In this document: one piece after another, positions 1 to 64,000 of the stretch
Layout of the letters: every line of letters begins with the position of its first letter
Numbering within the stretch: position 1 is the stretch's first letter
From: Lophium mytilinum
Lineage: Eukaryota
DNA length: 64,000 nucleotides
Direction of reading: 5' to 3'
NCBI GenBank assembly: GCA_010093605.1
Contig: MU004191.1
Location: 1,472,816-1,536,815, forward strand
Made by a program: the position numbers and the translations under genes
The notes under the pieces: model-generated
What the model saw: only the letters and a program-made list of their open reading frames with translations
Database searches by the model: none
What the model was told of the DNA's origin: nothing

Positions 1-1
1 C

Positions 2-211
2 TGTGACATATCCTCGGTCTTAAGGGGGTTTATCGGTGGCAAGTGATAGGTGTCAAGGGTACGATGCGGAGGAGCTTGGAACTAGACAAGGAGGAAAGAA
101 GGCTGGTTATAAGAGGTCGTATAAGGAGCAGGAAGAGAGGCCTGCACGAGGAAGCTATATAGTAGGAGAGCGGCTAGCCTGGAGGCCCAGCTCACGTAGG
201 GCCTCGTGACA
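2..211. mobile_element. Possible retrotransposon LTR (solo LTR or one LTR of an element extending left of the window)
   Basis: 210-bp segment bounded by TGTGAC (2) and GTGACA (211), i.e. TG...CA with a short imperfect inverted terminus. Strong purine skew and a TATA-like CTATATAG. TSD cannot be checked at the window edge. Confidence 0.4.
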
Positions 212-512
212 GGTGAACGTACAACCGGAGGACCGGGCGTAATCTGTCAAAATAGGTATCTAATAGCTATGATTCAAACTTTCGGAGGAAATAGTGTAAG
301 AACGTACGGCACTGGGAACTTCTAAAGCCGCAGCTACCTCTCGTATGTTGTTATCGATGCTCGACACTGTATACTGCGAGGTGGCGTTTGGAATCGCAGA
401 AAAGCGTCATAGATGCTCATCTTGGCTGAACGATGCTATTGCCTATACTCTACACAAGAGAACCGGTCCCGATATATACACACCCTATTCTCGCTTTACT
501 CACTCCTACCAC

Positions 513-1279
513 TCATTTCGTCCGAATAACCTTCAACTTCTTCGGTATATGCACAAAGTTATTCGCATACGCCTTGGGCACGAACTTGCGCTCGTTCGGC
601 TCCTGCACAAAGTATTCGTAGCCTTGCTTGTTGGCGAAGGCGACAGCGTCTTCTTTGCTCTTGAAGTTCAGGCTGTAGCCCTGCATGAAGTCGGCCGACG
701 ACTGCCAGCCCATCAGCGGGTTCTCCCACCGGTGGCCCTTGGGGAGCGGGTCCCAGTCCATGACCCAGTGGTGCGAGTGCCAGTCGCCGGATTGCGTGGC
801 GGATTTGGCCGGGCGGTAGATACTGGGGTGGGTTAGAAATTGGGCTGGGACTGCGGGGAGGGGCAGCTGTCTTACCGGACTGTTCGGGCTTGGAGGTCTA
901 CTGGTGCGCCGGAGAGTACAGCTGCGGCTACGCTGTCGCCTGGCTCGCTGCCGTCCATCACTCGTTTCGGGATGGGGGAGAAGTTCCTGTATACAGCTCA
1001 GCGATTTGGTTCCAAGTTCTGGGTTGACGAGACGTACGAAACCCGGTAGTCAATGGAGACATCGTAGTCTGGTTGATGCGATGGCGTCCCCTCTCCACCG
1101 CTCTCTCGGCTGATCATGGCCGCCTCTGCAGGCTTCGTTGAAGGTGCATCTAGCGCGTTGATCTTCGGGGAGGGCTCGTCGGCGTAGTGGCGGATCTGAG
1201 GTGCAAATGCCCTTCGAACTGTAGGGCGGGCTACCAAGGGGAGTAGCCGCGAGCCAATTGACCGCGGCAGGGCTGACAT
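513..1279 (-). CDS. NDUFS4: NADH:ubiquinone oxidoreductase Fe-S subunit 4 (complex I 21 kDa subunit)
   Basis: Three exons (introns 1037-987 and 875-823, GT..AG). Mitochondrial-like presequence, then RIYRPAKSATQSG, RWENPLMGWQSSAD and YANNF motifs typical of NDUFS4. Confidence 0.95.
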
Positions 1280-1531
1280 TGTGGCGGAGTGGAGAGGATA
1301 TGTGGTATCGTAGTGTTCTTGAGTGAGGTTGGAGGTTGGCCGAGATCACGGCAACTTCCGAGCAGCCGCTTCACTCTCAGAGATCTCTCGGCTTCTTGAC
1401 GACGAACTACCATCTGCCCGACCCTCACCACTAGCCCTTCACGTCAACTCGCTCTCCACTCCGGTAGGCTTCCTGAGGTTCCTCAAGCGGACAGGAGGAT
1501 TGTGGATGCTAATTGAGACGCCGCAGTCAAG

Positions 1532-2190
1532 ATGAGCTTCGTTACTAGGCGCGCTCTCTCGACCCTTATTCCTCCCAAGGTACGGCTTCACGATCGCAAC
1601 ACCATCGCAATGGCCAATCCGGATGCTGACCGTATACTCTAGGTTGCTTCCCCAAGCGTACGTATGCAATTTAATACTCCGTTGATGGCCCTGAGAAATC
1701 CCGAGGAACTCTCCCTTGCGAAAAACACGGCATATTATCCATCACCGCTAAAGAGCTTATCCCCCGCATCGTCGAAGCTGCCAGCAAATACAATCACGGA
1801 TTCGCCCCCAATACAACAACTGACTCGTATGCCAGGCCGTCGGTTCTTCCCCCAATGCTGCCCGCATGCAGCGAGTGGTGAGCTTCTACGAGAAGCTCCC
1901 CCGAGGCCAGGCCGCAGAGATCAAGCCAAAGGGCCTGCTGCAACGGTACCAGCACCGGTACATGGGCAAGAACTCATCAGCGTTGCGTAAGATATTTCAG
2001 GATCCACACACGTGAAACGCAGGATGCTGACGGACGACGTGTTTCACAGCTATCATCCACGTCATTGCGGCCATGATGGCCATTGGCTATGCGCAGAACT
2101 ACTACTTCCATCTGCGTGCGTACTCTGGATCCTGCACTGGCGGGAGTGACGCTAATTTCGGCAGGTCACCACAAGAACAACGCCCACTAG
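1532..2190 (+). CDS. ATP17: Mitochondrial ATP synthase subunit f
   Basis: Spliced product [45 protein letters not shown]...GYAQNYYFHLRHHKNNAH*. Four GT-AG introns, including a 15-nt exon at 1643-1657. Confidence 0.93.
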
Positions 2191-2981
2191 GATCGAGTAT
2201 CGTGATATGGCAGTTTGGGTTGCGGAAGAAGGGTGATGGGACTGTAAATATATGTCTGAACAGTATTCAATCGACGGCCCGGCCGGTCCACAAGACAGCA
2301 TCTCTGACTCCTATGTCTTAAGTCTTTGAATACGCAACGTGACTCCTGCTGGACTTCACCTCCATCGAGCCGGACGCGGTTCCGAGACGCGTCTCGCGGC
2401 AACACAGCAACCGTGAATATCGAAGACAACATACTCCGCAACACAATAGATAGATCTGAAGGCAGCTGAATCTAGTTCGTGACGCTTGTTCTCAGCTGCT
2501 GCGCGCTGTCACTGGAGCTAGGATGCCAAGCGGCGCCAACCGAAGGAGGTCATCGTGTCACTTCGATCTCCCTAACACCCGCATCACTACCACTCGGCCA
2601 TAATAAGGTGCAGGCCCTTACTCCCCCTCCATCTCCCCTCCGCACGAGGCTTATAAGCCCTCTACTCCCATAACAAACTCTCGAACCACTACGCGCGCAT
2701 AAAGGAGCGTCGCCGAGTCCCGTCACCCGCTTCTCCACCCGCGAACGCTTGCAAGGCCGGCAGTCGACGTTTCTGCGGAAGCGCCTACTACTACCTCGTG
2801 GCGACTATCAGAACCTGACCATAGGTACATACATTCACTTTCCCCGCTTTGGCGCCACGTCGAAGCTACCAGCTGCTCTGGCCGCCACCAGCTTCGTCAC
2901 TCGTCAATGCAGACCTCCGAAGATAAAGACCCTCGTTCTGACAAAGCCCAACTTGCGCCCACAACAGATACACGGATTGTT

Positions 2982-5900
2982 ATGGCAGAGCAGATCACCC
3001 AAGATGTGGTAAAGGAAGCTCAGTCGATGGGTGAGTCTTCGCCCATCGATGCTACTGCGACAACTACCATCGACTCCGCCGGCGACGGCGAGGTGCCCTC
3101 GGACCGTACGACCGCCAACCCAAAACCATCAACTGCTCTTCCTACTCCTCCCCCAAGCACAAGCGATGCCGGAGCCGATGCTCCCCCCTCAACAGACAAG
3201 GCCAGCGAGGAGAATGCGACTTTGGGTAGCGGCAAGGAAGCAGATGCTGGGTCCCGTCAGGTTGATGAAGAGCAGTTTGCGGTATCGGAGCTCCCTAACA
3301 GACAAGATGATCCTTTGCTGTCAAAAGTAGAGGTTCCGCTGGTGAACGGAGATGCTGGGGATTTTTCTGCGCCGGAGGACGCCACGTCTCAACACGCCCT
3401 TGCGGAAGTCAGCGGTGGTTCCGATACGGATATCAGCCGACCAGGGAGTGTGGACCAAGCAAATGAGAGGCCTGGACGGCACTTGCGCTCAAATTCCATC
3501 CAGAAGCCAAAGTCGTTCAAGTCTGTTTCCGTGACGAAGAATTTTCTTGCCAAAGCGGTTACTACGCCAGTGGCGCGGCCAGGAGAAAAGGGTATGGTGT
3601 TCAGGGTTCAAAGCGTAGGAAATGTATACAAAGCTGACACGATGCGTAGCACCCCCGGTGGGCCAAACAAACGCATCATTGCTCCAAAGCGCGAAGCCTC
3701 GACTAGTTGCTAAATCTGGGAGTGGATTGGGATCAGTCATGCGTACGTCGTTAGCAAAGACGAATGGGGCAGGGTCTGGTCCTGATGCAACCAAAGTGTG
3801 GAACAAGAACCAACGTAAGCATTGTTTCCAGCCTCTCAACATTGCTTTATCTAACATTATTTGCAGCGGTACCTCCGCCACCCCCGAAACAGTTCACAGA
3901 CGAGGAACTCAAGCAGCAATATGGGATTCATTTAGCTACTCGGCTGCAAGCAGACGACACGAACAAGGAGGCGAAATGGGCGGACATCGACGATGATGAG
4001 GAAGACTGGGCGCCTGAAACGGTAGAATGGATGGATGGCACCAAATCTACGGTCAACACGACTGAGGCCCAGAAACCGCCGGAGGAACCTAAGCCTAGTA
4101 TTCTGAGGAAGCAAACCCCTGAACCTGTTAGACCCGGCCCGACTCCTACTGCAATTCAACGACCTACTTCGACTGGTGGAACCAAAACGATTCTGAAGCC
4201 AGGTGCTCACACGAGCTCCACCAAATCCAACCTAGTTTTGAAGGGTGCTCCTGAGAAGCCAACGCTAGTTGCCAAACCATCCGCTCCAGCACAAGTTAAA
4301 TCGCCATGGGCACCACTCCCGCCGGTAGAGAAAGTCTCGCCTATACAGATCAATCCACCTACCCACCCTCCGCCACCGTCACGTTTTTCTCAGCGGGATC
4401 CGCATGGATTTGATGCTCTCCCTCCTGCTCCCAGCACGACCAAGGAGTTCGCGCCAGACGACTTTAACCGGTCATGGAGAGATGATCGCGCTAACAAGGA
4501 ACTGTTCAATTCGCACAATGGCCGCTACGAGCCCGTCAACGAGATGCGGCGTGGCTCAATTCGCAGCAACGAGCTCAGACAGCCCTCTGTGCTCCAGCGA
4601 CCCTCGCCACAAGGAGCGCCTGCCGAGCCCTCGGCGGCATTCCAGACCTCACGCTCGAGTGGCGATGCACCCACATGGGGCAGGAGGCGCAATTCATCGA
4701 ACGTCAGTGGGGGAAGCGGCCGTCGGCCATCATTCGCGCCTGACATGCCGCCCATTCCACTTGACATGCAGCATCGACGCGGATCACAGTCAATAGCCGG
4801 CTCAGACATCGCAACACCTGGAGGAACCCCTCGCCTGGCCTTTGCCCAGCGACACCACGTCCCTGAGCACGCCATCTCACCTGCCGAGCAGCATCATTCC
4901 TGGACGCAGCGATCGTCGCCGAACCTCGGTCACGTGCAGCCGACCTCACCTCTCGAGTCGATCGGCTCAGGCCCTGCCGAACCAGTCCAAACACCCGCCC
5001 AGCCTGTAGAAGACCTCGTAACGGTGCAGAAGCGGCTCATGCAAGAGAAGATTGAGCGTGCGAAGCTCGAGAAGAAGCGCCAGCAAGAAGAAGAAGCTAA
5101 GGAGGAAGCGGCCAGAAAGGCGCGCCTCAAGTTGAAGCTCGAAGCCATGGGGGTTAGTGAGAGCAGGGATAAGCTTAAAGAGCCGTCGCCGTCACGAGCT
5201 GCGGATAAGTCACCCCAGAAAGAGCGAGCCCTGCCAGTGCCAGTGCAGTCGCCTCCGAAGCCGCCAGTTCCTCAGTCCGAGGGTGAGGTGCGGCAGTACG
5301 GCATGATGAAAGTACACCAGCCGCACCCCGTCCGCAAGGCCAGCCACGTTGTCGACGTGAGCATCCCAGAGCTGCGAGCAGCGCCTAAGGTCAGTAGCGA
5401 TGCGCCGTCGCAGGTTGCGTCGAAGCGCAGTCCCTCACCACTGAAGGCGCTGGGTGCCGGAGTAGCGCCGAAGGCGGTGTCGCCGCCGGCTCTGCCTGTT
5501 CACGACATTTCACCTGTCAATAGAGCCCCACAGGAGAACAATAGCAACTCCCAGCCCCCTCAATTAGAACAATTGGAAGCGAACGAGGACCGTGCCTCGC
5601 ACAATACTTTTAAAGAGCGGCCACCTCCCACTTGGACCTCGACCTCCATCTCTTCTTCACAACCTCTTTCTTCTTCTCAATCTGTCCCTTCTTCGCAATC
5701 CATACCTTCATCTCAAGACGCACGTACTGCCTGGAGCAGCGGCTTATCTAAAGCACCATCTTCAATTTCGAACGTTTGGGGTCCACCGCACAAAGCGTTA
5801 GGCAACGGCACCTTCGAGACCAGCTTCAACAGAACATCATTACGTTCAGCTTCGCAGCAACAGCTTCCGGCAAGCAGCTCGCCAGGACCCATTGCTCCGC

Positions 5901-7477
5901 CTTCTTCGCTCCGACTGTCTCCTGCTCAGCGCTCAGCTGTGCCGGCTCCATCGCAAGATCAACCTCAATCCAGACAATCTCATCCTCCCACGGTCAACAT
6001 GGGCAACAACACCAACAACACCCGCAGCCAGGCTACCGCTCTCGGCACCAATACCCGCAATCATGTTGCTGCTCTTGGCAACTGGGCCGGCGCCGCCACT
6101 CTTGAGGGCCACGGCGCTCACGACAACTGGGGTGGCTATGGCAGCTACATCTCCCTCTCCGACCACCTGACCGTTGCCAAGGCCCGCGAGATGGAGAAGC
6201 TCATTGGAGCCGACTACAAGCATGAGATGAACGAGCGTTTCACTCCCAGCGTCGGTCGCAACCGCAAGCCTATCGCTACCCGCCATGCTCCTGCCGGTGG
6301 TTACTTGGCTGTCCAGAATCCCACCGCTACTGCATCGGAGGCATCTCAGCCTACCGAAACCGTTGCTCCTGCCGCCGAAGCCACTCCTCTCTGGGGTGTT
6401 CCGCCTCACCTCCGTGTTGCGAAGCCTCTGGCGCCCGGAGAGACCGTGAGCATTCCGCCTCATCTTCGCGCTGCTGCACGCAAGGAATCACGTTACTTTG
6501 CTGGAGGCCGTGAGGATGCTTCGTCGCAGGCCTCGGGCACCTCCCAGCAGTCCGACTCCCCCCCTCCTCCAGAGACCCAGTCGCACCCCGTCTTTGACTC
6601 CGACTCTGCTCGCCCGAAAGTCAATCTCCCGATCCCAAAGGCAGTCGTGAAGCTTCCACCAGCCCAGTCGCCTCCAGTTCAGCCTGCTGTTCTGTCGACC
6701 CGTGCGAAGTCTACTGCGGCTCTCGGCGCTCAGCCTCTTGCCAATACCGAGGCATGGCAGGCTCGCTTCAACGGTCTCTTCAACAAGAAGGAAGTTGCCC
6801 CGGCCACCGCCAATACCAAGCCGAATCTCCTCGCGGTCGCTCCTGCCACCAAGGCTCCGCTTGTCGACGTCGCGAGTGTCGCCTCTGCCACGGTCTCTCT
6901 GCCGGCCGCCACCAAGTCGTCTTTTGTTAATGACGGCAGCAAGGACGTTCAGTCTCGCGTCAGCCCGGAAGATACTCTTCTCGACGACCGCGAGTTCGGC
7001 TCTACTCCGACCGTTCAGTTGCCAGCGGTGCCGCATGGCTCGGCCAGTCTCCCACCGGTTCAGGCTCGCATGAACTACAAGTCCCCACTTCCTGTCGAGT
7101 CCACCACGAAGCCCGAGTTTGCCATTGGCATGGAAGACGTGACGGCCAAGGGCATCAACGTCAAGGTCCGTGTTGGAAACATGACCGAGGCTGTCACCAA
7201 GACGATCGCTCCCCGCCCCAACAACCAGAAAACCTCCGGTTACCAGAAGCGTACCGTCCATCCGCGCAACGCCTCGAACGCTACCCAGAATCCCCGCGGC
7301 AGGAACCAGTCAGGCGGCTATCAAGGCCAAGGCGGTCCGTCGCAGAACCAGACTCCACGACCGATCAACAACAACTCTCGCCCCGGCTCAGGCAATTGGA
7401 ATAATCGCACCAATACCAACTCGTCTCAGCAGACTGGTCCCTGGACCAAGCGTGCAGCTCCGGCTGTCGCGCATTGA
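2982..7477 (+). CDS. Large low-complexity conserved fungal protein, PRRC2/BAT2-like architecture (inferred)
   Basis: ORFs 2907-3713, 3622-3996 and 3764-7477 join via introns ~3592-3649 and ~3814-3867. Motifs FTDEELKQQYGIHLATRL and KWADIDDDEEDW, a charged coiled coil, and two PPHLR motifs. Confidence 0.8.
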
Positions 7478-9286
7478 GCCTCGTACCACGCATCTCTCGA
7501 TCTACAGTCGCTTGCACACATGCATCTACGGCGTTGGCTTTATCGATCGTCATTGGGCACAGCAAAGACTGTACCATGATGCGTTTCATCCTTCCTACGG
7601 CGTCGGTTGCACTTTCTTGCCGCCACATCGGTCGTCTCGCTCGTCACTTGTACGGATGAGAATGGCACTGGCGCGATCGGTCTTACAGAGGGGCCAAAAT
7701 CAAGAGCATCAGCTCTTGGGTATCTGCGTTGCTACTTTGCGAAACTTTCCACACTTGCTTTTTTGCCTACCTAATCACTTACTTTCCCCTCTTCACTTCT
7801 TGTTTGCTGTTTGCTTTCTTCTTTTCCAATCATCCACCAGTTCTGCGTGTTTTTGTATCACATCAGCCTCTCTCTTCTGCCTCTACTACATGCCCAGTTC
7901 ACCACCATTGGCGGTGACTACTACGCTCTGTCTTCCTTTCTGGAATTGGCAGAGCGCATGGGGCTCATATCAGAGGCAATATCGGAGGCAATATCGTGCT
8001 CGGAAAGGAAGGTCGATGGTTTCGGGGTATCAAACCGGGCTTTCTACAGAGCGTGATGCGACTGAAAGCTAGTTTAGATACTTGCTGTTCGAATCCTCGC
8101 AATACTCTACTGCAGGACTTCGACGGAATTCTTGTTCACATCACGATCAATGAAATAGACACTCAATTGTTCTATCTGCCTTTGCCTTGCTTGTGATGAA
8201 GAATTGTCTGAAGTGACTTGCTGGTGCAGAGACCTCCTCGCAGCCGACTTTGCGACCAACTCGCCGCTGCCATTGCCATTTCGCTCCCACCGCTCCCCTC
8301 TTTCGAACTTCTTCGACTCGTTTGAGGCCTCCCAGCCCCCGAGTAAAATTCGCCTCGCCGCCGCAATTCAGACTGTTGGCAGTGAAAATTTTCATCCGCT
8401 GCTGTGAGTCATAGGCCCCAGCCTCCTTAGCTCCCAGCCTCCTCCACGTTTTTTCTGCCGGCAGAAAAAGTTCGCCCCTGCGAACGCTGGCAGGGGTCCG
8501 TGCGCGAGGCTCGTGTGGACCTATCGTGCACTTCCTAACACGGCCGAGCGAGCGACGAGCGCCAGTACCTACGCTTAACATTGACATTCAAGATGTAGTT
8601 AGTATTGCATCCGGAAGAGGGCTTCGCGCTTTGAATGGCACCGGTTTGGTAGATTTTGGACGGTTTTGGCACAAGGCGGTGGATTCGGGTCACATGATTG
8701 TAGAAATATAGTAGCGCTTTTGGGCGCTATTGCTTCTATGAACAGGAAAACATGATCAGTGTGATGAGAAAGAGTTCGCGCTTCGAATCATACCAATTCA
8801 GAAGACTTTGGAGCATGTATGATGTTGTGCATCACGTGATGTGCTCTAGATATCTATTTCGTGAACCAAGAGCGCTCTGAGGAAACCTTTGGAAGCCTAA
8901 TTCTCAATACAAATAGTCTTTAAGAAACAACAGAAGCATCCGCTGATATTCGTCCACAACATGCGGAGCAGGGGGGCGGCTTCTCCGTCCGCCGAGGTCC
9001 GCTTTCCATCACTTCATCAGGGAACTACCCGGTTTGATAGCAGCGAACGACGCCTGAGTACTTGCGCGGAAATAGTTGTGAGTAGGCCTCTGGAATGGGA
9101 CCCGACTGCAATACCTCCCAGGTCGCAAGCAATAGTTGAGATGCGCCCAGATTCGACGGTCAACTTCAAGAGCTCCCGGATATGACCATACTCCCCTCGC
9201 CCTGTTTCCTCCACAGCTCTACAGCATCTCACTACGCTCGCCTGGATAGCCTCAGTCAGTGAATCTGATTGCTACCCTTTCCCGCC

Positions 9287-12218
9287 ATGGAGCATCCGGC
9301 ATCTCCCCTCGGAAACGCGACTTCGATCTTCCCAAACTCTATGGATCTCCTCATGATGGTGCCACGTCTTCTGCAGCGAGCAGGGTCGTTCGCAGAGCAT
9401 ATGGACACCATGTTTGGGAAGCTCCGCAATGGAGGCAGTGTTATAGCGGAGCCTACTACTTCGCAGATCGTGAATGCCACCATAACTCGCATCGGGACGT
9501 TTGCGCAAGAGTCACTTGCTGCAGCAGCGACGTCAGCGCTCCGCGACCAAGACGAACCCCCGGAAATTGGGTTCTTTCAAACTTTGAAGAGTGTTGGTGG
9601 ATTCTTCAGTTACATGACCTCGAAATGGGCCATTGCCACCTTCGTCACTGTAAGCTTCTCTTGGGAAATGAGGTTATAGAGCAACGGCTAATGGCAAATG
9701 ATAGGCTATACTGCTGAACCGAACACAGTTCTACGCCTCTAGTAGAGTCCCTATAACGCTGAACAAGTGGTACCTACGCCTCACGCTCTACCTCCTCCCC
9801 ACGGTCATCTTCCTATACCGGATCCAATGGATACTCCAAGCTATACAGTGCCAAACCTCACCGGGCTGGTCGGAGATGCAATATGGTAGCTCTGGAAAGG
9901 GTTTGGATACAGACTTTGCTGGTGAGGGCGGCTTCTTATGGAAAATGAGTTCCGCACTTCTTCTAGGGCAGGGTGACGAGGCGTCATGCCGTGCTGCTAA
10001 CATGTTGCCTCCCGATATGAGCACACCTAGGCCGTCTGGGTCGCTGTCCTTGCTCTGGCCTCTGTTCATTTCCTTGGGATTTAGCCAGTTTATTGAAACC
10101 TTGGCTTGCGCTCTCCAGAGTCGCCAGCCCTCGCCAGAGACGGGCATGACGATATTTGAACACTCTCTAGCTTTCGCAGAAGCTGAAGCTGTTATAACCA
10201 ACCCGCTAGGCCCTGACTTGTTTCGGCCTTTGCCCGCGAAGACAATCACTACACTCGATGGCACGTCTTTGGTTTTGAGCGGTGCTGCCGCTGTCCAATT
10301 TGCTAACGTACCTCCGGAGGTTTTGGTCATTTCACTTATCTCAAGCCTTAGCCACTTCAGCAGTAACATTTTGGCAATCACTGGGCTAAGAGCGAGAGTC
10401 CGACTGGTATCAACTGGCATATGGGGTCTCTGTTATCTCTCAGCCTTCGTCTGGGCTTTCGTTCGGGCTACCAATCTCATTGGCGATAAGGACACGCAAG
10501 TCGGCATACTCAGGTTCCCGACTATTTGCATCGTCGGGTTCATACCTCACTTACTTATCATGGTTGGAATACTGGCTTGTGGGCTTGTCTACGCTCTCGC
10601 CTTCATCTTGACTGCGATGGCTGTCCCTTCAGGTCACGAAGACGCTGCCTCCTTGAGTGGCAGATTGAGATTCGCCTACCAGAACCTCCAAGCAAACATT
10701 CACTTGTCCACAATCACGCCCATCAGAATCAACTGGCAAGAGGACTTCTACACCTTCATCCTCAAATTCGGGTTCACTGTCCTTACTGCTGCCAGCGAAG
10801 CGGTGTATCTTAACGAAGGCACGAGGATCAACATAAGCCCGTCTACATGGCTAGAGGAGAAAAGGTTCCAAGAAGCTTTTGGTCGAAGAGCGCTACTTCG
10901 ACGTCAGCATAATGCCCTACCACAAGAATTGCGCGGTGATATGATCGCGGACGGGGTCTCTTTGGTTGATCAACCCGAACTAGGACGACGCAATATGCCA
11001 CAATTGTCTGGCTATGCTCACGAAAGGAAGACGCGTGGCGCTGATTCCACATCCGAAGCTTCAAGAGCTGTGGGGAGAGATGAAGGCGTGGGTATACAAC
11101 AACGACGCGGAAGATGGGTCCTGACATTTCAATTCATGAAGGGAATCTTCTGGCTAGTCACGACCTTGTATGCGAAGGTCGCAATGACTATCTTACGGAA
11201 ACTTGGAATTGCCTACAGTCCAGCCTGGTTGAGGAACTTCGCAGGTACGCCAAACAACGCGAAGGGCAAGAAACCAAACGTGGATACAAAAGATACGCAG
11301 GGTCAAAGCGTTCGAGAATTTTGGATGGTCAATGCCGAAGGGCACTTGATACAGCCCTCCGATACAAGCGTGGATGTGGAAGCCGAGACAAGGAGAAGGC
11401 TCGAAGATGCCGGCATGTACCAGGAAGGGAGTGTCATAAGAGGCAATGGCGTCAGTGGCGACGACCTTTTGGACTCTAGACTCTATAACTGGTGGAAAAC
11501 TGGTGGCTGGTGGGGCGATATTGACACCAGCGGTGAGTATGAAGATGTACACAAGGACGACGATACGACGAGCGTAGTCTCTATGGCTACGACAACCAGT
11601 CAGGACGACGATGCATGGAGCGTTATGTCGAGAGACGATCTTGATGATGGCCAAAGAACACCAACCCAACAATCTTTCTTTCCTAGGACTCGCGAAGGAA
11701 CGCCCGTCGACGACCCACTAATCGACATGAGTCGCCTCTCTCGTCTTCTTGATCCCCACAGTGCGGAGGAAGAAGAAGAGGCCAGACTACTAGCCCGTCA
11801 TTTGAGCAGCGAAGGGGTCATGACGCGCTCGAGGTTTCAGAGATCCGTTGAGCGGGATCAGACTCGCCTGCTTACGTCCTCGAGATATAGGCCTGCTGGC
11901 ATGCAGTTTAGTGCTCAACCAACTCCAGAGGAAGAAGAAAAGGTACTGGAGCACTTCATCCTGGAGAAGCGCAACAGTAAGCCTTTCGCTTCAGCGAGCA
12001 GTAAGGTGGCATCCTGGAACGACGGTGCTGAGGGGATGGGCTCTGAGGGTCCACAATGTGTGGTGTGCCAGTTGAGTCCTCGCACCATTTTGGTGTGGCC
12101 TTGTGGGTGCTTGAGTCTTTGCGACGACTGTCGAGTTGGTCTTGCTTCGAAGAACTATACTACGTGCGTCTGTTGCCGGACTAACGTTGTTGCTTATTCA
12201 CGATTGTATGTTCCCTGA
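9287..12218 (+). CDS. Asi1/Asi3-like multi-pass membrane RING E3 ubiquitin ligase
   Basis: One intron (9650-9704). Several hydrophobic segments and a C-terminal RING-like CVVCQ...WPCGCLSLCDDCR...CVCC ending SRLYVP, as in fungal Asi-type ligases. Confidence 0.8.
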
Positions 12219-12619
12219 TGCGGTTTTGTGGCAGCGGCATTGGCGTTTTGAACTTCATTATGGCAAAGCGACAGGTACATAGCAAGCCAGCAATTTGTAC
12301 ATTATCATTGATTATTATGTGGTTTAGGAGTGATTTATCCTTTTGTAAAATGTGACCATTGCGCAATCTTCAACCTGTGCTGTTTGCATAAATAGCTAAT
12401 CGGACCTGTGCTTTTGAGGCTACTAAGGGGCGCACGTGACGACGTCTAATCTCATTTCCCGATGTGCCCTATCTCACTTAAAATCGTCACCCCCCAACTT
12501 TTCTCTCCATCCCATCACCAACGACAGCACAACAGCAGCGACATTGCTCACCATCTACGACTGACCAGAGAAACTGGCTCAGTCCCCTGCTACACCCCAT
12601 CAGCTTCTCCCCTAATTAT

Positions 12620-15600
12620 ATGCAATCAGGGCCCTCAAACGATTCTCAAAATAATTTCACCCAAGAACCTACCCAAGACGATCAGAACCCCTCCCAGCAT
12701 GGACGCCTCCCTGATGATGACCCGGCCTCACCGCTCTCTCTTGACGGAGAGCGGAGAGTGCCAGACCAGCCTCGGGGCGAGGTCGCGCGCGATGGCGCGG
12801 CTCCGTCGCACAGTCGCGACGCGGCCGATCCCCATGAATCCGCGCGATTGAGCCAAACGTCGCCGTCTCCCGGCAGCCGCATCGAAGAATATGAGAATTC
12901 AGCTGCACAATTGATCAGAAAAAAGTCCGATGGGCCTGTATTTGAGGTTATCAAGAAGGCTAGGACGCCTGATGACAAGCGTTCTCCTATCACGAATCTT
13001 CCCAATGGTATGTCACACCCTCCGACTCATGATCCCAACTACTTCAAGTGCATTGCTAAGACCTGCTATCTAGAAATCCTTACCCATGCATTGTCGCACT
13101 TATCGCCAAACGACTTATCTGCGGTTTCCCTGGTCTCGCGTCGCTTCAATGACTTGGTAACCACGCCGCATGCCTGGCGAGTTGCCTTTGCTCGTTACTT
13201 CCCCGGCCCGGAATCTTTGAAAGAACAGTCTGCACAATTGGCCTTGGAAGACACTGGCGAGATTCTGCGTTCGGAGAAGCGTTCCTTTGCGAGGCTTACT
13301 GCATTGGCTTCTTGGCGGAGCGAATACATCCTGAGGACTCGGCTGTTGCGGTCTTTGACAAGAGGGAAACCGGTGCAAACACCCACCTCGTTGGCCGCCG
13401 CACGAGCTGGACAATCTCAGGCTGCCAGCCCTATTGTCATGTACAACGCACAGACTTTCACAACCGTCAATCACATCCATGCCACCTTTGGCTCTGGTCT
13501 GAACAAACGTCTTCCGAGATTTATCCACGGTTCGGACGATGTGGGCGCCGCTTCGAGCAGTGACCCATCTGCGTGCAAAGTGGATAGCTGGGGCATGTCA
13601 GATCCGGAGTTCTTCGCTCAATTCGCCGAACGATTCCCCGGAGATGCCCAATGGGGTCTTGGGCCAGGTGACGTTATCGGATGCCCAAATGTTATGGACG
13701 TTAGCCAACCGCATGGCATGGTCTATGGTATAGGATTTGACGGAGGTTTCGTTTACTATCGACCAATCGAGGAACAACGTGGTCGCTTCATAGCTCCAGC
13801 GTCTGAATTGAGTATGCCGAATCTGGGCATTCCCAGGATGCCAACTGTCAGTGGTGCTATCACTGCTGTCTGGATCGCTAAGACAGCAACCATCCCATCT
13901 CTTTCGGAGGGCCTCGTCGGTATCATGACGGGGTCTGCCAATGGTGTTGTCACAGCTTGCAGTCTTGGCTCAGATGGACTACGCAGTCATCGAATGCAGC
14001 GAGGCGAGCTTACTGCTCGCTGGTGTCTCAGTCCAGGTGTACCCATTATCGCCATTGACGTCGACGAGTCGTATTCCTTTAAGAGACAGGCGCAGAATCG
14101 TATCTGGGCTGTCGCCTTGAACGCCTTAGGAGAAGTCTTCTACCTCACAAAGTTTCCGACGCGTGGAACTCTGCCGAAAGACAATATTGCACCCGACAAT
14201 GCCACGGAATGCCTCGCGTGGGTAACAGGCCGCAGCGTTTACTGGGGTCTCGTGGAGCCTAGTAGACGTGCTGCAAGATTCAATCCTTACAGCGACTCCG
14301 ATATTGACGGAAGCTATTCGCCCCGTTCTTCGTGGGATGGAATGTGTTTGAGCCTCGAGCAGATCCGATCCGAAACCAAGGAAATCCAGCAATTCCTTCG
14401 AAAGAAGCCAAAGGACTTTCGCAAGTCTTGCAATGGCTGGGACATGAGACGACGGTTGGAGGTCGATTTTGCAGGCGACGATGGCAACTACGCCGGTGAA
14501 GCCATTGTGGTGTTTGAGTGCGGCATAGAGGAAGACGACAATGCCTGTGTCAAGAGGTTCACCCGCTGCAAAGTTCAAGATAAAGACAATACTGGTACCA
14601 CTTCCAGGCCTTCGGAACTTCACGAACCAATCTCGCTTTTTGGACGCGCATCGACCCCCGAGACTACTTTCAAACAGCCTCTCGGCCAGCGTCTTCGGAG
14701 TTCATCCTATGTGTCTACGAGTTCATCGCCTGAGAGGGGGACACTGGTGGAAGAATGGCGATGCTCTACACTCTCTTTTGGCGGGTTTAGGAACATCGAG
14801 CTTACTACGACAACCTTAGACTCGTCAACCTTCGCGACGCTTACATTGTCAGAAGATCCCGTCCTTGGATTCTCAACCGCATCGAACGCATCGTCTCCCT
14901 ATGCGTCGCCACAGAGTGCGATGAGCCAACCGTCGTCTCCATCTGATATCCCCGGGCAGCGTGCGCGCTTTGTTGCGGCAGGTACCAAGACCGGATGCAT
15001 CTTAATCTGGGACATTCGTGCGCCAGTATCTCGCAGTTCCGAGATTATTAATATGATTGAGCCTATTCGCATCATTTACACTGAGTCTCCTGAGATCTCT
15101 TCGCTGGCCATGACCGCGCTGTACCTTGTTCATGGCGGAAACGATGGTCTAGTTCAAGCCTGGGACCCTCTTGCTTCATCTACGCAGCCAATCCGGACTT
15201 TGAACTCTCGGTTTTCCTCACGGGCTCGTCGTCGCCTGGTGCAAGCCCAAACGTCTGTCCAGGGAGTTGGCATCAACATGTTCGCAGCTGGCGCTATTGT
15301 GCTTGATCCGGATCCAACTGTTCTGCGTGGCATGGTATCTCTCGGCACGCAGCTTCGATACTGGAGCTTCAGTTCAACCGCCGCTGATCAGTATAGATCA
15401 CAGAAACGCCGTCTCCGTCGCTCGGCGCGAGGCAGCAACAACGGTGGTGAGCGATTTGCTGGGACAGGCAGAGCTGGCATTAAAGACTTCATTGCCAACG
15501 AAGCGTACGAGCTTGAGCGTGAGAAGGAATCGAGGCATCGGAGAGCCAATCAGCTGGCCAAGCGTTTCGGCGTTGATCTGTTGGGCAGTGAAGAGGAGGC

Positions 15601-16129
15601 ATTGGCGTATGCAGCCTTGCTCAGCCAGGAAAGCTTGGAAGAGGACAGGAGAAAGAGAAGTGAAAGCGGTGGAACTAGTGCGCTGAGGAGCAATACCGTC
15701 ACGCCGGAAGCTAGTGTCAGTGGTAACGTGGCAGACACCTCTGGAAGGGGTGATACCGAAGCAGCAATCGATGATGACCTCGCGGAAGCTATCAGACGAA
15801 GCTTGGAAGAGTCTGATGGGGGCTTGGTGTCGCCCTCGGCGTACTTTCGGGACCACCCAATCCCTGGCGGGAGTGCTGGGTTTGACATTCCTGTTCGATA
15901 TGCGAAAGCTAGGCGGTCGCCAACGTCTCGCTCCAGGTCATCCCCAGTGCTAGAAACCGTTGGAAGCGCCAGTGCGAGCGCGGAAATGGACGACTTGGAG
16001 TACGCCCTGCAGCTGAGTCTTGCAGAGGAGGAGAGCAAGATGATTGCGAGTGCTGTGGCTGAAGAAGATGAGTTTCCTGCATTGAGTCCGAGTCCGAAGG
16101 GGAAGGGCAAGGGGAAACGGAGAGCTTGA
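12620..16129 (+). CDS. F-box / WD-repeat protein with C-terminal UIM motifs (Pof10-like)
   Basis: After removing intron 13008-13073 the F-box reads ITNLPNEILTHALSHLSPNDLSAVSLVSRRF. WD-like repeats (ILIWD, GLVQAWD). UIM-like EEEALAYAALLS, DDLAEAIRRSL and DDLEYALQLSLAEE. Confidence 0.85.
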   Translation: MQSGPSNDSQNNFTQEPTQDDQNPSQHGRLPDDDPASPLSLDGERRVPDQPRGEVARDGAAPSHSRDAADPHESARLSQTSPSPGSRIEEYENSAAQLIRKKSDGPVFEVIKKARTPDDKRSPITNLPNGMSHPPTHDPNYFKCIAKTCYLEILTHALSHLSPNDLSAVSLVSRRFNDLVTTPHAWRVAFARYFPGPESLKEQSAQLALEDTGEILRSEKRSFARLTALASWRSEYILRTRLLRSLTRGKPVQTPTSLAAARAGQSQAASPIVMYNAQTFTTVNHIHATFGSGLNKRLPRFIHGSDDVGAASSSDPSACKVDSWGMSDPEFFAQFAERFPGDAQWGLGPGDVIGCPNVMDVSQPHGMVYGIGFDGGFVYYRPIEEQRGRFIAPASELSMPNLGIPRMPTVSGAITAVWIAKTATIPSLSEGLVGIMTGSANGVVTACSLGSDGLRSHRMQRGELTARWCLSPGVPIIAIDVDESYSFKRQAQNRIWAVALNALGEVFYLTKFPTRGTLPKDNIAPDNATECLAWVTGRSVYWGLVEPSRRAARFNPYSDSDIDGSYSPRSSWDGMCLSLEQIRSETKEIQQFLRKKPKDFRKSCNGWDMRRRLEVDFAGDDGNYAGEAIVVFECGIEEDDNACVKRFTRCKVQDKDNTGTTSRPSELHEPISLFGRASTPETTFKQPLGQRLRSSSYVSTSSSPERGTLVEEWRCSTLSFGGFRNIELTTTTLDSSTFATLTLSEDPVLGFSTASNASSPYASPQSAMSQPSSPSDIPGQRARFVAAGTKTGCILIWDIRAPVSRSSEIINMIEPIRIIYTESPEISSLAMTALYLVHGGNDGLVQAWDPLASSTQPIRTLNSRFSSRARRRLVQAQTSVQGVGINMFAAGAIVLDPDPTVLRGMVSLGTQLRYWSFSSTAADQYRSQKRRLRRSARGSNNGGERFAGTGRAGIKDFIANEAYELEREKESRHRRANQLAKRFGVDLLGSEEEALAYAALLSQESLEEDRRKRSESGGTSALRSNTVTPEASVSGNVADTSGRGDTEAAIDDDLAEAIRRSLEESDGGLVSPSAYFRDHPIPGGSAGFDIPVRYAKARRSPTSRSRSSPVLETVGSASASAEMDDLEYALQLSLAEEESKMIASAVAEEDEFPALSPSPKGKGKGKRRA

Positions 16130-17221
16130 GCTTCTGTTGTGTCTTTTTTCTCTTTTTGCTTGTGCGTTATACCTTGGACCTTTCTCCGATGGGAGTGACT
16201 GGGCGATCTCATGATCTGCTCACTTAGCCCAGAGCTTTTAGGACGGTTGCGGTGGGAGATGTAATAATAGTCCGGGGCCTTTTCTTCTGCTTTTCTCGAT
16301 TGCTTTTTACTTCATAGCAGCTCATTGCCTGCGGTTGCTGTTCAACACTGGCATAGTCATCCAATTGCTTGCCAGAATTCAAATTCACACCTTTTACCCA
16401 AGGATAGCCTTTTCCTCCTGACTCGCACGGCTATGAAATCTCTTATGGCATTGTATCCACCCGCGTGGCTGTATGTGACAACGATGCAATCCACAGCATT
16501 GTACTAATTCGCATGCGATTACAGCATCTCAATTCTCCTATGCCCTGAACCAACATATGCCAAGGCGGGTGCCCCCTTCCGAATCACATCTCACGTCCTT
16601 CGGATCACGCACCAGGTACAGAAAACACCTCCCCCGGCTTCCCGCTAAGCGTGAGACGTATCGTATGTTAAATCCGGGAATGAGACATCAGGCCAACCAA
16701 TAAGAAATATCCTAATCATTAAATCTCAACTCATAGCCGACGCAGTGAGTAGTTGCGTGGCGTGTCCACAGCACCCATCCAATACAGCACTCTCGCTACC
16801 CCGAAGCAGTAAAGCTACTTCCGGCGCCGCCAATATCAGTAATTCCCTCTACGTGCCAGAGGTGTCGTCGCTTAGGACTCGACCCCCGAGTCCCATATTC
16901 CCGGGGTTTAGGGAAGTTGGGATGGGCCGCGCATCAGTAGCAAAACTCTAAATTTTCTAATTGCCGGACGGAGTTTTCCCCGACCCTCGGCACTTGGGTG
17001 GGCGTGGGCCATGACTCGGGAAGCCGGGGTGTCTGCGAAGGGGGGTTTCGGTGAAGATCTGCTGGGTGGGCAGGGGAGTGGGGGGCTGGGGTGCGGTAGG
17101 TGCCGTGGCTGGGGGTGCGTGTGGGTTGAGGCTGAGGAGGCTCGGTTGGGTTAGGAGAGGGAGATCTGCTGGGGTGGGGTTTGAGGGGGATGAGGGGGCG
17201 GTCAAGGATTGTGTAGTTAGT

Positions 17222-17945
17222 TAGCAGGGAGGGAGGTAGGAGGGTTGGTCTGGTTTTGTGGGAATCAAGGTGCGGTTTGAGGAGGGTGAAGAGGCGGCGG
17301 ATGCGGAAGTCATCTGGATGGTAGGGGGAATGGGGGGTGTGAGTGACTGGTGGTTGGGTTTCACTGTCGAGCTGTTCTCCCTCTTTGGCGAGGAGGCGTA
17401 GGCGAGCAGAGTCAATGGGCCATGGGTTCTGTTGCAGGTATCTATGGTTTACGTGTAGGTGAGAATATCGAATTGGTGAAGATGAGAGTGGGAGCGCTGA
17501 AGCTCGGAGATATAGTAGCGAATATACTAGTATGTCGATTTGTGTAGAGGAAAGACTGACATGCGTCGATGCATTGTTTTTACTGTGCTTCGAAGATCGA
17601 TGGATTTAATTAAAGAGGTGGTAGACTGGGCGATTGGAAATGTAGCCTACTTTTGATATCATTATCAGAAAGTGACGTTAGTAAAGTGTTCCTGTACCTC
17701 TCATTTCTGCGAAATCGAAAATGATGCTGGATAGCCCGTACAATCTCGCGGCTGTTGCTTGATATCTTGTGAAAAAAGACTTCAAGCGCGACAAGTTGAA
17801 AAAGAATCGTTGTTGGAACTACGGCGAATGACGAATGTCTTCCTCGATCGCACTCACTAAGCATATGGTCTTTACAATTCAGGCATGCCCTCAGAGGATA
17901 TGATAGGAAAAACTGCTCCGCGAAAGCCAAGTCCAAGTCAGCCAT
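17222..17945 (-). other. Possible orphan gene or pseudogene
   Basis: ATG ORF MADLDLAFAEQFF... (to 17610) is followed immediately by a second, frame-shifted, start-less open frame (~17605-17222). No recognisable family. Confidence 0.25.
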
Positions 17946-20900
17946 CGTGGCCGTATTTCGAAGTTCAATGAACGACGGAAAATCGAGGGAACCAGGAAAG
18001 CTGAGCAGTGTTGGACATACAAACCCTAAGCAATACCGAATGCGATAAGTTGTTTGAGAAAAAGCCATTTATAGCATATATCAGATAAATCAACCTCCTC
18101 CTGAGAGAGGATATAGGTTTCCCTTTTTCAACAAGCAGTGACTGATCTACGGGAATACCCTAAGAACTACGGGAATAGTACCCCAAGTAGGCTTCGTTGA
18201 ACACGAAGTGGCAGTCTACGAATCTGTGACTATATTATTAACTTTAGACACTTCAGGGGCATACCGCTCTGGGCCTATATAAAGTTACGTAGGCCTGCTT
18301 GCGGCCCCCTTGTGTGATTTATGAATCGGAAAGGGACAGCACTAACACGCCTGGCAACTCTTCAATAGACTGCTACGTTAGGTTCAATGAAGCCAGCCAG
18401 GGCACTTCCTCAGAAGACGAGTCGTCACTACGTGATTCAGATGAGTGCTACGTATAACGTCTCGGGTCCTTTCCCGCCATCCGGCCCGAACCAGTCGTGC
18501 ACTGCGCGGGTATGCGCTCTGTTAGGTCTCACGGAAATACTACCGTATCCGCGTTCAGTCCCAAAGGTCTGGGAACACGAGCACACGGCTCTCAGAGTGC
18601 TTTGGATCTTGAGTAGGTATGGATGATGCTTGTGTCCGGGGGTTGACAATTACTCGTGGTGCAACAGTGGGTTTGAGAAACGGCGCTCTAGCGCATATGC
18701 TATGTCATGTTGAGGCTGTGCTAGTTGCAGCGGCACTCGCGGGTAAGCAATATATCAATTAGATGGTGAAAATGATTGTTTTGTTGGAGTGTTACTTAAA
18801 AAGACGATGCGGAGAGACAGAGCTCGAAATATCTTATCGCGCGCATCAAACCAACATACTGTTTGCGGGTGTGCACACGACAGAAAGAGTATATTGCGCG
18901 AGCTAGCGGGACAAGCAAGCGGTACGAGTCAACTGGCCGCAAAGAGTGGATCCAGCGGCTATCAGGACCGTGCGATTTCCGTCCGTCGAACGGATGCGGG
19001 ACGAGCGCTCTCCACTCGCAACCAGAGTGCTGGAATACTGGAATTCCACCGGCGCGGCGTACGTGACTCTGCAGAGTCATGCAAGAGACACTCTTATAAG
19101 GATAGTCCAAGACTTCGCTGGATTCACTGACTCGGGGCCCGGAATGTTTTGTCGTCGCAAGCGCGAGCCATTTGCGTGCAGCAAAAGTACAGGCAGAACG
19201 AAGAAGGATGCCTAAGTGTCTGAAACGGCTCGATCCGCTCGGGCCGCTATATGTTTTGGGTCGTAGGGCCGAGGGATCGGTCCATTGAGCCCAGGGTCAC
19301 GAGAGAGTGAGCAGACCCTGCGGAAAGGGAAGTTGAGGGCAGCGCGGCCGTTTGATGTGTCGCTGGGATGGGCGTTTGATTGTCCCGCCGGCGATTTGCG
19401 CGTGATAGTGTGCTGATTACGCGGATGGACCATGCTTGTACGAGGACCGAGTAGAGCTAGAACTACCGGAGAGTCTGTGGGTAAGTAATGTTGAGTACTA
19501 AAGCGCGATGGACTTTTAGCTGCGACCGATTGACGTTAGGAAAAGAGCCGCGACTCAGACAGTCCCAACCGTGCCAAGGGTTCCGTTGTAAACAGCCGGA
19601 AAACTTCACGAGAAGCTTTGGGAGTCCTGACTCACTGGGAGGACTAGTCCGGCCTTTGTGTTAGGCAGTCGTTGTTGTCGGCCTTCTAAGCAACGTGACA
19701 AGTAAGATTGGTGAAGCGCCGGATAGCAAGCAGAGAATACATCAGGCTAACAGCGCGTTGTGGCAACCTCTTACGTGGCTAATGCTGCGACAGTATATGA
19801 GTACTGCTAATCATTCATCACATAAGAGGCGTTGTTATGATGTGCTGGCAACCTGTCCAGTATGACGGCATCGTCCTGGGTGGAGTTGAAGACCAGAGTG
19901 ATGCAACATGAACTCATCTACTGGCAGAAGTGCGCGGGCAGGATGGGTGACGATTGAAAGAGGCAGTCATCGAGGTCGAAAAGGAGGAGGGGGGAACTTT
20001 CACTGTCAATGATAGGATCTCGGGGATACTCAGAATACTCACGCCTGTGGTGGCCTCTGCTGGAACGACAAACGGCCTGACTGAGGCGCGGTGGTCCTGC
20101 TCGTTTGATGTTCTGAACTGCACAGGGCACAGCGTCTGGCCTCTGCGATGCCGGCGAGGATCTGGATTCGAGGCTTTGAAACAGGAGTACATATACGTAT
20201 TCGCAGAGCAGGGCCGACGCTATTCTCCTGAGACAGTCTGGCGGTCTGGCTATGCAGGCTGATGTAGTGCGTCTGGTTCTGCTCGTGATACAGCAGCCGT
20301 CGAAAGCTTTGGGGTGCCGCCAGGGCCTCTGGGTGCCATGGGCGAGAGGCCCTTTTATTGGCAAAACGCGCGCCGCAGGGAAGACACACTCAGGGCGCCC
20401 AGGATGCGGGAGAGCTGGGACCAGCCGCCATGGGCTGGGGAGGCCGCCGCAGAGGCTTGGGACTCTGTCCTGACGCCGTCGGGATCGCAGGTGAAACTTA
20501 CGTGAGAGCCTGCACGCCGGTCTCCTGCCAAGCGCCCTCGTCAAGGCTGATCGTGGGGACACATGCGCTTCTGAGGCCTGCTGAGCAAGGAGCTGTCGTG
20601 CATCTCCATCTCGAGACGGTGGACTGCATTGCTGTCGCTGAGTGCCGTCACCAGACCGCCAACGTTCGTCGCCGTGGCTAAAATTGTCCTAATAGTAGGA
20701 TACCGCACCCGTATGCACGACTAAATACGGGTAAGTGTCTCTTTTCTGCCAGACGCCACATGCAGGGGTTGAGCTTACGTGATAGTGGCGAATTCATAAG
20801 ACTTTATGAAAGTTACCGGTTAATACTGCTGATCAAGATCATCGAAAGCGGTGACAGGGGCAGTGCGCCAATCGCAGGTGGAGAGCCGCGAGGTGGTCCG

Positions 20901-22764
20901 TGACGGCGCTTACAGTACAGTATCCGGGGTTATCTTACCTCGGAATCCGAGCTGCATACACCGTCCTGATACAGTAAGGAGTAACAGATCAGTGTAGCGG
21001 TAACCCCTCCAAGCCTAGATTTTGCGCTTGCAGCAACCCTTGTATACGGGCGCGGTATCTCCCTAATGACCTGCCGGAGCCGCACGAGAGCCCATGGCAT
21101 GGAGGGGATAGAGCAGTGGCATATTGATATCAGGCCTTGCCACGCGCTGTTGCACGCAGCATGCAGGTGATGGTCTGGCGGCTCGGGATGGCCTGGCGGT
21201 TCAGGATTTCCCTCGTTCGCAGCAGCCTCCACTCTTCTGGAAGCGCTGCTCGTGTCTGGCTAGCAAGGATGCGTGAGCCTCGGGCGACTGACACTTGGTA
21301 TGCACTTTGGATAGACGAAGCTGCAATCAAGGCCGCGGTGCAGTCACCCATCCACGGTTCCCATGCTCGTCCTCCGTTGCTTTGCGAAAGAAGCAGTGCG
21401 GACAGGACTGAGTGTCTCGAGCTGGCGCGGAGGCTCGCGGAGGTTCGATCATGAGGGCGTCGGTAGCTGCGGATGCGTAGTGCGATCGATGCGCATGCAA
21501 TAACGATAGATATGAGAAGTCGCTTGACAAAACGGCCAGCTGCTCTGCTAGGTGGTATCTGGCCTTAGCTGCACGACGCTTTGGGTCTATCGCACCACTC
21601 TGCCAACACTTGGTCTAGGATAGTGAGCCGCGAGATGATTTCACTGACTGATATCTCCACGTATATCGGAGCTACAAGCACCGAACTGGCCCCGTTAGAC
21701 TCAGAGCCTTCTGATCTATGATGCAACTTGGTTGGGCCATGAAGCTCGACTAGGATAGGGTATAGGTCTTTTGGAAGAGAGCCTACCGCAGCGGGCTTGT
21801 CACTGCACGATTTGGGCTATTCTCGCGTCCAAACTTGAAGACTCGACCACACTATACTGAACAATAGACGTCGGCGAATCCAGCGGTGTAATTGCTGTCC
21901 TTATAGCATCAGTAGATGTGGAGGTGTTTAGCACTGACGGCCCGCATGCTGCTAGAACGGAATAAAGCGGGCCCTCGCCGGCTTCAGACCAGTAGAAGTC
22001 CGGCTCGCGCTCCGCGGACAACTTGGACGGCCTAACTGCCCAGGAGGGTATAGGGCGTTCCCGCGCGTCCGGGATGCATTTGCTCACCAAGCCGCGACTC
22101 GGCCTGCACGCTGCGAACGGAGAGCACGCTTTCGACCCTCCTGCCGCGCGCCCTCGGTGCCCTCACCGCGCCCCCATCTGCTGGCTGCACCGGCGCCTGC
22201 ACATCTCGGCTTCGCATTTGGCCGCACTGTTGACGGTACCGCCGCTCTAACGCTGGGTTTCGCGGCTCCAGGGGATGCCTGCCGGGCGCACATTGGGACC
22301 AAGAAACCGACCTTCTGCCGCAGTTCACGGGCCTTACCACACCCTTGGGAGCGCCCTTGTAGGGATGGGCTGATCCACTCTCCACCCATACCAAAGTACA
22401 AACACCCGCCGTCGCCCTCGCCCAGTCCTGCCGAGAGACCACGCCAGTCGACCGCGCCCTGGACGACGAGGCCGAACACCGCACCGTTAGCCTTCACGAC
22501 GTCTGCTCTGTCCCGAGCCGACTCGCTGCTATCGCCATATTCCCAATCCCGCTGCGTCGGAGGACCCGACGTTTCGTTGCTGTCTCAGCTGCTGACCACC
22601 GTTCTTCGAATCTCCGCACTCGCTGGCCCTAATACCCCACGTTTCCGACCACGCATCTACCTGCAAGCAACGCATCGCATTCTTGCTTTTTCGTGCCGTC
22701 AAAAATCCCAGAGTGCACACAGGCCACCCTACACTTCGCAGGATTCCATCCCAACACCAGCACG

Positions 22765-23897
22765 ATGAGTTTGCCGGCACCAGCGGCGTCGGACGAGAGC
22801 AATGAGAGGCGGAGGAGCCTCGGAAAGTACGTGAAGAGAATGAGCAGTGTGTTCAAGCGCGGGGGCTCCAGCAGACCATCCGCACCCGCCTCGACATCGA
22901 CTGCTACCCCGGCCACGGCACCGGCAACAACTGCTGCCCCAGAGACGACTACGTGAGGACTTCTGATACTCGCACCTCTCACTGCACTTGCTAATTGACC
23001 TAGACCCGCGGCACCGGCCTCCGCATCCGCTCCCGTGGCGACGTATCAGTACAACAGGAGCGCAGTGCAACAGGAAAGAGCTCGGGCGCTGTTCGCTAAG
23101 TACGGTTTGACGCTGGAATCCCATGAATGGATAACTCCCGCGGCCTCGAATGTGCAGCGGGTGGAGAAGCCCATTCGGATGCGCGTCCACCGGACGTGCC
23201 ACCGATGCGAGACGACGTTTGGACAGGAGCGCGTGTGCGCCAAGTGCCAGCACAAGAGGTGCAAGAAATGCCCTCGCTACCCGAAGAAGAAGGTCATTGG
23301 GGACAACAAGGACGACCTCGTCACTGAACAGCGTCCGAAGAAGAAGATGCTACTCACCATCAAGAGCAAGACGGGTGGAGACCTCGTCTATCAGCCCACG
23401 AAGCAGCGAGTCCGGCGGACTTGCCACAAGTGCGAGTCGTTCTTCAATCCTCCAACCGCCACGGTGTGCGAAAAGTGTGAGCATGTGCGATGCACGCGAT
23501 GCCCTAGGGACCCGGCAAAGCTGAAGAAGTGGCCGGATGGCTACCCTGGAGATGCACCGGCTGAAGATTCTGAAACGGAGCTGGACAATGAAAGACCGAG
23601 ACGCATGTACAGGAGACCACGGCAGAAGGTCAGATGGGAGTGTGAGGAGTGTCAGACTCTGTTCGTCGACGGGGCGTCAAAGTGCGAGGGCTGTGGCCAC
23701 GACCGGTGTGACACTTGCCAAAGAAAACCGTAAGCTACCATTGACATGACCTATTTCTCTCAAGGCTAACGACCGCTTGCAGTCCCAAGAAGAACAGAGT
23801 GCAGAAGGAGTTTGATCCAGAGATCGTAAAGAGCGTGGAAGAAAAGCTGGCTCGATTCAAAGTTGGGGAAACGCCCACCTCGGTGTTGGCTGCATGA
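22765..23897 (+). CDS. Protein with three Cys/His zinc-binding repeats
   Basis: Introns 22953-23003 and 23730-23782 splice in frame. Three copies of C-x2-C-x9/11/10-C-x2-C-x-H-x2-C-x2-C, and a C-terminal FDPEIVKSVEEKL. Confidence 0.85.
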
Positions 23898-25076
23898 TGA
23901 TACCTCTCGCGCACTTCACTCATCATTCACAATGAGACAAGACGATTCACGATTTCGATTTGGCATTCTATAGTGTGGTAATGGGCTAAAAAGGTCACCA
24001 GAACCCCAGGATCTTTCATTTCTACGCAGCCTCGCACGAGGTTTGCGAGCAGGGACGTTGGATGCAACTTTTGCATCCCGAAGGAACAGCATTATCATTC
24101 TCACAATTCATCAGTGACCCCTTTTCCTCTGAAGAGGTTGTCCATTCACTCTTGAATTCTGCTTGTCCTGTTCTGCATGGGTCCCACTAACATGCTTCTG
24201 ACAGCACTGCTAACCTCAGCAGGCTCCTGCAATGTCCCCAACCACTCCCTCAACAAGCCAAGCTGGCCACACGGAACGCCATGTCGCAGCTAGCTGTACC
24301 ACGTCAGATGTCAAGGCGGCATCGTAGCGTGTTCCACGCGCTCGAGGCAGTGCTCAGAGCCCAGCACGCCGGATTGGGACCGCCCTCGATTTTCCCCGGC
24401 CGCCACGGCGTACAAGGTGCAGCATGTTTCTCATACGATTTTTCCCTCGCAGTGGCATGACTGGTATCACAGGAGACGTCTGTCTCACGCGGCGGGGTGG
24501 GCTCCGACCGTGGTGCCACTCCACTCACAGCGGCGGCATGGCGAACTTCCCCGTGCCACGACCATATTGCGGGTTCTGTCCGAACCCACAACCTCCGCAG
24601 TCCTGCAGCGATTAACCTGTCAGAGGGCTGCCGCACCCAATAATGCCACTGGGCGCCGCGGGCCGTGAGCGGCATCTGCCAGGCTGCTTCTCGCGGGTCC
24701 TCCCAGCACCGGCCCGGCCTCAGCGTCCGAGGCACCAGCTGTCGCAGTCCACAGCGGGAGCACTCCCAATTCGCAGACCTGCGCGGTGGGAAGGCACTAA
24801 TGCCTTTGCCGCTCGCGCAGAAAAGCCAGCGAAGGAAGCTGGCGGGCATCGAATATGCACGCACTGACAGCAGGCCCCCTCGACATCGCTTGCGTGGTGG
24901 AAGATGGATCGAAAACCATCCGGGTCCAGATTCACGCCTCTCGGGGCCCTTGCCTGATGCCGCTGGCCCACGCCAAGATGCGTGTGGGGAGCGCAAGGGT
25001 TTTGCGCTGCAGACATAGTGCATCTCCTGCCGACCCTTCCAGGCTGCCCTGCATGCTGCGCTCCTGTATGTATATA

Positions 25077-25424
25077 CAGTAAAACCTCGGTATAGTGTTT
25101 TCGGGGTATAGTGATATACTCTATATAGTGATATATTTCGGCTGACCGTACGTTTTTGTATGAGGAATAGTGATTTCCTGCTTAGTATGGTATTATTAGC
25201 TCCCACTCACCAATATCACACTAACCGGAGGGGATTTTTGTATGGGCGGGTGGTCCGTGGCACCTCCAGCCCCCTTCGACCCCCTTTAAACCCCCCTAAT
25301 TTCGTGTTTTTTGGAGGCCTTTGGCTTACAAATCACTAACACGTGACCCTCGATACAGTAATACTCTCTATACAGTGATACACCCCCGGTGAACAGGCCC
25401 CATCACTATACCGAGGTTTTACTG
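25077..25424. mobile_element. Non-autonomous Tc1/mariner (pogo-like) MITE, 348 bp
   Basis: Perfect 21-bp TIRs CAGTAAAACCTCGGTATAGTG / CACTATACCGAGGTTTTACTG, TA on both flanks, internal TATAGTGATA/TACAGTGATA sub-terminal repeats, no ORF. Confidence 0.9.
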
Positions 25425-26341
25425 TACACAGTACCTCGACTGCCGCCGTAAACAAGTGCGACGCTCGCCGTTGGAGTAGCAGTGGGAAGCGTCCTGCGGT
25501 GTCGTACAGTTTCCAATGCACACTGGCTTGCCTCCTTGCTGCTATCATCTCTCCCTTCACTGTCGGGGCATCTTAGGCTCGAACCAAGCTCCCCACCCTT
25601 AAACGTAGCATTACGCGAACGATTACCAGCACCGCCAGCAACAGCATCGCAGGGGGTGGGAATCTTGCTGCCAAAAGTGCACTCGCGCAGCACAAGCCAG
25701 GCCCGCTAACGCAATCACTGCAAGCAAGTCCTGGCACACAACTCTATTGATCCTCCATCCTCGCTTCGACCGGTGCGCATCCCCGCCGAATCACGGCACC
25801 GGACGGCGGCCCGGGGAGGGGACGGGCCCACAGGCATGCTTGACCGTTGAAGAGGCGGCATAATAGCGGACTCGGGACAGCAGTCGACCATGCTTTGGGG
25901 TATGCGGATACGTCGGTGATCGCTGCAGACTCCATGTCACGCTTCCGATTGCCCAGTGCATGTGCTACCATGATAAGACAGTCTTCCAACCCCGTTTCTA
26001 TCGCTTTTTGCTTTTTAGTTCCCGTTGAAGTGGCTTTGTTGGTGGTACTCCGCGTGTCTAGTTTTTCTTTTCATGCTTCGGTTCCACATGTCCCGCTGGC
26101 TGTCAGTGTCAAAAGTCTAAACTTTATTTCTGCACTTCTGGCTCAATATCTACACACCTTCCTTTTTCCCACGGGCTAAATACTATTCCCGGGACCGCCA
26201 AAAGAGCGAGAAACGCGCCACCAGGTCTTGCTGCCAGACACTGCACGCAAGGCTGGAGAATTATGACTTCATAGCACAGTCCACCCGTCCAGAGCTGGCG
26301 GCGGGAAAGCTCTGTCCGGAGGCTGGGCACTGCCTACAGTA

Positions 26342-26455
26342 CAGTCTCCCCCCCTGTACGGACTGGACACGACCGTGCGTAGAACAGGGGATTTTACTTA
26401 CAAAAACCCTTGTTTTGCGCACGGTCGTGTCCAGTCCGTACAGGGGGGGAGACTG
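26342..26455. mobile_element. Palindromic mini-MITE (Tc1/mariner-type), 114 bp
   Basis: 38-bp perfect inverted arms starting CAGTCTCCCCCCCTGTACGG, continuing as an imperfect stem to a 6-nt loop. TA on both flanks. Confidence 0.85.
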
Positions 26456-27713
26456 TATTCTATCAATACTCGTCGCGCAAATCGCAAGGTGCAGCCAGGC
26501 ACGCCTCAAACAGCCCAGCACGCGCATCCCCAACCCATCAACTAACCCAATTTACTAACCCTACGTCTCCTAACCTCTCCTCTCCAATCCCCTCCTCACA
26601 CTCACAAGGTGCTCATCACCCGCTAAACCCGCGCTTTCGAACCCCAAACCAACCACAGCATCCCGAACCGCATGCGCACCCGTTCCACAACCCCCGTCCC
26701 CTGCCCGCCTGCCGCATCCATCCCGCAACCGCACAGCCTACCACACCAAACCCCGCCGCCGATCGCCGCCGCCGCCTCGAAGAGTGAGAACGCATGCAGC
26801 ACGCGTGGTGGCAACTTTGAGGCTGGAGCCGGTGCGGACGGGGACGGTCTAGATGTCACGCCACGCGGCGGTTTTGCAGCGCCGAGGATTGTATGTGCGG
26901 GCGGGCCTTCGGGAGGGAAGGGAGCGGGCCGGTGGTGTGGAGGGTGGCGATCGCCGTGAGTTGTGTATGTATGTGCGGGAAGACGGGCGTGTGGCGGAGG
27001 ATTGACGGGAGGCGCGTGAGTGTGGTGAGTGTGGGTGGTAAATGGAGATGGAGAGGGAGGGGAGTTGGGTTGATTTACTGTGTAGAGAGGGTAATACGTT
27101 ATATAAATAGAGGAGGAGTCCTTGCTTTAGTTCTTTCACGACTACTTCCTGTTGATGTATCGGAGCTGGTGTCTGATGTATACCAGTGAGCTGTGCTGTC
27201 TGGCATAGAAGCGTTACGCAAATCTATCTCCATATTCGTATAGAACCAACGTAGTCTACTCCTCCAATCTGTGAGTAGTACCTAAGTAAGTAGTTTCCAG
27301 AGTCACGTGAATGTCATTCTCCGAGGCAATTCTTCTAAAGAGCTGGAGACCTGATCTTGATTCCTCAGAGCTATCGAACAATCCATTATGCCATCTTCCT
27401 CATCTCCACCAATAAAGGTGTCTTATCAGCATCTCCCTCACGCCCTTAGCCGCCTCTATCATGCAAAACGTCAGCCAACGATTCCCCCCCTAAATTTTCA
27501 TAGCAGGCTTCTATGATACAAAATGCAAACGGCCTACGAGTTCAGACGCCTATGCACCATCTATACAATGCTTCCATCCTGCAAAAATGCACGGAAGTGG
27601 GAAAAAGAACACTCGAGCTCCACATGCTCATCGAATATATATACTAAAGATGGCGTGAAATGTACAGCTCCCTAGGATATCTTCGGGGACTCGGCGTCAT
27701 GGCGGTAGCTAGC

Positions 27714-30700
27714 TCATGAGAAGAAGTACTTACTCTCTCTCAAGCGCCGCACGTCAAAGTCGCCTTTTTTCGGAACAGGCGGGAAGATGAGCGGGAGCCA
27801 GATCTGTATTTTCCCCGAATGTTTGAGCTTGCGGGCTGGCTTCTCGTCCTTGCTCTTCTCAGCCACTGCGTCAGCCGGAGGCTCGCCGGCTTGCGCTTCT
27901 ATCTCAGAGAGCTCAGCACTGATCATCTTCTCCTGGATTTTCTCTACCAGCTCGGGCGTCGGTTTCCCAATCAGAGGCTGCTCAACTTCGGTGACCATAG
28001 CCGACGCATCTTGCGCGGCCTCGTAGATGCTTGCTGGTGTGACCATCGCTAGGCCCTTCTTACGCTCCTCCGCGTCTTCAGAGTGCAACAGGCGCTGTCG
28101 ATCTGCTTCCACGAGAAGCTCGGTGTATGAAGCGGTCCGGGCCTTCTTCCCTAACGTTTCTTTCCTCAGCGCCAAGACCTGCCGGGCTGCCGCACTTTCG
28201 CCCTTGAGATCTGCGAGATACATAGACCCAGCATGGCGAGCCTTGAACTCGGCAGCAAGACGCCCGACGATGTCCTCCGAATGCATGCGTACGAAAGCGT
28301 CGCGCAGGATTTCGTTCATTTTGGGCACATCCGCTGGGTGCGTCCAGAAAGAATCATGGACAGCAGCAAACGTGAGACCCTCCTCGCTGCACTTGAGTGC
28401 TGAGAGTAGCATGTGGGTCGCGTCTAGAGAGTGGATGAAGTTGGGAGGGAAAGCTTGCAACTGCTTTCGTTTTGAGACGGCGTCTGAGGCCCGGGGGTCC
28501 ATGATCGTCAACTCTTGCAGGGCGGTCTTGATCTGTATGTGCTTGCTTTTCCGGTATGGTTGCACAACTGGCATCCTTAATGGAGTGGTCCAAATGACAC
28601 TAGATTTAAATTCCATGGCAGACGCCATGACGTTGGCTTCTGATTTTGCCGTATGTTTCCTCTTCTGTTTCGTTGGCTCCTTGAATTTTACGTCCGAGAA
28701 GGCTTCGTGGGATTTGCCAGACTCTACAGCTTCCTGCAACTTCTCTATCTGCTCCGCAGTAACCGAAGTTGTGATCCGAGCTGCGCAAGCGCCAAGCCAG
28801 AATTGTATGTCTTGAGCGCCATTAAAGATCTGCGCCAACGCGTCGAATATTTGCTTCGCAACGTAGGCTGCGGAGCTGCCCAGACCTGCCTGGCCAGCGC
28901 TCGGCTGAAAGTCGGGTTCGATATCCTTTAGTTGGTCGAGGACTTGGAGACGCGCTCCTTCGAAAGTTACGCCATAAACGTTGGTCATCACAGTGCGCTT
29001 AACAACTTTGCGAGTAATTTTGCCGTCTAGAAACTGAGCTTTCTCGTTGCCATCTTTTGCGTCTTTGGCGATTGCGGTCTTAACGAGCTCAGCAACTCCG
29101 GTATAGATGTCTTGTGGGCGGTCAGAAGGCTCCAGATTGACTTGAGTAGCACCATTTTCATCGCCGCCGAGAGCTGCATAATGTTGAAGGCCGTTGCAGG
29201 TACCATCCTGATGTACTGGGAAGGAAGACACGTATCTTGCAGGATCTGGAGAATCTAGCGCATTTTTAAGTTCAAAGCAACAGGCGAGACATTGCCATGG
29301 ATCCTCGGCTTTTAACCACCATCGGGCACCGGAAAGTGGGTTCGTAGCAGAGTCGTAGATGTGATTGAGGTTCTCCATGGTAAACTCCTCTCGTTCGAGA
29401 AGACTAGCCTTATCAAACCCGTATAGATTGGCTAAATGGATCTTCAGCCATTTCAATCCAACGCTCCCAAGTTCCTTCCCTTTAGCAAATTTTAGAAGAC
29501 CGCGCGCAAGGTCAGCACCCATATGGTTCAGCGTAGGCGGAATAGGATATGCTCTTCCACGGAAGTCGATATTGTGCGGGTAGTAAATCGTCTCGTTCAA
29601 ATATGAGCGGGCCATCTCCAGTTGTAGATTTTGAAAGCATCGTTGCGAGTGCAGTCCATCCTTCTTCTCATTGCACTCTTTGACCGCCTTGTACCACCTC
29701 AAGCGCTCTAACACAGGTGCTCCAGAGGGTGGTTCTGCAGGGAGCGGAACTTCGATGTCGCCGGGAACAAGCGCACCAATGCCCTCTCCAGCATTCCATG
29801 CTTGGACCATCACTTCGAAGACTTCCTTATTGATTTGCCATGGAACCCGTCCAAGAGCGTCGAGCCCTTCAAAGATTTGGTCCATATCTCCTCTCTGGAT
29901 GGCTGAGATGGCATACCTAGCCTGAAATTCATCTCCGTCCTTCATTCGGACTGCTCTGGTAGGGTATCGATAATAACCGCCCTTGTTAAACGACGTCCAC
30001 GGTTTCGGCTCGACCACCATCGGCAGGCGAAAAGTCGACTGACCCCTCATAGGCTCCCGCGTTAGCTTAAGTGACAACTCGCTGTGCAAGGTCAGAACTC
30101 CCATTTGTTTGCCCCTGACATGAATGTTGCTATGGATGTAGGCTGGTTGAACACTCGAGAGAGTCCCGCCTGTTTTTGGGTCGTTTCGGAAAACTGTAAC
30201 TTTGGCGCTTTGTAGGAACTTCTCGATCAGAAGTGCCCCGATCTTAACCTTGACGTGACGAGGAAAAATAGGTCCGTTTTCGACGAGATGGGAAGGTTGT
30301 GTCGATTCTGAGTTGTGCTGCTTCGAGTTGTCGTACTTGAATTTCCCCTTGCTTATCTTGGCCAGCGCTTTCTGGCGGAATAGTGACTGTTTCACACCCG
30401 CAGTGACGGACTTTCGCGACGCCGCCATTCGAACGGTGTGTTCCAACTCCAGCACAGTTGCCAAATTGACCGCGAGAGGCGCGATCCTATTGCTTGAATT
30501 GGCGCCTTCTACACCTGCTAGATCTCCTACCAGCTTATTGACTGTGATAGCAGAGAGAGTCTTTGCGTCGAAGAGCTCCAGGTAAGCTCCGTACACCAGC
30601 CGGTCCGAGTTCTTGTGTGTCGCTTCATTGGCGAGGGCCTTTCTCACCGCAACAAGCTCCTTTTCTATCAGTGGAGTCAGAGTCGTGTACCACTCCCACA

Positions 30701-31901
30701 TCAAGGCTCCCATAGGTTTTGTCTTCAAGGCCCCGTGAATTCCGATCTTCATGAGCTGCTCATCATCGTACTTCCAGCGAGCCACCGAGGCATCAACCGC
30801 AGTCTCTTCCAGTTGAATTTGCCGCATGACGGCGTAAGCTCTGTCCTTTTCCTCCTGTGAGCCTTCCATATCGTGGGGATACGGTAAGGCGTTGGGAGGA
30901 TCGAATGCGCTCAAGGCCTGTTTTAATGTCTCCATCCCCATTCCCCTTTGTGGTATTCCCCGAATCTCTGTAGTCGGGTCCTTCATGAAACCATGCTCAA
31001 TCGCAATCTCTCGACCACCAGGCGTACTAACGGCCGCACTCAAGCCCTCAGCAATCATAACCGGCGGTTCATCGTAGTCCTCGCCCTGGATTCTGATCAA
31101 AGTATCCCATTCCTCTTCGGTAAATTCGGGTGATGAATTGACTGCGTATTCCATGTCTGTTCCGAGATCCTTTGCAATGTCCATATATTTCCCAACCGCC
31201 TGGTCCCTCCGTTCGCTATGGAGAAGAGACAAAGCTCCTTTTATCATTACTACCAGAGTGCGGTCGTCTGGTTCGATGCCCTTGTGGACCATATCATTAT
31301 TGTACCAGTCCTCGAGGTCTCGCATCTTGGAGTTGACTGGATCTTGCAACATTGCATCTAGCTTTGCTCGAAGATAAACATTATGGGCGTCCAGAATCTC
31401 GATTGCTGAGGGATGGTATACAGCTGCCAGCCTTCGCACTATAGCTGCAGCGCGGTCCAAGCGACCAACTCGTATGCAGGCGTGCAGATTTTGGTAAAGC
31501 TCGGCAGGGTCGCCTCCTATGCCTTTCTCGAATCGGAGCCGAGGGGGCGCCGCGATGGACGCTTTGTTGATGAAGATGGATTGTGGCGTAAGCGCCCAGT
31601 CTGAACCACCCAGCTCGCTACTAGTTCCCCATTGCGCGGGAGGGGCGAAAGGAGGAGCACTTGACGGCGAATAGGCGTCGGCGGCGGTGGATACTGAGCG
31701 GCTTTCGGTGCGTAGCGATGCGTGTCGAGGGGGCGTCCGTTTTATGGAATTAGAGGCTTTGGGGACCCGGAAAGCTGTACTCGCAGCCCATCGCATTTGC
31801 GCCGGACATAGCCAGGGCAGAATTAATTGATCGAAGGCCACGGGTGGCCGTTGGAAGGCATTGCGTCGTCCTCTCGGTGCACGCGTGGCGCGCGCGAGCA
31901 T
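27714..31901 (-). CDS. RPO41: Mitochondrial T3/T7-type DNA-directed RNA polymerase
   Basis: DFRGRAY, HQDGTCNGLQHY, RKVVKRTVMTNVYG, FPPNFIHSLDA and VHDSFWTH motifs and the YFFS C-terminus. Start set at the Arg-rich presequence MLARATR. Confidence 0.97.
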   Translation of the reverse strand: MLARATRAPRGRRNAFQRPPVAFDQLILPWLCPAQMRWAASTAFRVPKASNSIKRTPPRHASLRTESRSVSTAADAYSPSSAPPFAPPAQWGTSSELGGSDWALTPQSIFINKASIAAPPRLRFEKGIGGDPAELYQNLHACIRVGRLDRAAAIVRRLAAVYHPSAIEILDAHNVYLRAKLDAMLQDPVNSKMRDLEDWYNNDMVHKGIEPDDRTLVVMIKGALSLLHSERRDQAVGKYMDIAKDLGTDMEYAVNSSPEFTEEEWDTLIRIQGEDYDEPPVMIAEGLSAAVSTPGGREIAIEHGFMKDPTTEIRGIPQRGMGMETLKQALSAFDPPNALPYPHDMEGSQEEKDRAYAVMRQIQLEETAVDASVARWKYDDEQLMKIGIHGALKTKPMGALMWEWYTTLTPLIEKELVAVRKALANEATHKNSDRLVYGAYLELFDAKTLSAITVNKLVGDLAGVEGANSSNRIAPLAVNLATVLELEHTVRMAASRKSVTAGVKQSLFRQKALAKISKGKFKYDNSKQHNSESTQPSHLVENGPIFPRHVKVKIGALLIEKFLQSAKVTVFRNDPKTGGTLSSVQPAYIHSNIHVRGKQMGVLTLHSELSLKLTREPMRGQSTFRLPMVVEPKPWTSFNKGGYYRYPTRAVRMKDGDEFQARYAISAIQRGDMDQIFEGLDALGRVPWQINKEVFEVMVQAWNAGEGIGALVPGDIEVPLPAEPPSGAPVLERLRWYKAVKECNEKKDGLHSQRCFQNLQLEMARSYLNETIYYPHNIDFRGRAYPIPPTLNHMGADLARGLLKFAKGKELGSVGLKWLKIHLANLYGFDKASLLEREEFTMENLNHIYDSATNPLSGARWWLKAEDPWQCLACCFELKNALDSPDPARYVSSFPVHQDGTCNGLQHYAALGGDENGATQVNLEPSDRPQDIYTGVAELVKTAIAKDAKDGNEKAQFLDGKITRKVVKRTVMTNVYGVTFEGARLQVLDQLKDIEPDFQPSAGQAGLGSSAAYVAKQIFDALAQIFNGAQDIQFWLGACAARITTSVTAEQIEKLQEAVESGKSHEAFSDVKFKEPTKQKRKHTAKSEANVMASAMEFKSSVIWTTPLRMPVVQPYRKSKHIQIKTALQELTIMDPRASDAVSKRKQLQAFPPNFIHSLDATHMLLSALKCSEEGLTFAAVHDSFWTHPADVPKMNEILRDAFVRMHSEDIVGRLAAEFKARHAGSMYLADLKGESAAARQVLALRKETLGKKARTASYTELLVEADRQRLLHSEDAEERKKGLAMVTPASIYEAAQDASAMVTEVEQPLIGKPTPELVEKIQEKMISAELSEIEAQAGEPPADAVAEKSKDEKPARKLKHSGKIQIWLPLIFPPVPKKGDFDVRRLRESKYFFS

Positions 31902-32258
31902 GGTCTGCGAACAGGAGGGAGGTCGGCGTAAAGAAAATGGACGAGACGCACACCGACACAAGAGACGAAGACAAAAACACAAGAAGGAGGGACGGGGGAG
32001 AGGATGGTAGGATGGACAGGAGTGACGATTAGAGTCGCAAAAATGTTTCTCAGCCGAGTCGATGGGCACGCCCCTTGCAGTTGGCCAAGCCTCTAGACAC
32101 GTGATCTCGAAAACCGCCGGGCAACTTTTGTAATGAGCTCCATCGCGCCAGGATAGAACCAACCTCACCTCACAACCACGCCTCGCCGATGGACTAGGCA
32201 GCTCCCTCAACTCTACGACGCATCCGTAGCGCTGCGAAAGTCCAGCCCGCGCCGTATC

Positions 32259-35200
32259 ATGGACGACCTCGCCTCCCTCGAGCTGCTTTCGCTGGTGTCG
32301 AAGGTCACCTCCGAGATACAGAACCATCTGGGCATTTCCGACAAGACTCTCGCCGAGTTCGTTATCGCCCAGCATGCTAAATGCAAATCGCTTCCAGAGT
32401 TCAAGTCTACACTGGAAGAGTTCGGCGCCGAGTTCCCGCAGTCCCTGGTCGAAAGCATCGACAGACTAATCCTGACTCTCCACCCAAAGTTCGCAAAGAA
32501 GCAGAACGCCGCGCAGGCAGAAGCCCACGAGCCTGCAGACGAACAGGACCGCAAGACGAGGGTGTTCAAGGGCCTCGCGATTCCAGATAAAGAGCCAGCG
32601 TGGAGCACTGAAGATGCGACGCAAGGAAATGGGGCGAAACAAGAGGACACAACGTTGGCGGCACTAGACGATACCTTTGCGATGCTCGAGGGCCTCGCGG
32701 GCAAAGCGGCGCCACCATCGAGGGACATACCGTCCAGGAAGCGCAGCATCAGCCCTCTTGCGGACGATAGTCGAGACCGAGGACGGAGCAAGCGGCATAG
32801 ATACAGGTCGCAGTCGCCGTCGCAGAGCCGCGAACGGGGCGATCGGCGGTCAAAGAACGACGACTTCGTTTTTGAGGATGAATTTGGCCGTACACGAACT
32901 AAAGACCGCCGAGAAGAAAAGCGAAATGGACGACGCCGTCGCCGCAGTAACGACGACGAGTTTAAGCGGCCCCCAACCCCAGAGCTCGACGATGAGCCAG
33001 TCTTATTTAAGGTATATAATGGCAAAGTCACTGGGGTGAAAGATTTTGGAGTGTTTGTTAACCTACAAGGTGTTCGTGGCAAAGTAGATGGGCTGGTACA
33101 TGTCACGCAGATGCAGGAAGGTGCTCGAGTCAATCACCCTTCAGACCTGGTTTCCAACTATCAGGAAGTCAAGGTCAAAGTCCTCAAGTTGGACAATAAT
33201 AGGGTCAGCCTCTCAATGAAAGAAGTAGATCAAGTCACCGGCCACGACCTTGCCCCCCAGCGTCGAATTGCGTCTGGCGCAAACATGGAGGGTCCGCGCG
33301 GCAGCTCAGGCGGGAATGATCGCTATGGGGGTCTTGTGTCTGATGTCCCAGTCGTTGAGGGTGCCATGAATGGCAGACGTACAGGCACACAAAAAAGATT
33401 GACGTCGCCAGAGAGATGGGAGCTCCGACAGCTCATAGCTTCAGGGGCTGTGTCTGCCAAAGATTATCCAGATCTCGATGAGGACTACCACGCCGCCCTC
33501 AATGGTGACGGCGGTTTTGAAGAAGAGGAGGAGGTTGATATCGAAATTCGCGAGGAGGAGCCACCTTTCCTTGCAGGCCAGACGAAGCAGTCTCTGGAGT
33601 TGTCTCCAATTCGAGTAGTGAAAGCCCCAGACGGCTCCCTTAATCGAGCTGCCTTGGCCGGAGACTCGCTAGCTCGAGAGCGCAGAGAGATAAGGCAACA
33701 GGAAGCCCAGGAAAAAGCCGCCAAGGATGCCTCCCAAGTCGACCTCAGTAGTCAATGGCAAGATCCAATGGTAGCTCCAGACCAGAGGAAGTTTGCGTCT
33801 GACTTGCGCAACACCCGAAACAATCAAGCCGGCGAAGTTGTGCCGGAATGGAAACGAATCGCTCAAGGCAAAGAACAACAACTTGGCAAACGAACTGACA
33901 TGAGCATCAAAGATCAACGCGAGAGCCTTCCAGTCTTCAAATTCCGAAACCAACTCTTGGATGCTGTGCGCGCACACCAACTTCTCATTGTCGTTGGAGA
34001 TACTGGCTCTGGCAAAACGACCCAGCTAACTCAGTACCTAGCAGAGGCTGGCTTTGCTAACGATGGAATGATTGGTTGCACGCAGCCACGGCGTGTGGCA
34101 GCCATGTCCGTCGCCCAGCGCGTCTCGGAAGAAGTAGGCTGCAGAATGGGACATGAGGTCGGCTACACCATCCGATTCGAAGACAACACGGGCCCGGATA
34201 CTAAGATAAAATACATGACCGACGGTATCATGCAGCGCGAGATTCTATTGGACCCCCTTTTACAGAAATACTCGGTCATTATGCTCGACGAAGCTCACGA
34301 ACGTACGATAGCAACAGATGTGCTCTTCGGCCTTCTCAAAAAGACATTGAAGAGGCGACCTGACCTCAAGCTCATTGTCACAAGCGCCACCCTCGATGCA
34401 GACAAGTTCTCGGAGTACTTCAATTCAGCACCCATCTTCTCTATCCCGGGCCGAACATATCCTGTGGAAGTGATGTACAGTCGCGAACCGGAATCCGACT
34501 ATCTCGACTCTGCGCTGGTGACGGCAATGCAGATCCATCTGTCCGAACCGATGGGAGATATCCTTCTTTTCCTTACTGGGAAAGAAGAAATTGACTCTGC
34601 CTGTGAGGTGCTCTATGAACGCATGAAGGGGCTTGGACCTAGCGTGCCCGAGCTCATGATTCTACCAATTTACGGAGCTCTCCCTTCTGAGGTTGCGAGC
34701 CGAATCTTCGAGCCTGCGCCGCCGGGCAGTCGCAAGATCGTTATCGCCACGAATATCGCTGAGACCTCCATCACGATCGATGGGATATACTACGTCATAG
34801 ATCCCGGATTCGTGAAACAGTCTTCATACGACCCCAAACTTGGAATGGACAGACTGCAAGTTGTACCAATCTCGCAAGCAAACGCAAAACAGCGCGCCGG
34901 TCGTGCTGGAAGAACAGGGCCTGGTAAATGCTTTCGGCTATACACAGAGACCGCCTTTCAGAGTGAGATGCTGCCGACCACTATTCCAGAAATTCAACGC
35001 CAGAATCTGTCGAATACTATCCTAATGCTCAAGGCCATGGGCATCAACGATTTACTTCACTTTGATTTCATGGACCCGCCGCCGACGAACACCATGCTTA
35101 CAGCACTCGAAGAGCTTTACAGCCTAGGTGCTCTAGACGACGAAGGCTTACTGACTCGGATGGGCAGGCAGATGGCAGACTTTCCCATGGACCCGACTCT

Positions 35201-35924
35201 ATCAAAAGCACTAATCTATTCCACAACACTGGACTGTTCTGATGAGATGCTTACGATTGTGGCGATGATTTCAGCAACACAGACGGTTTTCCACAGACCA
35301 CGAGACAAGCAGAACCAGGCAGACCAAAAGAAAGCCAAATTCCACGATCCAAGCGGTGATCATCTCACACTCCTGAATGTCTACAACGCCTGGAAAACGT
35401 CGAAATTCTCTACCCCGTGGTGTCTCGACAACTTTGTCCAGCCCCGCAACATGCGCCGCGTCAAGGACGTCAGAGAGCAGCTCGTCACCATCATGGAGCG
35501 CCATAAGCACCGCGCCATCTCGTGCGGGCGCAACACGGTAAAGGTCCGCCAGGCTCTTTGCTCTGGCTTCTTCCGCAATTCGGCTCGCAAAGATCCGCAG
35601 GAGGGCTACAAGACGCTTGTTGAAGGCACTCCGGTTGCACTTCATCCGTCCTCGGCGCTGTTTGGTAAGGCGGCTGAGCACGTGATCTACCAGTCTCTGG
35701 TCGAAACGACAAAAGAATACATGCATGTTGTCTCGGCGATTGAGCCGAAGTGGCTCGTGGAGGCGGCGCCGACTTTCTTCAAGGTGGCGCCGACGGATAG
35801 GCTCAGCAAGAGGAAGAAGGCGGAGAGGATCCAGCCGCTGCATAACAGATTTGCTGGAGAGGATGATTGGAGGCTGAGTGCACAGAAGAGGCAGGGCAGG
35901 GGAGGCGGTGGAACGTGGGGTTAA
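32259..35924 (+). CDS. PRP22: Pre-mRNA splicing DEAH-box helicase with S1 domain (DHX8)
   Basis: S1 domain (KDFGVFV), GDTGSGKTT, TQPRRVAA, DEAHER, SAT, QRAGRAGR. Intronless 1221-aa ORF. Confidence 0.97.
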   Translation: MDDLASLELLSLVSKVTSEIQNHLGISDKTLAEFVIAQHAKCKSLPEFKSTLEEFGAEFPQSLVESIDRLILTLHPKFAKKQNAAQAEAHEPADEQDRKTRVFKGLAIPDKEPAWSTEDATQGNGAKQEDTTLAALDDTFAMLEGLAGKAAPPSRDIPSRKRSISPLADDSRDRGRSKRHRYRSQSPSQSRERGDRRSKNDDFVFEDEFGRTRTKDRREEKRNGRRRRRSNDDEFKRPPTPELDDEPVLFKVYNGKVTGVKDFGVFVNLQGVRGKVDGLVHVTQMQEGARVNHPSDLVSNYQEVKVKVLKLDNNRVSLSMKEVDQVTGHDLAPQRRIASGANMEGPRGSSGGNDRYGGLVSDVPVVEGAMNGRRTGTQKRLTSPERWELRQLIASGAVSAKDYPDLDEDYHAALNGDGGFEEEEEVDIEIREEEPPFLAGQTKQSLELSPIRVVKAPDGSLNRAALAGDSLARERREIRQQEAQEKAAKDASQVDLSSQWQDPMVAPDQRKFASDLRNTRNNQAGEVVPEWKRIAQGKEQQLGKRTDMSIKDQRESLPVFKFRNQLLDAVRAHQLLIVVGDTGSGKTTQLTQYLAEAGFANDGMIGCTQPRRVAAMSVAQRVSEEVGCRMGHEVGYTIRFEDNTGPDTKIKYMTDGIMQREILLDPLLQKYSVIMLDEAHERTIATDVLFGLLKKTLKRRPDLKLIVTSATLDADKFSEYFNSAPIFSIPGRTYPVEVMYSREPESDYLDSALVTAMQIHLSEPMGDILLFLTGKEEIDSACEVLYERMKGLGPSVPELMILPIYGALPSEVASRIFEPAPPGSRKIVIATNIAETSITIDGIYYVIDPGFVKQSSYDPKLGMDRLQVVPISQANAKQRAGRAGRTGPGKCFRLYTETAFQSEMLPTTIPEIQRQNLSNTILMLKAMGINDLLHFDFMDPPPTNTMLTALEELYSLGALDDEGLLTRMGRQMADFPMDPTLSKALIYSTTLDCSDEMLTIVAMISATQTVFHRPRDKQNQADQKKAKFHDPSGDHLTLLNVYNAWKTSKFSTPWCLDNFVQPRNMRRVKDVREQLVTIMERHKHRAISCGRNTVKVRQALCSGFFRNSARKDPQEGYKTLVEGTPVALHPSSALFGKAAEHVIYQSLVETTKEYMHVVSAIEPKWLVEAAPTFFKVAPTDRLSKRKKAERIQPLHNRFAGEDDWRLSAQKRQGRGGGGTWG

Positions 35925-36066
35925 TGAGGAGTGGCTGGGTTGGCTAGTGGTGAGAGATGCATGCCGTTCTTGGAGCATTGTGAGAAGGTTGGACAGGCCG
36001 CGTACTAAAAGCGTAAATATTTAGTTACATGCGTTTTCAGAATGCAACTCATGCCTGTCCCTAATA

Positions 36067-36741
36067 CTATCTCCTTTCCTCTACTCTCCCCTCAATCAAC
36101 CTCGCTATCTCTACCTGCCATTCCCCCCATCGCGACAAAGACTCCAGCCACCACAAACCACACTGCACCAGCCTCAGCTTTACCTCCCTTCTCCTCAGCC
36201 TCTTCAGCAGCCGGAACTGTTCCATCCCCTCTAGCTCCTCTACCCGGGGCAACCGCGACTCAACCGGATCTCCCGGCTTCTCCGAGACCAGTCTACCAGT
36301 AACATATATCTCGATCTCTCTCAGACTCTCAAACTCTTCTAGAACCGCATGATCTTCTTCAACGCTCCATCCCGCTCCGGGTCCCGAAGAGCATCGGACT
36401 AGAGTGTAGGTGATACGCACGCTGCGGATGCACTTCTTTTCGATGCTCCCGAGGCAGGCAATGAAGGTGGGGAAGATGCGGGGTCGTGGCACGCAGATGA
36501 GGCGGGTGGTGTAGAGGAGGGAGAGGACTTCGTGGCGGAGTTGGCGCGAGACGGCGCGGAGGGGAATGGTGGGAAGGTAGGTAGGAAGGTGTAGGATTGT
36601 TGATGGGATGAGGTGGTCGAGATAGAGGGTGTAGATGTAGTTGCGGAGTTCGGGAGGGAGGGACAGGAGCGGGCAGTGAGTATTATGTTCGGGTTTACTT
36701 GACGCATTATTGTTTGCTTCGAAGGCGTGGTGTTGATTCAT
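36067..36741 (-). CDS. F-box-like domain protein (lineage-variable fungal family)
   Basis: CPLLSLPPELRNYIYTLYL followed by LRAVSRQLRHEVLSLLY, the common signature of ascomycete F-box-like proteins. The start codon is uncertain. Confidence 0.7.
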   Translation of the reverse strand: MNQHHAFEANNNASSKPEHNTHCPLLSLPPELRNYIYTLYLDHLIPSTILHLPTYLPTIPLRAVSRQLRHEVLSLLYTTRLICVPRPRIFPTFIACLGSIEKKCIRSVRITYTLVRCSSGPGAGWSVEEDHAVLEEFESLREIEIYVTGRLVSEKPGDPVESRLPRVEELEGMEQFRLLKRLRRREVKLRLVQCGLWWLESLSRWGEWQVEIARLIEGRVEERR

Positions 36742-37036
36742 GATTGACGTTCTTTTACTTGGTTGGTAGTTGCTTTTGAATAGCTTCATAAGTGAAGAAT
36801 ACTGCGGAATGGTGTGAACGAGCAGTCCAAGCTTTCGAGAAAAAGAGGGTCGCTTACAGCACGTCGAGAGGAGAAATATCAAGGCAAAAGCAAACAGAGT
36901 GTGTGGCGTAGATGGCGTTAAACTAGATGGTATGGAGCTGAAACCTTGGCATATAAGGCAGCCACTTCGTATCGGTGCTCAGCTGCGGAGTCAACCCCTA
37001 TTCACGATCCTCAACAGCAGTGTCAAATTCAGATTG

Positions 37037-38469
37037 ATGGAGCCACTTGAAAAGGAGAGCCCGCAGAATATCAATGAGAGGAGCGGCAAAGGACACATGA
37101 TCCGCACAAAATGTCCTGGCTGCGGCAAGTTAAAGACGGAGGAGGAAAGAATTGAAGATGGATGTCTCAGGGCGGTGACCTTGGAGGATGGATCTAAGTC
37201 TTTCGCTGATTTGGGTCTGAAGGACGAACTTCTCCGAGGTGAGCTGGATCATTATTCGTATTGACAAAATGTCTGAACAATAAGGCAGGAATCGAAGCTT
37301 TTGGGTAAGCTAACATACCCTATCATGTACTTCGTTATCTTGTCTCAAAACTCACCTCCAAGTCTATCTGAGCCTTCCGAAATCCAACAACTCGCTATCC
37401 CCTCGCTCCTCCAACGTACGTTCACTTGCCCTTCCCTCGCACGCTGGGCATGAAAAAAGTGGCACACTTACCAAGATTTATCTTTTGCGGTCGTGCGTAC
37501 ACATGTCTGCCACTGCTTGGAGTGCTTCAAGGTTTCCAGATAGCCCAAAGCTAAGACGTTCTACCTCTTTTGCATTTCAAATGATGTATTGAAGCACCCC
37601 AAACAGCGGCAGACAAGTGTATAAGAGGCAAATGTGGGTTGAGTGTGCCACCTTTTTCATGCCCCGCGTGTCTCGTACCCTCACTCAACCCCATCAGGTG
37701 ACTCTATGCACATCCGCCACTTCTCCAAATCCGGCAAATCCCTCGCACTCGCCATCTCCGCTCTCCAACTCATAGATACCACCATCCCCTTCTTCCAAGT
37801 CGTCATCCTCGTTGCTCCCCACTTCAAACTTGAAGTACTTGCCGATGAGATGCAACAGCTCGCAGCTTTTATGCCGGACATCAAAACACTAGCGATTTCA
37901 AGCCCACCAAACATCCGCGTTGTGGCAGAGAAAATGCGAGCAGGTCCGCATCACATCCTCATAGCCAGCCCGTGGAAATTCAGGTATTTCGCGGAGACGG
38001 GGGGTCCAATGGATAGCTGGGAGATTCAGGGATTGGGAATGGATTTTAGTAAGGTGAAGTATGTAATGTTTGACGATATTACGGAGATGGCGGTAAGTCT
38101 GTGACTTCAGTCCGGTTTAGTTGTCGAGGATAACGAGATCTGATGCCGTCAAAGTACTCATCGGTCACTGGAGACGAACGATACAGGGGCTTTGTGAAAA
38201 CTATAGCTGAGAACTTGAACACCGACGTCAACATCGTCACCACAAATTGCACTACGGAATCCGAGTTCGAGGAGGCTTTGTCGGCTTTTCGCAAATGTCC
38301 GAGGAAAGTGATTGCCGCCAGGGCAACTTGGTATAGTGAGACACTCCCAGTATATACGTTGAGGGAGGAAGCACGACGAGACCACTTGATGAAAGGAAAG
38401 AGTCCGGGTGGTTACCGGTTCGGAAATGCGTTACCGCCTGATGTGAAGCCAGAGGCTTCGAACTGCTAA
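37037..38469 (+). CDS. Degenerate eIF4A-like single RecA-domain (pseudo-DEAD-box) protein
   Basis: Five exons join in frame (introns 37239-37288, 37305-37362, 37416-37697, 38093-38154). Product includes SFADLGLKDELLRGIEAFGLSEPSEIQQLAI (Q-motif), SKSGKS, LQLIDT, HILIASPWKF and VKYVMFDDITEM. Confidence 0.75.
37439..37671. repeat. Foldback inverted repeat / putative MITE inside intron 3 of the pseudo-DEAD gene
   Basis: 37439-37469 pairs with 37641-37671, and 37498-37530 pairs with 37589-37621 (33 bp, 4 mismatches). Confidence 0.8.
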
Positions 38470-39019
38470 ATTTTCAGTCTTAGGCCACAAGTCTGGGCAC
38501 ACTCGGTTATAACTGGCCCACTCAATACCACTATAAGGGGTGGCCTAGTTGCTACGCAGGCGGTGAGTCAAGAGGCAGTCTAATCTACATTCTTTGAAGC
38601 TTGACATCGCCCTTGAGCCCTTGAGATCCTGTGGGGGTACCCCAAGTAGTGGCATACCAGTGTGCCCAGGCTTGTGGCCTGTCACTGTAGTTGCCATCTC
38701 GTACAGAAATGAAACCAGTATTACCACGAGGCAGACTATAGTAAACTTCACATCCAGCCCATATTTCTGGTGGCGGCACGGATTGACTTGTGACAGCCTC
38801 ACGAGGCTCGTTGAGAGAAGTGTGACTGGAGTAGATTTGAATTGATCATGACTTGCCACGTGAAGATTTGCCCATCTAGAGCTTCTGTTCACGCAGTGAA
38901 CTTATTCCAGGTCTGGCAAGTCTTGTTGCCCTCACCATACGCAATCCCAAACTCCGAGAATATGATATCAACCCGGCAAGATTTTGATCTTCCAGAGAGC
39001 AGCAGCTAAAGCCGTAGAC

Positions 39020-39978
39020 TCAAGACCTCGCCCGGAACTCATCCCACATGTTGTACATCCGGGCGGCCTGTCCAGGCGTGAAGTTCGTCATGCACGGATC
39101 GTTAGAGTAGTCCATGTAGTTGTGCACAGGATCCAAACCCGGCGATGGGCATGAATCACGGGGAGGGTTGAAATCGCAGCCCCCGGCGTAGGATGCTTCC
39201 GCAGGAGTGTCGTCGACCGAGTCGCCAGTGCCGTCACAGCCGCCGTCGAAGGTGTGCATGACGCCTAGCCAATGCCCGATCTCGTGCGTGGCCACCTTGC
39301 CCTCGTTCCAACCGGCGAAGCTGCCACCAGGGACAGTGCTTTGGTAGGATAAAGCGTTAGCATAGCTAGTCCAGCTATTATAGAGAGGCACAGAAACTTA
39401 CTTGTAGCGGACGCATACTCCATCGAGAAAGAAGCCGTCCGAGTTAGGATCGACGCGGGATGGGTAATACGCATAACCAAAGAGGTTCGGGATTTGTTGC
39501 TGAAGGTAAAGGTTGAGCACTTTGTAACTGCCCTTCCGCAAAGCCTTCTTCATCGCAAGCGCTGTGCTGCCCTCACCCGACGTAGCCCAGGCTTGGTTGA
39601 CAGTCCTATCTATTCCGACTAGCGCGAAGGAGATTCCGTGGGGTGCGTAGTAGGCGTTCAAGGCGTTGATCTGGTCATGGATCATGTTGTCTGGCAGGTT
39701 CCCATCGTCAAGAGATTGACCGACTGAGACGACATGGACATATACGTCGATCCCGAATGAGTCAACCTGCGAAATTCGTCCACTCCGCTCCTGGACGTTC
39801 ATTTCGTTGGCTGCCTCGATGAAGGCCTCTGAAGCGTGAGTGCCGCAGTCGAGGCCATGGACTGGTCACATTAGTAGCGATTCTTGAGCTAGTGTTTTGG
39901 GCATCGAGAATAATTACCCAGGTCGCACATGAACGACAGAGCTGCAAGCCAGACGACGGCAATGATAGTGGAACGCAT
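39020..39978 (-). CDS. Secreted M43 (pappalysin/ulilysin-like) zinc metalloprotease
   Basis: Signal peptide, CGT cysteine-switch, HEIGHWLGVMHTF zinc motif, NYMDYS Met-turn, FTPGQ. Two introns. Confidence 0.92.
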
Positions 39979-40739
39979 CTTGACTCGGTGTTTCCGATAT
40001 GCTAGCTATTGCCTCTATTAGCTCGAGACAACGAGAGAGTTTTTGTTTTGGGACAGGTGTCTCCTTCAGACACTCAAAGCTAAAACTTTAAAACTTGAGA
40101 AATGGCTTCACTTACAGTCCTTGAGGGCGCATATATAGCGGAATTATCCAGATAGACTTGAATCTGTGGAAGACGAATCTTGTCGGCGTGGTGAGGTGGA
40201 GGAAGGGGGGTGGTGTGGATGTTGTGGGTAGAAGTAGGAAGGAGCGGACTAGCGCAGAGAAGTAAGTGAACGACCACAGCTGGCCACCGGCAGCAATGGG
40301 ACTTATCGCCAGCCGACCGAGCAATGAACGCCTGGACTCGGCTATTGGAAGGGACGTGGAATAGTTCACGAGATAGAAGTATACTTCATTGCCGCTAGGT
40401 CAGGAGGTCACAGACACTTTAACAGTCAGGAGCAAGTATACCAATGTGCCTTACGAGTACCGGCAGATGATACCATCTGAAATGGCATGGGAAACTTACA
40501 AGTTTGCTCAATTGCAACTCTTTGAGGTCCCGGAAACCGTGTCGGAGCATGAGAGAGCTTCAAACAGTGACACTCAAGCATACGTGATCACGTCCCGATT
40601 CTTTACGTCACGATCTGGAAAAGAATAAGGACGGTAGCGAATGTTTATATAGACAGTTGAGTTGAAATCATCAAAAGTGGGTACAAAACTAATAGCAACG
40701 AAGGTAAGAAGAGAATACTCCACTGATAATCAACGAAAC

Positions 40740-41783
40740 CTATCGCTGGAATATGTGCGCACTCTGGTACTTCTCCGGATCTCTTGCAGGTAATGAAGTA
40801 CTCTTCGCAGGATACGCACTGAAAATGTAGGTTGCCAACACGAAAATCTCAAGGACACCAGTAACAATAGAAATATAGAAAGCGGCATTCTGATACAACT
40901 TAATCAGCATATTTACAAACTTGCAGACAAGAAAGTTTGGAGCGCGTACCTGTTCTTTACAAACTGTTCGATATTCATTTCTACCGGCCCCCAGCGTATT
41001 CATGTTCTTGCAGGCGAACGTGCCCAAGCTAGTACTGCTATCCGAGTCCAGCGCCTTGTAAGCAGCGCAGGCCGTTGCCCATGCAATCACGATATAGGCG
41101 CCAGTTGCTACCCGAAACCTATCGCGGCCTCCCATTGGCAAGCTAAATTGTTTCTTGACCGAGCAGACAAGGATTGTGACCGCGAGCAATGAGTTGACGA
41201 ATGCGATCGAGAACAGGACGTAGGTCGCAGTAGCGTCTATACGACTGGGCCATGGCGTTGAGAGTTGGCCTTTCGAAACAATGGTATTCGACTTGCGTAA
41301 GGCGTCTAGTGTGTGTGCTAGTAGGCCTACTACGGCTGCGCCAAGCACTATAGTGGTAATGCGAAGAATGCATCGGAGAATGGAATGCCATGTCAAGTTC
41401 AAGGGCATGTGTTGTCTAGCCTGCTCTGAGGGTTTGGATGCAGTAGTTTCGCGATACGAGTCCTCGACGAAAGGCACAGAAGGATAGAAAGGCGGAGACA
41501 CTGGCCCACTAATTGAAAGCTTTGATAGCTTTGGTTTCGAGGATATTGACTTCGTCAATTCGCGGCGGTGGTTGATATTCGTCTTCGAAACGGTATATGC
41601 GGGTGGTGGTCTGGTCATAGTATCAATGTTGGCCACGGGAGGACTATAGGCCCTCCGCTCTTCGCTGGAGCTCCTAGACCCAGGGTGATTGCGATAGGTG
41701 GAGGGAAATGGAAGATATTGGGGATGAGGTGAAGACTTGGCTTGAACTGGAGATACGATAGACATGGGCCGCGGGAGAGACAT
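40740..41783 (-). CDS. Four-TM MARVEL-like membrane protein
   Basis: S/P-rich N-terminus, then four hydrophobic helices starting ILRITTIVLG. Likely 60-nt intron at 40890-40949. Confidence 0.6.
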   Translation of the reverse strand: MSLPRPMSIVSPVQAKSSPHPQYLPFPSTYRNHPGSRSSSEERRAYSPPVANIDTMTRPPPAYTVSKTNINHRRELTKSISSKPKLSKLSISGPVSPPFYPSVPFVEDSYRETTASKPSEQARQHMPLNLTWHSILRCILRITTIVLGAAVVGLLAHTLDALRKSNTIVSKGQLSTPWPSRIDATATYVLFSIAFVNSLLAVTILVCSVKKQFSLPMGGRDRFRVATGAYIVIAWATACAAYKALDSDSSTSLGTFACKNMNTLGAGRNEYRTVCKEQVRAPNFLVCKFVNMLIKLYQNAAFYISIVTGVLEIFVLATYIFSAYPAKSTSLPARDPEKYQSAHIFQR

Positions 41784-42831
41784 GATGGAAATAGATTAAC
41801 TCGAGAGCTTTGAAACTAAGCTAACAGTATTTATACGGCAGCGGGAAAGCGAACACACAGGAGACTGAGGTATTCAGCTTTTAATTGAAGGGAATTTTGA
41901 CAGATATACCATTGGCGAAGGATCGAGCGGCGTGGAATACCCCTGCCGGTACGCTGCACCACCAACATATTCATGTGCATGAGACCAAGATCTATTAGGG
42001 AACGGAAAGGCTGAGCAGGATCGTTCGCATGGTAGTTTGGGTTCTCTGGTATGCCTGAGGTACCGGCTCGGTCCGAGTTCGTGAGCGTTTGTGGTGGGGG
42101 CAGGGCAAAAATAGCCGCTGTGCGACGAGGCTGAGCCCCCTGCGATGTTTCAAGTCCAACAAACACCAACAGATGTTCCGGAATGGTACCTCGCCGCGAG
42201 CGTACAGTTCTTAGCCTTCTGTGCCACTCGAAAAGCTCGAAAAGAACTTGAGCCACGGGCTTCCGCCCCATCTTGTGCCCCTAGCACCCGCGCCATGTGC
42301 ATATGGGCGGCTGCTGAGAACTGTCCTCTTCGGTGCAAGCTGGCGCGGCAACGCAACGGCAGTGCAAGGCTGAATCAATGAAATGAATAGGAAACAGTCG
42401 GTTGAAACTATGTTCAGATAATGGCGATGTAGCAAAGAGGCTGTGTGGGTGTAGTGGGAAGGGGGTTCAATAATCACTTAGTTACAATTGAGGAAGAGCC
42501 CTCTGTGCGTATCCCCGGCGGTGGCGGAGAATAGATTAAGACAGATTGTTGGATCCTAAAAACAGTCTCTGTACCGTGCTGGAGATGTGCTTTTGGGTTC
42601 GCGACTGATAATTTGTAATCAACCGGAGACCGACCTTGTACGAACTACAGATCAGAATAGTTCTTGTTAGAGTAGCTCTAGCGCATGCTAATTCGCTTGA
42701 TTTCTGATCCGCTCAAGACTGCGGGCGGCGTATGATGCGGTGGAGGTGTAGAAGAGGGGTGCATGCCATATTGATCGCAGAAGAAATGAAGTGCATGACG
42801 GGAAAGACTCGTAGAAATGGACAACCTCATC

Positions 42832-45800
42832 TCATCCGCCGCCACTACCAAATAGCTTTTGCCTCCTCTTCCGATAGAAGCTAGCCAGCATCTTTCTTCG
42901 CTCCTCTTGCGTCATACTTTCAACCGCCAGTGCAAAGTCCACTGGACTATCACACCCCGCAAACCTCGCAATCTCGCAAAACTGCCTGATCCTGACCTGC
43001 TCTGGCGGCTTGTACCTGTAGCTGACCTTGAGCTCTTGAACATCCGAGTCCATATCACTATCTTCAATCTCTTCTTTTCCATCCTCATCCAGGGCCTGCG
43101 TTTGCGACACTTGAAACACCTTTCTCGACCCCAGCTCGATGTCATTTGCTAGCTCGCGTGCTTTGCGGCTCAATTTTGCTTCGACCTTACTTTGGCCGAT
43201 GACCTCAGAGTTCTCGTGGGTGTACTCGACGCCTGCGCGAGCTAGGATGGCTTTTATGGGGTCAGGGCCGTGCTTGGATCTCTTGTTCTTTCGGCCTCTC
43301 GTCTCGCCAGCACTGATGAAGGCCTGCGCGAACTTCTTAATTTGGCTATTTGACTTAGCAGAAGCGTCATCGTCGTCTTCTTTGAACACTGCGTCACTAA
43401 AGACGCTTTCGTCATCGTCGTCCTCGTCGTCACTGTTAGGCTCTAGATCGACGCCGACGACACTGACTCCGGCCTTGACTTCTGCGAGGTTCGTCTTGTT
43501 GACGATGTCTCGGAGGACGTATCCATCGTTTTGGAAAGCAAATAGATTTTTCATTCCAAAGATTTCTCCTTTCTTGCCTTTCTCGCCATCCACACCGCGG
43601 AAGTATCTTCGCTCTACACTAGCTGTGTATCCGATGTTGGCTTGTTGCTGCTTGTAGATCTGCCGCGCATATACGATTTCCTCGATCGTGCCCGCCGACA
43701 CAAGCCGGAATACCTCAACGTCTCGTGTCTGTCCAATGCGGTATGCGCGGTCCTGTGCCTGTAGGTCGTAGGAAGGGTTCCAGTTGGGATCCATGACAAC
43801 GACTTTGTTTGCAGAGGTGATATTTAGACCAACACCGCCGGCGCGAGTACTGATGAGGAATACAAAGCGGCTCGGATCGGCGTTGAAGTCTGCGACTGCT
43901 TTGGCGCGGTCATCGTAGCTCATGCTACCGTCTAGGTATGAGAAATTGTACTGCGTTCCGTCGATATCAAAGAGGGCCTTCAGCATTCGAAGCAGACGGA
44001 CAGAGTGCGAGAAAACAAGGACTTTGTCTCCGTTCGAATGCCAGAATTCCAGTAACTTCTTCAGAACCTTCCACTTGCCGCAAAACGCACGACGAGAGTA
44101 ATTCAATAAGCTGTCCTTGTTGCGATAGAGTTCCTTCCACTCATCGGGCATGGCGATTTGGAGGATATCTAGATCTTTGGATTGTTTTTCTGGGGGATCT
44201 GTACCGGACGGTAGTAATTGGGCAAGGTGGTTTGCGATTTTCTGGATGATTATCATGGCGGGAAAGGCAAGGTTCTTCCAGGGGCCGTGACCGGGAACGT
44301 TTATATAGCAACACCAACCGCGCTTCTTACCGCTGTCGCAATCGCACATATCGGATGAGCGACTGATGTACTCCACCATCTCACTGTTGACGAAATTTTC
44401 ATACGCTGTTGCTTGCATATCTGTGAGTGGACAGAACACCACTCTGTCGCTCTTTTTGGGAAGCTGGTCTGCTATGAGTGTCTTCATCCGGCGAAGAAAT
44501 ACATTCGGAAGGACGTCCTTGACGAGCTTCTCTGCGGTCCTCCGGGCTTTGGCAAGTTGATCGTTCGTCGCGTCATGCGCCTGGCCAACCTTGAGAGGAT
44601 CACTGATTTCGTACTTCCACTCAGTGCGCGTGCGGAACTGCCCAGGATTGGACCAATTGAGGAGAGTCCAAAGCTCCTCATACTTGTTCTGAATAGCAGT
44701 GCCAGTGAGACCGATGCGACAAAGAGCGTTTACCTCATTCATTGCCTTGGTGACGCCGGAGCTTCGAGATTTGATAGTATGGCACTCGTCTGCTATTACG
44801 CAGTCCCAGTCGATGGTATTTATAGAACTACTGTTGATCCGGTATGTTGAGTAGGTGGTAATCATGATCTCCAATCTTCCCCTTCTCGCAGCTTGCAGAG
44901 CAGCTTCTCGATCGCTTGGTTGTCCGTGGTAGACATCGACCTGCCACCAGCCCCATCTGTCCAATTCATCTTGCCAGTTTTGCATGAGACTTCCCGGACA
45001 AACGACCAAGACTCTAGGATACCATCGGTCATCGTTCATACGGCGAACCCTTCGCATCCTCTTCTTATCGCGCTCATCTCCCGTCTTGCCAAACGCAGCT
45101 GTGAGAAAAGCAATAACTTGAATCGTTTTGCCCAATCCCATATCATCACCCAACACTGCGCCTCTTTGGCGAACAAAGGCTTCGTGGAGGAACTCCGCGC
45201 CTACGACCTGGTAGTCCCGCAACCAGCGAGCAATCGGCGCAGGTATGATGCCGCCTGTGCGATCCATGAGGATGTCTTCATTTGCCCTCTGAGGTTTGAC
45301 ATCTTTCATCCTAGGCTTCTTCTGCAAGCGACTTTCATCGTCCTCGGAAAACTCAACATCTTCGTAATCCGGTGCAAACCTGAACGCAGAGCCCCAATTC
45401 TTCGCCTGCGTCCTATCAAACTTGGTTTTCCGGTTCTGGACATATTCGGGCGCATCGTTCGGAAGTTCGTCTTCAGAGGATGGCGCCGAGTCCGAATCCA
45501 TTCCAAACTCCTTTCTCCTCTTGCGGTCATCTGGAGTCTCATCTCTCATGAGTTTCTTCGGCTTTCGCCCAACAATAGCCGTCTTGTTGGATGCCCGCTT
45601 CGAGACTGCTGCTTTAGCTTTACGTGTGTCGGCTGCGACTTTCTTCCGCTGGACGGTTTTACGGTTTCTGAAGGCGTTGTAGGCAGCCTCGGGGTCCTCG
45701 CTTTCATAAGCCTCTGAAGCAGACTCTGCCACTTTGGCCTTGACTTTCCCTTTTCTTTTACTTCTGTTTGCAGCACGCTTTGTAGGCAAGATCTCATCAT

Positions 45801-46050
45801 CGTCGGACCATTCCACTCTCACCCTTTTGGGCGGTCCCTGTGAGGGGTCTGACGTTGCTTCATCTCGTGACTTGTCGTCTTCATCGTCTTGGGTAGTATC
45901 TGAGCCTGCGTCTACAGAAGGATGCTCACTCTGCGTTTGCGTGACATGGTCGATATACTGTGACAAATTTAACTGAGCTCTGCTTGTCTTGATGATGTCT
46001 AGGTCATCGCCGTCAGAGCTACTAGCATGGCTGTCTTTGTCAGTCGCCAT
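42832..46050 (-). CDS. SNF2-family DNA repair ATPase, ERCC6L2/Rad26-like
   Basis: LRDYQ, GDDMGLGKT, DECH, LTGTAIQN, QAQDRAYRIGQ and a C-terminal HENSEVIGQSK (VIGSSK-type motif). The start may be upstream at 46149. Confidence 0.9.
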   Translation of the reverse strand: MATDKDSHASSSDGDDLDIIKTSRAQLNLSQYIDHVTQTQSEHPSVDAGSDTTQDDEDDKSRDEATSDPSQGPPKRVRVEWSDDDEILPTKRAANRSKRKGKVKAKVAESASEAYESEDPEAAYNAFRNRKTVQRKKVAADTRKAKAAVSKRASNKTAIVGRKPKKLMRDETPDDRKRRKEFGMDSDSAPSSEDELPNDAPEYVQNRKTKFDRTQAKNWGSAFRFAPDYEDVEFSEDDESRLQKKPRMKDVKPQRANEDILMDRTGGIIPAPIARWLRDYQVVGAEFLHEAFVRQRGAVLGDDMGLGKTIQVIAFLTAAFGKTGDERDKKRMRRVRRMNDDRWYPRVLVVCPGSLMQNWQDELDRWGWWQVDVYHGQPSDREAALQAARRGRLEIMITTYSTYRINSSSINTIDWDCVIADECHTIKSRSSGVTKAMNEVNALCRIGLTGTAIQNKYEELWTLLNWSNPGQFRTRTEWKYEISDPLKVGQAHDATNDQLAKARRTAEKLVKDVLPNVFLRRMKTLIADQLPKKSDRVVFCPLTDMQATAYENFVNSEMVEYISRSSDMCDCDSGKKRGWCCYINVPGHGPWKNLAFPAMIIIQKIANHLAQLLPSGTDPPEKQSKDLDILQIAMPDEWKELYRNKDSLLNYSRRAFCGKWKVLKKLLEFWHSNGDKVLVFSHSVRLLRMLKALFDIDGTQYNFSYLDGSMSYDDRAKAVADFNADPSRFVFLISTRAGGVGLNITSANKVVVMDPNWNPSYDLQAQDRAYRIGQTRDVEVFRLVSAGTIEEIVYARQIYKQQQANIGYTASVERRYFRGVDGEKGKKGEIFGMKNLFAFQNDGYVLRDIVNKTNLAEVKAGVSVVGVDLEPNSDDEDDDDESVFSDAVFKEDDDDASAKSNSQIKKFAQAFISAGETRGRKNKRSKHGPDPIKAILARAGVEYTHENSEVIGQSKVEAKLSRKARELANDIELGSRKVFQVSQTQALDEDGKEEIEDSDMDSDVQELKVSYRYKPPEQVRIRQFCEIARFAGCDSPVDFALAVESMTQEERRKMLASFYRKRRQKLFGSGGG

Positions 46051-46440
46051 CTCTGTGGTGTTTAGCACTTTTGCGCTAGGTGTCCGGGAAGGCGGCCCAA
46101 ATGGATCGCCATAAATGTTGATAGTAAAACTGTCAAGTGGTGACTTCATCCACGATTCACTTTCACGTTGGTCGCGGTCGCGCGGTTGTGACTGGAGTGA
46201 ATGAGAAAGATCGCGACCCAACAACACGAAGTCACGGGGCCATTTTAAGTGCTCTCTGCGATAAGATCCACGCTAAGCCGCTAGTACGCTAGCCCCGCAC
46301 TATTGCGACCTCAAACCTAAGTTTGTAAGAGATATTCAAACACTTGCAGCACCCAGGTTGGCAGCTATAACCTCAGCTCCTCACCCGACGCTACAACAAT
46401 TACCTATGCACTTCCTGGAGTCTTCCTTAACGCTCCAGAA

Positions 46441-47260
46441 ATGCCCCTCGATACATCTACCTATGCGCTAGCTCTTCTCCGCCTCGATGGTCGTCGGTGG
46501 AATGAGCTGCGCCGCATTCACGCGCAAATATCCACACAAGCTGCCGCCGACGGATCCAGCTACCTGGAGATGGGGAACACGCAAGTGATATGCACCGTCA
46601 CAGGTCCCGCCGAGGGACGGAATACGGGCGCAGGGAGAAGCGGTGGTAAGGAAGGCGAGGCGAACCTGGAGGTTGAGATTGGGTTTGCGGGCTTCAGTGG
46701 TGTTGACAGGAAACGGAGGGGTAAAGGAGACAAGTAAGTGGTGATATGGGCTCTTCCCATTGCTCGCCTTCATTGCTAACGACTTTGTCGCACTCAGACG
46801 GACAGCGGAAATGGCTCATACCCTCTCCACGGCCTTCTCCTCGCTCATCCTCATGCACCTTTACCCCCACAGCACCATCTCCATCCATATAAACATCCTC
46901 TCGCAAGACGGCTCCATCCTCGCAGCTTGTATCAACGCCGCAACCCTCGCGTTGGTCGATGCAGGTGTCCCAATGACAGACTATCTCGTTGCCTGCACCG
47001 CCGCTTCATCGCCCACGACTTCTACATCTGCTGGTAGTGACGACGTCTCGGACCCGTTGCTTGATCTGAATGCGATGGAAGAGCAGGAGCTGCCCTTCCT
47101 GACGCTGGCCACTGTGGGAGGAGGAGAGAAAATTACTGTCCTCGTGATGGAGACACGGGTGAGGGTGGAGCGGATAGAGGGGATGCTTGCTGTAGGGATC
47201 GAAGGGTGCAAGCGGGTAAAGGATATCCTGGATGGCGTTGTCCGTGGCTTTGGAGTATGA
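46441..47260 (+). CDS. RRP41: Exosome RNase PH-like subunit
   Basis: LRLDGRRWNELR, ADGSSYLEMGNT, QDGSILAACINAATLALVDAG, DLNAMEE. Intron 46734-46797. Confidence 0.92.
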
Positions 47261-47970
47261 GGCATCTTCCTCACCATGACCACTTCTTCTCAGCGCAATG
47301 GCCCACCCCTGGGTATACAGCCGCGTCTGTCCACCGACCGGACAACCAACTCTACACATTGGCCTGAGGCCCCTCAACACAGTGTCACAAGTCAGTAAGT
47401 AGAATCAGTGAAGCGTTCTAGAAAGCCTCTAACTTCGCCAGGGCCCCTCGTACGCTGTCTGACGTCCCCCAGTGCCTTGTGAAAAATGCGAACGTGACCT
47501 TAGTGCGTCCGTTTATGTACACCTTCCTGTCGCGGTCTGAGGCGCCTCGATGCTTTCTTCGGAGGTGGAGCGAGATGTAACTCAATCTGTTGACAGGCTT
47601 GATACCTGGTGGTTCACCTAAGACGGCGTAAGTAAGGTGTACACACCTCGGTCGCTATGTGAACAGTTCCTTTCAATCACAGATGCTAGGAAACAATAGT
47701 TCCTATATAATAGGCATTGGATCGCGCCCCTATTAGCGCTGCTTGAAGTGCTCTAGTAGATTTAGAAGCCCTAGGGTGGAAGAAGGTTTCTCGCATTATG
47801 TATCAAAACTCATGTAAGCCACTAATCGAACAGCACATTAGCTCTGCATTGAGTCCTCTAATAGGCCCGGGAATTCTCTTGTATAATGCGAAGGTCCTTG
47901 TGCTGTAGTGGAGCACCTACATTCCTACCCTTCCACCTCCCTGGCCCTGGCTGATGTTAGATTTACGACG

Positions 47971-48002
47971 AGTAATGGGAGTAATGGGAGTAATGGGAGT
48001 AA
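47971..48002. repeat. Short tandem repeat (AGTAATGGG)x3
   Basis: Visible directly in the intergenic sequence. Confidence 0.8.
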
Positions 48003-48487
48003 ACAACGTACTAACGGCATTTGAGTAGCCCCATAGCCTCGAGCGCGGATTAGACATAATGTAAAGGATTTGAGTTTGTGAAGTAGAGTATAGGGTCTAC
48101 ATCGTGTCTGAGTTTTGAAAGTTGTTGGGGCCACCCCAGGTGGGTAGATGACTGTGCACAGATTGGGCAAAGTACCTACGGACACATGTTTGCACAAAGT
48201 CCACTTTCATTTGAATTGCACCACAGATAGGAATAGCCCAGCTAGTTGGCAGCTGCTCGGTCAAGTAGCAGCCCAATTATCACGGTACTGGATTGACATC
48301 GTGCCCTGATCGCATTGCATATAGCAAGGGTGACAAGACTCACTAGACCTAGAACATGCTTATTCCCCAGAATTCAGGCTTCTGTGCCTCTCTAGGCACC
48401 AACATAACATGACCACCAAAACCTCGCCGTTTTATTCCACCTCCACCTCCGTCACCGTAACTTCCTATGTGTCAAACTATCGTAACC

Positions 48488-49012
48488 ATGCCCCACCCCG
48501 TTCACGTCCTCATCTTCCCCGGCCCCGGCAACCGCGTTCCCGCGCACTGGGCCCTCTTCGTCCCCTCCACTCCCTCCTCCCGTACTGGCAAAGTGATCGA
48601 AGTAGTCGGCACCCCATACACCGGCTATGGGTTGCAGTTCAAGCGGAACTACTCCATCGACACCGAGACGCGCAGACATCAGCTTCTGCAGATTGGCGAG
48701 GTGGACGCCGAGCACGTAGAAGACATGGATGGAGCCGGGGAGACGGAGAAAGTAATGCTGGATATTGATGCGCGGGATGCGCTGGAGCGAGAGGCGAAAA
48801 AGGTCACGGCACCGGGGGTGGGGAAACAGCCGATTGTGATGTTTGAGGTGAGAGCTTGTTATTGGGCGAAGCGAAAGCGTTTTGCTGACTTTTTACCTGA
48901 GTAGTATGAAAATTGTCAGAGCTGGCTGAAGGAATACGTGGCGTGGTTGGTGAAGCGAAAGATGTTGGGCGAAGAGGCAATCGGGGTTCTGGCTGAAGCA
49001 CCAGATCGGTAG
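48488..49012 (+). CDS. Small fungal protein with HWAL...NCQ motifs (DUF6540-like)
   Basis: Intron 48848-48904 gives MPHPVHVLIF...AHWALFVP...GYGLQFKRNY...YENCQSWLKEYV...APDR*. Confidence 0.7.
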
Positions 49013-49334
49013 GCATTCATAAAGCTTGGTTTAAGGTGGTCTAACCACCTTACGAACTGTTCAAACCGATAGACGAACGAGTGTTCTGAGTAGCGGACAT
49101 AAAGATTGTCCTTGCAATGAAAAAAGCACGCTTTGAACTGTATCACTTCGACGCGACATTTAGAGGACGTTGAAAGATCTGCGCCTACCATTGTTAAAAA
49201 GCTACACCCCGTGTCATTTGCCTCTCCAGTACTATGCTTCGCTCCGCTTAGAGACCCTATTACCGTAAAACTCGCTCGAAAGGGTATAACACAACGCTAG
49301 AGTACCCTGAGACGCCACGTGGTGATAGCAATAT

Positions 49335-51108
49335 CTACTTCTTGGCCGCCGGGGGTTTAGTAAAGAAAGACGCGATGCTCCGACCCCCCTGTGGAGCTCC
49401 CTTCTTGCCTTTGGCTGTAGAAGCTTGGATCGCCGGTGCTTTCGGTTTCTTTGGTTGTGGTTCGTCTTCTGAGTATGACTCCCACTCCATGACTTCCTTG
49501 GTAACTGTGACAGGTTAGACGATCGCGGCTCAAGGCGGTATAAAAAGGACCTACCAAGATAGCCTTCGTCGTCCTTGACGGTCTTCCTCTTCTTGACCTG
49601 CCTCCTCCCTCGCTTGCGGCTACCAGCGACAGTCGGATGAGGTTCAGGCTCTGGCGTCGCAGGTGTTGGAGCTTCTTTCTTGTCTATAGGAGCATCATTG
49701 GACGATTCGTCGTCTAGTTCAGAAGCGTCGTCCATGATTACGTCCTCTTCTTCTTCTATGGTAGCACGGTCAGCAACATGCTGGAGTTGGTAGTATGACG
49801 ACTTACCATCCTTAACATCGTCAAAGATGTGATCGAGTTTCTCTTGTTTGGCTTTCTTTTCTGCGTCCCTCTTCTCCCTCTTCTCCTTTGCCTCCTGCGA
49901 CTCTGGAGCTTCGGAGACGAAATCTTCCTCGTACTCGTCCTCGGACGCAGACAACATCGGTTCTTCGCTGAATTAGTACCAGGGAAACACAATGAAGAAT
50001 GCTGTACACATACCATCTTCTACCAGAGCTGGCTTCTTGGAAGTTTCCACCTCTGATTTCTTGGCCTTGGTAGGTGGTTGCTTCGCAAAAGACGACCTGA
50101 AGAAGTCTGCAGCCTTCGGTTGCACTTTTGGTTCGGCCTTCTTCGCAGTAGTAGCTGGAGCTTTGGATTGGCTTGCAGGCTTGTCTGGTTTGCTCTCCTC
50201 CGAGTCATGGCGTCGGAGCGATTGTGTTGAGCCAGTCCTCTTTAGCAAGGGTTTGGCGGTGTTGATGGGTTTCGATGCTACCTTAGGTGCAGGAGCGGGT
50301 GCTGCTGGTGCGACTGGCTGTACCCGCTGAGTCCTCCTCTGTTCGTAGCGTTAGCATTGATTCTTAAGCGATAGCGATGCGGCAATGCTTGCCTTTATGT
50401 ACGGATTGTGGATTGTTCCGTAGATCTTCCAAGTCTCTAACGAATCTTCTTTTCCAAAGCGCTCCCTGATTTCATGACCACAGGTGGAAAGTAGGTTCAT
50501 ATTCTGCAATTTGAATTAGCTATTGTGGCCCTAGAGGTTAGCAATCAGTTTGCGTACCTCAAGAGGGCCCGGTTGTAAGCTATAGACGTGAATAGCAATT
50601 AACTCTTCTAGTGCTTCTAGCGTATCTATGCTTAATCAGAACACTGTCTGGCCCGGTATGGCGTGGGGGCCAACTCCAATAGCTATAGAAACATACCTTC
50701 TAGCTCCTCTTCCCTCACTATTATATGCGATTCGACGGGTCTAGTGTTTTCCACTACTTCTTCCTCTCTGTCCGGCATGGAGCTCGGGAAGGGGCTGCTC
50801 TGCATGAAGCTGTCTTCGCCATCTTGAGAGATTTTGCCGTTGGTGTGCTGGGATGATAGAGGACGCTTCTTGCCCGTTACCCAGAAGCTTGCGTTGACGG
50901 AGCCTGGACGTTTCGCGTTTTGTTTTGTGTAGAAGTCGAACAGCATTCTACGATCGGGTTAAATCGCGATTCAACGACTGAGTGGAGCTACTCACTGTTT
51001 CGCAACATTGACGTGGACTTTCAATTCGCGACTCAACAAACGGTAGGTCACGGGCTTGCCCTCATTGAGCACTCTGCCCGCCAGGTACGTTTTGTATTGG
51101 TCTGCCAT
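49335..51108 (-). CDS. POL32: DNA polymerase delta subunit 3 (Cdc27/Pol32)
   Basis: N-terminal VTYRLLSRELKVHVNVAKQMLFDF, then KRGRRQVKKRKTVKDDEGYL and a C-terminal SIASFF PIP-like box. Multiple introns. Confidence 0.9.
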
Positions 51109-51189
51109 CGTCGGAGCGTTCTGAGTTGTGCAGGTGGAGGTGGTGGTGTTCAGTGTTGGTTGAGGGTAGCGAGAAGAAATGGAAGGGTT

Positions 51190-51219
51190 TCGCGTCGTCA
51201 TGTGAAAGAAACGACGCGT
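51190..51219. promoter_or_regulatory. Paired MCB-like (ACGCG) cell-cycle elements in the POL32/TBCD divergent promoter
   Basis: TCGCGT at 51190-51195 and ACGCGT at 51214-51219, within inverted 8-mers CGCGTCGT/ACGACGCG. Confidence 0.55.
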
Positions 51220-51288
51220 CGAGCTATTCAAAGTTGGAAATTAATGCCAAGAAGTACTACTACTACCACCAACGTCCTCGCATCAACA

Positions 51289-54200
51289 ATGAACGCAACC
51301 GAAGACGACGATATTGTTCTTCAGAAGGCTGCATCGACGCTTTTGTTAGATCTGCAAGCCTTGATAAATCGAGTCTTGCGGAAAGAGAATGGCGCCGTTC
51401 ACCGCCGAGTCCGGGAGAGGGACCTGGATAGATTCATACCTTTGGTAAAAGACCAAAAGCAGCCAATGAATATAGACCTCACCTACTAAACAAATCCAGC
51501 TTGTTCCGTTTCAGGAAGATCCCCAGCTTCTAGATGCTCAACTCAAGCACCTCATTCCCCCACTAGTTGCTGCCTACCTGGACTACCTTCGCATCACTCC
51601 CAGGCCTGTTTTGAAAAAGAAGTTTGTTCCTCTTTCGCATGCTATCTGCAGAATTCTGAACCTTTTCTGCAACGTGCGCGGCGAAAAGGTCGTCATTGGA
51701 TTCCTGAATAATGAGCCTCGATATCTTGAGCCTGTTTTGGCTGAGTTTGAGAGTGGGCTGACAGTCTCGGGCGAGGAGCTCGATGCCATTTCTCAGAAGA
51801 TCATCCCATGGGAGGAGAGATACGTACTCCTGCTATGGCTATCGCATCTCATGCTAGCCCCTTTTCCTCTTGCTTCCATTTCCGCATCTCAATCGTCTGA
51901 AGAAACCTCGAAGGAGACCGGTATCAAACTGCCTTCTGAGCTCTCTGGGGTAGTGCTGCGTGTTCTTCCAATTTGCGTCACTCATCTCAAATCTGCGTCG
52001 AAAGAACGAGGTGCCGCCGGATCTTTACTTGTCAAGCTCGTCCTGCGGCCGGATATGCAAAGGATTGGAATGCTCGATGCTCTGATTCAATGGGCTTTAG
52101 CCTCGCTCGAGTCTTTCTCAGAGGGCACATATGATATCCACCAATACCTAGGGGTTCTCTCCTTCCTGAGTGGCATAGTGGCTTCGGCCACCAACCAAGA
52201 GATTGGTCCATACCTTCAAGCTATCTACACAAAATGCCAGCTTTTCATAAGCTCAGATGCTCTCGCTTTTGTCCGGTCCTCTGCTGTTGCAAGGAAACTC
52301 GTTATAAAAACGCTCCGCAATGTTACTGTCCATTGCTTACAATCCACCGCCTCCCTGGAAGGCATCGATACCTCGACCGTTCTGGAGGAGGTCATCGACT
52401 TCTTGCTGCAGTCTCTTGCTGACGGTGACACTCCAGTGAGGTACGCTGCAAGCAAAGCGCTGAGCGTGATTACCTTGAAGCTTGATGCTGAGATGGGGAG
52501 CGAGGTCATAGAGGCCATTCTCGGATCTCTCAACGAGAATGTTTACTGGGAAGGCTCGAAAAGGAGTCTCAGCGGGGTCAATCCCTTGAGATGGCACGGT
52601 CTGACACTGACATTAGCTCATCTACTTTACAGAAAGGCCCCTTCCACCGACCAACTCCCCGACATCCTTAACGCTCTACTCCTGGCTCTTGCTTTTGAAC
52701 AGCGGTCGGCGACTGGCGGGTCGATCGGAACCAATGTTCGAGATGCCGCCTGCTTCGGTATATGGGCTTTATCCAGAAGATACTTGACCAAAGACCTTCT
52801 TGCCGTTCAGACTACGTCTATACGTGCGTCTCACCAGAACTTCCACTCATGCTCCGTCCCTCAGGTGCTAGCTATCGAATTACTGGTTGCCGCGTGCCTG
52901 GACCCGGCAGGTAACATCCGAAGAGGCTCTTCAGCGGCTTTACAGGAGTTGATTGGGCGGCATCCTGATACTGTCCAAGAGGGGATAGCTCTCGTACAGA
53001 TTGTGGACTTTCACGCTGTAGGCCTCCGGGACCGAGCCATATGCGAGGTTGGTATCAACGCCGGGCAACTGTATCCCATTTACTGGGACGCAGTCTTTGA
53101 GAATCTGCTGGAGTGGAGAGGGGTCGGATCCCTGGATACATCGTCCCGATTGTCTGCGGCGCACGCCATTGGGCTCTTGAGTCGCTACCAGCCGTCCCCT
53201 AAAGTCAATGCAATGGTGAAGAGTTTATGGCAACAGTTAGACGGACTCGCATCGAGGCAGATTGAGGAGAGACATGGACTTGTTATGTCCTTAGCCTCTA
53301 CTATCAGCCAAAGCAACACACAATCAGCAGCGCAAAGGGCATCTGTCTCTGACTCCGAGGTCAATCCACCGCCTTCGAGATCCCTAGCCGACTTGGCCGA
53401 GTTGACTCGCGTTTGGACTATATTCGACAAAACTCTTAATCTAGAAGACAAGGCTTTTACCTCGCCGGCAATGCGACCAGAGCTCACGGCTTCCGCCACT
53501 TGCAACCTTCTTGGTGCGCTGGCTTCCATATCAGGGCAATTCATCGGCTCGAACGAGACCATACATCCCCCTAGCAAGGATTTGGTCCGCCTGCTCGACT
53601 TATGCCTTGGCCGTACTGAGGATAGCGTTCTCCAAGCTATCCCCCTTACCGTCATCCACGCCTTCCAAGTCCTCCACGCCAAAGCCTCCTCAACAGCCTC
53701 AACTGTCATCTCCTCATGGATAGAGTACCTCGAGCAAGAAGACTCCTACGCCAGCCGACGAGGCTCCGGCTTTGCAATCGCTCTCGGCGCCGCCTACTCC
53801 CGCCTCTCTGACCTCTCATCGGCCGACCTCAATTCCTACGAACAGCGTATCATCAACGTCCTAACCTTCAGGTGCACCGGCGCCGTCGACATACCCGCCC
53901 GCACCTCCGCGCTCCAAAGCCTCGGCACCCTACTCCAAGAAGCCTCTACCCGCCTCACGCGATCCTCGCACACCAACCCATCCTCCCTTCTACCGCCGAG
54001 CTCAAAATCCAAGATCACGAAAGCCCTCAACACCGCCCTAAACGACTACACCATCACCGAGCGCGGCGACGTCGGCGCCCTCGTCCGCATCGAAGCCATC
54101 GCCGCCACCGAGATCGCATGGCGCACCAGCCTCCTGAAAGGCAGCGATGGCGAGCACGAGCTCCATGCCGCCGTACTACGCCTGTCCGTCGAGCGCCTTG

Positions 54201-55059
54201 ATAAAATGCGCGTTCGCGCCGCGCACTGCCTCGAAGTCGGGAACCAAGAACACTTCGAGGCCGCGATTAGCGGTGCTACGGACGGCGTGTCCTCGTATGC
54301 CTACTTCGCTGAGACGCTCAAGGTTTTTAGCCTCCGCAACCCGGAGTGGCTGAAGCGAGCGGTGATGGAGGGATATGTGAGCTCGGCGGGGATGGGGTCG
54401 GAGAGTGTGGTGCAGAACTCGCGGATGGCGTTGGTGGATGCGATGGAGGGGCTTGCTGTGGACAAGATAGGCGGCGAGGAAGGGGGAGGGGATGAGCGAG
54501 GCTGCTCGCTACTTGATGTCATGGATATCTTGATGGAGTTGCTGAGGGGGACCCTGGCGAACGATCGGATTTTGATTCCATTGATGGAGGTTGTGGCGTT
54601 CTTGTTTGATGCGGGTGTTGTGCAGAGGTTGGAGGAGACGGGGTTCAAGTGAGTGTTCTCTTCCTACTTACGAGTGTTATGCCGGTTTGCTGACGTAGAT
54701 TACAGCTATCGGTCTCTCCTCTCTCTAACCCAAAAGGCCCACTACAAGTCCACAAATATCCACAAGCTGCATATCGCGCTGGATGTGTATAGAGGTCTAG
54801 CGGAAATTGACAGCACGAGGAAAGACGTACTCCTCAAGGTAGCGAGCATGCTGCTGCATCCATTTCCTAAGGTACGACTACCTCCATGTTGACCATAATT
54901 GAATATGCACGCTAATTGGAGTAGATTCGTAGTAGTGCAGCAGACACCCTGTGGATATTGACGAGCGATGAGGACCTTAAGCTTCATGATTGGGCTCAAC
55001 CGCCAAAGAATCTCAAGCCGGCTGTGGTTTCTTTGAAGAAGAAACTAGGTGGGACTTAG
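51289..55059 (+). CDS. TBCD: Tubulin-folding cofactor D
   Basis: FQEDPQLLD, VRGEKV, WEERYVLLLWLS, GTNVRDAAC, RRGSSAALQELIGR, DYTITERGDVG, LLHPFPKIR. Three introns. Confidence 0.93.
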
Positions 55060-55877
55060 TAGAATGATGCAAGGGTATACCAGGATGCATTTCTGAGGGA
55101 ATACTTATGACTTAGACTCTTCGTAACCCTGAAACTTGTGAATTCTTAACTCATACTGATTCTGAACGACAAGGACTTGATATTTCTTTGCTCTTCTACG
55201 ATAACTTTTAAATGGAGCCCAGATTGACGATATGCACCGCCCGGATGTGTAACCCGAAAGTAAGGGAGCTCGCGAAGCCTCCAATGGAGCTGAATCCCAC
55301 TTGGGTTCACCTAAACAGTGGTACCATTCATTTTACCCGTGAGCCACTCCATACGATCTCAACCCCGGCCGAAGGATTCAGCCGGCTGAAACGGCGAGCC
55401 AGAGACAGCAATTATACCTTTACTTTCAATTTAACACCTACCTTGAGATCAATTAGGAAACTCTGCGACCGTGCAAAGTTTTCTTTGCTTTTGCTCGCCG
55501 GTTCAATCTGTCTCCTCTTGTTTCCATACCCATCACAAGTTCGCGAACCAACCCAAAACCATAAGTATAGGACCAAGTGGATCTCTCATTAGCTCAAGCA
55601 TCTCCCCTTGACACTTCTGGCCCATGGGCCCGTCCGTCCGATACGCAGCAATATTCTACCGGCCGTCATCATCATCTCTCCGGCTCATAAATAACCAGAT
55701 AGTGTCCCCGCTCTCGTTACTCTATCACTCGAATTTAATCTCGACCACTAACGCAACCTCCCCGAATCACTAAATACAAGTCCCGCCATGGTCTCTTCCA
55801 CCTCTGCTCGCTTGAGCTCTCACAATCACATACGTTTCCCCCGTAACTTTTCCTCCTGACAAACATCGTTCGCCAAA

Positions 55878-56612
55878 ATGGTCAAACTCACCCCCCTCCT
55901 AGCCCTTTCAGCCTTCGCCTCCCACGCCCTCACCATCACTGTCAAAATAATTCCCCTTGGCGACTCCATCACCGGCTCTCCTGGCTGCTGGCGCGCCCTG
56001 CTCTGGCAACAGCTCCAGTCCGCCGGCGTCACCAACACCGACTTCGTCGGCACGCTCCCCGCACAGGGCTGTGGCTTCACCTACGACGGCGAGAACGAAG
56101 GCCATGGGGGCTACCTCGCCACAGGGATCGTGGCGAACAACCAGCTGCCCGGCTGGTTGAGTGCAACGCACCCGGACATCGTGATGATGCATCTGGGGAC
56201 TAATGATGTGTGGAACAACAAGAGCCCTGCGGAGATTACGGCGGCGTTTGGGACGTTGGTGGATCAGATGAGGGCGAGTAAGAGCGGGATGCGGATTTTG
56301 GTGAGTGATTGGATGTTTAGTGTTGGGTTTCATGGGAGCTGAGATTGGTTGCAGGTTGCGAAAATTATCCCCATGGCGCCGTCGAACTGTGCAGACTGTG
56401 GGACCCGCGTTGTGGATCTTAATACTGCGATTGGGACGTGGGCTGTGTCGAAGAGCACGGCGGCGTCTCCGATTACTGTTGTTGATTGCTGGACGGGGTT
56501 TTCAGCGATTTCGGATACGGTTGATGGTGTGCATCCGAACGATAGTGGGAACGCGAAGTTGGCGAATAGCTGGTTTCAGCCATTGGTTGATAATATCAAA
56601 GCGTTGGGGTAG
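55878..56612 (+). CDS. Secreted SGNH/GDSL esterase (CE3-like)
   Basis: Signal peptide, GDSIT, EGHGG, GTND and DGVHPN blocks. Intron 56301-56354. Confidence 0.9.
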
Positions 56613-57466
56613 GATCGAAGGATTATCCAAGAAACAAAAAGAATAGGGGTGAAAGCAGCACGGTCAAAGGTTCCTGAGTGTTAGTTATGAAAATCATAGC
56701 AATATGAGCATTCCATCTTGTTACTATCCTCAAAATTCGTAGGCAGCTAAATGCAGTGACCGTCTGTGGTTATCTGAGCGTGAAAGACGCGCCTCTGACC
56801 AACGTAGACTTAGGAAAAGACTCACAACCATATCCCACAGTAAAGGCGGGCTTCAGGCTTAGGCATAAGAACATACAACTACTCGAAAGCTACTTCTACT
56901 AGTCCGATATTACTATAAGAAGTATCTCCGCTAGCGGTAGTTAGCTTGTCAAACGGTACTCTCATTCCACGGTACTGTTCTTTACATTGTGTTTAGACTT
57001 TTGAAAGCCTACGAGGGTACCCCATGCATTGGTAAACGAATGCACCGATGGTTTTGACAAGACACCGTACTCAGACTCTTCCAATCCTAGCATGTACCGT
57101 ATATCCGGTCACTTGGACTCTCCACCTCTTCTAGCTGCCACACATCCTGTCACTACCGCTCCATTACCACTTCCACAGTTCCACCGCGTAGTGGGGAGTG
57201 AGTATGAAGGCGCAGAGCTACTAGTTGGAGCGGCATGAGCGTAGGTGATGACGGCAAGACCGGCGATGTGTCGTAGTGATATGTATATTGAAAAATATTG
57301 TACAGGACTATGTCGTTCGTGGCATCGTCATTGATATGGTTCGCCGTTGGACCAGCTCCCGCAACGAGTCGTCCAGGGAGGGTTTACGCAGAATAGCTGA
57401 GGTCCAAGAGCATGGAAATGCCTCCAGCCATGACGATTATAAGCCAAGATAATAGCAACCTCATCG

Positions 57467-57774
57467 TCATCGTTTCGCAGTGTCTGGTGCAGCCGGGCCC
57501 CCGCCGTCAGAAACAGTCTGAATCTTCCTGTATTCCTCCTCGAGAGCCTTCTGCATTTCGAAATCCAATAACCGCTCCTTCTTCACTCGCTGTTGTTCGT
57601 AGTCTCGGATGACACCAGCATGCATAGCCTATGATTATTAGGTAGGGGCATAATATCTGGCTTAAAGTGAATACTCACAGCTTTTTCGGTCTCCTGCGCA
57701 CGATGGACAAAGATTATAATGCCAATCGCAGCAAGAGAGGTAGTTGTTAATGTGAGTTTGGCAGCGCGGGACAT
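57467..57774 (-). CDS. PET117: Cytochrome c oxidase assembly factor
   Basis: Spliced MSRAAKLTL...IFVHRAQETEKAAMHAGVIRDYEQQRVKKERLLDFEMQKALEEEYRKIQTV. Confidence 0.88.
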
Positions 57775-57972
57775 GATGAAACTGTAGGAGCGAAATTCAA
57801 AAAATTGGAATAGATGGTCGTCGCAGAATCTGGTGCATGATCGCGGGAGATTTTGACAGGTTTGGAGCTTTGACCACGCGCTCGGTCTTGGCTCCTCAGT
57901 GCTTCTTCTCGACATCCCCACAGCTAGCGATAACAGTCCAACCCTGCTCAACAACCACAACCACTCGCAAAC

Positions 57973-58585
57973 ATGGTGAGGAGTCTCAGTGTGCCTAATA
58001 GTGGGAAGAACCGCCTAACCTCCAAATAGTCTGCCCAAAACTCTGCGGGAATCCAAACGCTGCTCGATGTAAGGTTACCTACTCAGCCACACAGCTAGAA
58101 GCTCACCACGCAATCAGGCCGAACGAGAGGCACAGAAGATTGTTCAGAAATGTACATGGTGAACAAGGAACCTAGTGCACAGCTCCGTAGACTAATATGT
58201 TGCAGCCAGAGAATGTATGCGATCATCCCCCGCACTGCTATCCACCCGCGAACCCTGACCATTTTGAGATCGGACAAAGCGAGTAAAGGACGCTCGGAGT
58301 GAGGCACAGAAAGAGATTGAGGAGTACAGAAGTCAAAAGGAGGCCGAGTTCAAGGCGTTTGAGAAGGAGGTGCGTGCAATCAAGCACTGAGAGAAATAGC
58401 TGTTATTGGGAAACTGACACATAGTACAGCACAGCAGCGGCAATCAGAAAGCTGAAGAGGACGCCAACAAGGAGGCCGAGGCCAAGGTGAAGGAGATTAA
58501 GGGGATTGGGAGCAAGACTGGCTCCAAGGTGGTGGATCAGCTACTTGCAGCCGTCACGGACGTCAATCCTAAGCCACTCCGATGA
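57973..58585 (+). CDS. VMA10: V-ATPase subunit G
   Basis: Six exons: M|SAQNSAGIQTLLD|AEREAQKIVQK|SREY|RTKRVKDARSEAQKEIEEYR...KPLR*. Confidence 0.93.
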
Positions 58586-59119
58586 GAGCATGTCGGACAT
58601 AATAAGGACTACGGAGGACAAAACCCCAGGAGTTAGGCAACGGTAGCCCTGGGTAGAGTAGTTTCTGGAAGACTTTTGTCACCTGCCACCCATCAAGGAC
58701 GGAGAATCCTTGTTGATAGTGCTGGCGTCCCTATTTTGAATGTACAAAGATTACAACTGAACCACGAAGTGTTCTATAAAGCTATTCATAGTTTCGCAAT
58801 GTTCGTAAGCTTTCAATTGATGATTCAACAGCTATGGGAAGTCCTTTGAAGCTACGCGGGTAGCCTGGCAATATGGAGCAACAATAGGAATCAGGATAGA
58901 CTAATCTTTGAGGTCTTTTGAATCTTAAAGTGAACTTGGTAAAACTAAATCTAGCCGTATTAGATTTCATTGACTATTACTATTACTATTACATGCCGTG
59001 GCGTCGGTTCTGAACTTTGCACCTGCAATTACGTCACCCAAACTTTTCGGACTCGCGACCTCAATTTCCACGCCAGCAACCCAACTTCCACACCATGCGT
59101 GATTCATACTCACTAAATT

Positions 59120-60757
59120 ATGTTACTTCTGCATTGGACAGCATGTCGTCATGCGATCCGAACACCAATTCTTGCGCCAGCTTCCCGAGCACTCAGCATA
59201 TCCTCTCGACTCGCGAAAGACCCACGTCTTGGTGACATCGGACGCGTTATAGAGGACGAATATGCGATAGTACGAGACAATTACGGTATGTTGAATGCAT
59301 TACCCCATGGAGAATACAGAGGCTGACTTCATTCAGAAACTCCCGTACGCTCAACCTCCCTCCGCTACCACACTTCTCTAACTCTCTAGAAAAACCCCAT
59401 TATCCTCGCGCATGGCCTCCTCGGCTTCAACGAACTCAAACTAGGTGGATCCATGTTACCTGGTATCCATTACTGGCGAGGAATAACGGAAGCCCTTTCT
59501 CAGAAGGGCATTGAAGTTATTACAGCGGCTGTGCCCGCCTCAGGCAGTATAGAAGCAAGGGCCGAGAAACTCGCAGAGACCATTGCGGAGAAGGCGCATG
59601 GGAAGAGTGTGAATATAATAGCGTAAGCTCATAAAGCTGTGTCCGAGCAAAAGATGAACACTAACTTGTCGTAGGCATTCTATGGTACGGAGTATATTGA
59701 AGTCTGACATATATACGTTACTAACAGTTATTAGGGGTACATACGACAGCTTCTTTTATGGCGAGAGATATAGAGATCTAACCAAAAAAACAGTGGACTT
59801 GATTCTCGCTACATGATCAGCCAGCTCAAACCTCCCAATGTCCGCGTACTATCGTTGACTACCATTGCAACTCCTCACAGGGGATCTGCTTTTGCGGATT
59901 ACATGTTCGACACGATTCCGCGTACTTGCTCTACTCTGCTCTTATCTTTTGTTTTCAGCTGACCGTTCACAGCACGCGCAGTAAAGAGGATCTACAAGGC
60001 GCTTGAATACGTTGGATTCGAAACCGGTGCCTTTTCGCAAGTACGTAAGCCCTCGATACAGATAAAAGGTTTCCTAGCAATCTGTGTATTCAAGAAACTA
60101 CTCAGGGAGTATACCGACACGACCGCTCTGAAGGATTTGCTAACTTTATTGCCACCTTAAGTTAACCCGGAGATACATGGCAGAAAGCTTCAATCCCAGA
60201 ACCCCAGACGTGGATGGAATTCGGTTCGACCCCTCACACAAAAACGAGCAGACACCTTTGCTCGGTCTACTAATCGCTTTGCAGCTACTTCTCCTACGGA
60301 GCGACCCTCGAGCCGACATTCTGGTCTATCTTTAAGCCTTCCCACAACATCATAAAGCGCATTGAAGGCGCACCTAACGATGGGCTCGTCAGGTGTGTAA
60401 TCATGACAGTAAAGGAAATTCGACGGCTTACTCATATCCTATTGGTAGCGTTCCCTCTAGCCAGTGGGGTGAATACAAGGGCACTCTTGTCGGCGTAAGC
60501 CATTTGGATCTGATCAACTGGACGAATCGAATCAAGTGGTTCTTCTGGGAGCTAACCGGAAGTAAACGAAAGTGAGAGGCTGCTTCATCTCAATGTATAA
60601 CTTCGATCCTACAAGGCTGACTTTCGTGAAGCTTCAATGCAATCGCGTTCTATCTAGACATTGCAGGTAAGCTGCGTTTCACTCATTGAACACGAGACGG
60701 GCTTGGTAGGCTAATAGCGAATCATGGGTAGACATGCTGGCAAAGGAGGGCTTGTGA
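59120..60757 (+). CDS. TGL2: Tgl2-type triacylglycerol lipase
   Basis: Twelve exons by manual splicing: PIILAHGLLGF, YWRGI, AHSMGGLDSRY, TPHRGS, NDGLVSV, SHLDLINW, MLAKEGL*. Confidence 0.88.
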
Positions 60758-61347
60758 TTCCAATCAGTCTGCATGAGAATGAACGAGCTTCGTCCTTCGC
60801 AGGGCTGAAGCCTTCAATCCAGCTGGACAACCCCTATACGTGCAGGAGCAACGTAAGCCTTGCTAGATTCATTCACATTTGATACGTCCCAGGAAGCTGG
60901 GGGTCAGAGCTTCCATCCGCAGCGGCGCTTTGTGCTGCAGAGAGTGTGGCTCAGCCCGTGGCGGCACGAGTCCCTCGGAGATCAACAACTTCAGATTCCT
61001 GCCGCTGTAAATATGTAAAATCGTAGTGTAGATACTTATGAATGAAGATGTTGGTTGAATGCCATTTGATGTTCAATTTGTGTGGAGTCGCTGCTATTAC
61101 TCGATTTATCTCATGAGAATTTATCTTTTATTTCGTCATAGTCGGAAGCGCCGGTGACTGGTTTGGTGAGCATTTCGCCAGCAGGAAATACTGACGCGGA
61201 CAAACGGGCAGTGCAGAGTACGGAACACCTCTAGGGCTCCATCAAACACTGGCCAAGACTTCCAGATCATTTCACGACGACTACTAAAGGACGGCGTGCG
61301 ATGCCTGACCGTGATCCAAGGCGGCATCTGAACGTTACGTTCGCATC

Positions 61348-63056
61348 ATGATCGTCCAAATCCGCCTGGATAAACCACACGCGCATTTCACCAACCTCGA
61401 TGTCATCAGCGGCAGGGTCCTCCTCCGTGTCCCCAATACTACCAATGTATCTGCGATAGTCGTGAAGCTTGAGGGCGAGTCGCGCACTCGACTTCTTGCG
61501 CCGACGCGACCAGATAGACAAAACCAGGCCAGACCCGTGCTAGAGGTCCATAAAGTGAGAAGCCACCAGTACTGGACGCAGGAGATGCCAAAAGTGTGCT
61601 TTATATTGGAATGTATTGTTAATAGCGCATAGATCCTATACAAGACACAGGCTGTATGGCCATCGCAAAACCTGCAAGACCCCGCCTGGCAACAGAAGAG
61701 CTTTACCATAAACGCTGGCCAATATGAATACCCTTTCCAATTCAAGGTGAGGCCCTACGTATATGACTTGACGCAGCACCAAGCTAACTTATTCGTCCTC
61801 AGCTACCCTTCAACAATGCCTGTGTTGCGGCAAACAGCCTTGCAACAAATCTCAACTTCTCCGGCCTTGCGATGGAGGTTGCGAAGACACCCACCCACCA
61901 TGTCAAACAGACCCTCCCTCCCTCCTTGAACGGATTTCCCGGCGAGGCAGAGATAAGATACTTTGTGAAGGTTACAGTGAATCGGCCGCAATTTTACAAG
62001 GAGAATCCACGAGCTGTAAGTTGGACGTCTCGGCTGTGGTAGATTCGATCTAACGAACATTTCAAGTGGTCGAACTTCACGTTTCTCCCAATCGAGCCTC
62101 CGAGACCTCCTCGCGCGGATGGAGAAGCGTATGCAAGGCGACAACACCAGTTTCTCGACATGTCTGGAGACACGGGAAAGAGAAAGCAGAGCTTCTTCGA
62201 TGGGATGAGAAAGAAGGATCAGGCAACAACTCCCACCACTCCAGTATCACCATCGAGTGCCCCTCCACGATTCACTGTTGACGCACGTCTACCAAATCCT
62301 GCCGTTCTTACGTGCAATGAGGAAATTCCTTTGAAGATTCTCGTGAAGAGCTTGAGCGAGCGTACCAAAAACGTCTATTTGCAATCGCTTCAAATCGAAC
62401 TGATTGGTTACACTAAAGTGCGAGCACACGAAGTCCATAGGACTGAATCGAACAGTTGGATTATCAACACTATGAGCAATATGGCAATCCCGCTGGGTGA
62501 TCCGACAGATCCCGTTGGCACAGAAGTGGCAATCAACCCAGAGTACTGGTCAGGCAAAACCCTGCCTAACACTGTAGCGCCTTCCTTCGAAACTTGCAAT
62601 ATATCGAGGTCCTATGAGCTGGAAATCCGCGTGGGCCTAGGATATGGCACTTACGAGCACGGGAGAGATCAGTTGACTGTACTGCCACTACGCCTTCCAG
62701 TCAAGGTTTTCTCTGGTATCAAACCCCCGGCTGCCCTGCTTCAAGCTATGGCCTCTGGGGATGGGAAGCTCCAGCCTGGTCTCGCGCCCGCGTCTCTCCA
62801 GCCCGAGGCGGGCCCTGTCATGCCCCATACACCTGTCGATCCTCCACCATTCTCCAACAATCACTTCCCCCCTCAGCAAGGCGCGCCATACCAGCCGCCT
62901 CCGATGGCGGCGGGTTTTGAAGACGCTCCTCCGAGTTACGAAGATGCCGTCGCGCAGGACCTCCCGCCTATTAATGGGTATAGAGGGGAGTACCAGCCTC
63001 CGCCTTTCCCGGAAGGGGAGCCGAGGTTTTCTGGGGATGAGAAAAGACGGCCGTAA
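61348..63056 (+). CDS. Alpha-arrestin (arrestin-N domain) protein with PY motif
   Basis: AIVVKLEGESRT, YEYPFQFK, LPPSL, APSFETCNISRSYEL and a C-terminal PPSY. Three introns. Confidence 0.85.
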
Positions 63057-63870
63057 GGGGGGCTTAGTGACGAGTTACGATGGACATTGTTTGGTGAGAG
63101 ATATCCACGATGGTTTCTTACAGAGGGGCTGTTCACTGGTAATTGCTCGGGCTATTGCTTGGCACTTTCAGAATTTGGGGGCCGTATGACGGACACCGGT
63201 TTATGATTAGACTTATAATGAAACTCTTTTCTTTTCTTTGAAGACCAGTATGGTAGCTTCTGGTGGCGTAGAAGCACCAACGTACTACCTAGTAATAGAA
63301 GCCGGGGGCAGCTGTTAATTCGAATCTGCGTACACCCTTCTGACGTTGTCTAGGTTTTACTAGTTGTACAAATGCTGAATCTCTCTTATTCGGAATGCTG
63401 AAAATACTAGGAAGCTCCTCGAGCATTGTCGAATGAAGGTGCAGACATTTACGACGAAGCATTGTAGCATCGGCTTTGTTCACGTGAGACAGTAACCCAC
63501 GACAAGAGTAACAAAGAGATCGAGTCCAACCTATAGATTCTGCACATGCATACCCTCCTTGAAGCCCATCCACCACCTGCACGACAAACGTTTCGGAAGA
63601 CGCGACGCCGACGCGAAACGATTGGCCGACAATTCACTCGGGCCTGCTTTCGCGGGGGTGACTAAAAAGATGCGAGCGTTGCCAGGGTGTCCCCGAACTG
63701 TAAACAACCATCAACCACCTCGCCTCGACTTCCTCAATAAAAACCCACCTTTTAGATCTCGAACATCACATCTTCCTTCGCCGCAGTCTCTACCGCTACA
63801 GGGTTACCAGACACTGTTTTTAGGAAGCCTTCCCCAGAAACCCGCTTTTGCATACCACCGAACATCGAAC

Positions 63871-63983
63871 ATGGACTCCCTCAGCAACCCGCCCTCGATG
63901 TCGAACGCAGACATGGCGACGACGGAAGCCAAGATCTCGCCGCCGTCGCGGTCGGCGAGCAGCAATGCGAATGTCACAAAGCG
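63871..63983 (+). CDS. Probable first exon of a gene continuing beyond the window
   Basis: ATG-initiated MDSLSNPPSMSNADM...NVTKR followed by the donor GTGCGT. The product cannot be identified. Confidence 0.4.
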
Positions 63984-64000
63984 GTGCGTATCCATCCTAC

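Follow-up and report, generated by a model that had tools for sequence, protein, structure and literature searches.

Results

A spliced plus-strand gene among housekeeping genes

We focused on one plus-strand gene in a 64-kb stretch of Lophium mytilinum DNA, referred to here as the window. The coding sequence consists of five exons and four GT..AG introns. Its spliced translation equals the deposited 361-residue protein, P0001, letter for letter. Exon 4 alone, used as a query, also returned this deposited Lophium mytilinum protein, at 100% identity. An earlier note on this DNA, made from the letters only, had described five exons, GT..AG introns and a stop-free frame; the deposited protein and a transcript contig confirm all three. 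Its gene start differs from the deposited one. The ATG at 37037 is in frame but corresponds to Met36 of the deposited model, which begins 105 nt upstream, at 36932; either ATG may be the one in use.

Exon 1 (36932..37238) runs from this deposited start codon. It encodes an N-terminus that is weakly conserved and modelled with low confidence, together with a CPGC motif (residues 61-64; 37112-37123) and a conserved phenylalanine, Phe91 (37202-37204), upstream of the Q motif. Intron 1 (37239..37288) is 50 nt long, with ends GTGAGC..AG. Exon 2 (37289..37304) is a micro-exon of 16 nt encoding (G)IEAF(G). It is separated by intron 2 (37305..37362; 58 nt, GTAAGC..AG) from exon 3 (37363..37415), which carries the Q motif; the codons for GLSEPSEIQ occupy 37303-37387, across intron 2. 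Intron 3 (37416..37697; 282 nt, GTACGT..AG) contains a nested palindromic element at 37440-37670, made up of inverted repeats I1 and I2. Exon 4 (37698..38092) encodes the core of a RecA1 domain, modelled with pLDDT values of 85-98. After intron 4 (38093..38154; 62 nt, GTAAGT..AG), exon 5 (38155..38469) encodes the end of RecA1 and a conserved tail, and closes with a TAA stop codon at 38467-38469. The 3' untranslated region covers 38470..38655, a minimum extent set by the reach of the transcript contig. A further inverted-repeat element, I3 (38475-38687), overlaps this region. The coding frame of exon 4 has no stop in 131 codons, compared with 5 and 6 stops in the other two frames. Exon 5 has none in 104 codons, compared with 8 and 4.

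The neighbours are housekeeping genes, encoding a mitochondrial RNA polymerase, a PRP22-type helicase, an M43 peptidase and a SNF2/ERCC6L2-type ATPase. With such neighbours, we set aside the idea of a biosynthetic-cluster or self-resistance setting. There is no helicase-like frame in the 550 nt between our gene and the next gene, the minus-strand M43 peptidase. An Rfam search of both strands from 35900 to 39100 identified no RNA family. Open reading frames on the minus strand and downstream (38079-38411, 37681-37950 and 38567-38845) had no Pfam match.

All four introns are removed from the transcript

Spliced RNA was found in a public run, X1, as a single 6045-nt contig. The contig joins 37239 to the micro-exon and on to 37362, 37415 to 37698, and 38091 to 38154. 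Hence, all four introns are spliced out. Of the 16-nt exon 2, the contig shows 14 letters, flanked by its joints at 37239 and 37362. The stop codon lies within a continuous exon 5, and the contig extends for another 186 nt, to 38655, with no joint. The adjacent minus-strand peptidase gene is also spliced in this run (CT..AC), and we conclude from this that the run is RNA-derived. Run X1 is probably from the same strain as the window, and is possibly the run behind the deposited annotation. The depth quoted for the contig is a contig-wide mean and no measure of expression level.

The protein is a lone RecA1 domain of the eIF4A type

A DEAD-box protein has a pair of RecA-like domains, which close around ATP and RNA. 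The second of these, RecA2, carries motifs IV-VI. In P0001 the sole Pfam domain is DEAD (PF00270), matched across residues 114-292 (E 1.1e-8; 35.4 bits, cut-off 26). Relatives of the protein score higher, at 53-58 bits. Searched as a single sequence against the PDB, P0001 matched the N-terminal domain of eIF4A-I (E 7e-12); like the Pfam match, this is well outside chance. A profile of the whole family matched eIF4A-I at 87.1 bits (E 1.1e-23), eIF4A-III at 82.7, yeast eIF4A at 79.6 and Sub2 at 72.7. The order in the PDB search was eIF4A-I, then eIF4A-II and eIF4A-III, yeast eIF4A, Sub2 and DDX6. Identity of the family to canonical helicases is only ~20-27%.

Alignment with 12 full-length helicases using hhalign gave a probability of 99.9 (E 6e-38), and was collinear into the first strand and first helix of RecA2. 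The AF2 model gives residues 90-310 pLDDT values of ~78-98 per 10-residue block, mostly at least 85; values fall below 50 for residues 1-55. The best Foldseek matches of the model are eIF4A1 DEAD domains, with TM scores of 0.87-0.92 by target. The earlier note had likened the protein to eIF4A, and the PDB and Foldseek searches point to the RecA1 domain of eIF4A. We conclude that P0001 is an eIF4A-type RecA1 domain, closest to eIF4A proteins in both sequence and fold.

The second domain was sought in two ways. Helicase_C (PF00271) was not found in any of the five family proteins scanned, P0001 and four relatives. A tblastn search with eight full-length helicases detected no RecA2-like coding sequence in the 64-kb window. 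With the contig unspliced past the stop codon, these results speak against a downstream exon supplying RecA2, which the earlier note had named as a refutation. The name 'RNA helicase', attached to the family in UniRef, is wrong. The Protein Atlas yielded generic DEAD clusters only. Arrays of multiple RecA1 domains were seen in the database search.

Nucleotide-binding and catalytic motifs are rewritten

The Q-motif region of P0001 reads GLSEPSEIQQLAIP. It has Phe91 followed by GLSEPSEIQ. Gln116 is shared by 32/32 canonical rows of the alignment, and Pro112 and Ile115 by 27/32 each. The likeness of this region to eIF4A, pointed out in the earlier note, is real. Three of the four full-length relatives cover the region, and in these EPSEIQQLAIP is constant, bar one S/A change.

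The motifs that follow were described by the earlier note as SKSGKS, an absent PTRELA, SPWK, DDIT and an absent SAT. All were seen in our alignment. Motif I is HFSKSGKS (37718-37741), where canonical proteins have AQSGTGKT, and SKSGKS is kept by all relatives. The family pattern is H-x-S-K-S-G-K-S against the usual A-x-x-G-x-G-K-T; the two share no more than G-K and a hydroxyl residue. In the Walker A motif, His133 stands where DEAD-box proteins have alanine as the first small residue, and Lys136 replaces the middle glycine. These two changes may impair ATP binding instead of retuning it, judging from mutagenesis of eIF4A. The motif Ia equivalent is APHFKL (37814-37831) where PTRELA is expected, and SPWK (37967-37978) takes the place of TPGR in motif Ib. 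The TRE of Ia and the GR of Ib are kept in three of the five members, and are lost in Lophium and in P0006. The GG motif is lost in every member.

A family-specific insertion of ~11 residues (37997-38041) precedes motif II, which reads DDIT (38072-38083) instead of DEAD. Across the family this motif is DDIT, DDIE or DDTS. The change from glutamate to aspartate is present in 5/5 family sequences covering the motif, compared with glutamate in 30/31 rows from outside the family. Motif III is TTNC (38239-38250) in place of SAT, which is replaced family-wide by TTN, ACA, ASA or ANC. The derived states fixed throughout the family are G136K (canonical glycine in 31/32 rows), T140S (threonine in 32/32) and E252D (glutamate in 30/31). 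Retained throughout are Gln116, Gly138, Lys139 and Asp251. Between residues 86 and 312, only 17 family-invariant positions still have the residue that prevails in canonical proteins, and the pocket contains the larger part of these.

A conserved tail follows RecA1

The earlier note had the open reading frame ending where RecA2 would begin. There is indeed no RecA2 domain, but the frame does not end at that boundary: ~50 residues follow RecA1. Residues ~318-337 align collinearly with RecA2 strand 1 and helix 1, as does the segment LPVYTLREEARRDHL (38344-38388, exon 5). The conserved peptide of the tail can be written LPVY.L.EE.RRD.L...GYRFG. Its final GYRFG (38410-38424) is invariant in 4/4 full-length family members, each of which ends 4-15 residues later.

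In isolation, the peptide is predicted to have little structure. Around GYRFG, pLDDT is below 50 in both models, and the LPVYVL strand reaches ~72 in the Lindgomyces model. When hhalign was run with the tail alone against a RecA2 profile, it matched the start of RecA2 only, with an E-value of 0.36 that is not significant by itself. A different origin for GYRFG was also considered: descent from the GRFG of motif VI (HRIGRxGRFG), with the interior of RecA2 deleted. The MAFFT alignment put the tail at this motif. However, hhalign gave no match to motif VI, and we regard the idea as unsupported speculation.

A small family with uneven conservation

As known so far, the family comprises four species of Pleosporomycetidae, from Lophium, Lepidopterella, Lindgomyces and Clohesyomyces, which belong to two orders, and one metagenome fragment. 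In the family search, six proteins scored at least 219 bits and the next match 84 bits. Among 1.84 billion sequences there were five family representatives. The distribution is patchy, with four named species known from databases holding billions of proteins. A metagenome scan for family DNA returned four loci, none belonging to the family: a chance match of 23 residues and three DEAD-box genes of the ordinary kind, with 25-33% identity. At search level only, a literature search returned no paper on a natural fungal RecA1-only eIF4A paralogue or on P0001.

Intact relatives are present in three species besides Lophium and stop at the same place. The earlier note had also drawn attention to an N-terminal extension with CPGC. 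This extension exists, but neither it nor the rest of the N-terminus is conserved among relatives. Hence, CPGC is a Lophium-only feature and not a family trait.

Pairwise identity within the family is 37-57%, indicating fast divergence. We used uneven conservation of alignment columns as a stand-in for dN/dS. Invariant columns number 31/48 for residues 103-150, 12/147 for residues 151-311 and 9/25 for the tail. Conservation is clustered on the nucleotide pocket, and 0/10000 permutations attained the observed maximum. The gene does not have the marks of a pseudogene: its frame is open, its introns are spliced in RNA, its relatives are intact and its divergence is non-uniform. Repeat-induced point mutation was considered as a cause of the degenerate motifs and rejected. 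The indices (TpA/ApT 0.62; (CpA+TpG)/(ApC+GpT) 1.26) are like those of neighbouring genes, and codon-position composition also resembles that of the neighbours. The patchiness, the fast divergence, the extra motif losses in Lophium and the lower Lophium Pfam score fit weak or shifting constraint.

Discussion

Very probably a maintained non-helicase

We infer, from what is known of DEAD-box biochemistry, that the protein can have neither helicase nor RNA-stimulated ATPase activity, because RecA2 is absent, the motif II glutamate is aspartate, and SAT and GG are lost in all members. That P0001 is a real and maintained non-helicase paralogue is very likely. The earlier note's overall reading is partly supported, and its maintained, non-catalytic, RecA1-only eIF4A paralogue stands. 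Of the three cases that the note named as refuting, none was borne out within what we covered: spliced transcripts exist, the relatives in other species are intact, with uneven conservation standing in for dN/dS, and no exon for RecA2 was found.

The full explanation that we favour, and consider probable, is that this is a genuine transcribed gene for a lone eIF4A-type RecA1 domain and tail, kept as a nucleotide- or ligand-binding non-helicase. Its origin would be a DEAD-box gene of the eIF4A/eIF4A-III type, truncated just inside RecA2 and then retained under selection. Selection would preserve the adenine-nucleotide pocket of RecA1 and the C-terminal peptide. The pocket keeps the upstream phenylalanine, the glutamine of the Q motif, GK(S) of the P-loop and the first aspartate of motif II; it would be remodelled by the family-invariant basic residues Arg132, His133 and Lys136. 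As a working model, the most likely outcome is a non-hydrolysing module that would bind nucleotide or another phosphate ligand. The tail and surface would then engage a partner protein, making the product a pseudo-helicase adaptor or regulator and not an enzyme. The ligand-binding adaptor mechanism itself is put forward tentatively, from sequence, and we hold it at rather less than even odds.

A more specific version is doubtful. Here, the first half of a fungal eIF4A would have become a free-standing nucleotide sensor. Its retained Q motif and GKS/Asp pocket, with the new invariant arginine, histidine and lysine as lining, would hold an adenine nucleotide and not hydrolyse it, replacing, in cis, the phosphate contacts made by RecA2 arginines. 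The RecA2 remnant and GYRFG would dock in a ligand-dependent manner on a partner, either the RecA2 domain of eIF4A or Fal1 or another translation or RNP factor. The product would be a trans-acting half-helicase regulator.

Alternative explanations

The earlier note had suggested a decoy or dominant-negative role. In such a role, the dead RecA1 domain would rival eIF4A or Fal1 in binding to eIF4G, other MIF4G proteins, PDCD4-like proteins or RNA. In favour of this idea, the protein is maintained though unable to be a helicase, and its nearest relatives by sequence and fold are eIF4A-I and eIF4A-III. However, the missing RecA2 domain carries the main contact for MIF4G domains. In the solved eIF4A-eIF4G, eIF4AIII-CWC22 and DDX6-CNOT1 complexes (2vso, 4c9b and 4ct4), this contact reportedly lies on RecA2. 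The motifs that contact RNA (Ia, GG and Ib) have degenerated, worst in Lophium, and the few canonical matches left in the family lie mostly in the pocket. We consider a decoy unlikely, and weak a priori.

The gene could instead be a transcribed relic, a decaying and truncated eIF4A duplicate that is without function and open by chance or weak constraint. The patchy distribution, the low pairwise identity, the extra motif losses in the Lophium lineage and the unconserved N-terminus fit such decay. Decay would not be expected to leave intact frames and a shared stop position in four species of two orders, nor conservation so strongly non-uniform, with derived residues fixed family-wide. In addition, all four introns, including those flanking the 16-nt micro-exon, are still correctly spliced, the signature of repeat-induced point mutation is absent and codon-position composition is like that of neighbouring genes. 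A relic is very unlikely.

RecA-type ATP sites sit at domain interfaces. The RecA1 domain could pair in trans with RecA2 from another gene, or homodimerise, to restore an ATPase cleft, and the pocket does retain the glutamine, GKS and aspartate. Against such a split helicase, motif II has aspartate for glutamate and SAT is lost in all members, and the 64-kb window holds no RecA2-like coding sequence; we judge it highly improbable. Least probable is a gene-modelling artefact in which 3' exons of a full-length helicase were missed. Many 'DEAD-only' database proteins are partial models, and the Atlas clusters in which DEAD is present and Helicase_C scarce or missing offer a lead only. Here, the transcript has its stop in a continuous exon 5 and runs on for 186 nt with no joint, the 550 nt to the M43 peptidase hold no helicase-like frame, and the three relatives, annotated independently, share this motif as their end point.

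Relation to known systems

Among known proteins, the RecA1 domain of eIF4A (human eIF4A-I/II; yeast Tif1/2) is the closest comparison for the maintained non-helicase that we favour. The Q-motif pattern is nearly identical and all RecA1 motifs occur in the same order. The family differs in having no RecA2, in HFSKSGKS for AQSGTGKT and DD(I/T)x for DEAD, in the loss of SAT and GG, and in degenerate Ia and Ib motifs; it adds the ~11-residue insertion before motif II and the C-terminal GYRFG peptide. For eIF4A-III/DDX48 (Fal1 in fungi), the profile score is almost as high (82.7 bits against 87.1 for eIF4A-I), the same domain is matched over the same collinear extent, and the differences are those from eIF4A.

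Utp25/Def, a pseudohelicase of the SSU processome, offers a precedent. It is reported to retain both RecA-like domains, to be essential and widespread, and to function independently of its helicase motifs (PMC9539457). It shares the DEAD-box fold with our family and illustrates a DEAD-box scaffold kept as a non-enzyme. The Lophium-type family differs in having one domain and occurring in few fungi.

Significance

The gene is confined to a few non-model fungi, and its importance is moderate until a ligand or partner is found. That a one-domain derivative has persisted in two fungal orders, as a spliced and transcribed gene, suggests that the RecA1 scaffold is selectable for a non-helicase role. 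If nucleotide is bound without turnover, nature would have provided in this protein a minimal model for the adenine pocket of eIF4A. Were the nucleotide-sensor version true, then RecA1-only eIF4A derivatives, taken together with the multi-RecA1 arrays, would form a recurrent and undescribed class of pseudo-helicase. In these fungi, the protein could also regulate translation or RNP assembly in a way so far overlooked.

Structure and transcription of the gene

The gene occupies five exons on the + strand, delimited by sequence reading and computed splicing: 36932-37238, 37289-37304, 37363-37415, 37698-38092 and 38155-38469. The second is a 16-nt micro-exon. All four introns (50, 58, 282 and 62 nt) are bounded by GT..AG, with 5' sites typical of fungi. 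A protein search using exon 4 alone returned a 361-residue deposited protein of Lophium mytilinum (Dothideomycetes, Mytilinidiales) with 100% identity to the exon 4 translation; its deposited name is 'P-loop containing nucleoside triphosphate hydrolase protein'. Computed translation of the spliced coding sequence reproduces this protein letter for letter. The deposited model begins at 36932 and the ATG at 37037 is its Met36, giving two candidate starts. There are no in-frame stops in the 131 codons of exon 4 or the 104 codons of exon 5; the other frames have 4-8 each. In its RIP indices and in GC at each codon position, the gene is like its neighbours.

We compared positions 35500-40000 of the window with transcript contigs from X1, the single public sequencing run matching the locus. 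In a 6045-nt contig, 37239 is linked to 37362 through 14 letters of the micro-exon, 37415 to 37698 (GT..AG, 282 nt skipped) and 38091 to 38154 (62 nt skipped). Hence, all four introns are spliced out, and the open five-exon frame described in the earlier note is borne out. The contig then continues unspliced through the stop codon as far as 38655. Contigs from the minus-strand peptidase neighbour also lack introns, with CT..AC joints, so X1 is RNA-derived. Run and window have zero differing letters and are therefore probably from the same strain. The contig depth of 220.8 is not an expression measure, since it is averaged over the whole contig, upstream genes included.

Neighbouring genes and repeat elements

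Upstream, a mitochondrial-type single-subunit RNA polymerase gene (27714-32465, - strand; PF00940, E 2.5e-194) and a PRP22/DHX8-type DEAH helicase gene with an S1 domain (32157-35924, + strand) are arranged head-to-head, and ~300 nt are shared by their stop-to-stop frames. A 303-codon stop-to-stop ORF (36067-36978, - strand), divergent to the target gene, had no Pfam match at 1e-4. The 6045-nt contig runs unbroken from the PRP22-type gene's 3' end across this ORF into the target gene's 5' end. Hence, neighbouring transcripts overlap or abut. The next gene downstream encodes an M43 (pappalysin-type) metallopeptidase (39020-39865, - strand; PF05572, E 1.5e-16), and its introns at 39339-39401 and 39862-39917 are spliced in X1.

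Most of the unusual length of intron 3 is a nested palindromic element at 37440-37670 (outer arms 29 nt, 93% complementarity; inner arms 33 nt, 88%), which looks like a MITE. Other X1 contigs match parts of it, then continue into unrelated sequence; further copies are therefore probably present elsewhere in the genome. A second inverted-repeat element lies in the 3' UTR or downstream at 38475-38687 (arms 29 nt, 86% complementarity, 155 nt between). Summed contig depth rises over it and several contigs have loose ends there. Apart from an 8-nt core at the inner ends of their arms, the two elements do not align; the core pattern occurs twice in the window and was seen in none of 100 shuffles.

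A single RecA1 domain of eIF4A type

Pfam recognised a DEAD domain alone in the protein (PF00270, E 1.1e-8, 35.4 bits, residues 114-292), with no Helicase_C match. In a single-sequence search of solved structures, residues 89-309 matched the human eIF4A-I and eIF4A-II N-terminal domains best (E 7e-12); yeast eIF4A, eIF4A-III, Sub2 and DDX19 came next. With a family profile the order was eIF4A-I 87.1 bits, eIF4A-II 83.1 (a DEAD-domain-only chain), eIF4A-III 82.7, yeast eIF4A 79.6, Sub2 72.7 and DDX6 60.2. AlphaFold2 predicted a confident RecA1 core at residues 90-310 (pLDDT ~78-98 per 10 residues, mostly >=85), and low confidence in the N-terminus (1-55) and the tail (from 315). The top Foldseek matches of this model were eIF4A1 DEAD-domain structures (TM 0.87-0.92, normalised by target). 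Profile-profile alignment with 12 full-length DEAD-box proteins gave a probability of 99.9 (E 6e-38). The proposed kinship with eIF4A is thus upheld by both profile and fold.

The profile-profile alignment stays collinear beyond RecA1, pairing residues ~318-337 (SETLPVYTLREEARRDHLMK) with strand 1 and helix 1 of RecA2. HMMER against eIF4A-I runs on in the same way ('irqfYINVEREEWKLDTL'); the tail alone against RecA2 was not significant (E 0.36). Because of this collinearity, the gene resembles an eIF4A-type gene truncated ~20 residues into RecA2. The earlier note had the frame ending where RecA2 would start; the domain is indeed missing, but the end seems to fall inside RecA2 rather than at its exact boundary. 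We also looked for a downstream exon supplying RecA2. When eight full-length helicases were compared with the 64-kb window by tblastn (E up to 1), only RecA1 exons matched at the locus, and no RecA2-like coding appeared in the window except short chance matches inside other genes. The 550 nt between the target stop and the next gene contain no helicase-like frame.

A small, intact family

The same few relatives came up when 5.8 billion clusters were searched by word index and when 1.84 billion representatives were searched exhaustively with phmmer: Lindgomyces ingoldianus (301 aa), Clohesyomyces aquaticus (327 aa), Lepidopterella palustris (242 aa, with a near-identical 256-aa Logan protein) and a metagenome ORF of 148 aa that shares 67% identity with exon 4. 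In a profile search, six family proteins scored 219-483 bits and the next protein 84. The four named species represent two orders of Pleosporomycetidae, Mytilinidiales and Pleosporales (Lindgomycetaceae). This distribution is a lower bound, since the databases hold predicted proteins only and the micro-exon could defeat gene callers. The Logan protein (P0003) has 14 residues, among them the motif II variant, that are missing from the deposited Lepidopterella protein (P0004). Both begin with an implausible MFTFV just ahead of the Q motif, a sign that their 5' exons may be wrongly modelled, with a micro-exon perhaps overlooked.

All five scanned members have PF00270 only. Across the four full-length members, 31 of 48 columns are invariant at residues 103-150 (Q motif, motif I and its helix), 12 of 147 in the rest of RecA1 (151-311) and 9 of 25 in the tail (320-347). 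The observed 48-column maximum was reached in 0 of 10000 permutations. An invariant GYRFG lies near the C-terminus and all four end 4-15 residues after it.

Motifs were compared with 32 non-family DEAD-box rows. The family keeps Q116 (32/32 non-family rows), G138, K139 and Q159 (31/32 each) and D251 (30/31). At sites that are otherwise almost universal it has fixed the derived states G136K (G in 31/32), T140S (T in 32/32) and E252D (E in 30/31), together with G126R, D128S and Q132R. No member retains SAT or GG. Hence, the rewriting of motif I and DEAD and the absence of SAT, first read in Lophium, are family-wide. TRE (motif Ia) and GR (motif Ib) are kept in Lindgomyces, Clohesyomyces and Lepidopterella and gone in Lophium and the metagenome fragment. 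This fits the Pfam DEAD score of Lophium, the lowest at 35.4 bits versus 53-58 in relatives.

Interpretation and proposed mechanism

Helicase and RNA-stimulated ATPase activity depend on two RecA domains, on the Glu of motif II and on the RecA2 motif VI arginines. Judged by its sequence, the protein cannot be a helicase because it has no RecA2 and carries Asp in place of the motif II Glu. It shares fold and ancestry with its closest known counterparts, the RecA1 domains of eIF4A and eIF4A-III, but lacks four of the six features defining DEAD-box proteins. No description of a fungal RecA1-only eIF4A family was found in the literature searched. The closest system in concept is Utp25, described in PMC9539457 as a pseudohelicase with two domains, as against one RecA1 here. 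Outside the window, phmmer also surfaced tandem eIF4A-like RecA1 proteins. P0007 and P0010 have six and five DEAD domains, respectively, and no Helicase_C; P0008 has four and one Helicase_C; P0012 has two by Pfam, no Helicase_C, and breaks off ~50 residues into a RecA2. Hence, RecA1-only repeats exist elsewhere.

The decoy or dominant-negative role first suggested would be a less likely alternative. It is weakened by the missing RecA2, the main MIF4G-binding domain in solved complexes. A split helicase finds no support. Decay of a relic is contradicted by intact orthologues with a common stop position, uneven conservation and preserved splicing. The transcript contig rules out an error in the gene model. 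We conclude that the gene is very probably a maintained non-helicase paralogue.

The kept residues would be exactly the adenine-nucleotide contacts of RecA1: the upstream Phe, Q-motif Gln, P-loop Gly-Lys-Ser/Thr and first motif II Asp. Those lost would be the ones serving catalysis, RNA binding and coupling. The P-loop is predicted to be lined by three basic residues, R132, H133 and K136, that are new and invariant in the family. The simplest reading would be a non-hydrolysing module for a nucleotide or other phosphate-bearing ligand. Against this reading, ATP binding could have been abolished by the changes to His in the first position of Walker A and to Lys in place of its middle Gly. The tail around GYRFG is predicted disordered in both the Lophium and Lindgomyces models; the LPVYVL strand has pLDDT ~72 in the latter. 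Being conserved yet predicted disordered, the tail looks like a partner-binding peptide. Our tentative proposal is that the protein may act as a non-hydrolysing ligand-binding module with a partner-binding tail.
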